64,000 nt of DNA from assembly GCF_024521635.1 (NCBI RefSeq), contig NW_026250412.1, forward strand, positions 620,001 to 684,000, in the 5' to 3' direction. The notes under the pieces were generated by a model that saw only the letters and a program-made list of their open reading frames with translations, searched no databases and was not told where the DNA came from. The translations under genes were made by a program, and so were the position numbers. Positions 1 to 64,000 of this stretch are shown here, piece after piece (positions within the stretch are counted from its first letter, which is position 1; the number at the start of each line of letters is the position of its first letter). Origin of the DNA: Tricharina praecox (taxonomy: Eukaryota).

Positions 1-851
1 CTCACAACATGTTCCTTCCCCCTCGGCACCCTCCTCCCCTCCGGCAGCTCCTTCAGCAACTTCCCATCCTTCCAGAGCAGCTCGCCCTTCCGATCCTCAA
101 CCCTGCTAACAAACTCCATGCTCAACCTACCCGCTTCATCCCCCTCCGTCAGGAGCACGCCATTGGCGCTCCTCCAAAACTTCAGCCCGCCCCTATCCCT
201 CGCCGCCCGCGCGTCGATGTGGAAGACGACTTCTGCGTCTTTACGCATGCCGGAGACTGCACTGCCAGATTCTAGGGAGGTGAGCGAGGAGGGCGTGGTA
301 AGGTGCACATGCGTCCTCCGTTGCCGTGCCAGCCCGCCGCTGGAAAGTATCGCGGGCAGGAAGGCGTAGAAGCTGCCGTGGACCAGCGTCTCCGGCAGGT
401 CCGCGCCCAGCAGGGGAGTGAGCGAGAGCGCCTCGCTGCTCAAGGGTAAAGAGTGCCCTTGGTTCGCGCGGATAAACCATCCCTCCCCTTCCTCCTCCTT
501 TGCGCCCCCCTCCCCCGCGCCCCCCGAGCCCCCTGAAGAAGTAGGTTCGTGAAGTAAAGCGTACCGCTGTTTATCGTTCCCCTCCACCACCTGTTGCAGC
601 AGTGGGAATGTCAGGTCCAGCTTGCGGAACTTGGACAGCGCGAGGAGCGACGGGACCGAGGCGTAGCCGTCCGCGCGTAATGGCAGGCCTTCCCGTGCCG
701 CCCCGTGACGGAGCGTGTAGCTTAGTGCTTTGGAGAGAAGGACGTCGGCGGACTGGGTGGTGGGGCCGCGGGGACGGCGGGTGCGGGTGGCGCGCGGTTT
801 GGGGTTGGGATGGGAGGGGAGGTCGTCGGGGGCGGTGGGCGGGGTGGACAT
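1..851 (-). CDS. TPT1: tRNA 2'-phosphotransferase (Tpt1/KptA family), 3' end runs off the window
   Basis: Not in the ORF track because it has no stop in the window. Manual minus-strand translation from ATG 851 gives MSTPP...LSKALSYTLRHGA...DGYA...NDKQRY...WFIRANQGHS...LVHGS...RTHVH...SGMR...FWRSANGVLLTEG, the diagnostic Tpt1 motifs. Confidence 0.93.
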   Translation of the reverse strand, partial: MSTPPTAPDDLPSHPNPKPRATRTRRPRGPTTQSADVLLSKALSYTLRHGAAREGLPLRADGYASVPSLLALSKFRKLDLTFPLLQQVVEGNDKQRYALLHEPTSSGGSGGAGEGGAKEEEGEGWFIRANQGHSLPLSSEALSLTPLLGADLPETLVHGSFYAFLPAILSSGGLARQRRTHVHLTTPSSLTSLESGSAVSGMRKDAEVVFHIDARAARDRGGLKFWRSANGVLLTEGDEAGRLSMEFVSRVEDRKGELLWKDGKLLKELPEGRRVPRGKEHVV

Positions 852-867
852 TGTGTGGGTGGGTGGA

Positions 868-903
868 GGGTGGTGGTGGTGGTGGTGGTGGTGGTGGTGG
901 TGG
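868..903. repeat. (GGT)n microsatellite just upstream of the TPT1 start (CCA repeats on the transcribed strand)
   Basis: About 11 perfect GGT units visible directly. Confidence 0.9.
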
Positions 904-1320
904 GGTTGGGGTGTGTGGAGTTTGTGCGTGCGGAAGTGGAAGTGGTGGGTGAGGGGTTGGTGAGTGTAGATTTGCGAGCGAAGTGTGAATTGGAGTGTTT
1001 GGAGGTTATGGCGTGGTAGCGGTGGCATGAACTTTGAGTCAAGTCAAGGAAGCTCAGGTATGGCGGGCTGGTGGGGCAACGAGGCGGGGTGCGGCTCACT
1101 AGGCACCAGGCAAAAGAAAGAGTCAAGACTCATTGTGTCATCACCTCACCTCATCGCATCTGATCTCACCCGCTCCGCTTTCGACACATTAAATCTTCGT
1201 CAACCTTAATAGGCATAATGATTAATCTACGGTATGCAATATGATACAACCATCCATCCATCCGTCATCCATCCATCCTTTTCTGCCCCCTCCCCTCCCC
1301 CCAACGACGACACCTCCCAC

Positions 1321-2747
1321 CTAATAAATCCCCGGCACAATCCTCCACGGCACGACCTTCGTGTAGCGATCCCAGTCCTTGCCGTACTTAGCTCTACACT
1401 TCGCCTCGTCCCTCCTATCACGGTGGACCAGGAGCACGGCGAAGTAGACGACATAGAAGTAAGTGACGGGGGTCTTGAATCCGGTGGGGAGACACCACGC
1501 CCAAGCCATGATCCAGTCGCCCAGGTAGTTGACATGTCTCGCGACAGCCCACCATCCGGAGACGAGGAGTCTGCTGCCGCTCTTCGTCTCGATGAACTTG
1601 AGGTGGGCGACCTTCGGGTCCTCCGGGTTCGTGCGGAACTTGTTCTTCTCGCCGTTGGAGCCACGGAAGATGTAGTAGCCTGTCGCCTGCACCGCGAGGA
1701 CGCCGAGCACGCCCCGCACCCCAAGGTCGGTCGGGTACATGGCGAGGTACCGCGCCTGCAGAGAGTACACGAACGGCAGCCACGCCAGGTCACCGAACGC
1801 GAGCATGAACCCGAACCCATCCGTCGTGATGTCCATCGTTGTCAGCACCGCGGGCTCGTTGATGAAGCTGTCGATCACGTACCACGCCTGGAACGCGTTC
1901 ACAAGGAGCATGCTGTCTGTCACGCGTCCGGCGGTCGTGTATTGGTGCGCGAGGAACGTGAAGTTCAGGATCGGCCACAGGATCATCCCTGGGCGGAGCT
2001 CCGAGAATTGCTTTAGGTCCAGCATCCCGATGCGCGGGTTGAGGGGTCGCCCGATGAACCAGTCGTACAGGGGGTTGCCGGTCGCGCCGTGGTCCGAGAG
2101 GAGCTCGCGAGTGAAGAAGCTGGCGGCGTATACGTAGGTCGCAAGGAGCGTGGCGAAGACCAGCGCGGAGCTGAGGAGGTAGAGGTAGTTGCTCCACATC
2201 CAGACCCAGAAGCTCCAGCTGAGTCCTTCCTTCACCGTCATGAAACCGAGGTAGCCGAAGATGGTGAGAGAGGTTTCGAGGACTGCGGTAAGGTGAAGTC
2301 AGTCAGCCGTGGATTCCGGGTGATGAGAATACTGTATGTGTATACCATTGAGCTTATACTTCAAACGCGTCTTGTCCTTCAGCTCGACACCCTCCTGCGT
2401 TCTCCCGGGCAGGATAAACTGCAACGCGGCCAGCCCAAAGTACCACGCGCAGTAGTAGCCAAAGATCTTTGACGAAAAGACCCCGTCAATGCCGGGCCAT
2501 TGCGCGGCGAGGGCCGCGAGGGGATCCTCGAGGAACGAACTCGACGGACACCCGTTCTCGTTGCACACAAAGTATAGGAGGTATGCGATCGCGGGTGTGC
2601 CGAAGGTCACGCCGGCGGCACCGAGACTAAGTGAGAGGTGTCAGGTCAATTCAATTCAATTGAGCGAGGCGAGATTGAGGGGAAGGGGTGCTTGGAATGG
2701 AGACTGGAGACTTACGGGCCGCCGAATTGGTATTCCGTCTCGATCAT
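1321..2747 (-). CDS. ERG24: Delta(14)-sterol reductase (ERG4/ERG24 family), 3 exons (~2747-2716, 2626-2346, 2282-1321)
   Basis: MIETEYQFGGP start; motifs GNPLYDWFIGRPLNPRIG, ELRPGMILW, TTMDITTDGFGFMLAFGDLAWLPF, LLVSGWWAVARHVNYLGD, CRAKYGKDW...VPWRIVPGIY. Two GT-AG introns restore the frame. Confidence 0.95.
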
Positions 2748-3313
2748 TGTCGAGGTTGGTGGTGGTGTTGTTGTGCTGGATAGGGGGGACTAGGTGGATT
2801 ATATACTGGTGCTCATAGGCCTCGTTACCGACGAACTCGTAGATGTCGCCGAATTAAAGATTAGATACGATGGACTGCTGTCCACGGTGAAAGGGTCGGT
2901 GAAGAAGAGTGTGTGACGCTCGCCGGAACAATCGAGTCTCCCTGATGAACTCACTCTCGGGATCCTCGCATCCGCTCCACAACTTTTATTGCCCGGTGCG
3001 GAAGCACAAGGTTGGTGCCCCTTGCATCCAAAGTAGCGGAAACGGATCCGCGTCAAGGCCAAGGATGACTGAGCGAGGCTGCACAGCCCTTGGCCTTCCT
3101 GCAGCCTGCTGGCCATCCAAGCCACACACGTGCGAAACAACTCGATTCCTCATACGTAACATCCCCAACCAGCTTCAGCCTTCAGCTCCCACCTCCAGGA
3201 CCAAACACCCGGTCAGCCGCACGACACCTACCACCAACCTCCCTCACGCACCTACTTCGCACCGCTCGTTTACCGTTTCCACCGTAACAACCACCACCTT
3301 CTTCGCCGCCGCT

Positions 3314-4773
3314 ATGCGGCTACCAACGCAATACCTCCTGCTCATCGGCCTGAGCCTTTTACCAGCGACCCTGGCCGTCTCCGAGCCTCCAGAAAAGCCG
3401 GTAGACCCGGAATGCACCGTGACGTCCCCGTTCAGCGAGAACTTCTTCGACCTGCGCAAGCTCCGGCGGCTGCCCGACATGCTGCCGCCGCAGGCGGACT
3501 GGCACGTCAAGGGCCTCGACTACGGCGCGAACTTCAGCATCAACATCTGTGGGCCCGTACTGACGGAAATATCACCCGAAGGCGCGAACGACGATGCTGT
3601 GGGCGCGTTCTACGAAAAGAACGGGACCGTGTACTCCATAGGGTATGCTCTCCACCCCACTCCACCCCTTGTCGGGCGGCGGGGAACTGACGGGTGGGGT
3701 AAATGATGTACAGGAGCGCGTCGATCTCCCCGCACTTCCGAGGCCGCAAACTAGTCCTGAGCTACGAGAACGGCTCGCCGTGTCCGGATGCGCCCAACTA
3801 CAGGAAGAGCACGCTCATGTCGCTCATGTGCGACCACGAGCAGTTCCGCAAGCCGTCGGTCAGCTTCGTCGGCCAGATGAACGACTGCGCGTACTTCTTT
3901 GAGGTGCGCACGGCGTTCGCTTGCGCGACTATCAACCAGGCGCAGGCGCTGGGGCCCGGCGCCGTGTTCGGTGCTATGTACGTCTCCTACACACTCTCTC
4001 CCCGACGGTGGCCACTAATCGAGACGGATGATGCGTGTAGTATGGGAGTGTTCGCAGTAGTATACCTAGTTGGCGGCATCGTCTACCAGCGCACAGTAAT
4101 GCATGCGCGGGGCTGGCGACAGATTCCGCACTACCATGCGTGGGCCGCGGCGTTTGGCTTCTTCTGGGTGCGTGTTTTTGTCATGCCATTGGTGTTTTTC
4201 ATGCGTCTGCTCTCGATGTTTTCTGGCGCCCCGAAGAGAAGAGGCTCGTACATGCCCTCCTCCACCTCCCAAACATCGTCGGGCTGGAAAAGGGGCGATA
4301 ATGAGTGGGCCTAGTCCACGCTGCCCGCCCCCCACCCAAAATCACCCACCGCCGCCGCCGCTTATCACTCTTATCACTCGTAATTCATATTTCTTTTTCG
4401 CAGCCGCTTGTCGTTAAGCCTTGTTCGTCTGTTTTCGTCTGTTCTTTTTTCTTTTTTTCAGCTTAGCCCACGCAGCGCACAGATCCCCCCGTACCGTTTT
4501 TGCTTTTTTATCGAAATCTTGGCATCCTCTATATCCACAAAGCTGATGGCGTCTTTCTTCTTTCATCAGGACATGGCACGAACCGTATGGAACCTAGTGC
4601 TGGAGCGCGCGCCTCTGCCGTCGTCGTTCCGCCCCTCCGCTGCCGCCCGCGGGTTCGGCGCCCGCACCGTCGGCGGTGACCCCCTCATCCGCGCGCGTGC
4701 CGCCGGTGGCTACGTCGATGAGAATCAGCTCATCGATGAGCTGGATGATGATTGGGGCGAGAGTGATTACTAG
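3314..4773 (+). CDS. MRL1: Mannose-6-phosphate receptor-like type I membrane sorting protein (Mrl1-like), 4 exons
   Basis: Signal peptide MRLPTQYLLLIGLSLLPATLA; Cys-rich MRH-like domain (FDLRKL, GLDYGANFSINICGPV, LVLSYENGSPC, RKSTLMSLMCD, CAYFFEVRTAFAC); TM segment; ARGWRQIP; acidic tail DENQLIDELDDDW. Confidence 0.88.
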
Positions 4774-5177
4774 CCTACTGGGCGAGAGTGATTACTAGGT
4801 GGGAGGGGGGAGGGGGGTTTCTTTTGTTTGGGCTTCGCGTTTGGGCTTTGGGGTGCGGATTGTTTGTTGTTTGGCGTTATGTTTTCGGGATTGAAATGCT
4901 ATCATGGCTACATATGTACCTCTCATGAAGGATGGATTGGGACGGGGATAGGGAAGTCGGGGGAGGGGATGGGGACGAGGAACGGGGAAAATACATGGAA
5001 TACTTACACCCCTTAGATAGGGAAGGAAAAAGTTCTGCTTGCTTGCTTATAGATTCGAATCGTGGATTTGTGGTATGGTGGTTTGGTGGTACTACTACCA
5101 GGTAGAAATTGGCAAAATATGTTCTGTAACCAACCAACGTCATCTTTGTCTGTGACCGAACGACCTCCAGCGCACTC

Positions 5178-5580
5178 GGGATGGGGACGGGACGTTCAGG
5201 AGACAATAGGTATTTCTGAATGAATGGGAAGGGCGGCGTGACATGTTATAGCCACTGGCAGCCGCTGTTGTAAACACAGTTCCAACGGACCAGCTGAATT
5301 AGCTGCTCACACAGCATTGAGGTCCATCCTATCCGATCTGATCCATGATTCAAGACCGAGAGTTTTATTTGTGGCCGAATGACCTCCGGCAAACTTGGGA
5401 TGATGGGGACGTTCAGGAGACGATAGGTATTTCTAGATGAATGGGGAGGGCAGGGCGGAGCGGGGCGGCGTGACATTCAATAGCCACTAGCAGCCATTGA
5501 AACAGCCGAATTGGCTGCTCACAGGGCCATTAAGCCTTGACGTCCATGATTCGAGACCGCGCGAAGTTTTAGCCGAGTGA
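5178..5580. repeat. Degenerate tandem duplication, two copies of about 200 bp (~5178-5380 and ~5397-5580)
   Basis: Shared blocks occur in the same order in both copies: gggacgttcaggagac.ataggtatttct, gggcggcgtgacat, atagccact.gcagcc, gctgctcaca, tccatgattc.agaccg. Confidence 0.8.
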
Positions 5581-7696
5581 TTCATTGTGAAGATCACGCA
5601 CTCGACTAGGAACTCTGCCGTGTGACGAATAATGGCTGAGCACTCATCATTCCTGGAGTATGTAGGTATGGGGTTCTCGTGGTTTAAACTTTAACCGAGA
5701 CATCTGGACACGGCTTTGTACCGGTGTGCGTACCGGTATGTGTACTAGTGTTCGCCCGGCTGACTACCGACGCTAAAGCCGAAGCCTGGGAATTGATATC
5801 CTCGATTACTTTGGTACCTGCTCCTCCAGGCTCTTGAGGAACACTATCCTTATCTCACCACCACCATATACAATGATGGGAACACCTACGGAAGAGATTC
5901 GAACGAGCACCTTCAGACATAATTGTGTGGTGAGGTATGCTTGAGGCGGCGGCGATGGCGCGTTGCGTGGAAGCTGTTACTCGCTTCCGGGAGGGTTTGT
6001 CGTACCTTATCTCCATGTGTGCTGCAGTCCGTGCTGTGGAACGGTTTGAACTTTGTGGCATGAATGAATGAATTGTATGAGGTATCATGTATCCCGCTCC
6101 GGCACGTTGACTGTTCCACCGGAACGTTCTACCAGTCTACCGGCACGACGTGACGATAACGGCACGATGATAACGACAGTCAGTCAGTCAGCCAGCCGGT
6201 CGGTCTGAAGTCTGAAGTCAGTCAGTGAATCACCCTCGCTCCCGTTGGCATATGCATGGCGCATGACTTTCACTCGGTACCGCAGCCCGTAGTCCGTGGC
6301 GGCATGTAAGGTATTGCAATTGCAGTGCTGTCTCCGTCTCCTCGCGCTATCACTTGGTCATCCAGGAACAGGAGTAAAAAAAACCAGAAATGTAGCTGAA
6401 CAGACCATCCCGGAGCACCGCAGTAACTACTAGATAGCAGGGTTAGATCGTGAATTCGCAATGTTGAAGGGTACGGCGACTTGGGCTTTTCGGGTTTCCA
6501 AGCATTTCCGGGTTTCAAAGCCTCAGCAGATGGCACATAGGGGTAGGCGAGTAGCAGTGTGCCCAGCCTAGCTTCAGCCTTCAGTTCCCGTACTGACCTA
6601 CTATGTAGTGTAGGTAGGAAATACCCAGTATGTATACGGCGACCCCGCCGGAGATTCGGTTCCCAAGCCACCAGCTGGCCCGAATCAACAGCAGGGTTAT
6701 ATATACCGGTACTCGTGAAGCAGTGGTCTACAAGCCCGCGGACTACCTACCTAGCAGGTCCTGTACCGCCATACGGTTGCACGCACTCCCCCTTCCCCCA
6801 CCGTCATAGGTAGCTAGTACATAAGTAGGTCCACCGAATGTTCCTTAAGTCATCCCAGTCTCCAGCACGTTTTGTTTTGTTTCACGGGAGCTTTGTCGAA
6901 CATATATCCTCTTAATAGCATCGCTGATGGCTGTGGTGTGATCGAAGGACCCATTCCGGGTTGGTTCTATCAGCTGGTGACGGTTTAAATCGTGCCATGG
7001 ATGGGTGGCAAAAGCGGTGGTGGTGTCGGCGTGGGCGGGCGGGGAGTACACTGGGTACGGTATCAGTCTTTCGTGATGCATCATGCTATCACGCTATCAC
7101 GACTGGGAATTGCGGTGGTAATGGAAGCTGCTTTTAGTGTGCACACTACTTCGGGCTGGAAACAGCGTGAATGAATCCTCCGTGTGGCACGTTGCTCGTT
7201 ACTTTGTGTGCTTCCCAGGTGTACATATGTAGAATCCATGAGGAATCCCGGGACGGCGAGTGATACCAAACTATACCTGTCACCCACGGATGTGAACTGA
7301 CCCCGCCGTAGAGTAAGACCGTCAGAACTGTGATGGGCAGATTAGATGAACCGCTTGCATAGGTATGAATTCCACTAGTTGTGTGGAGGAAATTATCACG
7401 GCGGGAAGCACTCGGCCCCCCAACTCTTCAACACGTAGAACAACCGTCAACAGCCAGGAGTGATCCCATTCTTCGCACCAGGTATAGTATATACGCTCGC
7501 AACCAACCAAAATCTACACATCCACCCATTCACACCACCGTCACCTCAAAAACAAGCCACAAAAAACGCCCGTACGTAATCCATCCCAAAAGCCAAAGCC
7601 CGAGCCGAGCAAGTAAAGTAAAATAAAAAGCCCCCACTACAAGAAACGAAACCCTTTATTACACCACGAAGTGAACGACAAAGTGAAGCGAAGTGA

Positions 7697-9791
7697 CTAC
7701 CACGAGAATGCCTCCTCGATGAAATCAACATTCGCCATGCTCTGCTTGTTGCGGACGGCGCGGCGCACGTCGTCGCTGAGAGAGCCGCCGCCGCACACGG
7801 TTACCGCCATCGAGCCCATTTGCGCTTCGATCTCCATGTTCAGGAGGGTGTCGAAGTTGGCTAGTACATACATGTTAGTTTCTGCGCATAGGAAAGTAGC
7901 TGTAATGGGGGAGGGGGGAACTTACGTCTTCCGGGGAACATCTGCACGGTAGCGGAGGGGCTATGGATTTCCTTTGTGGACTTCGGTCTAGTGACGAAGA
8001 GGAGGATCTTAAGGACGTCTCTGCGCTTCTCCATAGCGAGGATCTCCGTCATCCACGGGCGAATCCACTCGAGGTGCTCTGGGGTTTGGATGACCCAGAC
8101 GAGGGTGATGCGGCGGGTTGCGACCACGCCGTTGGCGTAGCCCGCAACGAGCTCGCGCACGTACGGCACCGGGTGAGTAATTCCTACTCCGCCGGCTACG
8201 AGGACCACCGTGCCGTATGAGCCCAGCGTGTCGATCTTGCCGTATGGCCCCTCGGCGAACGCTGTCGTCGTGAAGGATTTGTCTGGTGACTCGAAGGCTT
8301 TCTTGAACAGCTTGTCGGTGAAGCCCGTGCGGCGCCGGATGATCAGCGACATGGTCTTGTCGGATTGGTAGATATCTTGGCGGTGCAGCGAGAGCTTCTC
8401 GTCGTCGAAGGCGACGCGCTGCTTGTCGTCGCTCCAGGAGATGGTGAAGGGGTGGCTGGTCCAGAGGCCAACCTTGGGCATGTAGAGGTATAGGTGCTGG
8501 CCTGGACGGAACTTCCAGGGGCGGGTCATGCGGATGGTCACGCGGACGGCATCTCCGGGGAGGGCTTCGACGTGGGCGGTCGTGATCTTCCGGCCTACGT
8601 TGACTTTGACCAGGCGGTACAGACGCAGGAAGCGGTCAATGCCCCACAAGATCATGGCGACCTTGAGGTAGTTGAGCCAGACCTGGAGAGACTCCTTGTA
8701 TGCGAGATGGTAGTAAAGACCGGCACAGGCCACGGCTGCGGCTAGAATGTGGAAGACAAGGAACGTTTCGTAGAACGCATGGCGGATGGCCGAAGGTGAG
8801 TGCAGGAGGAGGAAAGTAAATGCAACGGTCGCCTAGAACTCGGTCAGCAATGTACAATCCTCGGCATCGGCCGAAGAGAGAGATGGAAAATTCATATACC
8901 ACAAAGCCAGGCATGATGAATGCGCTAGTCGTGATGGACACCCTGACCACTTCCCATCCAACTGTCATGGCCTTTCCAACCATCCAAGCGAAAGTATGGG
9001 CCAATGCCTCAAGCACCACGATCCTTCCCAACCAGCGATGAACCAAGTTGAACGAGTCGAATGAGATTCCCAACAGTCCTATCAAAGGATTGTTTCTCCC
9101 GGCCAGCAGGAACAGCGGCACCATGTTGACGGTCGACATCACACCGGTGCGGTTCTTGAGCTCGCTCAGCATCGTCTGCGTGTCGGAATAGTCGAGCTTG
9201 TACGTGCAGAAGATGATGTTGGTGGCAACATATCCCACCAAGAAGAAAGTTTGGAACCTAGTCGGGAGGGTACCAACGTTGACGGCGGTCGAGAGCTGGA
9301 ACTCGCGGTTGTGGCGGACGCGGAGCAGCGGGGCGTAGAAGACGTTCTTCTTCAGCCACGGGATGAGCTCGCCGCCGGGCGAGGCAAAGTACCGTTGGTT
9401 CTCGGTGTTGAGCGAGACCAGCAGACGGATCTGGGCATATATGACCGAGATGCCGCGGTACAGCATCGGCAGGAACGCAAAGGCTCCCAGAGCGATGACC
9501 ATCCATTTGCTACACAGCGGGAGGAGTCAGTGAACCGTCAAACGGTCGAGGGGGTCGCACTGTCGCAGGGACACACCTGAAGTTCGAGTTCAACAACTCA
9601 GCACGAATCTCGTCCTCATCGGGAGCTCCATGGCCTCCGCTGGCCGCAGCCTTAGTACTGTTTCCGCTGCCGGCCGCAGCACTGGTGGCGTTTCCACTGG
9701 CGACTGGTGCGCTTGTAGCAGCGGCGGCAACCAGGACGTTCGCAACCCACACGGACGTAAGAACGGCTCCTACCAACAGGCGGGCTGACAT
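7697..9791 (-). CDS. Ferric/cupric reductase transmembrane component (FRE family), 4 exons
   Basis: Signal peptide; LLAGRNNPLIGLLGISFDSFNLVHRWLGR; FAD-binding HPFTIS; EGPYG; NADPH-binding VLVAGGVGIT; C-terminal VTVCGGGSLSDDVR...FIEEAFSW* after splicing. Confidence 0.93.
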
Positions 9792-12700
9792 GACTGTGTG
9801 AGTGAGTGAGGGAGTGCGAGAGTGAGTGAGTGCTGGTGAGTGGTGAGGGAGAGCGAGTGTGTTTGGTTGGCAGAACCCCGTCCGAGTTCAGGCAGTCCCA
9901 GAAAGCCCGATATATAGGTAGTGAGCGAGATGAATGTTCGGGTTCGAGATGTTACTCGGTGACTTGGGTGCGAGCCTGTTGTTTTCTTTTTCGTTTCCTT
10001 TTCTTTTTATTCTTTCGTATATGCGGGAAAGATGGAATGAATGGAATGCGGCCGGCGCTGGGATGAGTGAATGGAGTCTCGTAAAGAGGTTCTATCGGCA
10101 ATTGCACTGCAACAAACACACAAAGACGCAGCGGGCAGGCGTGCGGAATTTGGGGAGCTGGGGGGGGTGCTGGGGCGGCAGACAAGCAACCAGGAACACT
10201 CTGGGTGGGAGCACACAGCAGTTATAGTAGTTGACTCGTACCGTACTCTGCTTTCCGGGTCTCTCGTTCGTTCGACTGACCAGGCCCCAATCCTGCAAAT
10301 CTTTGTTCAGCCATCCCTGATGGCACGTTTGCTTGATGATTTTGCGTGGCTGCAGTGCGGAACCGCTTGCTGGGGGTCTATCAGCTGCTCGACCGGGAAA
10401 ACCGCAAGAACTTGTTCTTGGTTGGCGGTTGGTTGATCCACTGTTCCCTCTCCCTCTTTGCCCCCACTGCGACCAGCATGCCTGGGCCGTGGGTAGAGCA
10501 ACGCCCCAATTCCTCACCAGCCGGACCTGACGATCCTCCGTCACGGGCGAATCCCAATTCTCAGGAGGTGCTCAAACAGGCACTCCCCGGACTAGCGGTC
10601 AGGGTTTTAGCGGCAGGGGGTTTCATGCTTGCCAGGAACCATGGAGCCTTTTCATGCTTTGGTGACCGGGTCGATCGCTGTCGTCGTCGTAAGCCGCAGC
10701 CGGCTAATGATTCCTTCCCGCCTGGAACAAGAGCCCCCTCATCGCCCCTCCCCTAAAAAAACAATGCGATAGGCGACGACGGCTATGTACGGAAAAGAAA
10801 AGAAAAAACAACAAAGACCCACGAGTCGCTCATCTTCGGCGCGTAGCCGCTGCCTGCCTTGTGCGGGGCAAGAGCCTACCTGCTTCACCGAACGACCATC
10901 GTCCACCAACCGGCGACCACCCCCAAGCTAGCGATCGGGTTGGTCCCTACTCTACCTGCGTATGCATAATACATAAGCATTTCTCCTCGCTATTTCCTTC
11001 CTGAATCCTCCCACCTCCTTCGCTTGCTCGCTGGCTCATTGATGGCATTTCTCAGCTCCGCAATCAATCGCGACTCTCTTTGAAACGCCCTCCTGTCGAA
11101 TGTGTCCCCGTTGGCAGGCGTCCGCCACCCATGATTGGCCATCAACCATCAACCCATGCGCTTCCCTCGGGACTTTCAACCTCGATGCCAACTAGTACTT
11201 GGCGCTTCCGAGGGATGAACCGGACAGCCACTCTACCTTCTACTCAGCACTGGGCACCTCCGATATCTATGTATACTCTACATACATACATCGCTGACTG
11301 CGCAGCAAGGTACAGAGGTACTCACCTCCCCTCTCATTTTTTCCTCGATAGTTACGGGCGAAGGCATCTGCTCTACCGTGGGTAGAGTAGGTACTTGGAT
11401 ACTCCTTCGCTCTACATTACTCCATGCAAGACCGCACCCTCGAGCGGCGTACTATGTCAACTCCCGAATGTACAGCCAGACATACAGACAGAGCCGGGTC
11501 CGCGCAGTTCCTGATCCCCAGAATCTGGTGCCGACAGGTGGATTTGACAGACTCCCATAAATACCGACAGTCCAGCCCGTGCTCCAGAGTCCAGCTCCCC
11601 TTTTCCCCCAATACCGGCTTTCTGTGCCATCCATTGGACAATCTCGCGTCTCGGACAAAATCACATTTTTTTTTTACATACCTAGAGTATTGTACAGCAA
11701 CGGGTGGCTGAAAACACCTCCACATACTCCACCCTTTCTTCCTTCCTTCCTCTCTCCACGCGGTCCTCGGGCGAGGTGACGTGCACCCACCGTTTCGCAT
11801 CGTCCTCAGAAGAAGGGGGCGGGCGGGGGAGGGGAGAATAAAATCGCCGAGAACGAAAGGAAAGTAATCGCGAGCGCGAGATCCGGCTCTCGGCAAGCGC
11901 CTACACTTGCCCCAGCTCCGCTGAAGGGCGATAACTGCGATACGTTGGGGGTTTCCAAGTCTCAGTCCGGCGCAGGCGCGGGCGTGGGCGCGGGATGGGC
12001 GGACACCTGGAGGCTGGAAGTTGGGCCGATATCGCGAGCGAGCTCGGGCACATGGCACAACGCAAGGTACAACATGGAGTAGGTATCGTGTCTCGTGGAG
12101 CGGGAGTGTCTACGTTAAAGTGCAAATAGTTGCCACGGATTTGTGAGTGTGTGTGTGCCATATATGTACTGAATATATGTCGTAAACCGCACAGCATAGA
12201 GTAGAGTAAAATAAGTGAGTTATATAGGTATATAGATATCGATTTCCGGTGGACCGTGGACATCGGGGATCCACAAATTACAATGTCCATCAGGATTCAA
12301 AATCGCCATACCGGCACATCCACTTAGTATATCCCCAATGCACTGTCCGCTCGTAAGTTCGTATTCAAGCTTCTGTCAAAAACCAGTCCCTCGCCCCCTT
12401 CCCCCGCCAGCTAGGTATAGGGAACATACTACATAGTCGGTACTTCACCGGGGATCCGCCCATACCGGTACCGTTACTACCGTAGCCTGCTTTTACGTAC
12501 GTTACGGCATCATCCCACGGTTAGGGACCGGTGAACTGTGAACGCCTACCAACCTATGTACCAAGTAGGTATCAAGCATGTACCTCACATCAGATCAGAT
12601 CAGCCATACCACCTAGTATTTCCAGCCTATCCAGCCTATCTTGCCTCTCACCTCCTCGGCCCCACCGCCACGGTGCCAACCAATGGGCGAGGCGAACCCA

Positions 12701-15700
12701 GTTGTGTCTGTTTTTCTTCTGTTGGCCTGAACATGGTACATGACTACATACATACATGTGTACATACTGGCAATCTCGTGCCGCCTTGCGTGCCTGCGTG
12801 CGTGTCCTTCCCGATTCTTCGGTTTGGGGGGTTTCAGAAGTTGCCGGGGCCGGGAGGGGCCGGGGGAGGGGAGGAAGCTCGGCTGTGATGGACAAGTGCC
12901 GGTGCCGGTGCGTGGGGAAGGGTCATGCGAGAGCACTCGTACTTGGACGACGACGAGCGCGCGGGTAACTAAGCACTTGGTTAGTGGTCAAACGTCACTC
13001 AAGTGGAGAAGGTGGTGGTGGAGCAGGCGGTGGATGTGGAGGTGAGTATACGTACGACGGGTTTCCATTTCCAGTTTCGAACGGCGGGGGACAATGTTCT
13101 AACTCAAGTCACGCCGAAGAGAAAGATCGAGAAGGATTGAAACACTATTGCGACGGAATGATAATATTTTGCGTACTTCAAACATCCGGAACATCGACTC
13201 AAACGGCTTGGAGGAGGGTTCATCAACGCAAGTCTTCGAGCTCACGGATTGCTATCGCAACGCAGCGGAACCGAGCCGAGCGATAAGAAAGCAGCATCCA
13301 CCCATGGCGAATACATACACACGCGATACAGCCAACGACCGGAGCTATCATAGCTGTGTATCCAGGTCTTATCCTTATCCTCAAACATTGTGCAAACCAT
13401 CCCCACACCCCACATCATGCCCCCTCGGGCCTCACTCCACCAGCTGCACCACCTTCACCACCTTCACCGCCTTCATGTGAAAACGGATAAGTCTTGATAC
13501 GTACCCACCTACCTACGAGACCAGAGTTAATTGGTTAACCCCGAAAGCAGATACCGAGATGATAGATCCAGAAGACATGTCGAGGCATGTCGGCACCCGC
13601 CGCCCGTCAAACCTGAGTGACACACTATACCTCCGGGGGTGGGGGAGGTGGGGAGGGGACTCAGGGAGGTGGACACTGGACGGACCGACATCACGGGTGC
13701 GTACATGGCATCATTCGATATCCCGGCTTAGTCCAGTGATCCAGACCCGTCACTCGAGCTCTATCTCTCTATCTCTCTCTCGAACTTCTTACTGGCACTG
13801 GCAGTTATCGTTCCCCCATCGAAACCACCTTTCCTACACCCAAGATCACCGGACCCGCACCGCCGTAATCGCTACCCTATTCCGGCGCCCTATTCCGGCG
13901 CTCGCCGCATTGTCTGTCCAGACTCCAGTGTCCAGATGACCGAGTCAGGTCACTGTGCGCGCATCACTAGGTGGCATTCGTCTCCAGCAACTACCTCCAG
14001 AAACTACCCACCAGTACCTACCCACTGACTGAGACACAGCATGATCATTCGCTTCGATTCCCATGGACCCATGGCTCGCGCATGCTGTACTGCGGCCTGC
14101 GGATCCACTGATAATCAACTACATGCCCCACGGATGGATGTGCTATCGCGAGCGCGCGCACCCGAGCCCGAGCGGAGCACTACCTATGGCGTGCATGCGC
14201 AGGTAGGTAGGCGGACACGCAGGTAGGTAGGCGGACACGCAGGTATCCGGCTGCTATCGGTCCGGTGCTCAGTACACGGTGCACTTGTGACCGGCGAGCT
14301 CGGGCATAGTTACAATCGGGTCAGACCGGGAAACGCTCCGATGAGTATGGTGGGTATGGAAAATCCGGATGATGCTGCGCTCTGCCTCTGCGTGGGAACG
14401 TTCTACGTCTCAAATTTCAACGGACGTAGTCGATCACACGTCAGACACCTCCATCCGACCAGGCGGCGCTCTGAGCATCTGCGCTTTGCGCCGGGTCCTT
14501 CATACGGAAGTTGAACGGAGCCTGAAGATATGTACATACTATATCTACCCCGCAGCTCTCCTCTCCTCTCCACTCGATTACAACTTCCAGCTGAGTCGTA
14601 TGATGTATCAAGCGAGATCTTTCATTCTCTCATGCTCGCGATCAACCTCCTTCATTGGTAATTTGACAATTTGGTATCATAGTATATACGTGCTCCACAA
14701 TATACTCCACACACTCCACACGCAGCTCGAGCTCGCCATGCTGCCGCGCCCCACACACACAAGCTTTGTTTCTACTGTATACTTACATAAATCCTGCAAA
14801 ATACCGCTGCTTGCTGCGTCATGTACCCCACAATACATTCCCTACCTACCCCACCCAGATTGCATTCGATATATGTACATATAGTACAGCACCACGCCAC
14901 GCAAGTACAGCCAGTACCTACAGTGCACCACGCCACTCCACGGGGCAGTATAAGATAATTAAGTATCCATGAAACCTTATTCCAACACGCACAGTTTGAG
15001 CTTTTGGTAGTCGTGGATGATCGTGGATGATCACACCGCGTTCCGGGACAGCTATCTGCTATCTGCCATCTCATCTGCCGCGTGAATGGAACTCGGAAGG
15101 GTGCGCCAAGGGAGAGGGGGGCGGGTGATATATCGTGATGCGTGGGATGCGAATAGCTCCTCGAGCTCCAGCGATTTTTCTTTACAGCGGCTTGGAACGT
15201 GGGCGCAGGGTGCCGTAACCGGTGGACGGGTGGGCAGGATGCAAGTGAGGACCCACCCACCACCGCTCACCCCCTCCAACCCCCGCCAACCCTCGAGCTC
15301 CGTTCCAGGCTCCGAGCGGCCACACACAGCACGGCAGCACGGCAAGCAAGCAGCCTTTTCCCGTCGGGCCGTCGAGAAGAAGTATAGAAGCATACACGCC
15401 AAGAGCTCTGTAGACTGCCTCCCGGCTCGGCCGTGCCGGCTGGTTATGGCAAGTTGGCAACGATGAAACCGGCCCGCCCGGCTGGCCAGGTGTGAGGTGT
15501 CGGCGCGGTAAATGGTGCCGGCATTGGGCAATAATCGCTACGGTGGATGCGAAGTCGTCTCCCCCTTTCCCCGTCACAAAGCCGCCCCACGGGACCGTAC
15601 GCTTTCGTCGGCACCGAAACTCACGACAGAGCTCGCTCTATTATTAGGGTCTACAATGATCAGTGGTGGCATCCCAGGTCGCCATGTTTTGTGAAAGTTC

Positions 15701-16229
15701 GTTGGAAAACATCTCGTCAGCAGAGGTTGTAATCAAGCCTGTAGTGCGCCGTCTTATTGAAAGAAGTGAGCTCCTCGCGGGTCTGGGCTAGTCGTGTGAG
15801 GATAACATTTCGGCGGCTCATCACTAGATATCACTCTGACCTCACTGCCCCGCTGACGAGAAATGACGATATGTACGTGGGACAGTGGCTGGTAGGCTTG
15901 CTTGCACGCCTGCTTCAAGTCTTGGTGGCTGGTCTGTCGACTGGGCTGCATCTCAAGTTGAAAAGAGCCACCTAGGCAAGAGGTGGTTGTCGATCCAGCT
16001 CCTCTCGACTCGCCAGCCATCACATCACTGTATCGTGGCGGAGTAATCAGAGTGTATACAAGCAACCTAGTCCATATCAAGACCACTCATTATTTCCACC
16101 AGCTAACTATTAGAGCGTCTGAATCCAGCCAAAGAAACATAATCCATCAAAAACTTCATCAACCATCACCTCGCGAGAATAAACCCTCATACTCAATTTA
16201 CTCTTCCAACAAACGCACCCTAGATAGGT

Positions 16230-17500
16230 CGCATGCAATTAATAAATGAACAACAACAAAATCTGACAGACGCATATCATCCCTCCTTAGCTAGTGCCAT
16301 CGAGCTTAACAGCTTGTGTAAAACAAAAGAAAACAAGACAAAACATGGATCCGGAAGTGCGCATGGCTTCCGCTGTGAGCAGAAGTCTTGGGCGACCGAG
16401 GGAAGGTGTTGTCAAACACCACTGCTTACTCGTTTATGATGTGTGGGTCGCTGCTGGACAGCAGATGGTGGAAAGTACTGCATGGTTGAGCAAACGAATA
16501 GTAGCGGGGAAGGTCTTCCAGCTTTGGATCCAAATCAAGCATACGTCAGCTTACCCTCAGCTAAGCCCAAAAGCAGCGGAAGGAACATACCTTAGTAGCC
16601 AAGTCGGAAGACCGTCGAGCAGCCAATAGCAAACGCCGGCACAATCAGCTCGAGCAAAACGGAATAAAGCCACTGGTAGCTCAAGCAAAACGGCGTAGAG
16701 CCAATGACAGCTCAAGCAAACTGTGTGGAGCCACTGAGGGTGAGTGATTTGTGGTTAAGTGAGTTGATTTTGAGGTTGAGCGGGCTGTGGTTGTGGTTGT
16801 GAGTGTGTTGTGAGGGTGAATGTGTTGTAAAGGTGAGTACGAGTGGAGGTGTGATGTAGAAGGCAATGAAAAGCCGCCCAGGACAGAGAACCTCATGTTG
16901 CAGTATCCACTACACTACACTAGGCTGCTGTTTGTTAGCCGTGTGATGAAACCAGTACGATGAAGTGACTTACTTCTCTGTCCATGAGCGACTGGAAAGA
17001 CCGCTCGGACGGTCACACTTGCAAATAAATCAGCCCACTCACATTGACGCCCAGAAGTGAAAGGTAACATACCCTTCCGATGCGTAGTGGTTATTTGGCT
17101 CTGCGGCGGGTGCTCAATCCAAGGCTGCGATGAACACACCATCTCCGACCCCGAACACATTGAAGCTTCGCAAGGAGATCATTGAAGTCTTCCAAGCCCG
17201 CACCCCTCCAGATCACCTGCAGTTTAGGGTCGAAGGGGGTCACCTGCAGTTGTGCTTCGCAGGGAGAGAGAGAGTGAAAAAGACAACGGTAATATGAAGC
17301 CGATGTAAGAGAAGGAACAATGGAGAGAAGGAATAATGAAGGATAGAAGTAAGAAGGAAGGAAGGATAGGTGGAGGTATGGATGGATGGGCAGGGTGTTG
17401 CCGTGAGGTAGTAAGTTTGAAATGCCGTCAAGGGGCTGAAATGTGGAGTGAAATGAGGAGTATGAAGTGGAGAAGAAAGTGAGGAGTGAAGTGCAGAAGA
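16230..17500 (-). ncRNA. Putative spliced long non-coding transcript or decayed gene with three canonical introns
   Basis: Minus-strand donor/branch/acceptor sets at 17072-17018, 16973-~16920 and 16590-16522; pyrimidine-rich leader at ~17250-17500; U-rich 3' region at ~16320. Longest ORF after splicing is about 71 aa. Confidence 0.4.
16646..16740. repeat. Three degenerate tandem units of about 31 bp (agctc.agcaaa....agcca.tg)
   Basis: Seen directly. Confidence 0.7.
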
Positions 17501-20500
17501 AATGGAGGAGCGAGGGCGGTCCTGCGAGGTCATTCCACTATGGTCTTGGCAAAGGTAGCAGTCCCACTTCCCGATTCATTCGTGTGCAGCTCGCCCATTC
17601 CTACACAGATAGCCCTAGGGTAACGTTTAAGCAATTTGGCCGAAGCAATTTGGCCGAAGCCAGATACCCTACGTCGTACGCACAGATCGAACCTGGAGTA
17701 GCAGCAGAGCTCTGGCTGACTCCTGCACTTGATGTCACCCGTGTTCATTGAAATCCGGCAGGCTAGTAGGATCGAGTGACGAATATAAAACAGCTAGCAT
17801 ACTCTCCCACATAGAGGTACATACCAGTTTCCTCACAGCCAGCCGGTTGGGCCACCTTCTCAACTCTCGAGAACACGGTTGATAGATCGCCACCACGTAT
17901 TTTGGCCCACATCCGACCACAGTCTGGGCTGGTAGCAGACTCGGAACATGGGTATCAGTCTACTACGCTATGTACGATATCACTCGCTGCTGAGACTTGA
18001 GTTGACTGGCAGCCATCTCGTGTAAGCACTGTTTCGCAGCGGGCATCGATACGATGGGATTGGATCCTCCAGCAAACTCCGCTTTTGATTACTAGCGTAC
18101 AGGCTTTCGCCTCGAAGCCCATCACTCGGAAGTCCTTCACTAGATATCACTTCGCACCAGCCACGAAGCGAAGAGCCACACTACTTTAGGTACTAAAGTC
18201 TTGGGTGGCACGACTCGCGAGTCTGCTCCACTGATTACATATCATGCACTGTTTTGCTTCGATCGGTCTTGCACTTGCGGTTGCCCAGGCGGCGACGGGC
18301 GGGGGGAATGCGTCGCTGTAACCATCGAGCCAGCTATCTGGACTGTAGAGTACTATTATACACACATACGTAGGCAGGACAAGAGTTTGTACTTGGCATG
18401 ATCCAGATAGACCGTATGCAATATGACATACTATCGTAACCATGAAGAAACCAAAAAAAAAGTCTTGGATGTCACCGCCTCATGCGGAAGAGTCAAGACT
18501 TCTACACAAGCTCCCAACTCCGCCGCGCGGACATGCATCACGTACATGCCTACAGCCTACTTACATACCGTCATACCGTCATACCTTCATACCTACACAC
18601 CTACACACCTACATACTACATGAAAGAAAGATCGTCCCAAGCCACCCGTCAGGCTGCGGATCCCTTTGTCCTTCACAGGTTGCTGGTGGACACGTTTCTG
18701 GCGGGGAGGGATATACACGTACGTACCTACATCATACCTACATACTCCCCACTCTCCAACTCACCCACCTCGTCTCCTCCAGATCTCCGGAAGAGAGATT
18801 GCGACATGATCATCCCGTCGATCTATGGAGATTCTTGACACCTGCACGGCATAGATGTCCACTCGTCACGGACACGGCGGCCAGCCGTCCGCCAGCCCTT
18901 CCTCGTATCCGACCAGAGTGATCGCGAGTGTTCGACTCGAGTCCGAACCCCTCGTCGTCCACGTCCGCTCCGACCTTCCCCTCACCCTCGAATCCGCTAG
19001 CGTCGGCGAACTAGAGTTAGGTACATTGGTAGCCCGTTTCAACTTCAAAGCTCCGGGATGATGGATTCACGTGGGGTGTTTTCGAAACCGAAAACTCTTG
19101 GCCCTTAGTTAGTTGTCCCTTCCCCCGAGTCCGCATAAGGCTTGGCCCGGGATTGTTACCTGGCTTGCAGACGGGCTTGGATAGAGTACTGGCTTGGAGA
19201 CACGTGATCAAAGGTGGGTGGTGGTTGTCGGTCGGCCCCCCTTCCCTCGCTCGCTGGACTGGACTCTGCAGCTCGTTGTTTTGATTCCTTTGAACACTGG
19301 TGACTGCAGACTCGGCGCAACGTGAGGACAGTACCTTACTCTAGAGTCTGTGTAAGAAGCTGGGCGGAAGAAGCAAAAGAGTGGGAATTCCTTGCATGCA
19401 GTTGCTTCCTTGCTTCCCCTGCTTCCCTTCCTTCCCTCCTGTGTTGTTGATGCAGGAACATAAAAGCAGGAACAAAAAAGCACCGAAGCGAGAGGTACAA
19501 ATCACCTCGCATCGTCAGGGCACACATCGCACAAAGGCCACCCACCCACACACATTCACAGATATCATACTCTACTCTAGGGCAGCTAACGGGTTTGCGA
19601 GGAGGCGGAGGGCCCTGCCCACCCACCCCCCAAGGTGCATGGATGTCTGGCTTCCTGGCTTCCTTAGAATCAAGATACGTGGTGCCCCTTTTTCTTTCTT
19701 TCTCTCTCGGTTCTCAAACAGCGACAGCGACGGGATGGACTCTGGAAGGTGTTCCACGCAGATGGTTACTTGTGTACACAGGTGTGTATGTACAAAATGT
19801 ACCTGGCAGGTGGTGTTTCTTTCTTTCTGAGCACGGAATTGGCAGTCATACATACGACGTATGATCCATCACACTCTACACACTCTCCATACTCTCGAAG
19901 TGGACGAGAACCAATCCCTCTGGGCCACTCCGGATATACGGGTGTTACGATATGTGTGATAGATATGCGACCATGTTCTCAGCCGCCCGGACGAGAAAGA
20001 GGGAGAGAGGGAGCTCATAGAGAGAGGTGGCACACTCGTGACGGATTCGGTCTGTTACCCCTATCCATTCGCACCACGTGCCGGACGTGGTAAAGCGCTG
20101 TCTTTGCCCTGTCCATGCCCATGCTTGCACGCCCCCCCGCCCCTCCCTTCCCCCACGGGAGGAAGGAAGACAGTAGCTGCCACCCACCACCCCTTTCGTT
20201 TTCGCCCAAAGTCCACACAACACACAGCTGCGAGTTTAATTCACAGAGGGAAAAATAGGCGGAATTCTCGTGGGAAAAATCAGACAATTCGTTGCGATAG
20301 ACTGCCATGTTCATACAAACAGAACCGTAAAACAACGACTCCACGATATTTACTACCAACAAAACAAGAAGACAAAAATGGACACAAGAGAAAAATGGAC
20401 CCGCCAATCCCTTGAGTGGTCTTGTCGGGTCCCACGGAGGAAAAAAAACGTTTGAAAGAATATATCAATCTAGATTGAGAAATCTCACGAGCCAAACCCT

Positions 20501-20688
20501 CCTAATTAAGTACAGAAGATCTAACGACGCCCATTTCCTTTGCCGAGACATGCCAATCACAAACCAATCCACCCCCCATATTTACCGATACACAATTCAC
20601 CACACCGATCAACCAACCCACCAATCCAACCCAATTAACCCAGAATAAGCCATATCATCGTCAGACCGGTAGATGAAGCTTAGCTGAT

Positions 20689-21438
20689 TTATGCGAGGAA
20701 GAGAGCCCCAGCGGCGGCGATGACAGCGATGAGCGAGAAGCTCTTGGCCGACGCGGCACCCTCGTAAGTCTCGGGGACGGACGAGGGGGTGACGGGAGTC
20801 GACGTGTTGAGGGGGATGTCAACGACACCGGTTCCGCTGGGAACGTAGCTGGCGTAGGTCGGGTAGCCGGTACCGACGGGGACGCTGGGAGAGCCATAGA
20901 CGGGAGTGTCGACGGGGGTCTCAACCGGAGTGTCGACGGGGGAGCCGTACGAGGGGGTCTCGACGGGGGTGTCAACGGGAGATCCGTAGGAAGGAGTCTC
21001 GACCGGAGTGTCGACGGGGGTCTCGACCGGAGTGTCGACGGGGGAGCCATACGAGGGAGTGTCGACGGGGGTCTCGACGGGGGATCCGTAGGAAGGAGTG
21101 TCGACGGGGGTCTCGACGGGGTAGTCGGGGGTGTCAACGGGGGTGTCAACGGGGGTGTCAACGGGGGATCCGTAGGACGGAGTCTCAACGGCAACGGGGG
21201 TCTCGACGGGGTAACCCTCGGTGGTGGTGCACGAGGTGGTCGCGACAACGGGGGTCTCGACGGGGTACTCGACGGCCGGGGTGGTGTAGGTGGCGGCGGT
21301 GGCCGGGCACGAGACGACATCGGGACCGCACGAGGTGATGGTGACGACCTCAGTCTCGTAGACAACCTCGGGGTTAGGGAGGGCCATGGCGGCAGCTCCG
21401 AAGAGCGCGGCAGAAGAGGCGATAGTGGAGAAACGCAT
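20689..21438 (-). CDS. Secreted, probably GPI-anchored Pro/Thr/Val-rich repetitive cell-wall protein
   Basis: Signal peptide MRFSTIASSAALFGAAAMA; EVVTITSCGPDVVSCPA motif; tandem PVET/PVDT/PSYGS repeats; C-terminal YEGAAS followed by a hydrophobic tail, typical of a GPI signal. Confidence 0.9.
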   Translation of the reverse strand: MRFSTIASSAALFGAAAMALPNPEVVYETEVVTITSCGPDVVSCPATAATYTTPAVEYPVETPVVATTSCTTTEGYPVETPVAVETPSYGSPVDTPVDTPVDTPDYPVETPVDTPSYGSPVETPVDTPSYGSPVDTPVETPVDTPVETPSYGSPVDTPVETPSYGSPVDTPVETPVDTPVYGSPSVPVGTGYPTYASYVPSGTGVVDIPLNTSTPVTPSSVPETYEGAASAKSFSLIAVIAAAGALFLA

Positions 21439-24400
21439 TTTGATTGATTAAGTTGAAGAGGGGGATTCTTTCAAAAGAACTGGCGAGTGATTAAGAAGGT
21501 AAAGATTGGAGGATGTTTAGTCAAAAGAGTGACGATTAAACTGATTGTGCGGGTCGACGGAGTTGGACGCGACGGGCAGACTGTGAGCTAGAACGATTGC
21601 TTTGGTGAAGAGAAGAATGAGAGGAAGGGAGCTGGAAGGGGGGGCTCCTTATACCCAAGTGGGTGGCCCTGGGGATAGGGGTGCGGTGGCCCAGGATGGT
21701 AAAGATCCCCACACGTCCGCGATCATCTCCCCTGTCGCCTCCAGCTGGTGGTGGCCGAACGGACCAAAAATAATCAGCAGCGATATGAACCATCTGGCAG
21801 GTGGGGCGGCGCGATTCCGATTTCTTGCTGCTCCACAGCCCAAGCGGCGGACGGCGATTGGTGGGTTGTTTCGTTTTTTCTTTTTCCGAGTCGGTTTCAT
21901 TTCCCAGTGAGCTTACACCCTGAACTGCGCTTGCCCCATCGGGGCAGGAACCGCCCCCCTCCGTCCTGCGAGGTTTGATTGCAGCTTGCCGCTGTGGGCC
22001 AAGCGGCAGTGGGGTCCTGAGTTCCCAGGAGCTCATGGAGGGAAGCATGTCCGGTCTCTTCGAACGGCGGTGATAGAATCATACAGGCACTCTGCACCCA
22101 CCCACAGTGCAAAAAGAAGAAGAAAACGGCAGGCAGGCGAGTACTCACGCTCACTTACTTCCCTACTTGCTTGGTTACTAACGACTCTATACAGTGAAAG
22201 GGATCCAACCACGGCCCAGCGCCAGACGATAGCGGCCCCAGCGAGTGTACCAGCTGCCCTACTACCTATCATACACATATCTATCGCGTCGAGCTCAAGC
22301 TCCCCCACAGCTCTTCTTCCAACCCCAGCAAGGCTGCAGCCGAGGAAAGCCGCTCGAATCTGCCTCCAGAGATGTCCTCAATCTCCTGGTCGGTAAATAG
22401 GAATATGGCGTTGTTTCCACACCTAGGTTCATACTCCCACTGTGATATCAGGACCCACGAGGTCGAATTCGAAGGTTCGACGGAAAGATTGCGACTCGCC
22501 AACCAACCAATCCATCACAACCGCCGATACGGTGGCACGGATCCCTGAGCCCGCAATCGATGGCGATGTGGTCGCACGGTACCTGCATTGTCGACACTGC
22601 CAGCCATCATGAGTGGCTGCACACGCCCCAATTGAAATGTAAATTCTACATACAGAACCATACAGTGCGCTTTCGATCTTTGCTCCTGAAATCTCTGCAG
22701 AGACGCACCAGTGGTTTCACTCGCCTGTCCTCTCGGAGGGTTACCCTCTTGAAGGATAGAACTCCCTGTTTGCGCAGACCTCTTACTAGGAAGTAGAGTA
22801 GAGCGGAGTGATATCTGCTTTACGGTACTCTACTCTACTCTAGCTCCGAGTCTCTGGAAAGGGAGAGTCGAGGCAGAAGACCTGCGTGGATAATCTTGGA
22901 CGGCAAATTGAACCATGGATTCTGGAAGCCACTGGAATTTCGCCGTTCGATTCACATGTGCGCCGCAGCGAATCCGTCGCGCAGCGGCGCAGGGAATCCA
23001 TCGCGCAACGAATCCGTCGAGCAGGGGAGAATGCATCACGCATGTCTTGGAGGGTTCGGATTCCCCCTCCGCCCGCTGACTAGAGGCTTGGTCATTGGCA
23101 TCCCGATGAAGATGTTTCCAGAAGCCATATGTATTGGCCATGGGCCTTGTATGTATGCCGGCAAATATGTAAGTTATCGAGCCTTGGAGCCTTGGTAACT
23201 TTCAGATATCGGTAGGAGAATTATGTAGTCGCGGAAGGGACAAGACTTGCTTATCGTGAAGTTACGGTACTCTAAGGTCCCCCTGCCCGGTCAGCGCTGG
23301 TTGCTCGAGTGTGGAGAAGCTCAACATCCGTGCTCGTGCTCGTGCTGGAGAGAGTATGAGCGCGAAAGGCCACGAAGCGCCAGGGCGAGACGGGACCGCC
23401 GCCTCGAAGGTCCCCAGAACCGCCGGAAACGAGGTATCATGAGCTTGTACCGTATTCTTGTCCATCGTACCGAAGGTCAGTTACGGTACTCTGCATTCAC
23501 GTTGCGCAAGTGGCGGTACGGATGGATGGATGGATGGAAGAAAAGGAATCCAGCACGCGAGTGCCTTAGCCTTAGCAGGGCTTCGCGGATGGCCGCCCCC
23601 TTCTCCTTCAAGGGTGATATGTGCTGGTACTTCTTCTCCGAGGTCTTGCGGACTTACCTAATTCCTCGCGAGGTGGACTACCTGATGCCGAGATGCCAGA
23701 ACCCCCATGCCCTACATATATCTTGGTACATAACCCAACATCTGCCGCGAGAGATCTCCACCTGCTGCTGCTGCAAAGTTAGGGTAAGCCCGTCTCGCTC
23801 GGGAACACCGATCGCGGCTGTTTCACGGGCCGCGGGGCCGACGCACCTCCCCCTTGAAGCTTATCTGGAATGCTTTGGCGATGCCCTTCTTACATAGAGT
23901 ACGATACATCTTCGGAGCGCATGCGAGCCCACTTTAGAGTAGTGCTCGTAATTGTGTATGCAGTCAGCTACCTGGGTAGGCAGTAGGTAGCCTACCGTAT
24001 TGGTGATACCCGTTTCCTTTCCTTTCCTTTCGAGATGGATCGATGGATGGATGGAGCGACTTGGGAGATGTACTCAAGGTAGAGAAGTCTCTATATCTGG
24101 ATCTGTATGTAGAGTAGATAAACCATTTGTTGTCAGACCGTCTTGACCATGTACCTACGGCATGTTGCGCGTGCTCGGAGTCTCGGACGTAAATGCATCA
24201 CGCGCTATCACACGGCCATTTCCGGCCATCCCCCTTCCCATAAAAAAGCTCGCCAAAGACTCTTCACCATTCAGCCCCCAAACCTCCCCTTCCCCCGCGC
24301 ATGAAGGTTTATGCAGGTTTACGGGCCCTGCCGGGCCTGCCTTACTCTGCACCTGGTCATTGGCAAGGGAGGTACCTAAAGTAGAGTGCCGTAGAGTATG

Positions 24401-27400
24401 TAGCCTGTAGGTATGCTATGCAACCGCGCGCCTTGCGTCGGTATGTATTTTATTGTACAAAACACCGCGGCGATGAGGGTAGAATACAGAGCCCAGTGTT
24501 ACGTGCAGTAGTTAAGACCGGAGCGGTTGAGTACCGGTACGGGTGCCTGAGTCGCTTCTATTCTTGTCTTCCCTGACGACTTTGCCGCTGGGCGACGGGT
24601 GTGCATTGAGTTGCCGATATTTACTCTACACAGCACTGCAACGGTTCGCCCTCGGGTTTGATCGCGTGGAAGGCTGGCCGAGGTAGATGCCGTACATAGG
24701 CTGCTAGGTATTCATTTGTGGTAAAGAAGAAGAAGCATGAGAAGCGTTGAGTTAGTTCTTGCTGGCTGTTCAGTTCGACCTTCTAACTAACAAGTACTAA
24801 CTGGAAAGGTGGTGTTGAGCCGCCGGACCTGAATAGGTACGCTGGCCTCTGCAGTACTCCTACAGCCTAATAGTGCACAGGCGCCAGCTCGTCTACACCA
24901 TGCTTCCTCCGCATCCTTCTCCCGCTTCTCATCTCTAGTCTCTCACCGTCTCTGCTCTACACGACTTCTCACCCCTCACATCTTAACGAAGCGACCTACC
25001 CTGACCGGCCGTTCTCCTCTAATCTGAAGGCTGAAGCCCTAGGGCCCACCGCCATGGAGGAAGCAGGAAGCAAGCCTTTGCCGGATGTAGCTCGAGCTCA
25101 CGGATGGGAGCTTCAACGTGTTCGGCGGCGGCGAATGGTTGAACCCCGAAAACAGCGGATACCGATGGTTCCCCACGCTCAGAAGCCAGCACAGCAAGGA
25201 GGCTGTCAGCCGCCCTACGGTGCCGTGAAAGGAAATGAATCGTGAGAAGCCATCCGGTCCGGCTCGGAAGTCCACCTGGAGGCCACCTTGTCTTTTCCCT
25301 CCGCTCGGCTGGTAGGTTCCATTTTGAAGGTTAGATGGAGTGGGTACTCTATTATGGGACGCGAGAAGCTCGGCGACCTCCGACGGGATGCGTGGATGCG
25401 CAGCACATCCGGGCATTCTGCTCGGTGGATCTTCGGAGCCAACGGACATGGAAATACCTGCTGCAGGCTACACTTAACTACCCGTCACCGGCCGGCACTG
25501 GCAACAGGGCCGTCCATGAACAGTACCGAGTGCCTAGGTATCCTCTGAACAAATGAGAGCGAGACGCGTATACCGCATCCGTTCAACTCGGTCCCCGGAC
25601 ATCGGAAGTGTGCGGGCAGTGTGTACCAGGAAGCTTGTTTTCTTTGGCCAGGATGTGTCGAAGGGTATTCCCCTATGGCTTAGCAATCATTGGTCTTTTA
25701 TCACGACGATGCATTGTCCTTTGGTGAGGGAAACGCCACCATGCGGCGTTAATCGTGGGCTGCAGCTCGGCAGTTCAGATTCGTTGGGGAACTCATTCGA
25801 ATTTCGGTGATTTCAATTCTTGGGGATATAGAATTGTACCTTACATCGACTACGCATCCGGAAGTGGCTCCTTCGTTGAACAAGTCGGCCTGTCAGTCGT
25901 GTCCCGAGGCTCAAACATCATCAAAAAAAATCCTGACTTCGCAGACCAAAATTGCCTCATGGCTTTATGTGTCCAGCGATGCGATTCAGCAGCATCGTCG
26001 GCGGCATCATTATTTCTGATTCGAGGAATCAAAATATCCTTTTCCCTCTCCGAATCGATATCACGGTAGTACTCTACTATAGACGCCTCCTCACTCGCCC
26101 CAGGAAAGAACTTCCCTAAGGAAGGGGGAAGGTGGGGAAAGAACTTGATGCCTTTGATGTTGGTTGAGGCAAATCGTCTATGGATTAACTACCCTGGAAA
26201 ATCATTCGAATGAGGCTGCCAAAGGAAATTCATTCAAAACGAAACACGCCGAGAGTACCGACGTATACTCTACGCCCTCTCCGCCCCACACTACTTAGGC
26301 TCAAAGCTTTCCTGCTCCTCCCAGCCAATCAGTTAACCAGCACATCTTCGTGTGGCATGTATCAAGAGTTCTACCGGAGAACGGAAAGGAGGGTCCCGCG
26401 CTCGATAGACGAAGAGAATTGGAGCAAGAACATCCAAAGATGGGGGTATTTGCCTAGCAAGAAAAATATGTACAGATGGCGGGTGGAGCAGAGCGGAAGG
26501 AAAGGGTATGTAGGTAATTCATCTCTCGACAACCCACACGGGAGCGCCCGGTAACGATCAGTCCACCAATTGCAAGGAATCGAGCATTCGGCGCGCTACG
26601 GACTATCTGTCTGAGACTTCCCTATCTATATATCTGATGCAACCTCCGCATAGAAACTCGCTCGGAACATGGTGGTTCCGAGTCTCCAATGCATGCGTTC
26701 GGGCCGCATCTCTTCCAGCGTTAACCCTGCTGCAAAATCCTCACCAGGAGCACTTGGCGGAATCCATCGGAAGGTACACCTGATGGAAGAGATACATAAT
26801 CATGACCAAGGAATAGGTACGACTGTCTTTCGTACGCTTTCACATGGCAGCTCGAGGAATGTTGGGGTTTAGGTAAGTGATTGAGCTTCCTAGAAGGAGG
26901 GATCTGTACATATGGTCGATAGGATCCGACCGTTAAGTACCCCTCCCCCCGTCAATCTCATCCTTTAGCATCCCATCTCTGGACCCTATTCCCAGCCATG
27001 GCTGACTAAATAGCCGCGCAGGGCCCATATTGTCGCCAGTCGACGTCGGCTGTGGATTTCCCCGGCATACTCGAGTGAGATCCAATGGGTAGACTCATCA
27101 GAGTAAGCGCTGTCCGTGTGATCGGCCATGATTGTTGTCCATCCGTTCGTCTATATACCCAAAGGACGAAGGAAATGTGGTGCGGCCGTACGATCATGAT
27201 TCATGAAGCAAACCGTGTTTGGAACGTGGCGAACTCATGGGGGCATAGCGGATAAGAACCTTCGAGGGATTCCTGAGAAGTTCCGACTTCCGAGATCTGG
27301 GAGTCGTGTCCGCCGCAACGGCGAGCGTTAACTATACACTGCGTACCGCATACCGAAGGGCTTTACGCTGCTGAAGAGAGTGAGTGGCTCATCCGGAACG

Positions 27401-28880
27401 GACCACGGTGAGAGCTTGGGGTGTGGGGAAGGGCAGCGATCCAGTTGGCAGTTGAGCAGGCTGCGGGGACCGAAGCGTGTCAACGGTTTGAGATCAACAA
27501 GTTGAAGGAGGAGCTGAGTGTGGAGAGTTCCAGGAAGCGCCGATCGAGAAGACGGTGTGTGATAGCGCAACCAAAGAAGACATGCTCAAGAACTGCGATC
27601 GCAAAAAAACAGTGGGTACCTATGTCGGAGCGGCGACGATCTGGCCGATCCCGAGTGCTGCAACGGCACAAACATACTGGAAGGAGCATGCGATCTCAAT
27701 CGATCAACCGAGTGATACCACATGTCCGGTGCAGCCGCAGACCCCGTAAAAGCGGGCTGGTTCGGGATAGGAACAGAGGGAAGGGAAGGGGCGGAGTCGC
27801 GATCAGAGCGGGTGCCGGGGTAGCGGTCGATATCCCTGCAACATATCTGGCTAGTTCTACTGGCGGTCGAAGGACTGAGGTTGATTTTAGGCCTGGAGCC
27901 TCTCGATTGGTACTGATAGTTAGCACTAGATACGAAGTGGCATCTCGATTCTCGAGGCTGACGTGTGCAACAATAGCAACTTATGTACCTACATACGACA
28001 CACAATTCAAAACACAAAGACAATGTCCGCTCTCAACACCCACCCTAGTATCCACCTCATCTTCGAATACCTAGTTACCTGTCTGACCACGAGAACTCGA
28101 GAGATGGCACACAACTTGGCTACCGAGACATACAGTTTTCAGAACGATCTACCACTGCTGCTTCGTAGGAAGAATCTCGCAAGGTGGAACAAAGAAAGCT
28201 TCTAGATAACGGTAGCTATCGTTTCCTTGGGCTTTGCGGGCGGTCGCCGGGGATGGTGGCCGAGGGTGGTGGTGGGGCGGGAGCGAGGGAGGGAGTGTGT
28301 CGTTATTAAGCGATGTGGGTACCCGTGGATTGGTTGCATCTACCGGCGTGAGGATCAATGGATCACTCAAACGCGCGGAAGTGCGTTGGGGGTGCAGCAG
28401 CAGTTTTAAACTCAACGCTGCTCTGATGCCCAAGTGCACTGCCGCAAGTTACGCTGTTTCCATGCCGCTGCTGATTGGAATCCGGGACCGCGGAAAGGAA
28501 AGGTTGCAGTCAGACAAGCTCTCGGGCTCCCTGGGTATATCGGCATGATGCTTAAGGAACCAGTGCCAAGTGCAGAACCGGTCTTCCTTGGCCTGAGCAC
28601 CTAAGGGTTCCAAGGCCGCTTATTCAAACTGGTCATCTCGATACACATCCCGAGGGTTAGCCGGACGGACGGAAGGTTTCAAGAGGATGGGTGGATGGAT
28701 GGGAGCTCCAAGATGCGAATAGGTACTGGAAATCGTTTGCTAGTCGGTGGTCCTTTGGTAGCTTGGGTACTTCTTCATTCTTATGAATACGTGCAACTCC
28801 GAATGGAGGGTGGGGACTCATTCGGCTTTGGAGGCTTGGAAGTTGGAAGTTCCGACAAGAGCTGCAGAATTCACTTCTTC

Positions 28881-29089
28881 AAGCTTCATTTAGTCCTGCG
28901 AGGCTCATTCACTCTTCCAAGACTCATTCACTCCCGCGAGACTCATTCATTTCTCCGAGTTTCATTCAGTCTTGCGAGTCTCATTTACTCATTCACCCCT
29001 GCGAGTCTCATTCACTCTTCCGAGACTCATTCACTCCTGCGACCTATCTCACCGCAACACACGCGGGATTCACTCACGAGAGAGTGAAT
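28881..29089. repeat. Minisatellite of about 8 x 19 bp (consensus gagactcattcactcctgc) ending in an 8-bp-stem hairpin
   Basis: Units read directly; ATTCACTC (29068-29075) pairs with GAGTGAAT (29082-29089). Confidence 0.85.
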
Positions 29090-32000
29090 AGAATCCGAAC
29101 AAGATATGTGTATCGCGGCTCCCGAGACTAGTACATGGAGTGCGTGTTACGATGGAATTACTTAAGCTCCGACAGAAGGCTAGAACGCTTGGAACTGTAC
29201 GAATAGGTAGCTCAGGTATATTCAGCCTCAATAACAAAACCCCTCCAGAGTCCAATACCAGAACCCGAAACCCCAACCACGACATGTCACTCACACCAGC
29301 ACGGCGTGGGAAGGGTTTCTTGCGCAAGAGTGTTAGCACTAGGAGGGGAAGAGGTAGGCCCAGCACTGCAGATCTGCCGTTCATCTCCATCACTAGAAAC
29401 ACATCGTTGGTGCTAAACCTTCTTGAATAGGACTTGTGCTCGGGAAATACATGTGCGACACGTGCTTAGGGATTCAGGGCAGACATGTAGTAGGTCAACA
29501 GTGACAAGCTGGTAACAACGACATAGGTATATATCCCGCTCGGAATCTGAGAAAGGAAGACGATTTCACAGTATCTCACTCGAGTAATAGTAGAATAATC
29601 CATTTGGAATTTTGGATAGCCCGAAGATTGTTGCTCCTGCTACGATACGGAGGTGGATGTGGAAGCCGAAGAGTGTACTTAGGGCAAGGAGCTTCCTCAG
29701 GCCAGGGTGACGGGGCGCCATCTGAAGTGGCTTGGAATGTTCTGCAAGCCTTCCAGCCTTCGAAATGTGGGTTGTTCCTCGGATTGAACTGGACGGTCAT
29801 TTGTACCACGGGTATGGTAGCGAACTTTGGACGGATTGTGGAGTGAGTGAGTACTCCTACCTAGGTGGGTGCCGTCCGAGGAAAGAGGTGGGAAGACAGG
29901 CTGTGGAAAGGGGCGGGGGCGAGGTACGGGCTCCCAACGTTCGTTCCGGCGAAGGTGTGTTCCTTGCGGGTGGGGCGACATCGATCATACGTATAACTTC
30001 TGCGGCAAGCTTCCATCTATTCGTCAGAAGCTTGCAGGGTGAAGTGGGGATAGCGGCGGTGGTTTTCAGCATGGCATAGAAATCGAGCGGGGGGCGTGGG
30101 GGAGGGGTGGTAAATCGTCTGCAAGCTATCGAGTGCCGTACTAGTCGCGGTGGCAACACTGAGGAGAGGAGGCTTTTTGAGGCAGTCCGGGGGTAGACAC
30201 TCGATGGGACGAAAGAGGAGGGGTCGGGACTCAACGCTGGGATGCAGAATCTGTGACTTGGACGGGTCAGTATCGCAGACCCCTTGGTCCCCCGGAGGGG
30301 ACAGACAGGCGACAGTGCAGAGGGAGGTCAAGTAGAAGTTGACCAGCTTGTCGGACCAGATTTGTACAGTGTTGCATGTGCAGTAGTCTCGCGTTCTGTA
30401 CGCTGAGCTGGTGTTTCGGCGATCCGAAAGAACGAATTTCGCGGGGCGGGGCGCAAGGAGTCTTGTGACAGTATGGACATGTCGACACAAGTGCTGCTGG
30501 TGTCCATGCAGAATCTGGAGAGGGGGTAGCTAGAGTGGGACGATGGAAGGATAGGGTGGTGGCTGCTGCTGCTGCGGGCCTGGACAGTGGTGGCTCTGCA
30601 TCCGTCCACACGTTCCCAGAGATTGGAAGACCGACTGGCTGATCCAGCTCGGCAGTTGACCAGGGAACATTGGCTGCATCGTTGCCCATATGAGGTGAGA
30701 GAGACACAGACACATCCAGGATTGTCATTGGCGCAGCGAGCGGCTCGCCCACGGAGACAGCTCCATAACGCAATTCAGAATATGACGGCCCCCGCCGCCG
30801 CCGCAGCCCGACCGTCTCCTATCAAGCCCACACATGAATAGCAGGTGCGGACAGAGCTCAAGATGCCCAGGATGCTAGAGATAGTTGAAGCAGCGACATG
30901 GGATCGACGGGGGGCGTTGGGAGTGGTTGATTGGATAGCTCCAAGGTGGAGAAGAAATTTCGGTGGAAAACTCGGACAAGACAACAGGGAAAAGGAGGGA
31001 AAGTATTGTCGTATCAGGTCGTGAAACTTGTCGTAACCGGAAGACCGCCGAGGCGGGGCCAATGGGACGGCTGGCGAGAAATCAGCTACAGAAAGCCCGC
31101 TGGCCAGTTGGTAGGGCTCGACTAGCGGACGAATCGAAATCACCGAAAACCCGTGTACATCCTATTTGTTGACAAAGCCATTAGACCATGCAGGATAAAA
31201 AAAATCGTGAATACAAGGAGCAGTTGTACCGGCAACTGTCTAGTTTGTGTTGACGCATGGTTGTCTGCGATTGATGTGGGGAAAGGCTGGGGGGGCAGTC
31301 ATCCATCAAATCTTCCGTTCCATGGAGTGTTTATGCAGCTTCGATTGTGGTCGGACATCGGAAATGTCTTGAACTAGGAGACAAACGACCATGACGGATT
31401 TTGTTGGGATTCTTATGACCATGGTGGAGTGAAATCCTGCCGAGTGACGGACGGAGAGGGGCCCAACCGGCGCACAGCTGCAAGTGGTGACCGGAAAGGT
31501 TGAACATCACGAAGCTCATTAAGGTACAATTGAATGAGTTCGCTGGATTTCGAGTGCCTGTCGGAATCAGTGAGAATAATACGTTAAAGCGGCTTCGGTC
31601 CCTTAAAAGAATCATCAGAACCCATCCTACGGTCCCATGGTGCGATGTTCAAGAGACGTATCCAGCCGTATGCCAGCAGTTCCATCGATGATCTCTCCAG
31701 ACTCTCCGCTGTCTCTTTACTTTCTGTTTGCACGCAAGTATTTCCGTTTGCACATCGGGGCCCCAGAGATCATCAGCAATCACTCGAGATCGGAGCATCA
31801 CAACAGACTTTCGGGCTGCAGTAAATCCCCGCATGAGCAGCAGGGTTCAGCTCCGAAACTCCCTCCGGTTGTATTCTTTTGCCTCTGCCGGGCTGCCAAT
31901 GTTGTCTCCAACTGCATGTCTTTGATGCGGTGATATTTCTGACCGCAGCGGCGAACACCTCTGGCTAGGCATCTGGAGGAGATCGTTGAGCTACTCTCGT

Positions 32001-32754
32001 GAGTATTTCACTTTGTTTTTCTGTTTGTTTGTTTTTGTGTTTTATTTTAGCAGGAGGACGGCTGTGCACGGCGAAACGGAAAGGACGAGCATGATTACTC
32101 TACTGTGTTTCCATCAGGTGACCACAGAAGCGCCGAGGAGGGCATCGCCGAGGAGTAAGCATGGGCTGGCTGAGGTGGACGAACAATGCAGCTGGGCGGG
32201 GGGGCTTTGATTCGAAACAAACCGATGTCGGTGATACGCTCGTTTCATTGTGCGTGTGCGTGCTGGTTGCCTCGAAATTTGCATAACGCTTCTGGCTTGA
32301 AAGCGATCCCACTGCCGGATGCGGCTGCACCGCCTAGCCATCTGTCTGTTGGAATTTTTGTTGGTCGAGATTATTTTCTGTTGTATTCCTTTTCTGGTGT
32401 TCATGGCAATTTGGTGATCAAGCCATGTGAAGGCTCAAAATCACTCTGAAGTACGAAACTTACAACACGCAGTACATGTTCCATACTTTGATGTATGGCA
32501 ATTCGTCTTCTTCCGCTAGAGAAGAGTTCAGTCGTAACTAGAAATGCTCTGAAATAAATACTTTCTTTATGCCCTTCAAGGGCGTGTATCAGACAAGAGA
32601 ATTCAAAGGTGCCAAGCGACAATCGCTGCTGAGTAACGGCTTTTTAGGGCTCCAGGACAGAGTTCGCTTCCCGCTAAACTACCGCCGCCGCAAATCGCTT
32701 GCTTCCTCCTCCCCATCTGAATCCAACCAGTCTTCTACACAAGTCTTCACATCT

Positions 32755-32970
32755 TCTCCTCCATCACCACCAACTCCACCACCCACTCCTCCTCCCCCTC
32801 CTCCTCCTCCTCCCCCTCCCCCTCCCCCTCCTCCTCCTCCTCCCCCTCTCCTCCCTTCCCCCACCTATTCGCCTCCCGAAAGCTCCCCCACCTTCCTCCC
32901 CCCCTCGTCCTCAATTTCGTATCGCCCCACCACCACAACCACCACAACCACCCCACCACCTCGACCCCCC
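32755..32970. repeat. C-rich (CCT/CCA)n low-complexity tract upstream of the KH-protein gene
   Basis: Seen directly. Confidence 0.85.
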
Positions 32971-33155
32971 GTTTCCGTTGTCGTCACCAACCAATTTTCA
33001 GAGAATAACGCCCGCTTGTCTTACCTATCCCTCCCATCAGACTAGCAACTTCAGTTCGACAGGATCATTTCGTCGCGTCGTAGCTCTTGGCTTTTCTCGC
33101 ACCCAGTTTTCAGCCACACCCCCAACCTTTTGCGAACGCTATACAACGACTAGTC

Positions 33156-34550
33156 ATGTCCAACGACGCCGTTGAGAATCACGAATCCGCTGGTATTGAC
33201 GATAATGCCGCTTTCGATGCCAACTTCCAGAATCTTCACATCGACGAGCATGGAGAAGACGGCGAACACGAAGGTGCTCGCACCGAGGAGGAATATGCCA
33301 TTGCTCCCCTCACCCTCCGCGCCATAGTGTCCTCGAAGGAGGCCGGCGTGATCATTGGAAAGGCTGGAAAGAACGTGGCCGATCTCCGCGACGAAACCGG
33401 TGTCAAAGCTGGTGTCAGCAAGGTGGTGCCGGGCGTGCATGACCGAGTGCTCACCGTCACTGGTGCTCTCGAGGGCATCGCCAGGGCTTACGCTATGGTT
33501 ACGCAGACCTTGTTGGAGAATCCCCCCAGCACTATGACCGCGGCTCCCATAGGCCCGCATCGTATGTCCTTCCTATTCGCTACTTAGCCATGTCTTCTTT
33601 GCTAACCATGGTGTATTTTGACAGCCGTTCGTCTGCTCATCTCGCACAACCAGATGGGCACCATCATCGGACGTCAAGGTCTCAAGATCAAGCACATCCA
33701 GGATGTTTCCGGCGCCCGCATGGTTGCGCAGAAGGAAATGCTTCCCCAGTCTACCGAACGTGTCGTGGAAGTCACCGGCGATGCTAATGCCATCCGAATG
33801 GCTGTCTGGGAGATCGGCAAATGCTTGATCGACGACTGGCAGAGGGGCTCCGGCACTGTTCTGTACAACCCTGCTGTCCGTGCTCAGGGTGGAGGATCTG
33901 CGCCCAGCAATGGTGGTGAAGAGCGCACACCTCCTAGGGCTGGAATGGGGTACTCTGGCGAGCGTGGTGGAGAGCGCGGAGAGCGCGGCGAGCGTGGAGG
34001 TACTCGGTCATATGCCCGAACTGGAAACGGAACCGACTTCTCCGATGCCACTCCATCTAGGCGAAATGATGCCGGCCTGCCGCAGCGTTTTAACGATCGC
34101 AATGACCGTGGCGACCGCAATGACCGTGGCGACCGCAATGACCGTGGCGACCGCAATGACCGTGGCGACCGCAATGACCGTGGCGACCGCAACGACCGCA
34201 ACGACCGTAACGACCGTAACGACCGCAACGACCGCAACGACCGTGGCGACCATGGATCCCCTGGAGCTGTTCCCCAGGGAGAGGACGGAGATGACTACCA
34301 GACGCAGAACATTTCTATTCCTGCTGATATGGTTGGCTGCATCATCGGCCGTGGAGGCACCAAGATTCAGGAAATCCGTAGAGCCTCTGGAGCGAGAATC
34401 AGCATCGCCAAAGCGCCCCACGATGACTCCGGCGAGAGGATGTTTACCATCACGGGATCGGCGCCCAGCAACGAGAAGGCTCTTTACCTACTGTACGAGA
34501 ATCTTGAGGCTGAGAAGCAGAGGAGGAACAGCCAGGGAAGCCCCGAGTAG
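33156..34550 (+). CDS. Three-KH-domain RNA-binding protein (hnRNP K/PCBP-like; Pbp2/Hek2/Rnc1 family), intron 33562-33624
   Basis: KH1 LTLRAIVSSKEAGVIIGKAGKNV; KH2 VRLLISHNQMGTIIGRQGLKIK; KH3 QNISIPADMVGCIIGRGGTKIQEIRRASGARISI. Confidence 0.93.
34092..34250 (+). repeat. Coding tandem repeat: 18-bp NDRGDR units followed by 9-bp NDR units
   Basis: aatgaccgtggcgaccgc repeated about 5-6 times, then aacgaccgy units. Confidence 0.95.
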
Positions 34551-35723
34551 AATACGAATCCAATGCATCAGGTGCAGGATGAGTCAGACTCCTTCGAGCT
34601 GAGCTTTTTTACATTGCATCTAATACGGGTTCATTCGGGGTTCTTCTTGAATATCTCTTGCTTCTACGTTTCTTTTTGTTGTTTAGTACTCTGGTCTGGT
34701 TTTTTTCCTTGCTGTCTTCCAGTGGAGTGGAGTGGGATGGGACACATCCTCTCTCGGTGATTGATGGGGGGGGTTGCATGCTTTTGATTGTCACACACGA
34801 AACGAGAAAATGAATTGCTATCGGAGAGGAGGATTGAAGAGGACGAGGGAGAGGGAGGCGGTGTCTTTTTTGTGTTTTCAGGTGATTGGCGCTTAAGGAA
34901 GTCGTTTTTTCCCCAGGGACACTTTTGTACTTCATCATGGCAAGGGGGTTGCTTCGTCAAGGTTTTCATCTGTTACTGTTCTTCTTTTCTTCTTTCAAAC
35001 GGGACATGACAACTGGCATCTTATCACCTTTATTGACACTTCACTTCTTCAAGAGACATTTTTTTTTAAAAAAAAATGGATTCCTAGGTTTTTTTTTGGT
35101 TTTGTTAAAAGGAGTTTCTTGTGGATTTCTTTGTTCCTGGTTGGTTCTATGGGTCCGGTCTGATTTTTGTCTGCCCCTCTCCCCCTGCCCCTCCTTGCCC
35201 TCCGCTACCCCCCTGCTGCCTACCATGTGCAATGACCATTTCAACAAAATTCTTATATCTAGGACTTTTCTTTCTCACGTGTACCATTTGTTCTGGTTTG
35301 TTTGGCCAAGGCTCCAGACACACATATGTACCTTTGTAGGAAGTTGTAATTCGAAGATCTAACGGCACCACGTCATGGGCACTGGTCACATTCACATCGA
35401 TGCATGGCGGGTACCTACATACATACAGCTGCGGATTAAGGTGGGCGGCAGGCAGGCAGGCACTCCGTCACGAAGTGTATGTCTAGTACGTACTCGCTCA
35501 ATCGGACCGACCATTGACCGGACACAGCTGGACTCTGGGGAGGATATTCTATTCTACATATCTCTAAGTTGGAGTATCCACCGGCCCGAAAAACAATGGG
35601 GGGGCACATAACAGTAATTGGTATTAAAACTCCGTCCTCCATCCCATCCCGTCCCAACCCATTCCACCGCAGCGCCATCAGAATGAATCGAAATCTAGCC
35701 ACTCCCACCGCCTCATGACCAGC

Positions 35724-37538
35724 TCATGAAGACTTAATCACCGGTTCCCTCCTGGGCGTAGTATTGATCCTCCCGACCTCCAACACACTCCAGTAAGAAT
35801 GTTCCTTCCGTTCCCTCCCCTCCTTGGTAATCCCGTCGTCGCGCTCAATGTCGGTTTCATACACGCTGCGCACCAAGATGGGGACCTTGACGATGTAGTC
35901 ATCCTCCGTGAGCTCGGCACCGGCGGGGAAAATTGGCGGAACGATCTCGAGGATCACAGTGGTCCAGTTTCTACCGCTGTCGTAGATCGTCGACATGAGG
36001 CCCGTCTTTTTGCCCTTGCCCTTGGACGCCTTGGGGTTGGCTTTGGCCTCTGGCCCCAGGGCTTCGTCCCAGACGTCGGTGCTGGCGCCGACTTCGAATT
36101 CGGGACAGAGGATGTACACTGTTGCTGGGTAACGTCCAGGGGTCTTTTCGGGTGTTGCGAGCGTGATGTTGATGGGGTCGTAGAGCGGATTGGTTACCGC
36201 CAGGAGGAATTGGTGTGTTGCGCCGGGCTGCAGGTTGTGGTAGTTTACTTGGTTGTGGTCCAAACGGGAGATGGCGAGTTGGGGAATGTAGGAACTGTTT
36301 ACCAGTCAGTATCATGCTATATACGATGAAGGAAGAGGACAACTGCGTACCTAGCCACCAGTCGTATCCTATGTCTAATCGAACCGACTTTAGACTCCGG
36401 CTTAACGAGGATATGTCTACACGATCGGCACCGCTTCGACCGTTTAGTCCGCAGCAACGCTGCCAGCGGCCGGAGCTCATCCAGAAGCCTTGGTGAATGC
36501 GACTGAACAATCCTCTGTGCCTGACTCGTGCACCCGCCGAACCCAGCATCCCGCATCCGCTCGATCAGCTCCGACTCATCGTCCACAATCCGCAGCGAGC
36601 CCGCCTCCCGCCACGCAGTCTTATTCCGAGCAGAAGTGCCCTCCCTAGGCCCTCCTCCTCCTCCCATCCCCGCAAAACCGCGTAACCTCCCTGCGCCAGC
36701 CCCTCCAGCGTACAACCCAATCAGCCGTGTGAGAGATCCGCCACCAGGATAGTCCTCCGTACTAGCCTGCACCTTCTGCTGATTGTAGAACCCCTTGAGT
36801 CGTATGTACTCGGCGTCGTCCGGGTGATCGGGCGGTTGCATCGACGGCGACGGCGGTCGCAGGTACGTTCCACCCGCGCCCATCGGGGAAAGCGGTCTCG
36901 AACTCGCCGACAGCATATCTGGCGACGAGAGCGTAGCCGCCGCGGCATTGGCGAGCCGGAGCTTCTGTGCCAGCTGCACGGTGATCGACGTGGGTTTTTC
37001 GAAATCGATGCCGATGTCGGCGGAGGACCAGAGGCAGTGGGAACACAGCAGGATAAACGGCCCGGTGCTGTCCTCGCCCGTGGCCGTGACTGACATTGCC
37101 GCAGTACATACCGGGCAGGAGAAGCAGTTGCGCGTGCACCTGTCTCACGCACACACACGTGCATCAGCTATCTATCCACGCGTTACGTGTTGGCGGGGGA
37201 TGGAGGGGCGAGAGAGAGGCCCACCTGTTTCCCTCCGATTTGACGGTGGAGCTCGGCACCTCAAAGAGGCAGCTCGGACAAAAGTAGCATACGATCTCCT
37301 CGAGGACGCATCGTGGACATCGGACCTGATTGCAGTCTTCGCAGAAGAGGAGATTTTCGAGTGGGAAGAGGGAGAATGTTGAGCGCGCCGCGCGTGGATT
37401 GAAGGCGTCTTCTTCTTCCTCGGCGTAGTCGGCGTCTGCGGCCGACGAGGAGTTGCGGAGTCGTGCCGGCGTACGCTGTCCGACGTTGTCGCTGCAGGGA
37501 CAGGCGATGAATATTGAGGGGAAGCTTGGAGAGTTCAT
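35724..37538 (-). CDS. Dynactin p62 subunit (DCTN4 family), 3 exons
   Basis: FPLENLLFCEDCNQVRCPRCV..EIVCYFCPSCLFEVPSSTVKSEGNR|CTRNCFSCP; LRTKRSKRCRSCRHILVKPE; FLLAVTNPLYDPINITL; FEVGASTDVWDEAL. Confidence 0.93.
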
Positions 37539-38004
37539 GGTGGGTTGCTCCTAGGTTGCGGGATGGAAAGGGAGGCATGTAAGCTAATGTCACACATGGG
37601 ATGCCAAGAACGTCAAAACTGCCCGCATTGTCTCGCACAAACTCGTTCCTGGCCTGTGTGCAGGGTAGGTTTCTTTCGTAGGGGTTTTCTTCTTATTCTT
37701 CTTTGAATGTACCCGAGTTATCACGGACAATGTGGGGTTGAGAACAGGGTCCAGGAAGATGTTGAGCTTTGCGTTGTGGGGCGGGGGTACTTCAGCAGCT
37801 ATCTTGCAACCAATGACCATCTCATCTCTTTCACCCTTTTGTCTATATATAAGAACACAACGAACGCTGGCAAAACAGACAGAGGAACAGGCAGCAGCAT
37901 CACACCCGTTATTACGCAATAGGTATAAGTCACGCCGATACACAGAACCGTCACCATCCCCCGAGCTCCAACCCACCACAGCCAACCGACCTTCCGACGC
38001 GCAA

Positions 38005-38746
38005 TCAATCGAACGGGGTGAGGAAAGCTTCGGCGACGAAACGGGCTCTCGCATTGAGCTGTACGGAACCCACCGGTTAGCCCGACCCATGGTGGGGAGC
38101 TTGTCCGAGCTCGGGAGGTAACTCACAAACAGCTTCATCTCGGAGATCTCCTTGTCGACCTCCTCCATGAAGTGGATGATGAAGTCCACCAGCTTGTGCT
38201 TCAACATCTGCTCGGTATGAAAGTTGGTGATCAAGAACGAGATGTCGTAACCCTTCAAATTCCCCCATCGTCAGCTAATCGCTCCTCACTCCCCCATCAT
38301 CATCCCCGTCACCAAGCACTGCCAGCATCACACACCTTAACCGCCTTCCTCCGCAGAATAAAGAAGTTCTCCGCACGTTGCGTCAAGAACCGAGTGAACT
38401 TGTGCACAAGGATATTCTCGATCTCGTCGGCCTGCTTGATCTTGATGGAAACACGGATCGAGTTGATCGACGGCTCAATGAGCACGCGCTCATGTTCGTT
38501 GCGGGAGACGGTGAGAGGATTCAGCAGCACCTCCGGAGATTTGCCGGCTTCGATCTCGGGCACATTGTGACGTTCCGCTGTTTGCGAGGCGAAGTCGCAG
38601 AGCGAGATGGCCGCCGTAAGGGATGACCGAACGCATTTTAGGTACGGACGCAGTGATTGGGACTATATTGTGAAGAAACGTGGATTAATGACGGGCTGGG
38701 GGTAAGGAGGAGATGGGGAATGGGCGGATGGGAAGGTGCGTACCAT
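38005..38746 (-). CDS. ARC19: Arp2/3 complex 20-kDa subunit (ARPC4/Arc19), 4 exons; first coding exon is the ATG alone
   Basis: [19 protein letters not shown]...ERHNVPEIE...[24 protein letters not shown]...[66 protein letters not shown]. Confidence 0.96.
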
Positions 38747-39244
38747 GGTTGCGGGCTGAAGAGATGGTGTTGTCGAGGTCCACCGTGTTGACGACAAGGC
38801 GGAGGTGGAGAGCTTGTGGAACGGCTAAGACGCCGGGCGCCAAGACTGTTGCACCGTATCATAGATTATCACTCTGATATCGGAAGTCAGTATCTCCGTC
38901 CATCTCAGGCTATGTCGCTCTTTTGTCTTCAACCCGAGCGGTGAACTTTATTTCAAAGGATACAGTTTTATGGTTCATCATGGAATTGGTATTGCTCGAT
39001 GGGCACTCTCGGTTTGGAGGTCCAAGAACGAGTATCCTATCCTTCCAAGATTGATTTAGAGTAGAGTTTGCATGTGCAAAAAGGAAACGATACTATGGAA
39101 CAACAGGCAACAACTTTCCATTCCGCTCGAGTGATGAATTGACAACCTCATTTCAATTCCCAATGACGTAATACATACAAGCCCAACTAACGACTTTCTC
39201 ACCACCGGTGCCTACCGTCTCAATCGCCGCCTCACGACACAATC

Positions 39245-40376
39245 ATGCCGCCCCTCCGCCCACTCTCCTACCTCCCACTCCGGCGTTTCGCTACCGCCTC
39301 TCCAGGCCCCGGCACTCCCGCCTTCCAAGTCTTCAACCGCCACACCAAGCTCCTGCAACGCCAGCGCGCCGCCATCTCCCCGCTCTCACGAACAACCGAC
39401 TACCTGCGCGACCACGTCGCCCGCGATCTCGTCGAGCGCCTACTTGTCCGTCCCATCCTGGGATCCACACAGTGCTGGGGGGGAGGCTAACAGGCTTAGA
39501 GGTGATCAACCGTCGCTTCCCACGCATCCTCGACCTCGGCGCGGGGGCCTGCAACATCGGGCGGGCACTTACGCTTCCGGTCGGCGATGGGGAGGGGCAG
39601 CCGGGCGAGAAGGTCGGAGACCGGGTGGAGAAATATGTTGCCGGCGAGGTCTCGGAGAAGCTGCTGTACCGCGACGTCGACGCGGACTGGAACCGCAACA
39701 TCGACGTGGAGCGCGTGGTCATGGATGAGGAGTCGCTGCCGTTCGATGAGGGGAGCTTCGATGCGGTGGTTTCGGCAGGGAGTATGCACTGGATCAATGA
39801 CCTCCCGCGCGCATTGAGGGAGGTGAATAGAGTGCTGAAACCGGATGCGCCGATTGTTGCGGCGATGTTCGGCGGTGATACGTTGTATGAACTCCGGACG
39901 TCGCTGCAGCTCGCCGAGCAGGAGAGGATGGGCGGTGTTAGTCCGCGGGTAAGCCCGCTGGCCGATACGAGGGATATGGGTGGGCTGCTGGATAAGGCGG
40001 GATTTAAGCTGCTGACTATTGATGTGGATGATGTGGTCATTGATTTTCCCGACGTGTTTGCGCTTATGCTGGATTTGCAGGCGATGGGGGAGGGGAATGC
40101 AGTCCTCGGCAGGAAAGAGGGGCAGGTGTCTCGGGATGTGCTCATGGCTGCTCAGGGGATTTATAAGGCGCTCCATGGGAATGAGGATGGGAGTCTGCCG
40201 GCGACGTTCAGGGTCATCTACATGGTTGGTTTGCTCCATATCATCCAGAAGATCTTGCTGCTGACAGTGGACAGATTGGTTGGAAGAAGGGCGAGAACCA
40301 GCCGAAGCCGATGGAGAGGGGGAGTGCACAGTTTTCGCTGAAAGATGCCCTGGACAAGGACAAGAACAAAAAATAA
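39245..40376 (+). CDS. Mitochondrial SAM-dependent methyltransferase-fold protein, complex I assembly factor NDUFAF5-like, 3 exons
   Basis: Presequence-like N-terminus; QVFNRHTKLLQRQR; DYLRD; LDLGAG; DEESLPF; MHWINDLP; GGDTLYELRTSLQLAEQERMGGVSPRVSPL; DLQAMGEGNA; LPATFRVIYM|IGWK. Confidence 0.92.
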
Positions 40377-40494
40377 ATGTCTTTACTTTCGAAATATGGA
40401 ATTGAAAACTGTACAAATATGCGGGTAAAAAGTAGAGTGGAATACATAACGAATTCTGGTGTCTATCAAGCCGATCACACACAAAACTTGCCCG

Positions 40495-41399
40495 CTACAC
40501 ACCCGGAACTCCCAATAGCATCCTGATATTGGGAAGGGACTTGAGTGCCCACATGTAAAGGGCAGCCCACTCGAACGTCGCGACGACTAATCCGGTGATC
40601 TGGTTGGCAATGTCAGTACAACGAAAGATGACGGGGCATGGGAAATGGAACGCACCTTCTCGGTCCATGTATGGAAGTAAACCCCCGTCATGAGCAACAT
40701 CCACCACCACATACCGAGCAAGCCCCAAACAGCGCCACTCTCGACACCTCCCCAGAAATCCGTGCTCAAAACCGGCAGAACCTCACTCCACAGAAAGAGA
40801 CTTGCGTGCGTCAACAGGAAGACATGTCCACTCAGATCATGCCCACCAGTCCACCTTCCGCCCTGGAGTTTGCAAGCCGCCGAAGTCAACAGCATCCCCC
40901 CCTTGCTCATCCCGTTATCGTTCGGATCCGCATTCGCCTTGTGGAGCACCTCGCACGCACCACCGGTAATCAAGAACGTCCGGTCCATAAGCGGAGGTCC
41001 GAAGAACCACTGGGTGACGCTGATCCACCAGACGGTTGCCAGCACCCATCTCAGGAGCGCCTTCGGCTTGCTCGAAGAGCGTAACCGGGACAGGTGCAGG
41101 AGGAACACGGCTGTGGTCCAGAACCACCCGAATTTTACGAAGACGACATTGATCAAGTTGCCTTTGTGACTGAAGTACGACTCGTTGGCGCTGGGCGACG
41201 GTGAGAGGAGGTAGAAGGCAGAGGCGAGCGCGAGCGTGGCCGGGTAGATTAGTGCTACTAGGTACTCGTTCGTTGAGGAGTGGATTCCGTGCCCGTAAGC
41301 CTGAGGCATCCGGAAAGAGGGCTCGGGCTCAGCATCGTCTTTTTCGCGGGTGAAGCCGTTTGTAGGTGATTTCTCGAAGGGTGATGGTGATGGGTTCAT
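40495..41399 (-). CDS. SCS3: FIT/Scs3 family acyl-CoA diphosphatase (fat storage-inducing transmembrane protein), 2 exons
   Basis: SYFSHKGNLINVVFVKFGWFWTT; TQWFFGPPLMDRTF; GGHDLSGHVFLL; WWWMLLMTGVYFHTWTEK|ITGL. Confidence 0.92.
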
Positions 41400-42893
41400 G
41401 GCGCATGTATTGTATCGTGATATCATGTATTGGAAGAATGGTATCGTAGGGTTGGAGCAGGACGAGGAGATGGTTTTGAGGTGGTTGGCGAACTGGCGTG
41501 GCTTTGGTTTCGTTCTTTGTTGGTGCCAGTCGGAACCGGGCAACTGGGCAGCAGCAGGACTGAGGACCTACGTCAACGCGATGCAGCCACGTGCTAAGAA
41601 CAAGTAGGATGTGTGTCCGTGTGGCGGGTGTGGCGGTGTCGGCTGAGGCGATGTGGCGGATAACCCTATCCCTGTCGTGCAAACTCCGGATGCCGGGCCC
41701 CACCACCGCACAATTTATGCAAGGCTGAACCCATCAACCCCACGCATATCCACGGAAGATCTCCAGTACCCAGTACGAAACGATTGGTGAGCGCTCTCTC
41801 TGAAGTCTGGAGGTGCCCGTTCCTATGCTTGAGACGATGGGAAGGTGGGTCGGCAAGATTGCCGGTGTGCTGTGATAGGGGAGTTGTCGCAGCTTAAGGC
41901 TTGCCAATCACTGTGAAGCCAGTGAAAGCGGCGGAAATGGGGGCTCACGGGATCGAATTACTTCTCTCGGGCTTTGGAGTAACCTCTGGGTCTTTCAGGA
42001 CAAACGCGAGCAGCCCTTCAATATTCGCACAGTTCTTGCAGCTCTTGTAGACTGCCCAGGGAGCTCAGCAGCTCTTGCGCGTCCAAATTCATGCAGCTTG
42101 CTTGCCTGCACGGCCATACCCGCAACACTGACCACTGGCGCTTCTATCTTAGCTGGGAACAATGACTTCGCTCCTCTGGACAGCGTCCGCTCAGTCCGCC
42201 AGTCTCTGGTACGGGATCGTTTGGCCATAGCCGGATACAAGGCCCACTATGCAACCGTCGGACGGCATCTACGTGTTGGTACTACATACTACTCCTACTG
42301 CTATTAGTATTGAGGACACAACTAAGCCGTGGGCTGAAGACCATTTCTCTGCAGTAAATACGGAGCATCGCCATTGCTTGCCCCTGCTCGAAATTCCAGA
42401 ATCGATATACACATGGATATCTACGCGTGTCATGCTCCGACATCCAGCAACGCCGAGTAGCGTGCCCACTTCACTCTGTGCGACGCCAATCCAACACCCA
42501 CATCATGGCAAACGATGCATATCGGGAGAGCAGAAACAGAAGCGGCGTGGGATTTTACCCTCATCCGGAGAGTAATACCTACAAAGTACTTCCTGCATGT
42601 GCGACGTTTTCTTCAGCGTTTTCTTCAGCGCTCTTCACCCCGCCTCGCCTCCTAAAAGTCCGTGTTCGTCAGTTTCATCTTCCATTTTAATAGTGCGCGC
42701 CGTGCCTCGCCTCTGAAACAAGCGCGGTCCAATTGCCTAGGCCTACGTCAATTGCAATCTCCTCCTGTCTTCTTCCTGCTTCCCGAGTCCCACAGCCCAG
42801 TCAGCGAATCTCATCTCCCTACAATACCACCGTCGTCCCCCTCGAACTCGACATCTCGACATTTCGACGATTCCGGTCACCACCTGAGCTCCT

Positions 42894-45286
42894 ATGGCGT
42901 TATCTCACTCTCTAGTACGGCACCTCCGGCCCTTGGCCAACTCTACGAGGATCCTACGCTCCACTACGAATGGCAGCAACGTTCTCGGAAACCAATCCTC
43001 GCGACGTACAGCGCCGATAGCGCTCGTCCTCCAATCACGATGGCAATCCGGGCCTCCGCAGCCGCCGTCGGCTGGCGGTGCGAGCGACTATCAATACGGT
43101 CCCGCAAACGATCTACAGCCGCAACCCCACACACAGCACAAGGGGGATGAAGACCACGGCAGCCCCCGAGGGAACGCAACAGGTGAAGCCGGAGAAGGGG
43201 GAGGCGACGGTAAAGGCGCAGGAACTCACAGCAACACCGCAGGCACGGCTTGGAAGATGTTCGAATCGGCGGCTACTACTGCTGCGTCGCTTTCGATTCT
43301 CGGGTATGCGTGCTTGGGGAAACGATGAGACGGGGGGATACTAACGTTGCGCCGTAGACTCGCGGGATACGGATACCACAAATACTACAAGCACCTCGTG
43401 CTTCAGAAGATCGACAATGCTTTCAATCAAGGCGATCCCGCGCTGAACCTCGCCCGAGCAGGCCACAACGACCCATGGTACAATTCCGAACCTTTAAATA
43501 ATTCAAGCGATGGCGGCGGTAGCAGAATAGAAGAGGCGGAAGAAGCAGAAGAGGACGATGGTGGTTGTTACAGCTTTGTCCCGTAGTTTCCCCAAAACTC
43601 CCCGTTACCTGACTATCCCTCCATGTATTATTATTCGATGAGGCGTACCCTCATTTTCCCCGGAGGAGAGATTGTCGCGTTCCGTGCTTCCTTCTCTTTT
43701 TCTGCGGATTGACGGAAATGGCTGCTGATGACTCGAACTGTCCAGGGTCGAGCTGAAGCAACAGGCGAGGCTGAACGATATCATCGATGGGAATGATCAC
43801 GGCCATTACTATCTACTCATTGGAGAGAAGGCTGGTTCTCAGTAGTGTTGTTGTGCGATAGTAGCTGAAGCTGACCGGTTTCAGGGAACGGGCAAAACCT
43901 CAATGCTTTTAAGGTATTTCTCGGAACCTGGCGTGGGACAGGAAGTAACTGAGCTGACGTGGATCGTTTTAGCGCCATGCATCGCACCCAAGGAGAAGCG
44001 TGTTCGATGATGGAGGCACATGCCGACCCGGAGATCTTCCGGCTGCGACTTGGGAAAGCATTGGACTTCGAGTTCCATGAGGATTACATTGGATCCCTCT
44101 TCTCTATCCGAGGCCCACGTGAAACCACCGCTTTGCTGGACATCGAACGAGCCTTCAACAAGCTGGAGAAGGTTGCATTGATGCGTCGGAAGAAGACCGG
44201 AAAGCCGCTGGTTATGATCATCAACGGGATGCACATGATCCACGACGACGAGGTCGGCAGGGATCTCTTGGAACTGCTGCAACAACGGGCCGAGGGGTGG
44301 GCTGCTGCGGGACTCGTTACTATGGTTTTCAACAGCGATGACTACTGGTAAGAGAACTAGGACGAGTCCGAGGCTGACAGCAGGGGCTAAATGTGTGGGA
44401 CAGGGTCTATGAGCGGATGAAGCAATATGGCTCGAGGATGGAACTGATCGCAGTTCGTGATCTATCCAAGCAGCAGGCCATTAAAGCACTAAAAGTGCTC
44501 AGGCGCAAGACCAGATTCGCCCTTCCCGAGGATGAGCAGCTCTTCAGTCAAGTGTACGATCTTGTCGGAGGCAGATTGGCATTTCTCACTAAGGTGGCGA
44601 AATCCGAGAACATGCTCAGAAAATGCCATGCCATTTGCCAGGCCGAGAAGACATGGTTCCTCGTTCGTTTGCCCACCCTCCCACGGCAGAGACGCTGGAG
44701 TAGCTGACATACGTAGAGCCAATGTTGGATCCTAGGTATGGAAATGGATGACGATGTCATGAACCAGCAGAAGTATGCGTCTTCGGCCATGCTGCTAGTC
44801 AAAGCCCTCGTCGATAAAGAAAACGAAGAGGGTGCTAAAAGCTCAGACGGTAAATTCGCCGAAAAGCTACCATCGATCCCAATGCACGAAGCAAGACAGA
44901 TCATGACACGTGCCGATTTCGTACAGCAGTATGACCACCACAACATCTTCACGATCGATTCCAAAGCCATGGTCCGAGCCGACAGTGTTCCGATGATGCA
45001 CGCTTTCCGTGACATCGTCAATGAGAACGTTGACGACAAGTCGTTCGCGGTATTTCTGGAAGAGACCATGGAGAGGATCAGCGATATCGAGAGCTTGGGG
45101 CGAACTCGCGAGGTCACCCTTAAGGACCTGTGGAACGGTGGAAAGTACAACTTTACTGTCAAGGACTCCAAGGGCCGGACCGACAAGACCCTCACTTTTG
45201 ACGTCTCGAGGGGCTTCAAGGGAATTCACGGTGACGAAACCGAGGGCGATGATGATGATGATGAGGAAGGTAATACCAAGAAGTAA
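42894..45286 (+). CDS. Uncharacterised conserved fungal P-loop ATPase, probably mitochondrial, about 7 exons
   Basis: Arg/Ser-rich presequence; TM-like MFESAATTAASLSILG|LAGYGYHKYYK; Walker A GEK|GTGKT after splicing; AHADPEIFRLRLGKALDFEFHEDYIGS; VGGRLAFL; GRTRE. Confidence 0.82.
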
Positions 45287-45990
45287 ACATGAAGTCCAGA
45301 ACCGGCCTTCCGAGGAGCGTATCAACGACATCGTTAGAGCGGTACTTTCGATCAACATGAGCGGTATACATATCCGCAACATTCAGCACATACATCCGGG
45401 AGGTTCGTTTCGCACTTTAAGCATCAACATTCGACACGGCGGCAAGGTTTCATTCACATCAATTATCGAGGAAGTCGTTTGCGAGCGGGGAGCAGAGTAA
45501 ACCGGGGCTTTCGCTTTCGCTTGTCAGCCCCGCAACCTACTAGCAGGGCGGGTTTTTTCTTCTTGTTTCGTTCGTTTTTACATTCCCGCCAACGGCAAAT
45601 ACTTGCATGCCGTTCATTCATTCATTTAATTTCATTTCATCTTTCTTTCTTCTGCACATAGAAATACCATAGGGTGGAGGGGAGTTATTGGTTTCAGTAA
45701 CTTGAACAGATGGGGGCTGTTACTGTATATACATTGTAGAGGTTGATATATCTATGTAGGTACCTATCTGTGTGGCCTTGTGATCTGTGGAGCGGATATC
45801 CACAAAGCTGATCGAACTCATTGGCGATCGTCGAGCGACTGCCAAATCAAGCACTGATACCCGTAGCATAGCAGTGGCGGGTTTTCTCGGTGCCGAGCCC
45901 TTGTGTGCTCTACCGTATGTACCGCCGGTCAGGTTCAGTCCCACCGCGCCGTGCACTGGCTATTTCGGATCCGTGCTGAATGGCCGCTTG

Positions 45991-46035
45991 CTTGGTCTCC
46001 GTCTTCTTGGTCTCCGTCTTCTTGGTCTCCATCTA
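45991..46035. repeat. Three 15-bp tandem units (cttggtctccgtctt)
   Basis: Seen directly, upstream of CLU1. Confidence 0.8.
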
Positions 46036-46477
46036 CTTCTCGCTCTAGTTCTAGCCACCGGTGCGCTGGTCGGAGAGACGGAGAAAAAGTTTCATGATAG
46101 TCGGTATGGTCGGTATGGCGGGGTTGTGGAATAAATTGTTTTCTCGGTTAGCCGGGATTTCCTGCTGCTGCAGAAGCAAGTACCACCACCAAACTCGGCT
46201 TACTCTTCAGACGACTCCCAAAAGTTTTTTTCTTCCCTCCCCCACAAATCTACACCTCTTCGTCTCTCACGAAACCTCACCTCTCTGCCAGTTCCACCTC
46301 CCCCCACGAACTATTACGAAAAAGCACTTCACTGTGCTGTTTCTTGTTTCCTTTTCTCCTCGCTCTGACCAAATAGACTCTTGGTGACCGCCACTACCTC
46401 TCCTCCGGGTTGTACACCTTATTTCCCAAAAACACCTTTCCCACAAACACCACAGAGCCGGCACTCTTCCGCACATC

Positions 46478-49400
46478 ATGGCCGACCAACAGGAACCTAA
46501 CAATGTCGGTAAGTTATATGAGTGCTGGTGTGCTTTCAGTTATTGGTGACTGCGGGTGTATACTTGTGGTGGGGTGTGCAGAGTAGTGCCGTTTGTGCGA
46601 TGCTTTGGTATGGGAGAATTGGTTCTAATTTGGACAACTGAACACAGAACTCGCGGCTGAGGCTGTCAATGCGAGTCAAAATGAAGAAGTTGCACCGGAA
46701 CCCCCGGTCCAGGACTGTGAGTGCAATTTGGAGATCTCGATTGACGACCCTCTCTTCCACGGCATTGCGGGGTAGTGGGGGGAAAAGCGACTGGGCTAAC
46801 CCATGATATCATCGTCTTAGTATTCCAATTGGCCGTCAAGCTACCTCATGCTCCTCATCAGATCCAGATTATGGTGCGAGCCATCCAATCTCATGTCCCA
46901 AAGCGACCTGCGGGCAACGGGCCGAAACTGACATTGCATCCAATTCGTAGGTGTCTACCCAAGAACAGGTGCAAGATATCCGCCAGTCGGTCATCGAGCT
47001 CCCCGGCACCTACCAATACTCTTGCTTCCACCTGGAACACGACGGGGTGCGAATCAATGACTACGTCGAACTTTCGGAGGTGCCCGGAATCGCGCCGAAC
47101 TCCGAGCTTGTCCTGGTCGAGGACCCGTACACAGAGAAGGAGGCTAGAATACATCTTCTCCGGACACGAGAGTTGATTGGCGCTGCGTCGGCTCGTATTG
47201 ACACCGCCGGCGGAATTGCTGCGGGAATGGCGCTCTTTGACGGCGTCGATACTGTCTGCGAAAACACCTCTCACCCATTAAGCAACTATGATTTCAATGC
47301 CCCTGCGTCGCTGGACCAGTTCCTGCCCCCTACATCGAAAACAACGGCCCCCAAGTGCGTGAGGGGTATCTGCCTCTCGCCATGGAACCCCCCTCCATAC
47401 TACCTCAGACAGAAGGGGCACTTGATTTACATCCAGTGCGCTACGCTGGAGGGAGAGCAGGTTCACATCACTTCGCACGTTTCCGGATTCTATGTCAACA
47501 ACTCGACTGGCCAGAAGTTTGACCCGACACCACGAACCAAACCCAAGACCATGCAGGCACACTCTCTGGTGACCCTTCTTGGCATGATAAGCCCATCGTT
47601 CGAGAAGGAGTTCCAGGCCCTGCAGGAGTTCAATTCCACCAGAGATCCTCTGATCACCTTCGGACCCACTAATGCCATTCCCGCGTCTCCATGGTTGGTT
47701 CCCGGCGCAGATGCTCAGCACAAGGCACACTCTGCCGACCTGGCCCGTCCGCAAGAGCAATACTTGATCGCAGGCGCCGAGGGTGTTGACTCTCTCCGCG
47801 ACTTCAACGAGGAGTTCCAGTCCACTAGGGAGTTGCCAAGGGACTCTGTCCAGGAGCGCGTTTTCCGTGAGCGGTTGTTGTCCAAGCTTTTCGCCGACTA
47901 CACCGAAGCCGCTGTTCGTGGTGCCGTCCTGATCGCCAAGGGCGAGATCGCTCCCCTGAACCCTACCGAGGGCCGCGATGCTCAGATCTACGTGTACAAC
48001 AACATCTTTTTCTCACACGGTGCCGATGGTGTTGGTACGTTCACCAGCGACGGTGGTGATGAGGCTGCCCGTGTAGCTACTGGAAAGGACGTCATGGGTG
48101 TCAAGGCTGTCAACTCTCTTGACATTCCCGGCCTCCAGACCCCCGGAACCGTGGTTGTGGACTACCTCGGACGTCGTTTGGTCGCGCAGAGCATTGTCCC
48201 CGGCATCTTCCGCCAGCGTGAGGAAGGCCAGAGCCAGATTGACTACGGTGGAGTTGAGGGCAAGGACATTGTCGCCACGAACGAGGAGTTCGTGCCGCTC
48301 TTTGACAAGATGAGCAAGGCCATGCGCGTGAAGCCCCACTCCGTCTGGGACAAGGAGGGCAAGAAGCACGACCTTGTCGCCTCGGTTGAGACCAAGGGTC
48401 TGCTGGGAACTGATGGCCGGAAATACGTTCTCGACTTGTACCGTATCACGCCTTTGGATATCGATTTCATTGAGAAGCACTGGAAGGGCGTCGATGACCC
48501 AACCGGCTACCCTCATAAGATGGCTGTCCTCAGACAAGAGCTTGTCGAAGCTTTCTGGAAGCTGAAGATGAGGGAGTACGTTAGTGCCCAGGTCAAGGCT
48601 CGCCAGGAGGCTAGAGACCAGGCGGACAAGGAGAAGGCTGAGGTTAAGGAGGGTGAGACTAAGGAGGGTGAGGCCAAGGAGGGTGAGGCCAAGGAGGGTG
48701 AGGCCAAGGAGGGTGAGGCTAAGGAGGGCGAGACTGCTGAGGTGGGTCATTCTTCTTTTCGGGAAATGGACAACGCTGACGATGCTGTGAAGAAGATCGA
48801 AGATAATGAGGAGGATAAGAAAGCGGAGACTCAGGACGACCGCATTGACATCTCTGGATTCGACTTCGCTCTCAACGCAGATGTGTGCAGCGGCCAGGAA
48901 CCTCAGACTGAGGAGGAGAAGGCACAGTGGGCGGCTGACGAGAAAGATGTCCAAGATGCATGTGCTTTCTTGGTTGAGAAGTGCATCCCTGGCTTGGTAA
49001 GTCATGAAACTTCTAGGAGTTCTTGGTGATTTATCGCTGACTTTTCGCAGATTGAGGACCTCAAGGAGGGCGACGTTGGATCCCCAATGGACGGTCACTC
49101 CCTCACTCGTCTCATGCACAAGCGTGGTATCAACATCCGCTACCTCGGATCGCTCGCCACTCTCGCCATCGAGCAGGGCTCCAAGCTTGCTTCTGTCAAG
49201 ATTTTGGCTGTCCAGGAGATGATCGCCCGTGCTGCTAAGCACATTCTTAACGCTCTCCTCCGTGGACTTCCCGGCCCTTTGGCCGCGTACGCTATCTCAC
49301 ACTTCCTCAACTGCTTCCTCGGTGCTACCGTCAACCCCAGCCCCCAGGTCGTCAAAGACGAGGCTCTGTGGAAGCTTTACCACGACGCCGACTTTAGCTT

Positions 49401-50736
49401 TGAGAGTCTGACCATTGAGAGTCTTCGGGCCCAGATCCAGAAGGAGGTGCAACGTCGCTTCCGCTACGAGCTTGAGGAGAACTGGGAAGCCAGTATTAAA
49501 CACCTCCAGATGCTCCGTGAGATTGCTCTAAAGATTGGTCTTCAGCTCCAGATCAAGGACTATGAGTTTGGTCCGGCTAAGCTCGAGACTTCCAAGGTCA
49601 ACAACGATGCTCCCGCTCCCGCTACCAATGGCAACGGAAAGGGTAAGAACAAGAAGAAGGGTTCTGTACCTAGTGGAGCCTCGAGCCCGGTCTACAAGGG
49701 ACCCACCACGACGTTTTCTCCCGAGGACATCATGAACATTGTTCCCCTTGTCAAGGATTCTTCTTCCAAGAGCCAGTTGGCCGAGGAGGCTCTTGAAGCT
49801 GGTCGTATTTCGATCATCCAGGACCAGAAGGAGCTCGGACAGGAACTTCTGCTTGAATCTCTGTCTCTGCATGAGCAGATCTACGGTGTGCTCCACCCCG
49901 AGGTTGCCCGCGTCTACAACACCCTCTCTATGCTGTACTACCAGCTCGACGAGAAGGCTGCTGCCGTCGAACTCGCTCGCAAGGCTGTCATCGTCTCGGA
50001 GCGAACCCTCGGTGTCGATTCGACTGAAACCATTCTCAACTACCTCAACCTTGGCTTGTTCGAGCATGCCAACGGTGATACCAAGGCTGCCTTGGCGTAC
50101 ATCAAGCACGCCTTCGGCTTTTGGAGAGTCATTTACGGTGACGGCCACCCAGACTCGGTCACCACCATGAACAACACCGCTGTAATGCTGCAGGCCCTGA
50201 AGCACTACACCGACTCCCGCAAATGGTTCGAAGCCTCCCTCGCCGTCTGCGAGGACATCTTCGGCAAGACCTCTGCCAACGCCGCCACCCTCTCCTTCCA
50301 GCTCGCCCAAGCCCTCGCTCTTGACAACGACTCTAAGGGCTCCGTTAACCGCATGCGCGATGCTTACAACATCTTCCTTGCCGAGCTCGGCCCCAATGAT
50401 CGCAACACCAAGGAGGCTGAGAACTGGCTTGAGCAGTTGACACAGAACGCCGTCGCCCTCGCCAAGCAGGCCAAGGAAACCGCTGCCCGCAGAAGACTCA
50501 TGAAGCCCCGCGTCACCATGTCTGTGAAACCTCAGTCGCAGGTTGGTCAAGGCACTGTCTCCTCCACCGGCCGCCTCGCCGATTCGGCTACTACTGGATC
50601 CGGCATGGGTGGAATGGACAGTCGCAGCATCGACGAGCTGCTCAAGTACATCGAGGGTGCCGAGACCCAGGGAAAGCCCAAGAGGATCACTGGAAAGGCT
50701 AACCCCAAGCGACGTGGCGCTTCATCGAGGAAGTAA
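46478..50736 (+). CDS. CLU1: Clustered mitochondria protein (Clu1/CLUH), about 6 exons
   Basis: LSPWNPPP..LRQKGHLIY; RDFNEEFQSTRELP...QERVFRER; DYLGRRLVAQSIVPGI; KGLLGTDGRKYVLDLYR; PMDGHSLTRLMHKRGINIRYLG; C-terminal TPRs; SIDELLKYIEG. Confidence 0.96.
48646..48735 (+). repeat. Coding 15-bp tandem repeat (KEGEA/T) x6 in CLU1
   Basis: aaggagggtgaggcc units read directly. Confidence 0.92.
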
Positions 50737-51886
50737 ATAGTCTGAGAGCTCGTCAGAAGTTCCATTTATCACGCCGTGAATATTGTATATTTCCTGTTTT
50801 CTCTTTTTCTAAGTATTTCTGGTTAGGCGTCTAAAAGAAACTGTGTATAGCCTGATGGATGGATTGGTTGGGACGGGTGGGGACGGGTGGTGGGGCATGT
50901 ACATTAGGGACGGATATGAACGGGTTTCTGGATACCTTAAAAAGCTTTTCGGAGGGTGCTGGGGGGAATGGGGGTGGTGGGGGTGGGGGTGGGGGTGGGG
51001 CTGATGGCGTGTAATTGGGGTTGGGTTATCTTTTTGGAATGGGGGTTTTTTTTTGTAAGTTCTTTCGATTTGTTTATTTCCGCATGTATTTCTAGATTTC
51101 TTTTTTTTTGTGGGTTTGCTTGCTTGCTTGGGTTGTATGTGGGTGGGCCAGCTGGGGAGTGGGTTGATGATGGAGATTGGAGATTGGACTCTGGAGAAGA
51201 ATGTATAACTCTACTCACTTATGGACGCGTGCTTGCTGCGGATAAGGATGAAAGCTCAAAGTGTCACGTACCTATTGCCCTTCCAGATAGAGCCGTAGTC
51301 GGCCGGTCTGCGGGCTTAGAAGTTGGGAGGTGCTGTGGGGCGGCAGAAGGAATAGCTATCATACTATCCTCCAGAGCACCCGTTGATGTCCCGACTCCTG
51401 GACTACTTGTAAGATTTCCGGACATATGTACTCGCTGTCTATTGCGCGGCGGAAACGAAGCTTGGGGTTTCGGCCTGCGCGGATATTCCATCTCACCAAG
51501 GTGCCTGTGGTGGTTGTAGCTCGCTAAACCTGCCGGACGACGGGCGGAGGGTGGGTGCGACGGGTGATAGTATGTGATCGCCGGACAGCACCCACAAGGC
51601 ATTTTGGTCTCAACCCCACCAGGCAACGGTTCACTCTACATGTGACTCCGGCCCTTGTATTCAGGCTGTGTATTCAGGCTTGCGATGTTTCCATGTTCTC
51701 AACACTCTTCATCCCTGCCGAAGCGCGGCGACGGCACGTAGTACACAGCATAGTGTCACGTTGGCAACTCGCCAGGCGGAGTATACCCCTCCTTCTTGAC
51801 ATCGAGTTATTATCCGTTGCCTTCCTTCAATAACGTCTCGACGACTGTTGCATTTGCGATTTGATACTTGCGAGAGCTCGAAATCT

Positions 51887-54800
51887 ATGGCATCCATCTG
51901 GAACTGGTTACAGGCACCGGCCCAAGAGCCACGGTGGACTCCAGTTCGAACACTCCGGATTTGCTCTATCCCATCGCTTGTTACGGGAGAAGAGTTCAGG
52001 GCCTACCTGACGGAACTACTCGGATACGCCGATTTCCTTCTCTCCTTCGTCCCTTCAAAAGACGGCATAGTAGCAACTGTTACTCTCGTGAACGGGGAGC
52101 CGGCAACTCTTTCAAAATGTTCCACTGGCAAAAGGGTGTACCTGCCATACCGGGAAACAGTAGTCGGTCTCACAGTTGACTGACTTTCTCGGAATGACGC
52201 CTTTATACAGCGCGGAAGAGCCGGAAGTAGAGTAGCGGTGCCCACCATCCTTACTACCTACGTTGATTCAGAAGGGCTGATGGACTTCCAGTATTGTCGC
52301 TATCACAGGCCTCGCTGGCCACGCATATGGCTCCTGGAAGGCGCGGGACCATCCGTGGATGTTGTTACGGGACTTCCTGCCGACAGATTTGCAACAAAAC
52401 GGTCACAAAGTCAGAATTCTCACCTTTGGCTACAACTCAGCCCTGCTTGAGAGCACGACCACATCTTCGATCCAACACTTTGCGAGAAAGCTTTTTGACA
52501 GTCTGAAAAGGGAACGCACTGGCGAGAATGTAAGCGGGCCGGGGGCAGACGGGGGGGCGAACTTCGTTTGACAGATATCATTAGGAACGGCACCGTCCAA
52601 TCATCTTCATAGGCCATAGCCTCGGTGGCTTGATCATCAAGCAGGTAGGCAACGTTGCGCTTCCCGTAACATGTATTCAAGCTCATCTTTGCAGGCACTC
52701 GCAGATGCATCGCAGAAAAATGAACAGTACTACGAGGACGATGCAGTGATTCTATCCTCGTGTACGGGCCTCTTTTTTTTCGGCGTTCCCAACCGGATAC
52801 TCAATGTCGAAAACTTGAGGGTTTTGGTGAAGGACCAGAAGAATGAACACTTCATCAACGACCTGAGGGAAGGCTCGGAATTCCTATGGCAGTCCTACCA
52901 ACGATTCACACAATGCGTTGAGCTTAAGGGTTGCCAGGTCACGTCGTACGATGAACTCAGAGACACCCAGTCTGTGGTCATTGACGCCCGCACCGGGCTC
53001 TGGAAAAGAAGTGGCGAGATGATTCGGATCGTGACACGAGAATCCGCAACATACTCTCTTCCCACAGACCCCTTACACAAGCAGTTGGAATTGATGCCGA
53101 CCATTCAAACATGGTGAAATTCACCGACAGCCAGGACGATCGCTATCTCCAAGTATTGGGGAGACTGTCACAGTCTATTGGGAGCGCTTCGATCATTATC
53201 GAAGCCCGCATACATGAAGGTACGTAGACTTTCATCACGCGGTAGATTGGTCGCGGATCAGCGGGGGACGGTGCGAAAAACTTCGGGAATGATTGAGATG
53301 GAGTAAAGGGTAGGAATGAGAGGGGTGAGGGGTGACGGTAATGGATGGGCCGACACAAGGAGAACTAGCATTAAGTATTCTCGTACCGGCGCTGACGATC
53401 TTCTAGTGATAAAGCCCGTGGTCATGGTGCCCTCGAGTATGAATCCGGATTTCGTTGGGAGAGAGGAGATATTCCGAAAACTTGAATCGCTGCGGCCTCC
53501 CAAAGGTGGAAAGCAATTACGGCGGGCCGCACTGTATGGACTTGGAGGAATAGGGTAAGGTCTTAGCCCACGAGACACGGATCCCCAATGGACGTGGATT
53601 TTCAGTGAGCATCCAGACATGACTGCCCATGGTACTACACTGCTGCTGAACGTCCGCGTCCACTGGGTGACAGATATCTTGTCACATTTGTTTTTGAGTA
53701 GATTTACTAACTCGACTAGGAAAACTTCGATAGCGATTGGGTTTTGTTACCGAAGACACAAAGCTCATCCGCAAGCTCACACCTTCTGGCTACACGCCGA
53801 TTCGCACGAAACCTTCAATGACAGCTATCTGGAGTTGAGGCGCAGAGCCAAGCTCTTGCGTGACGACGACCCGGACGAAAAACGGCCGTTGGAGCGCGTG
53901 GAGGAATGGCTGGAGAGTTCGGCCAGCGGCGACTGGACGATTATTATCGATAATTTTGACGAGGCCGACTCATACCTCGCGAAACACCTTCCACTACAGG
54001 GCGGGGTGATCTTGTATGCAACACGCGACCGGAGGCTCATCGGGAATGCTCAATACGTGCCGTCCGGCGCTGGAGTCAATACTGATGCTATGAGCGACAA
54101 GGAAGCATTGGAGATGTTTACAAAGGTTTTGGCTGCCGATGCATCTGCCGCCCTGATGGATACCGAAGATGCCCATGAACTGCTGGGTCGGCTGGAGAGA
54201 CTGCCCCTAGCAATAGCTCAAGCAGCAGCATTTACAAAGGAAACTGGGGTTGCGATCTTGGAGTATCTCGAGGCCTTCAGCAAGTGTGACAGCGAGTAGC
54301 GGTTGCTCTTGGGTGACGAATGGTCAGTGGTACAGGAAGGCGGCAAGCGAAGCGCGGCAGTGACTACCTGGAAACTCACCGTCAACAAAATCCAGGAGAA
54401 GAACCCTGCTTCTGTGCAGCTGCTAGAGGTCATGAGCTTCCTCAGCCCAGATGACATACCAAAGGAATTCCTAAAAGGTGTGCCATTCCTCAGCAAAAGC
54501 GACGCACTCTTCCACACGACTCTTGCACCTCTTCTGAGCTTTCCCATGATCTATCGGCTCGAATCGTCAAATTGTCGCCTGCATCGCCTCGTCGGGTTAT
54601 GCGTCCGGACAGGTGTGCATTCGGAAGACCCAGGCTTTCAACGTAGGAATGTGCTCCAGGAGACAGTCCTTCCGTTGCTAAACAATCGTTTCCCGAAATA
54701 CGACATTCGTGCGAATCACCGTGGGTGTATGTCCCTAGTACCGCATGCAGTCGCCGCACTAGGGCACATCACCGGTGACTCTCAATCTATTGAGGCCGTG

Positions 54801-55530
54801 CTTCTTCTGCAGGAGAACCTGGGGTTAATTCTGGATGAAAGTGGGGACACCACAGGCGCCCAGATGTGATACCAGCGGGCACTTGATGGCCGTGAGAAGT
54901 CCTTCGGAAAAGACCACCCTGTCACTTTCGATACCGTGCACAACATGGCCAATACTTTTCGGCAGCAAGGGGATTATGACAAGGCATTGATGTGGTACCA
55001 GTGGGCATTAGACGGATATGAGAAGTTCCTCGGAAAAAGTCACCCAAGTAGCCTCGGTACCGTCTACAGCATGGCCGTGGTGTATAAAAACCAAGGGTAT
55101 TATGACAAGGCATTGATGTGGTACCAGTGGGCACTTGATGGCCGTGAGAAGATCCTCAGAAAAGACCACCCCGACATTCTCTATACCGTCCAGAGCATGG
55201 CCAACACTTTTCAGCAGCAAGGGAATTATAACAAGGCCTTGGTATGGTACCAGCGGGCACTGAACGGATTTGAGAAGACCCTCGGAAATGACCACCCCAA
55301 CACTCTCCAAACAATCTACAACATTGCCCTAGTTTTTAAAAACCAAGGGAACTATGACGAGGCCTTGGTGTGGTACCAGCGGGCACTGGACGGATTTGAG
55401 AAGACCCTCGGAAAAGGCCACCCAAACACTTTCCAAACCATTTACAGCATGGCTGTAGTGTTTCAAACCCAAGGGCACCACGACAAGGTCTTGTTATAGT
55501 ACCAGCGGGCGCTTGATGGCCGTCGAAGCT
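51887..55530 (+). pseudogene. Disrupted fungal NLR: N-terminal domain + SesB-like alpha/beta hydrolase + NB-ARC + TPR repeats
   Basis: IVAITGLAGHAYGSW; LRDFLP; RILTFGYNS; RPIIFIGHSLGGLIIKQ; DADHSNMVKF; NPDFVGRE; Walker A GLGGIG|KT; WTIIIDNFD; LPLAIAQAAAF; LHRLV; 42-aa TPR units. Frameshifts at ~52181 and ~53083; in-frame stops at 54297, 54867 and 55497. Confidence 0.88.
54867..55530 (+). repeat. TPR array: five 126-bp units plus a partial sixth
   Basis: WYQ(R/W)ALDG.EK.LGK.HP... recurs every 126 nt from 54867 to 55497. Confidence 0.9.
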
Positions 55531-57272
55531 TACTCGCCGACAAGATCGATGAGCGATTGACGCCGAGCGACATATGAAATCCCGTGGACCTGAGTTCACC
55601 CGAGTTGATGTCGTGTAAGTCCTCGTCCTAAGACAGACGCTTGGATGTGGGAAAGATCTTCTAACGGTACTCCTTTCAGTTTTCGGATTCTCGGCTTTTC
55701 TTTACGAACTTTTGCACTTGTGGCTTTGGCTTTGATGTTGCAGCGGAAATCGGCGCATTATAGAGGACCGTCGCAAGCCCTGGGGATGGTATGAGGCGGC
55801 GGTGGCGGGTGTGGAAACGGGGTGAGATAAGCAAAACGGCGGCGGCGGCGGGGGGGTGGATAGCTCGTGGCCTCGAAAGTGTATGGATAGGCGGGGGATG
55901 CTCGGAGCGGTGGCATGTTATTAATGAAGTTATTGCTTGCTTACTCCTTTTATGAAACATGAACCATGCGAGCCCCATCAGTTTTCCCATGGGCGATAGG
56001 AACCGCCGCGCCTTCCTCCCATCAGGCGGATTACGTACCGGCCTCTTAAGGATCAGGTCGACCCCATGGAGAAACCTGCTGGCCCACGACGAGGCCGGTA
56101 GGCGCTATTTGTTGTTGCCCGATTACCCACTTCTGATATACATACTATTTAGAATGGCTAGAGCGAATATGTTTAATGGCTACCCTGCTCCAGCGCCAAA
56201 CGCGGATACAGGACCGCTGCACAACCGCCACCATTCCGGCTTGACATTGGGCACTACTGATAGCTATCCGGGTGAGAGGAATTTAGAACACCTCCAATTT
56301 CTCTTGTCCTCCTTGAGTAAGCAATCACACTTTCCGCTACGCACCCTGCCGGCCCTACCGCCATCCTTTATGGCACCAGCCCAGTCTTCGGTGTAACTGG
56401 TAGATAGATGGCCTACTCTAATGTAGCCGATGTGCGCACGCTGCTGAGACGCAGGACGGGAGCTACAGTGAATCTATGGTACTTGCGCCACTGTTCTGGA
56501 CAAGCCCACTATGAATCTATGGAGGCTTTTCTTTCCTCAATTTTCTTTCTGTTATATGGGCAAACGAGTTACAACTTACCTACGCGCGAAGATAATCGTC
56601 GAGAGAGACGGGACCACACTTGATTGTGGATGGTATTCGAATGCAGTTCGGCTTTGATGGGCTTTGGCCGCGCCCTCGTTTCGTGGGTTGTTCGGCGTTA
56701 ACGGTCGTCAATGAGACGCCGGCCAGCAAGCCACCGATGCTCATACGGTTTCACGTTACATACTCTACTGTGTTAACTCAATCGGATTGCATCCAGCTGA
56801 CTGAATTCGTATCAAGAACTTCGCCAGGGCCCAGGACAACTGTGCGCGCTGATTGCGGCGTAAATACCCAGACCGAACGCTTTGAAACAGGTAAACAAGC
56901 TGCCCTCGAAACGAGAACTAACACTAATCATTTGACATCTATCTGTAGATTCTTTATTGGCGAAGTTTCGTGTGTATGGCTGCAGAGTCGTGCAACTTGC
57001 CTCCCTCACCACCTCTCCATGATTCCGTGCATGACAGCAATTCCACCGCTCACTGGATTCCACAGCGAGACTCACAGCGCATACAGACTCCTTCTCATAG
57101 GTTGAAATCTCAGCCGCCTGCAACTCCTCCTGCGGTGCAACAGACGACGAGAACAAAAGCCACAACTGCCCCGTGGCCAACACCAGCAGCCAAACCTCCA
57201 GAACCCAAGTAATCGACCTTGATTTATCCACCCTTTTGAAGCCATTCCAGCACGCCTACTACGAGAGTCACG

Positions 57273-60200
57273 ATGAGGAAGTTCTTTCTATATTTTCGAC
57301 GTACGAGACGTAGCCAGCGGGCGGTTTCGTCAATCGGAGAGGATCGGCCACGGCCCCCCGCGTCGAATCATCCCCTATCGTCTCCAGCAATTATAGCGAT
57401 TACCCCAACAGAAATACCGCAAGCTCTGCCGGGTACTTCTCCTCCACCTCCAGAGCCTGTTATGTCGGATGTTGCTCCTCCGCCTCCAGCTGAGCCGGTT
57501 CTGCCGGATGCTTCTCCGCCATCTCCAGAGCAGGCGGTTTTTCGTGTGTCCTCCGCGGGGGGATCCGCAGCCGTGATCCCACCCCCTGATCTCCGGATCT
57601 CGTAAGCCACATTTTTCCTTACGACGCCATTGCTAGTGAGGCTAATTGCGAGTGCATCAGAGCCGACTGGAAAGCTGCATTCTTCATCGCTAAAAAGAAG
57701 CTATCCGAAGACGAATGGAAACAGATCAATCCCGAGTCATCGCCCAGCCATATCGTGGATTCTCCGATGAAGGCCGCAGAAGATGCGAGACAGAAAATGA
57801 AGGAAAAACAATGGACCTATACCGATAGCAGAGGGAAGAAAGTCGTCGTACGAGACAAAGTCGAGAGGATCTTAACAAGTATCGAGACGTATGGAAAAGT
57901 TGTCGATACGGCGATCCAGAGTAATCCGGAAATATGGTCAGTCTGACTACCAGCTGCTTGTCATGTAAAAAAAAAAATCTGACAGAAAATAAAATAGTGC
58001 GCTGGTGTGGGGAGCTGCTCGCTTGATTCTTCAGGTTCGTCTTATACCCGGTATCGTGCTAGCTGTACTACATGTATTCCAACTGATAGAAAATAGGTTG
58101 CTCTCAATCACTTTCAGGCATTGGAGAGCTTGGAAAAAGCAATGGGGATTATCCTCCTAAAGATGGCGGATTGCGAGTTCTACGCAAAAATCTATGTCGA
58201 GTCCTTGCGGCAGACTACACTCAACTCCGACCAAAACAGTGCTGCGTTTCAGAAAAAAGTCGAGTCTGCTCTACCTGAGTTTTACTCCGCGGTGCTGGTA
58301 TTTTCTGTCAAGGCAAAGGCGTATTTCCTTCCGATGGGCTCCGGTGAGTTTAATTTCCAAGACAAACGGTAGCAAGGACTTACATGGTGATTTTTATCGC
58401 GCACTTCAGCAAAGTTCACGAGCCCGTTGAAGCCGTTTTCAGTCTACTTTGCGGCCTTTGTCGAGGATATAGATAAGAGCGAGCGAACGGTTCGAGATTG
58501 CGCAGATATGGCAACGATGGAAAAGATCAAAGGTATAATTACTACTTGGTTATCCTCCGTCTTTCTATCCATCACGATCCGAATCGACGTTGGAAACATC
58601 GACTTGCTGGCTTCTAACAAACTTCAATAGGCAACTCCGAGGATCTTAAAAAGATGCAAAAGCTTTTGAGCGAGCTGAAGACCCAGGTTGCTCCCTTGGA
58701 ACGGATAAACGGTGGGTTCTCATTTTCAAATTTACACACTCGATATCTTGTGTGAACATGCGTGCGAAACCGTGATTTTCGCATTGGGTTCTTTTGTGCA
58801 TCTAGCTGACGCTTTTCCGCACGTCAACTGGTGTTGGTTCTGCCCTATGATCACGGCATGCTGATTGCATATGGTGCCTTTCATAGACATACACGAAGGT
58901 GTAAGCAAGCTCGTCCAACACCGCGAGACTGAGATAGACGGTACGTACGACCTGTCCCGATGTTATTTACCCTAAGTTCGCCGAACAAAAACCAATGATT
59001 CCCAGAAACTATGGCACGGGACCTTCGCAAATTTCGGCTCTGGATCGCGGGCGCGGATCCTGAACCGGAGTTCCGGAAAATCGCGGAATGTCGACAAGAA
59101 GGGACTTGTACCTGGATTTTGCAAAGGAAAGAGTACATTGACTGGCTGGAGGCTGCGGAGGTACGGCACCTTTTGATAAAGGGAAAACCAGGTATGTGCG
59201 CCTGTAACTCGGCGACGAATTAACCGGATAGATCCGCTGATGCTACTGAAGGCGCTGGGAAATCGGTTCTCTCAACTTCCATCCTCGAGAACATGCAGAA
59301 GCTGGATGGAGTGCAAGTTTTGTACTTCTTCTTCAAGAACGGCGACCCGAAGACCTCAACTACAGCTGAGATGATAGCGAGCATCGTCGATCAGCTTGTT
59401 ATGTCTACGATCGCCTCTCGGGAGGTGAAGGAACGGTTGATTGAGGTATTGAAGAACGGGCATAATACCGACAACTCGTCCACATTCAGATCCGTTCCCA
59501 AACTTTGGGAACTGTTCACCAATATGCTCCATGCCGTTCCGTTCAAAGTCATAGTTCTCATCGACGCGCTGGACGAATGTATCGATTATTCTCTTGTTAC
59601 AAACCATGTGGCTGCGGCGGTTAGTAGCGCAAGGTTCTTGGTAACCAGTCGTCCGGAGGATCAGATATCTGTGGAGTTGGAAAATGCCCCGGGCCTATCT
59701 GTCGTCGAGATGGACGTGAAAAGCGATATTCGCGACTTCATCGCAAACGAAATCACAGACGATCAACTTTTGCAACAGTTCAAGGAGCCCATCATCTCAT
59801 CGGTTGGCCAGAACGCCGACGGGATGTTTCGATACGCCGCGCTCATGCTCGAAGAGCTCAAGATTTCAGACAAAAAAAAGATCCCCGCCAGGCTCAAGAA
59901 CATGCCGAGAGGACTTAATGGAATGTACGAATCCATGTTGCTCCGTTTGGACCGGAGCCAACATGCTGCAGAACTACGCCGAGAGGTATTGATGTGGGTT
60001 GCGATGGCGAAGAGGCCAGTGACGGTAGACGAGATGGCATATGCCTACGGGACCGAGGTTGGAGAGGAAGAATTCGATCCCAACGCTATAAGACTCGCTG
60101 ACCGTACACAAATCCTGAATGCCTGCGGCTCGTTGGTCGAGATATTTGAAGACACAAAGCTTCGATTCACCCATTTATCCGTGAAAGAATTCCTTCTTCA

Positions 60201-62271
60201 GTCTCCGCAAAAGTTACTCAACCAAAACGAGCGGATAAAGTCCTGTTTGGTGGACCCCATGGAAGCACATGTGTTAATTGCGGAAACATGTGGTAGGGAA
60301 AACGTTCCATTATGCTGCAGAATACCTAAGCCCTGAGATTTAACCATGAGTGCAGTCACCCAAATTTCTTCAAAAGTTTTTCGTGGTATATTCGATCGAT
60401 ACGGCAACAATCCGATCGAATTCTTGCCATTCCGCTACTCTATCGTCAACTGGCTACTGCATGTTTCGGAACTCGCAGCGGAAGAGGACGTCAACCCGAC
60501 TACAGAGTGTTTGTGGAATCTTGTCACATCTTTTCTGGGATCCTATACACTATTTACGAACTGGCGCATGATTTTCCCAACCTACGAAAGAACGCATCGC
60601 GGGTGGTGCATGTATCAACCTAAAGATATTCACCCTCTTCATATCGCTGCTTCATACGGCGTCACGTACACGATTAATCAACTCATCAGCGGAGGGGGCA
60701 ATTTCAATGTGAGAGACAGTCTTGGGATGTCGCCGCTATCGTGGGCAGCCAGATGTGGACATAAGGAGGTGGTACAGTTGCTCCTGGTCCGAGACGACGT
60801 GGAAGCGGACTCGAAGGACACCAATGGCCGGACACCGCTATCGTGGGCGGCCGAAAGAGGGCACGACACGGTGGTGAAGTTGCTCCTGGTCCGAGACGAC
60901 GTGGAAGCGGACTCGAAGGACACCGGGGGCCGGACACCGCTATCGTGGGCAGCCATATATGGACATAAGGAGGTGGTACAGTTGCTCCTGGTCCGAGACG
61001 ACGTGGAAGCGGACTCGAAGGACACCAATGGCCGGACACCGCTATCGTGGGCGGCCGAAAGAGGGCACGACACGGTGGTGAAGTTGCTCCTGGTCCGAGA
61101 CGACGTGGAAGCGGACTCGAAGGACACCAATGGCCGGACACCGCTATCGTGGGCGGCCGAAAGAGGGCACGACACGGTGGTGAAGTTGCTCCTGGTCCGA
61201 GACGACGTGGAAGCGGACTCGAAGGACACCAATGGCCGGACACCGCTATCGTGGGCAGCCATATATGGACATAAGGAGGTGGTACAGTTGCTCCTGGTCC
61301 GAGACGACGTGGAAGCGGACTCGAAGGACACCAATGGCCGGACACCGCTATCGTGGGCAGCCATATATGGACATAAGGAGGTGGTACAGTTGCTCCTGGT
61401 CCGAGACGACGTGGAAGCGGACTCGAAGGACACCAATGGCCAGACACCGCTATCGTGGGCGGCCGAAAGAGGGCACGACACGGTGGTGAAGTTGCTCCTG
61501 GTCCGAGACGACGTGGAAGCGGACTCGAAGGACACCAATGGCCGGACACCGCTATCGTGGGCGGCCGAAAGAGGGCACGACACGGTGGTGAAGTTGCTCC
61601 TGGTCCGAGACGACGTGGAAGCGGACTCGAAGGACACCAATGGCCGGACACCGCTATCGTGGGCAGCCATATATGGACATAAGGAGGTGGTACAGTTGCT
61701 CCTGGTCCGAGACGACGTGGAAGCGGACTCGAAGGACACCAATGGCCGGACACCGCTATCGTGGGCAGCCATATATGGACATAAGGAGGTGGTACAGTTG
61801 CTCCTGGTCCGAGACGACGTGGAAGCGGACTCGAAGGACACCAATGGCCAGACACCGCTATCGTGGGCGGCCGAAAGCGGGCACGACACGGTGGTGAAGT
61901 TGCTCCTGGCCCGAAGCGACGTGGAAGCGGACTCGAAGGACACCAGGGGCCGGACACCGCTATCGTGGGCGGCCGAAAGCGGGCACGACACGGTGGTACA
62001 GCTGCTCCTGGCCCGAGGCGACGTGGAAGCGGACTCGAAGGACACCAGGGGCCGGACACCGCTATCGTGGGCGGCCGAAAGCGGGCACGACACGGTGGTG
62101 AAGTTGCTCCTGGCCCGAGGCGACGTGGAAGCGGACTCGAAGGACACCAATGGCCAGACACCGCTATCGTGGGCAGCCAGACGTGGACATAAGGAGGTGG
62201 TACAGCTGCTCCTGGTCCGAGACGACGTGGAAGCGGACTCGAATGACACCGGGGGCCGGACACCGCTATAG
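57273..62271 (+). CDS. Fungal NLR: Pro-rich N-terminus + Goodbye-like helical domain + NACHT + ankyrin repeats, about 10 exons, apparently intact
   Basis: The spliced frame is open throughout: WKAAF; KQWTY...VVVRDKVERIL; ALVWGAARLILQ; RQEGTCTWIL; Walker A GKPG|AGKS; YFFFK; Walker B VLIDALDEC; FLVTSR; ADGMFRYA; CGSLVE; FTHLSVKEFL; PLHIAASYG; 15 ANK units. Confidence 0.92.
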
Positions 62272-62320
62272 TGAGCGGTCGCGAGCGGGCACCAAAGGGT
62301 GGCGCAGATGCTCCATTAGC
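60733..62320 (+). repeat. Ankyrin array: 15 near-identical 102-bp (34-aa) units plus a degenerate 16th
   Basis: ccgcta recurs exactly every 102 nt from 60733 to 62263. Confidence 0.97.
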
Positions 62321-64000
62321 TCTACTCCCACTCGTAACAGCACACTACGTTGCTAGACTACTTGCGTATCATGCTTAGCACTTAGATGTCATAGGTTCTC
62401 CGACTCTGTGATTATTGGCAAGCAGACATTCGTCAATATCGAGTTCACCGTTTTTTTTTGTGTCCTGCATTCTTGCAAACCCGATACTGTATATTTTTAA
62501 ACAAAGGCATTAATTACATTAGCAATTACACCCCAGGTTACATATGGAATTATAACTCCAATTGATCAGCCAGCCCAAAGCATGTAGTCAGATTGAACTC
62601 TTCTCCGTGATTTTCTATTGGTGATTCTCTTTTCAAGTTCTGGTAACATTCCTTAATGCGAGTGGGGCGACGAGCTTTCCCGATGATGCGAATCTAGCCC
62701 ACGTTTGGCCCATTGGGGGCTCAACCTTGAGCTGAACAATCATTTTAAAGGCCGGAAATACTTCGCCATATTTCCGCTATGTACCGCGGGCTCTATGCAA
62801 TGCTCATAAGTTGGCCTTTCCTATGAGTGGTCACAGCTCCCTCGACGTCGTATATTTTGGTCTTGAATTTGATTAATATTTTTTGAACCGCCACAACTAG
62901 GGCAATACTAAACTGCCTTTGATGACCGGAGGCTGTTCGAAGAGCTCCAAAAAGCTAATGTTTTGGCGGCCATGAGAAATGTCCTTAAAGTTTTGACATT
63001 CTCAGGAAGATCATTTTCCGCAGCTTGACGGCATTTCCTTCCCCGGCCTCGTTACTCCAGCATGGGAACGCCTAAAATTGACGCCGGAATCATCTTGTTT
63101 TTTTCCCACCGAGACATCAACTTTAATCCGTTCAAACCTTGGTTTCAGCCATGTGGTTGCCGAGTTGTGGACGCACTTATGTACGTTCAGAATCGGCCGG
63201 AAAAGCCCAGATGAGCGTTTCTATGGTACAATGCTTGAGATAGGTACTTACCGAAGTACTGATTTACTGGGCCACCAACTCATTTGTGTCAGATGGTATC
63301 CTCGTGTGTCGGGGCAATAGTAGAGCAACAGACGAGTTCTACATACCTATGGCTTCTATATACGGCTTTCGTTTGTTTCGGTTACCACCTAGTATTCATT
63401 TGAAGGGTCGCTGGCGAGCTGGCGCCGTAAGCTGGTATATTTATTCGGAGCAAATTTTGTAAATCCAACCCAGACCCACGAAAAATGTACAGTATCCAAT
63501 TATACACGTAAGTTAGGTATAGAAAACTGATTCACAACTTCGTGGGGGGGTGTATGCATTCGCTGGAAGTGGTCAGTGTGGGAACCGGGCCCAGTACATT
63601 CTACCAGTGCTTTCGGCTCTGCCGGACTCGTTGCTTTCGGCCTTCAGAGATATTCGCTCTTGGTTACTTTTGTCCGTCATTGCGTCTATTTCCAGCTGGC
63701 TATAGAATGGATGGGGCAAGTGTCGATACGATGATCTTCGGTGGACCGAGTGCCAGATGTCGACTCGGGGTGGCGGGAACTTGTAGGCTTTTGAGCCAGC
63801 CATGGTATGTATTGTACATACTTCACGGGCTTGAAAGTTGTACATACATTTTTCGAGTGATGGTGATATGATGATTCACCTTTTGCCGCTGGCTGTTTTG
63901 AACCTCGGACGAGTGAGAATTCACATCATTTAAGTATGGTACCTACACCCGCATCCAGTTGGATCGAATCGATATGTTAATTCGGCCGACCAAGTACCCG

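Follow-up and report, generated by a model that had tools for sequence, protein, structure and literature searches.

A spliced NACHT–ankyrin NLR gene of Tricharina praecox, with a probable DUF7708/Goodbye-like N-terminus, whose highly conserved repeats vary by a two-state head block

The locus discussed here raises the question of what kind of sensor is built from 15 closely similar 34-aa ankyrin units, and whether two adjacent residues that vary between them act as a code. It lies in the window, a 64,000-nucleotide stretch of the Tricharina praecox genome (contig NW_026250412.1, positions 620,001 to 684,000), and all coordinates below are window positions. A preliminary description of the sequence had proposed an NLR sensor read through the di-residue xx in the motif SWAA-xx-GH. 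The array ends a fungal NLR of the NACHT–ANK type, with a probable DUF7708/Goodbye-like N-terminus, that is intact and spliced, and the sensor varies by a two-state head block, not by a free two-letter di-residue code. The array pattern as such has already been described in fungi (Dyrka 2014). Minor points of interest are the head block with its two states and the combination of such repeats with a Goodbye-like N-terminus.

The gene was modelled by hand (Table 1). All nine introns have GT..AG borders, and the start codon was placed by alignment to residue 1 of P0001, the Wilcoxina mikolae protein K440DRAFT_663812. The extension encoded by exon 1 is probably disordered. The domain that follows was assigned via P0001, the N-terminus of which matches Pfam DUF7708 (E 7.6e-12, above the cut-off) and NACHT_N (E 5.9e-7, at the cut-off), and Atlas neighbours of P0001 residues 86-335 bear DUF7708, Goodbye or NACHT_N; exon 2 of the window gene, with exons searched singly, gave only a weak, sub-threshold match to Goodbye (E 0.0055). 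Exon 9 matches NPHP3_N (E 9.9e-21) and GPIID_WHD (E 4.9e-7), with NACHT itself at just E 0.085, and the Pfam NACHT profile scores E 6.1e-6 on P0001. The window gene carries both the Walker A pattern GxxxxGK[ST] and the Walker B aspartate, by which the NOD of NACHT-type STAND proteins is recognised in fungal NLRs (PMC13449251 section 6).

Table 1. The NLR gene, its domains and its ankyrin array, in window coordinates
Feature	Position	Strand	Basis or remark
NLR gene	57273..62271	+	10 exons, 1429 aa, no internal stops; hand-built model
NLR gene, exons 1-5	57273-57601, 57661-57936, 57998-58034, 58097-58343, 58410-58532	+	hand-built model
NLR gene, exons 6-10	58631-58711, 58887-58940, 59006-59191, 59252-60292, 60356-62271	+	hand-built model
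Proline-rich N-terminal extension (exon 1), aa 1-109	57273..57601	+	sequence
Probable DUF7708 / NACHT_N (Goodbye-like) N-terminal domain, exons 2-5	57661..58532	+	via homologue P0001
NACHT-type NTPase with winged helix	59006..60292	+	motifs and profile matches
Walker A GKPGAGKS, aa 442	59182-59265, interrupted by intron 8	+	sequence motif
Walker B IVLIDALDE, aa 545	59551-59577	+	sequence motif
GPIID_WHD	about 59971-60201	+	Pfam match, exon 9
Divergent first ankyrin repeat	60628..60729	+	two helices, model residues 3-10 and 13-21
15 ankyrin units of 102 bp (34 aa)	60730..62259	+	reading frame 60337-62271, TRF, Pfam
Higher-order duplication, exact over 408 bp: units 8-11 repeat units 4-7 (ER ER IY IY twice)	61036..61851	+	100% over 408 nt
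Decayed 16th (C-cap-like) repeat	62260..62319	+	TPL, then TAG TGA, 14 ankyrin-like codons, TAG

Four of the seven public runs listed (X1-X4) were compared with the window over 57200-60879. Single contigs of X2 and of X3 skip all nine introns, whereas intron-skipping joints are absent from the DNA runs X1 and X4, and the gene is thus transcribed and spliced as modelled; X2 and X3 stem from two separate studies and are RNA by guess, none of the listed runs being recorded as such. In X2, and again in X3, one spliced contig leads from exon 1 into unit 1, which places the tripartite order of N-terminal domain, NOD and repeats on a single transcript. No indels were listed for the covered stretch in any of the four runs. 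Together with the conservation within the array, this domain order bears out the earlier view of the locus as an NLR whose ankyrin sensor shows high internal conservation (HIC).

Among 77 longer homologues of the NACHT exon, the closest is P0001, from a genus of the Pyronemataceae (Pezizomycetes), followed by proteins of Trichophaea, Geopyxis and Sphaerosporella. P0001 is 57% identical over aa 1-901 and 72% over the NACHT exon, and it shares both the domain order (DUF7708/NACHT_N, NPHP3_N/NACHT, winged helix, ankyrins) and the 34-aa scaffold SWAA-xx-GH…LLL.RDDVEADSKD. It differs in its array: the deposited protein, which may be truncated, has about three units (RA, EK, EK) with the common EAVVR start of helix 2, and relative to it both head types of the window array are derived. 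As a side observation on the NACHT search, 8 of the 16 top matches come from the basidiomycete Serendipita vermifera (36-40% identity) and rank above most ascomycetes, a patchy distribution.

TRF reports the array with a period of 102, 15.2 copies, 90% matches and a score of 2258, and Pfam Ank matches it with E 2.9e-126. From unit 1 to unit 15 the di-residue reads RC, ER, IY, ER, ER, IY, IY, ER, ER, IY, IY, ES, ES, ES, RR, exactly the order claimed before. The units had also been called almost identical in DNA, which is true within a class but not overall: mean pairwise identity is 89.6% with a minimum of 79%, and the array contains nine distinct DNA units, with full identity in 10 of 105 pairs and no variation in 77 of 102 columns. 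At the protein level, mean pairwise identity is 0.86 over 510 aa, beyond the HIC threshold of more than 85% across at least 100 aa, as measured pairwise and not by T-REKS.

The units fall into two classes by their heads. Class A (seven units) combines xx = RC, IY or RR with GH-KEVVQ, and class B (eight units) combines ER or ES with GH-DTVVK, once DTVVQ. The linkage noted earlier between KEVVQ and RC/IY/RR and between DTVVK and ER/ES is accordingly present, with the exception of unit 13, a recombinant that reads ES-GH-DTVVQ. The hairpin variants TN/TG/TR and GR/GQ were found as described, with N, G or R at unit position 32 and R or Q at 34, and further variation occurs at V/A20, D/G/S22 and K/N29. 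Comparison of an IY with an ER unit shows 14 differences, four of them silent, all of which lie within nt 18-46 (29 nt), the remaining 73 nt being identical; none of 200,000 random placements matched this clustering. Between blocks A and B about half of the silent sites differ, and the difference includes three framework residues beside xx. In a four-gamete test, 22 biallelic sites gave 62 incompatible pairs, none of them within the head block, which indicates that heads and hairpins reassort and that heads are rarely split. The joint inheritance of xx with the helix-2 residues and the four silent sites would follow from the shortness and strong divergence of the head, which would seldom be split.

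Reshuffling of repeats, as proposed before, is thus seen in the incompatible pairs and in the four-unit duplication, and run X3 has a different unit (below). At a shift of four units, the array contains an exact run of 435 nt. Neither head block has a recognised donor: at up to three mismatches, the genome search returned 8 and 7 matches, all within the array. The best other ankyrin locus in the genome search is at most 48% identical over the 136-aa query, and the two nearest NACHT paralogues (on C61 and C39) are without a HIC array in the stretches examined.

These observations bear directly on the notion of a cipher, in which each di-residue would read one element of a periodic ligand, such as a nucleic acid, a glycan or a repeat protein, and ER-ER-IY-IY would match that ligand. 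The array does resemble TALE repeats in its near-identical 34-aa units with two adjacent variable residues, its unit states are few and recur with period 4, and X3 adds a new di-residue, MN. However, xx is bound to the rest of the 29-nt head, and the period is explained by one recent, exact 408-bp duplication of units 4-7. Moreover, among the best 120 database matches to the array, a set biased by being found through likeness to it, 93 have at least four units of equal length, 61 of these being of 34 aa; in the 27 arrays of 34-aa units with at least 70% internal identity among those matches, the most variable columns are 32, 8, 31 and 9, and columns 12, 13 and 16 are low (0.13-0.22). Variability at xx is hence generic, and the variable start of helix 2 is the less usual feature. 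The array also differs from TALEs in having the ankyrin fold (by Pfam and Foldseek), with the di-residue tied to a wider block, and neither DNA binding nor a cipher is indicated. In the literature, differing repeat combinations yield the same specificity in the Podospora WD40 case (PMC12222747 section 15), and a screen for TALE-like architectures, as excerpted, judged a TALE-like mode of action improbable for ankyrin repeats and left them out (PMC5472282). A di-residue code is hardly credible, and this part of the preliminary description is not supported.

The first repeat and units 1-7 were modelled with AlphaFold from the single sequence; the best model reached a pLDDT of 91.2, the other four 39-62. 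In the best model, helices span unit positions 2-9 and 12-19, and xx sits at the end of helix 1. Helix 2, which bears the linked K/D, E/T and Q/K residues, is presumably the outer helix. Foldseek aligned the model with the extended DARPins 6mol and 6mok (TM 0.91-0.92, rmsd 1.4-1.5 A), and the units are thus predicted to fold as an ordinary ankyrin solenoid, with the divergent first repeat as the likely N-cap.

The DARPin register allows the variable sites to be placed. DARPin libraries randomise positions 2, 3, 5, 13, 14 and 33, and in the register of the DARPin sequence excerpted from PMC8248824, unit positions 8, 9, 29, 32 and 34 correspond to DARPin positions 13, 14, 33, 3 and 5 (further background in PMC8683736 and PMC6130421). 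Five of the six randomised positions hence vary in the array, as judged by sequence register and not by computed exposure. By the same register, the variable sites fall on the inner helix and the hairpin, that is, on the concave face, as in HIC-repeat NLRs, and both model and register place xx and the hairpin at canonical ankyrin binding-face positions, in line with the recognition surface proposed earlier. In addition, unit positions 12, 13, 16, 20 and 22 vary, which are framework positions; the linked K/D, E/T and Q/K residues correspond to DARPin framework positions 17, 18 and 21 in helix 2. The likeness to DARPins is one of fold and of binding-face positions. DARPins are artificial, with 33-aa units, two to three internal repeats and both caps, whereas the window array has 15 units of 34 aa (one extra loop residue) and also varies at framework positions 17, 18 and 21.

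Selection on the array was assessed by pN/pS over the nine distinct units and by a count of minimal events. The changes had been described as mostly non-synonymous, which holds as a count (19 non-synonymous against 7 synonymous minimal events) but does not exceed chance on 73.4:25.6 sites (P=0.65), with pN/pS at 0.94 for the whole unit. A comparison of groups of codons gave a modest excess of non-synonymous change at the binding face: the six a-priori DARPin-equivalent codons show ω≈2.9 and the framework 0.49, the P value of 0.021 resting on 26 events in non-independent, recombining units. For xx alone, compared with the silent sites of the head, ω is 1.7 and the excess is not significant (P=0.26). 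Across ten arrays of the genome, the window array has the lowest pN/pS, the others ranging over 1.19-5.04.

Other strains were compared through the same public runs. For X2, no differences from the window were listed, and X1, a soil run, differs by one SNP in the unique part. X3 has seven SNPs in the unique exons, six of them non-synonymous (P=0.49 against neutrality), and with the low-depth run X4 included, 14 of 16 non-repeat SNPs are non-synonymous (P=0.24), neither proportion being significantly above the neutral one. Several SNPs in the non-repeat exons (57273-60729) change charge, namely E457K, K601E, D614G and E834K in X3 and E402K and E410K in X4, the latter at low depth. Within the array of X3, unit 1 shows V936A and D938N, and the last full unit has E changed to K. 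It also contains a SWAA-MN-GNDTVVQ unit that is absent from the window, and the sensor is therefore polymorphic between strains; this comparison concerns unit content only, since the contigs collapse the array, and the lack of ER and IY heads in the X3 contigs carries no weight because contigs drop variants. A loose end in X4, RK-GNDTVMQR beside a head, possibly belongs to another organism and was left uncounted.

The end of the array invites another reading, in which the gene is a relaxed or decaying NLR: slippage and conversion would generate the pattern as a by-product, framework constraint would leave variation on the surface, and the gene, its C-cap lost, would be drifting yet still transcribed. 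TPL and a stop occupy 62260-62271; TAG TGA stands in place of the Ser-Trp of the other units, and this double stop deletes the last repeat. The first of the two stops is also present in the X1 and X3 contigs and is thus not a sequencing error of the assembly. The array-wide pN/pS, the six of seven non-synonymous SNPs in X3 and the three in-frame stops of the neighbouring TPR-type NLR would fit as well. Yet the gene keeps an intact frame of 1429 aa, its two Walker motifs and every splice site, the four runs list no indels in the covered stretch, and ω is 0.49 in the framework against 2.9 on the binding face. RIP or CpG-driven mutation was considered as a source of the changes and rejected, as no signature was seen: the composite RIP index is -0.02 for the array and -0.51 for the 5' part, and among 17 allelic SNPs, two lie in CpG and two in CpA/TpG context, counted by eye. 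The absence of a RIP-like index also speaks against decay, which is on balance unlikely.

The number and order of the 15 units are as read from this one assembly, and it could be asked whether the unit types are real and their count and order, above all the 408-bp duplication, a product of assembly. The 435-nt exact repeat exceeds short-read length, short-read assemblies of HIC NLR arrays are described as unreliable (PMC12222747), and the depth of repeat pieces in X1 is about 0.25-0.6 of that predicted for 15 units (observed/predicted 1.2/4.8, 2.7/6.0, 6.2/11.7, 4.6/9.2 and 3.0/4.9, for pieces assigned by hand to unit types). The low depth could mean that the allele is shorter, that GC content biased the reads or that the assembly is over-expanded. 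However, X1 is one SNP off the window in the unique part and could represent a different allele, and the depth of a contig does not give its copy number. In X2, the collapsed IY unit has a depth of 6.1x, whereas 15 units predict 7.1x and an array lacking the duplication 4.5x, and the value discriminates neither way. Against an artefact, two longer arrays, of 26 and 31 units, are resolved in the 38.4-Mb assembly of 104 contigs, which suggests that it was built from long reads. A misassembled count or order is thus very unlikely.

Arrays of this kind occur elsewhere in the genome, for which the counts are lower bounds drawn from genome searches and 43 stretches. Forty other ankyrin-bearing stretches were chosen among 150 of 161 matches, and splitting by motif, with the window as the 41st stretch, recovered 27 arrays from 21 of them. 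In nine of the 40 others, mean DNA identity within an array reaches 87% or more, with up to 26 and 31 units; several of these nine have di-residue sets of their own (e.g., KG/EE/GR/EG), and in three of the nine a NACHT match lies within the stretch. One of the stretches, L069 (G000:C39:1064000-1072500), has a 35-aa array of 31+6 units with di-residues EE, GR, KG and EG and several hairpin states; 27 of its 37 units are distinct, making it combinatorially richer than the window array. L083 (G000:C29:61500-71499) and L085 (G000:C29:80500-86500) are nearby 35-aa arrays of 17 and 26 units with identical units in common, which suggests duplication or exchange between the genes, and L085 contains a near-exact internal duplication of eight units and hypervariable hairpins. 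Ankyrin matches with the same scores run in mirrored order along two contigs, G000:C19 (about 684-692 kb) and G000:C34 (about 235-243 kb), and may stem either from a segmental duplication of recent date or from duplication during assembly.

Fungal precedents for such a sensor come mainly from Podospora, where most HIC work has been carried out so far. In the excerpts of Dyrka 2014 (PMC4986451), high internal conservation marks 10% of the ANK domains of fungal NLRs, in units of 33-34 aa. In Podospora, the number of ANK repeats ranges from 7 to over 16 among isolates, positive selection acts on five positions, and the variable sites lie on the inner helices and the hairpin, with shuffling inferred to alter the interface. 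The window gene resembles these Podospora ANK NLRs in its NACHT domain followed by near-identical ankyrins, its concave-face variable sites and its polymorphism between isolates. It differs in its DUF7708/Goodbye-like N-terminus, a type that the excerpted text calls seldom linked to HIC repeats, in two deeply diverged head blocks that extend into helix 2, and in a weak selection signal drawn from one allele. The precedent cited by the preliminary description, HET-E/HNWD, is the WD40 case alone, the ankyrin case being already published (PMC4986451 section 17). Like HET-D and HET-E (PMC12222747, PMC13449251), the window gene has sensor repeats that evolve in concert, with hypervariable sites and with arrays that differ between alleles; those proteins combine a WD40 propeller with a HET effector, in contrast to the open ankyrin solenoid here, and genome searches found no close paralogue of the window gene for inter-gene exchange. 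HIC arose repeatedly and fits a general immune role, and only some NLRs are het genes, according to the excerpt of PMC13449251. Goodbye-like domains share an MLKL/HeLo-like bundle, with killing described as unproven in the excerpt of PMC9815663.

Taken by analogy with these systems, the gene may be read, with a probability of about 0.75, as a fungal HIC-type NLR in which ligand binding along the concave groove frees the NACHT domain, which then oligomerises so that the N-terminal domains signal or kill. The scaffold is homogenised, with two old head blocks and several hairpin variants reassorted. Unequal crossing-over and gene conversion would change unit number and order, and selection would favour changes where helix 1 ends and in the hairpin, on the concave face. 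The row of xx and hairpin residues may form one continuous groove, the ligand of which would be non-self or altered self and most likely a protein. Once bound, the ligand would release NACHT for nucleotide exchange and oligomerisation, and the clustered helical N-terminal domains could then trigger signalling or cell death. The helix-2 residues (KE..Q / DT..K) are probably passengers or stability partners and not a code. Several results count against this HIC-type reading: neither the whole unit nor xx shows an excess of non-synonymous change, and the pN/pS of the array is the lowest of the ten compared; a C-cap-like repeat has been lost to stops, and the mostly non-synonymous SNPs also fit relaxed selection; only one of five AlphaFold models is confident; Goodbye-like domains are described as seldom joined to HIC repeats, with their killing activity unproven; and both head patterns are confined to this array, with no close paralogue found for the exchange of units.

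A bolder version holds that the head blocks are ancient, selectively maintained cassettes that recombine whole with separate hairpin modules, forming a natural two-module library in which unit order, and not composition alone, would set specificity, possibly for a periodic ligand. If so, the sensor could be re-programmed by permuting units; this is quite unlikely. The gene alone leaves the knowledge of fungal NLR sensors unchanged. It is a tidy test case, being expressed, with no close paralogue found in its genome, two head types, few hairpin types and at least one natural alternative allele, and it allows the question of unit order versus unit content as the determinant of specificity to be asked directly.

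In the ORF list for the next 9.7 kb downstream, inspected by eye, no adjacent effector gene was recognised. Upstream, at about 52000-55560 on the plus strand, lies a second NLR-like gene with Pfam matches to DUF7779 and TPR. By their motifs, its N-terminus is judged to be hydrolase-like and its P-loop NB-ARC-like. Its 126-bp TPR repeats (54863-55510) show 75% matches, and with at least three in-frame stops (54297-54299, 54867-54869 and 55497-55499) it is probably a pseudogene. The two NLR genes form an island after the housekeeping genes CLU1, dynactin p62, ARPC4 and FIT. Elsewhere in the window, coding-like tandem repeats occur at 20899-21191, with periods of 12/39/51/102, and beside KH domains at 34092-34243, where they are of an Asn-Asp-Arg type with periods of 9/18.
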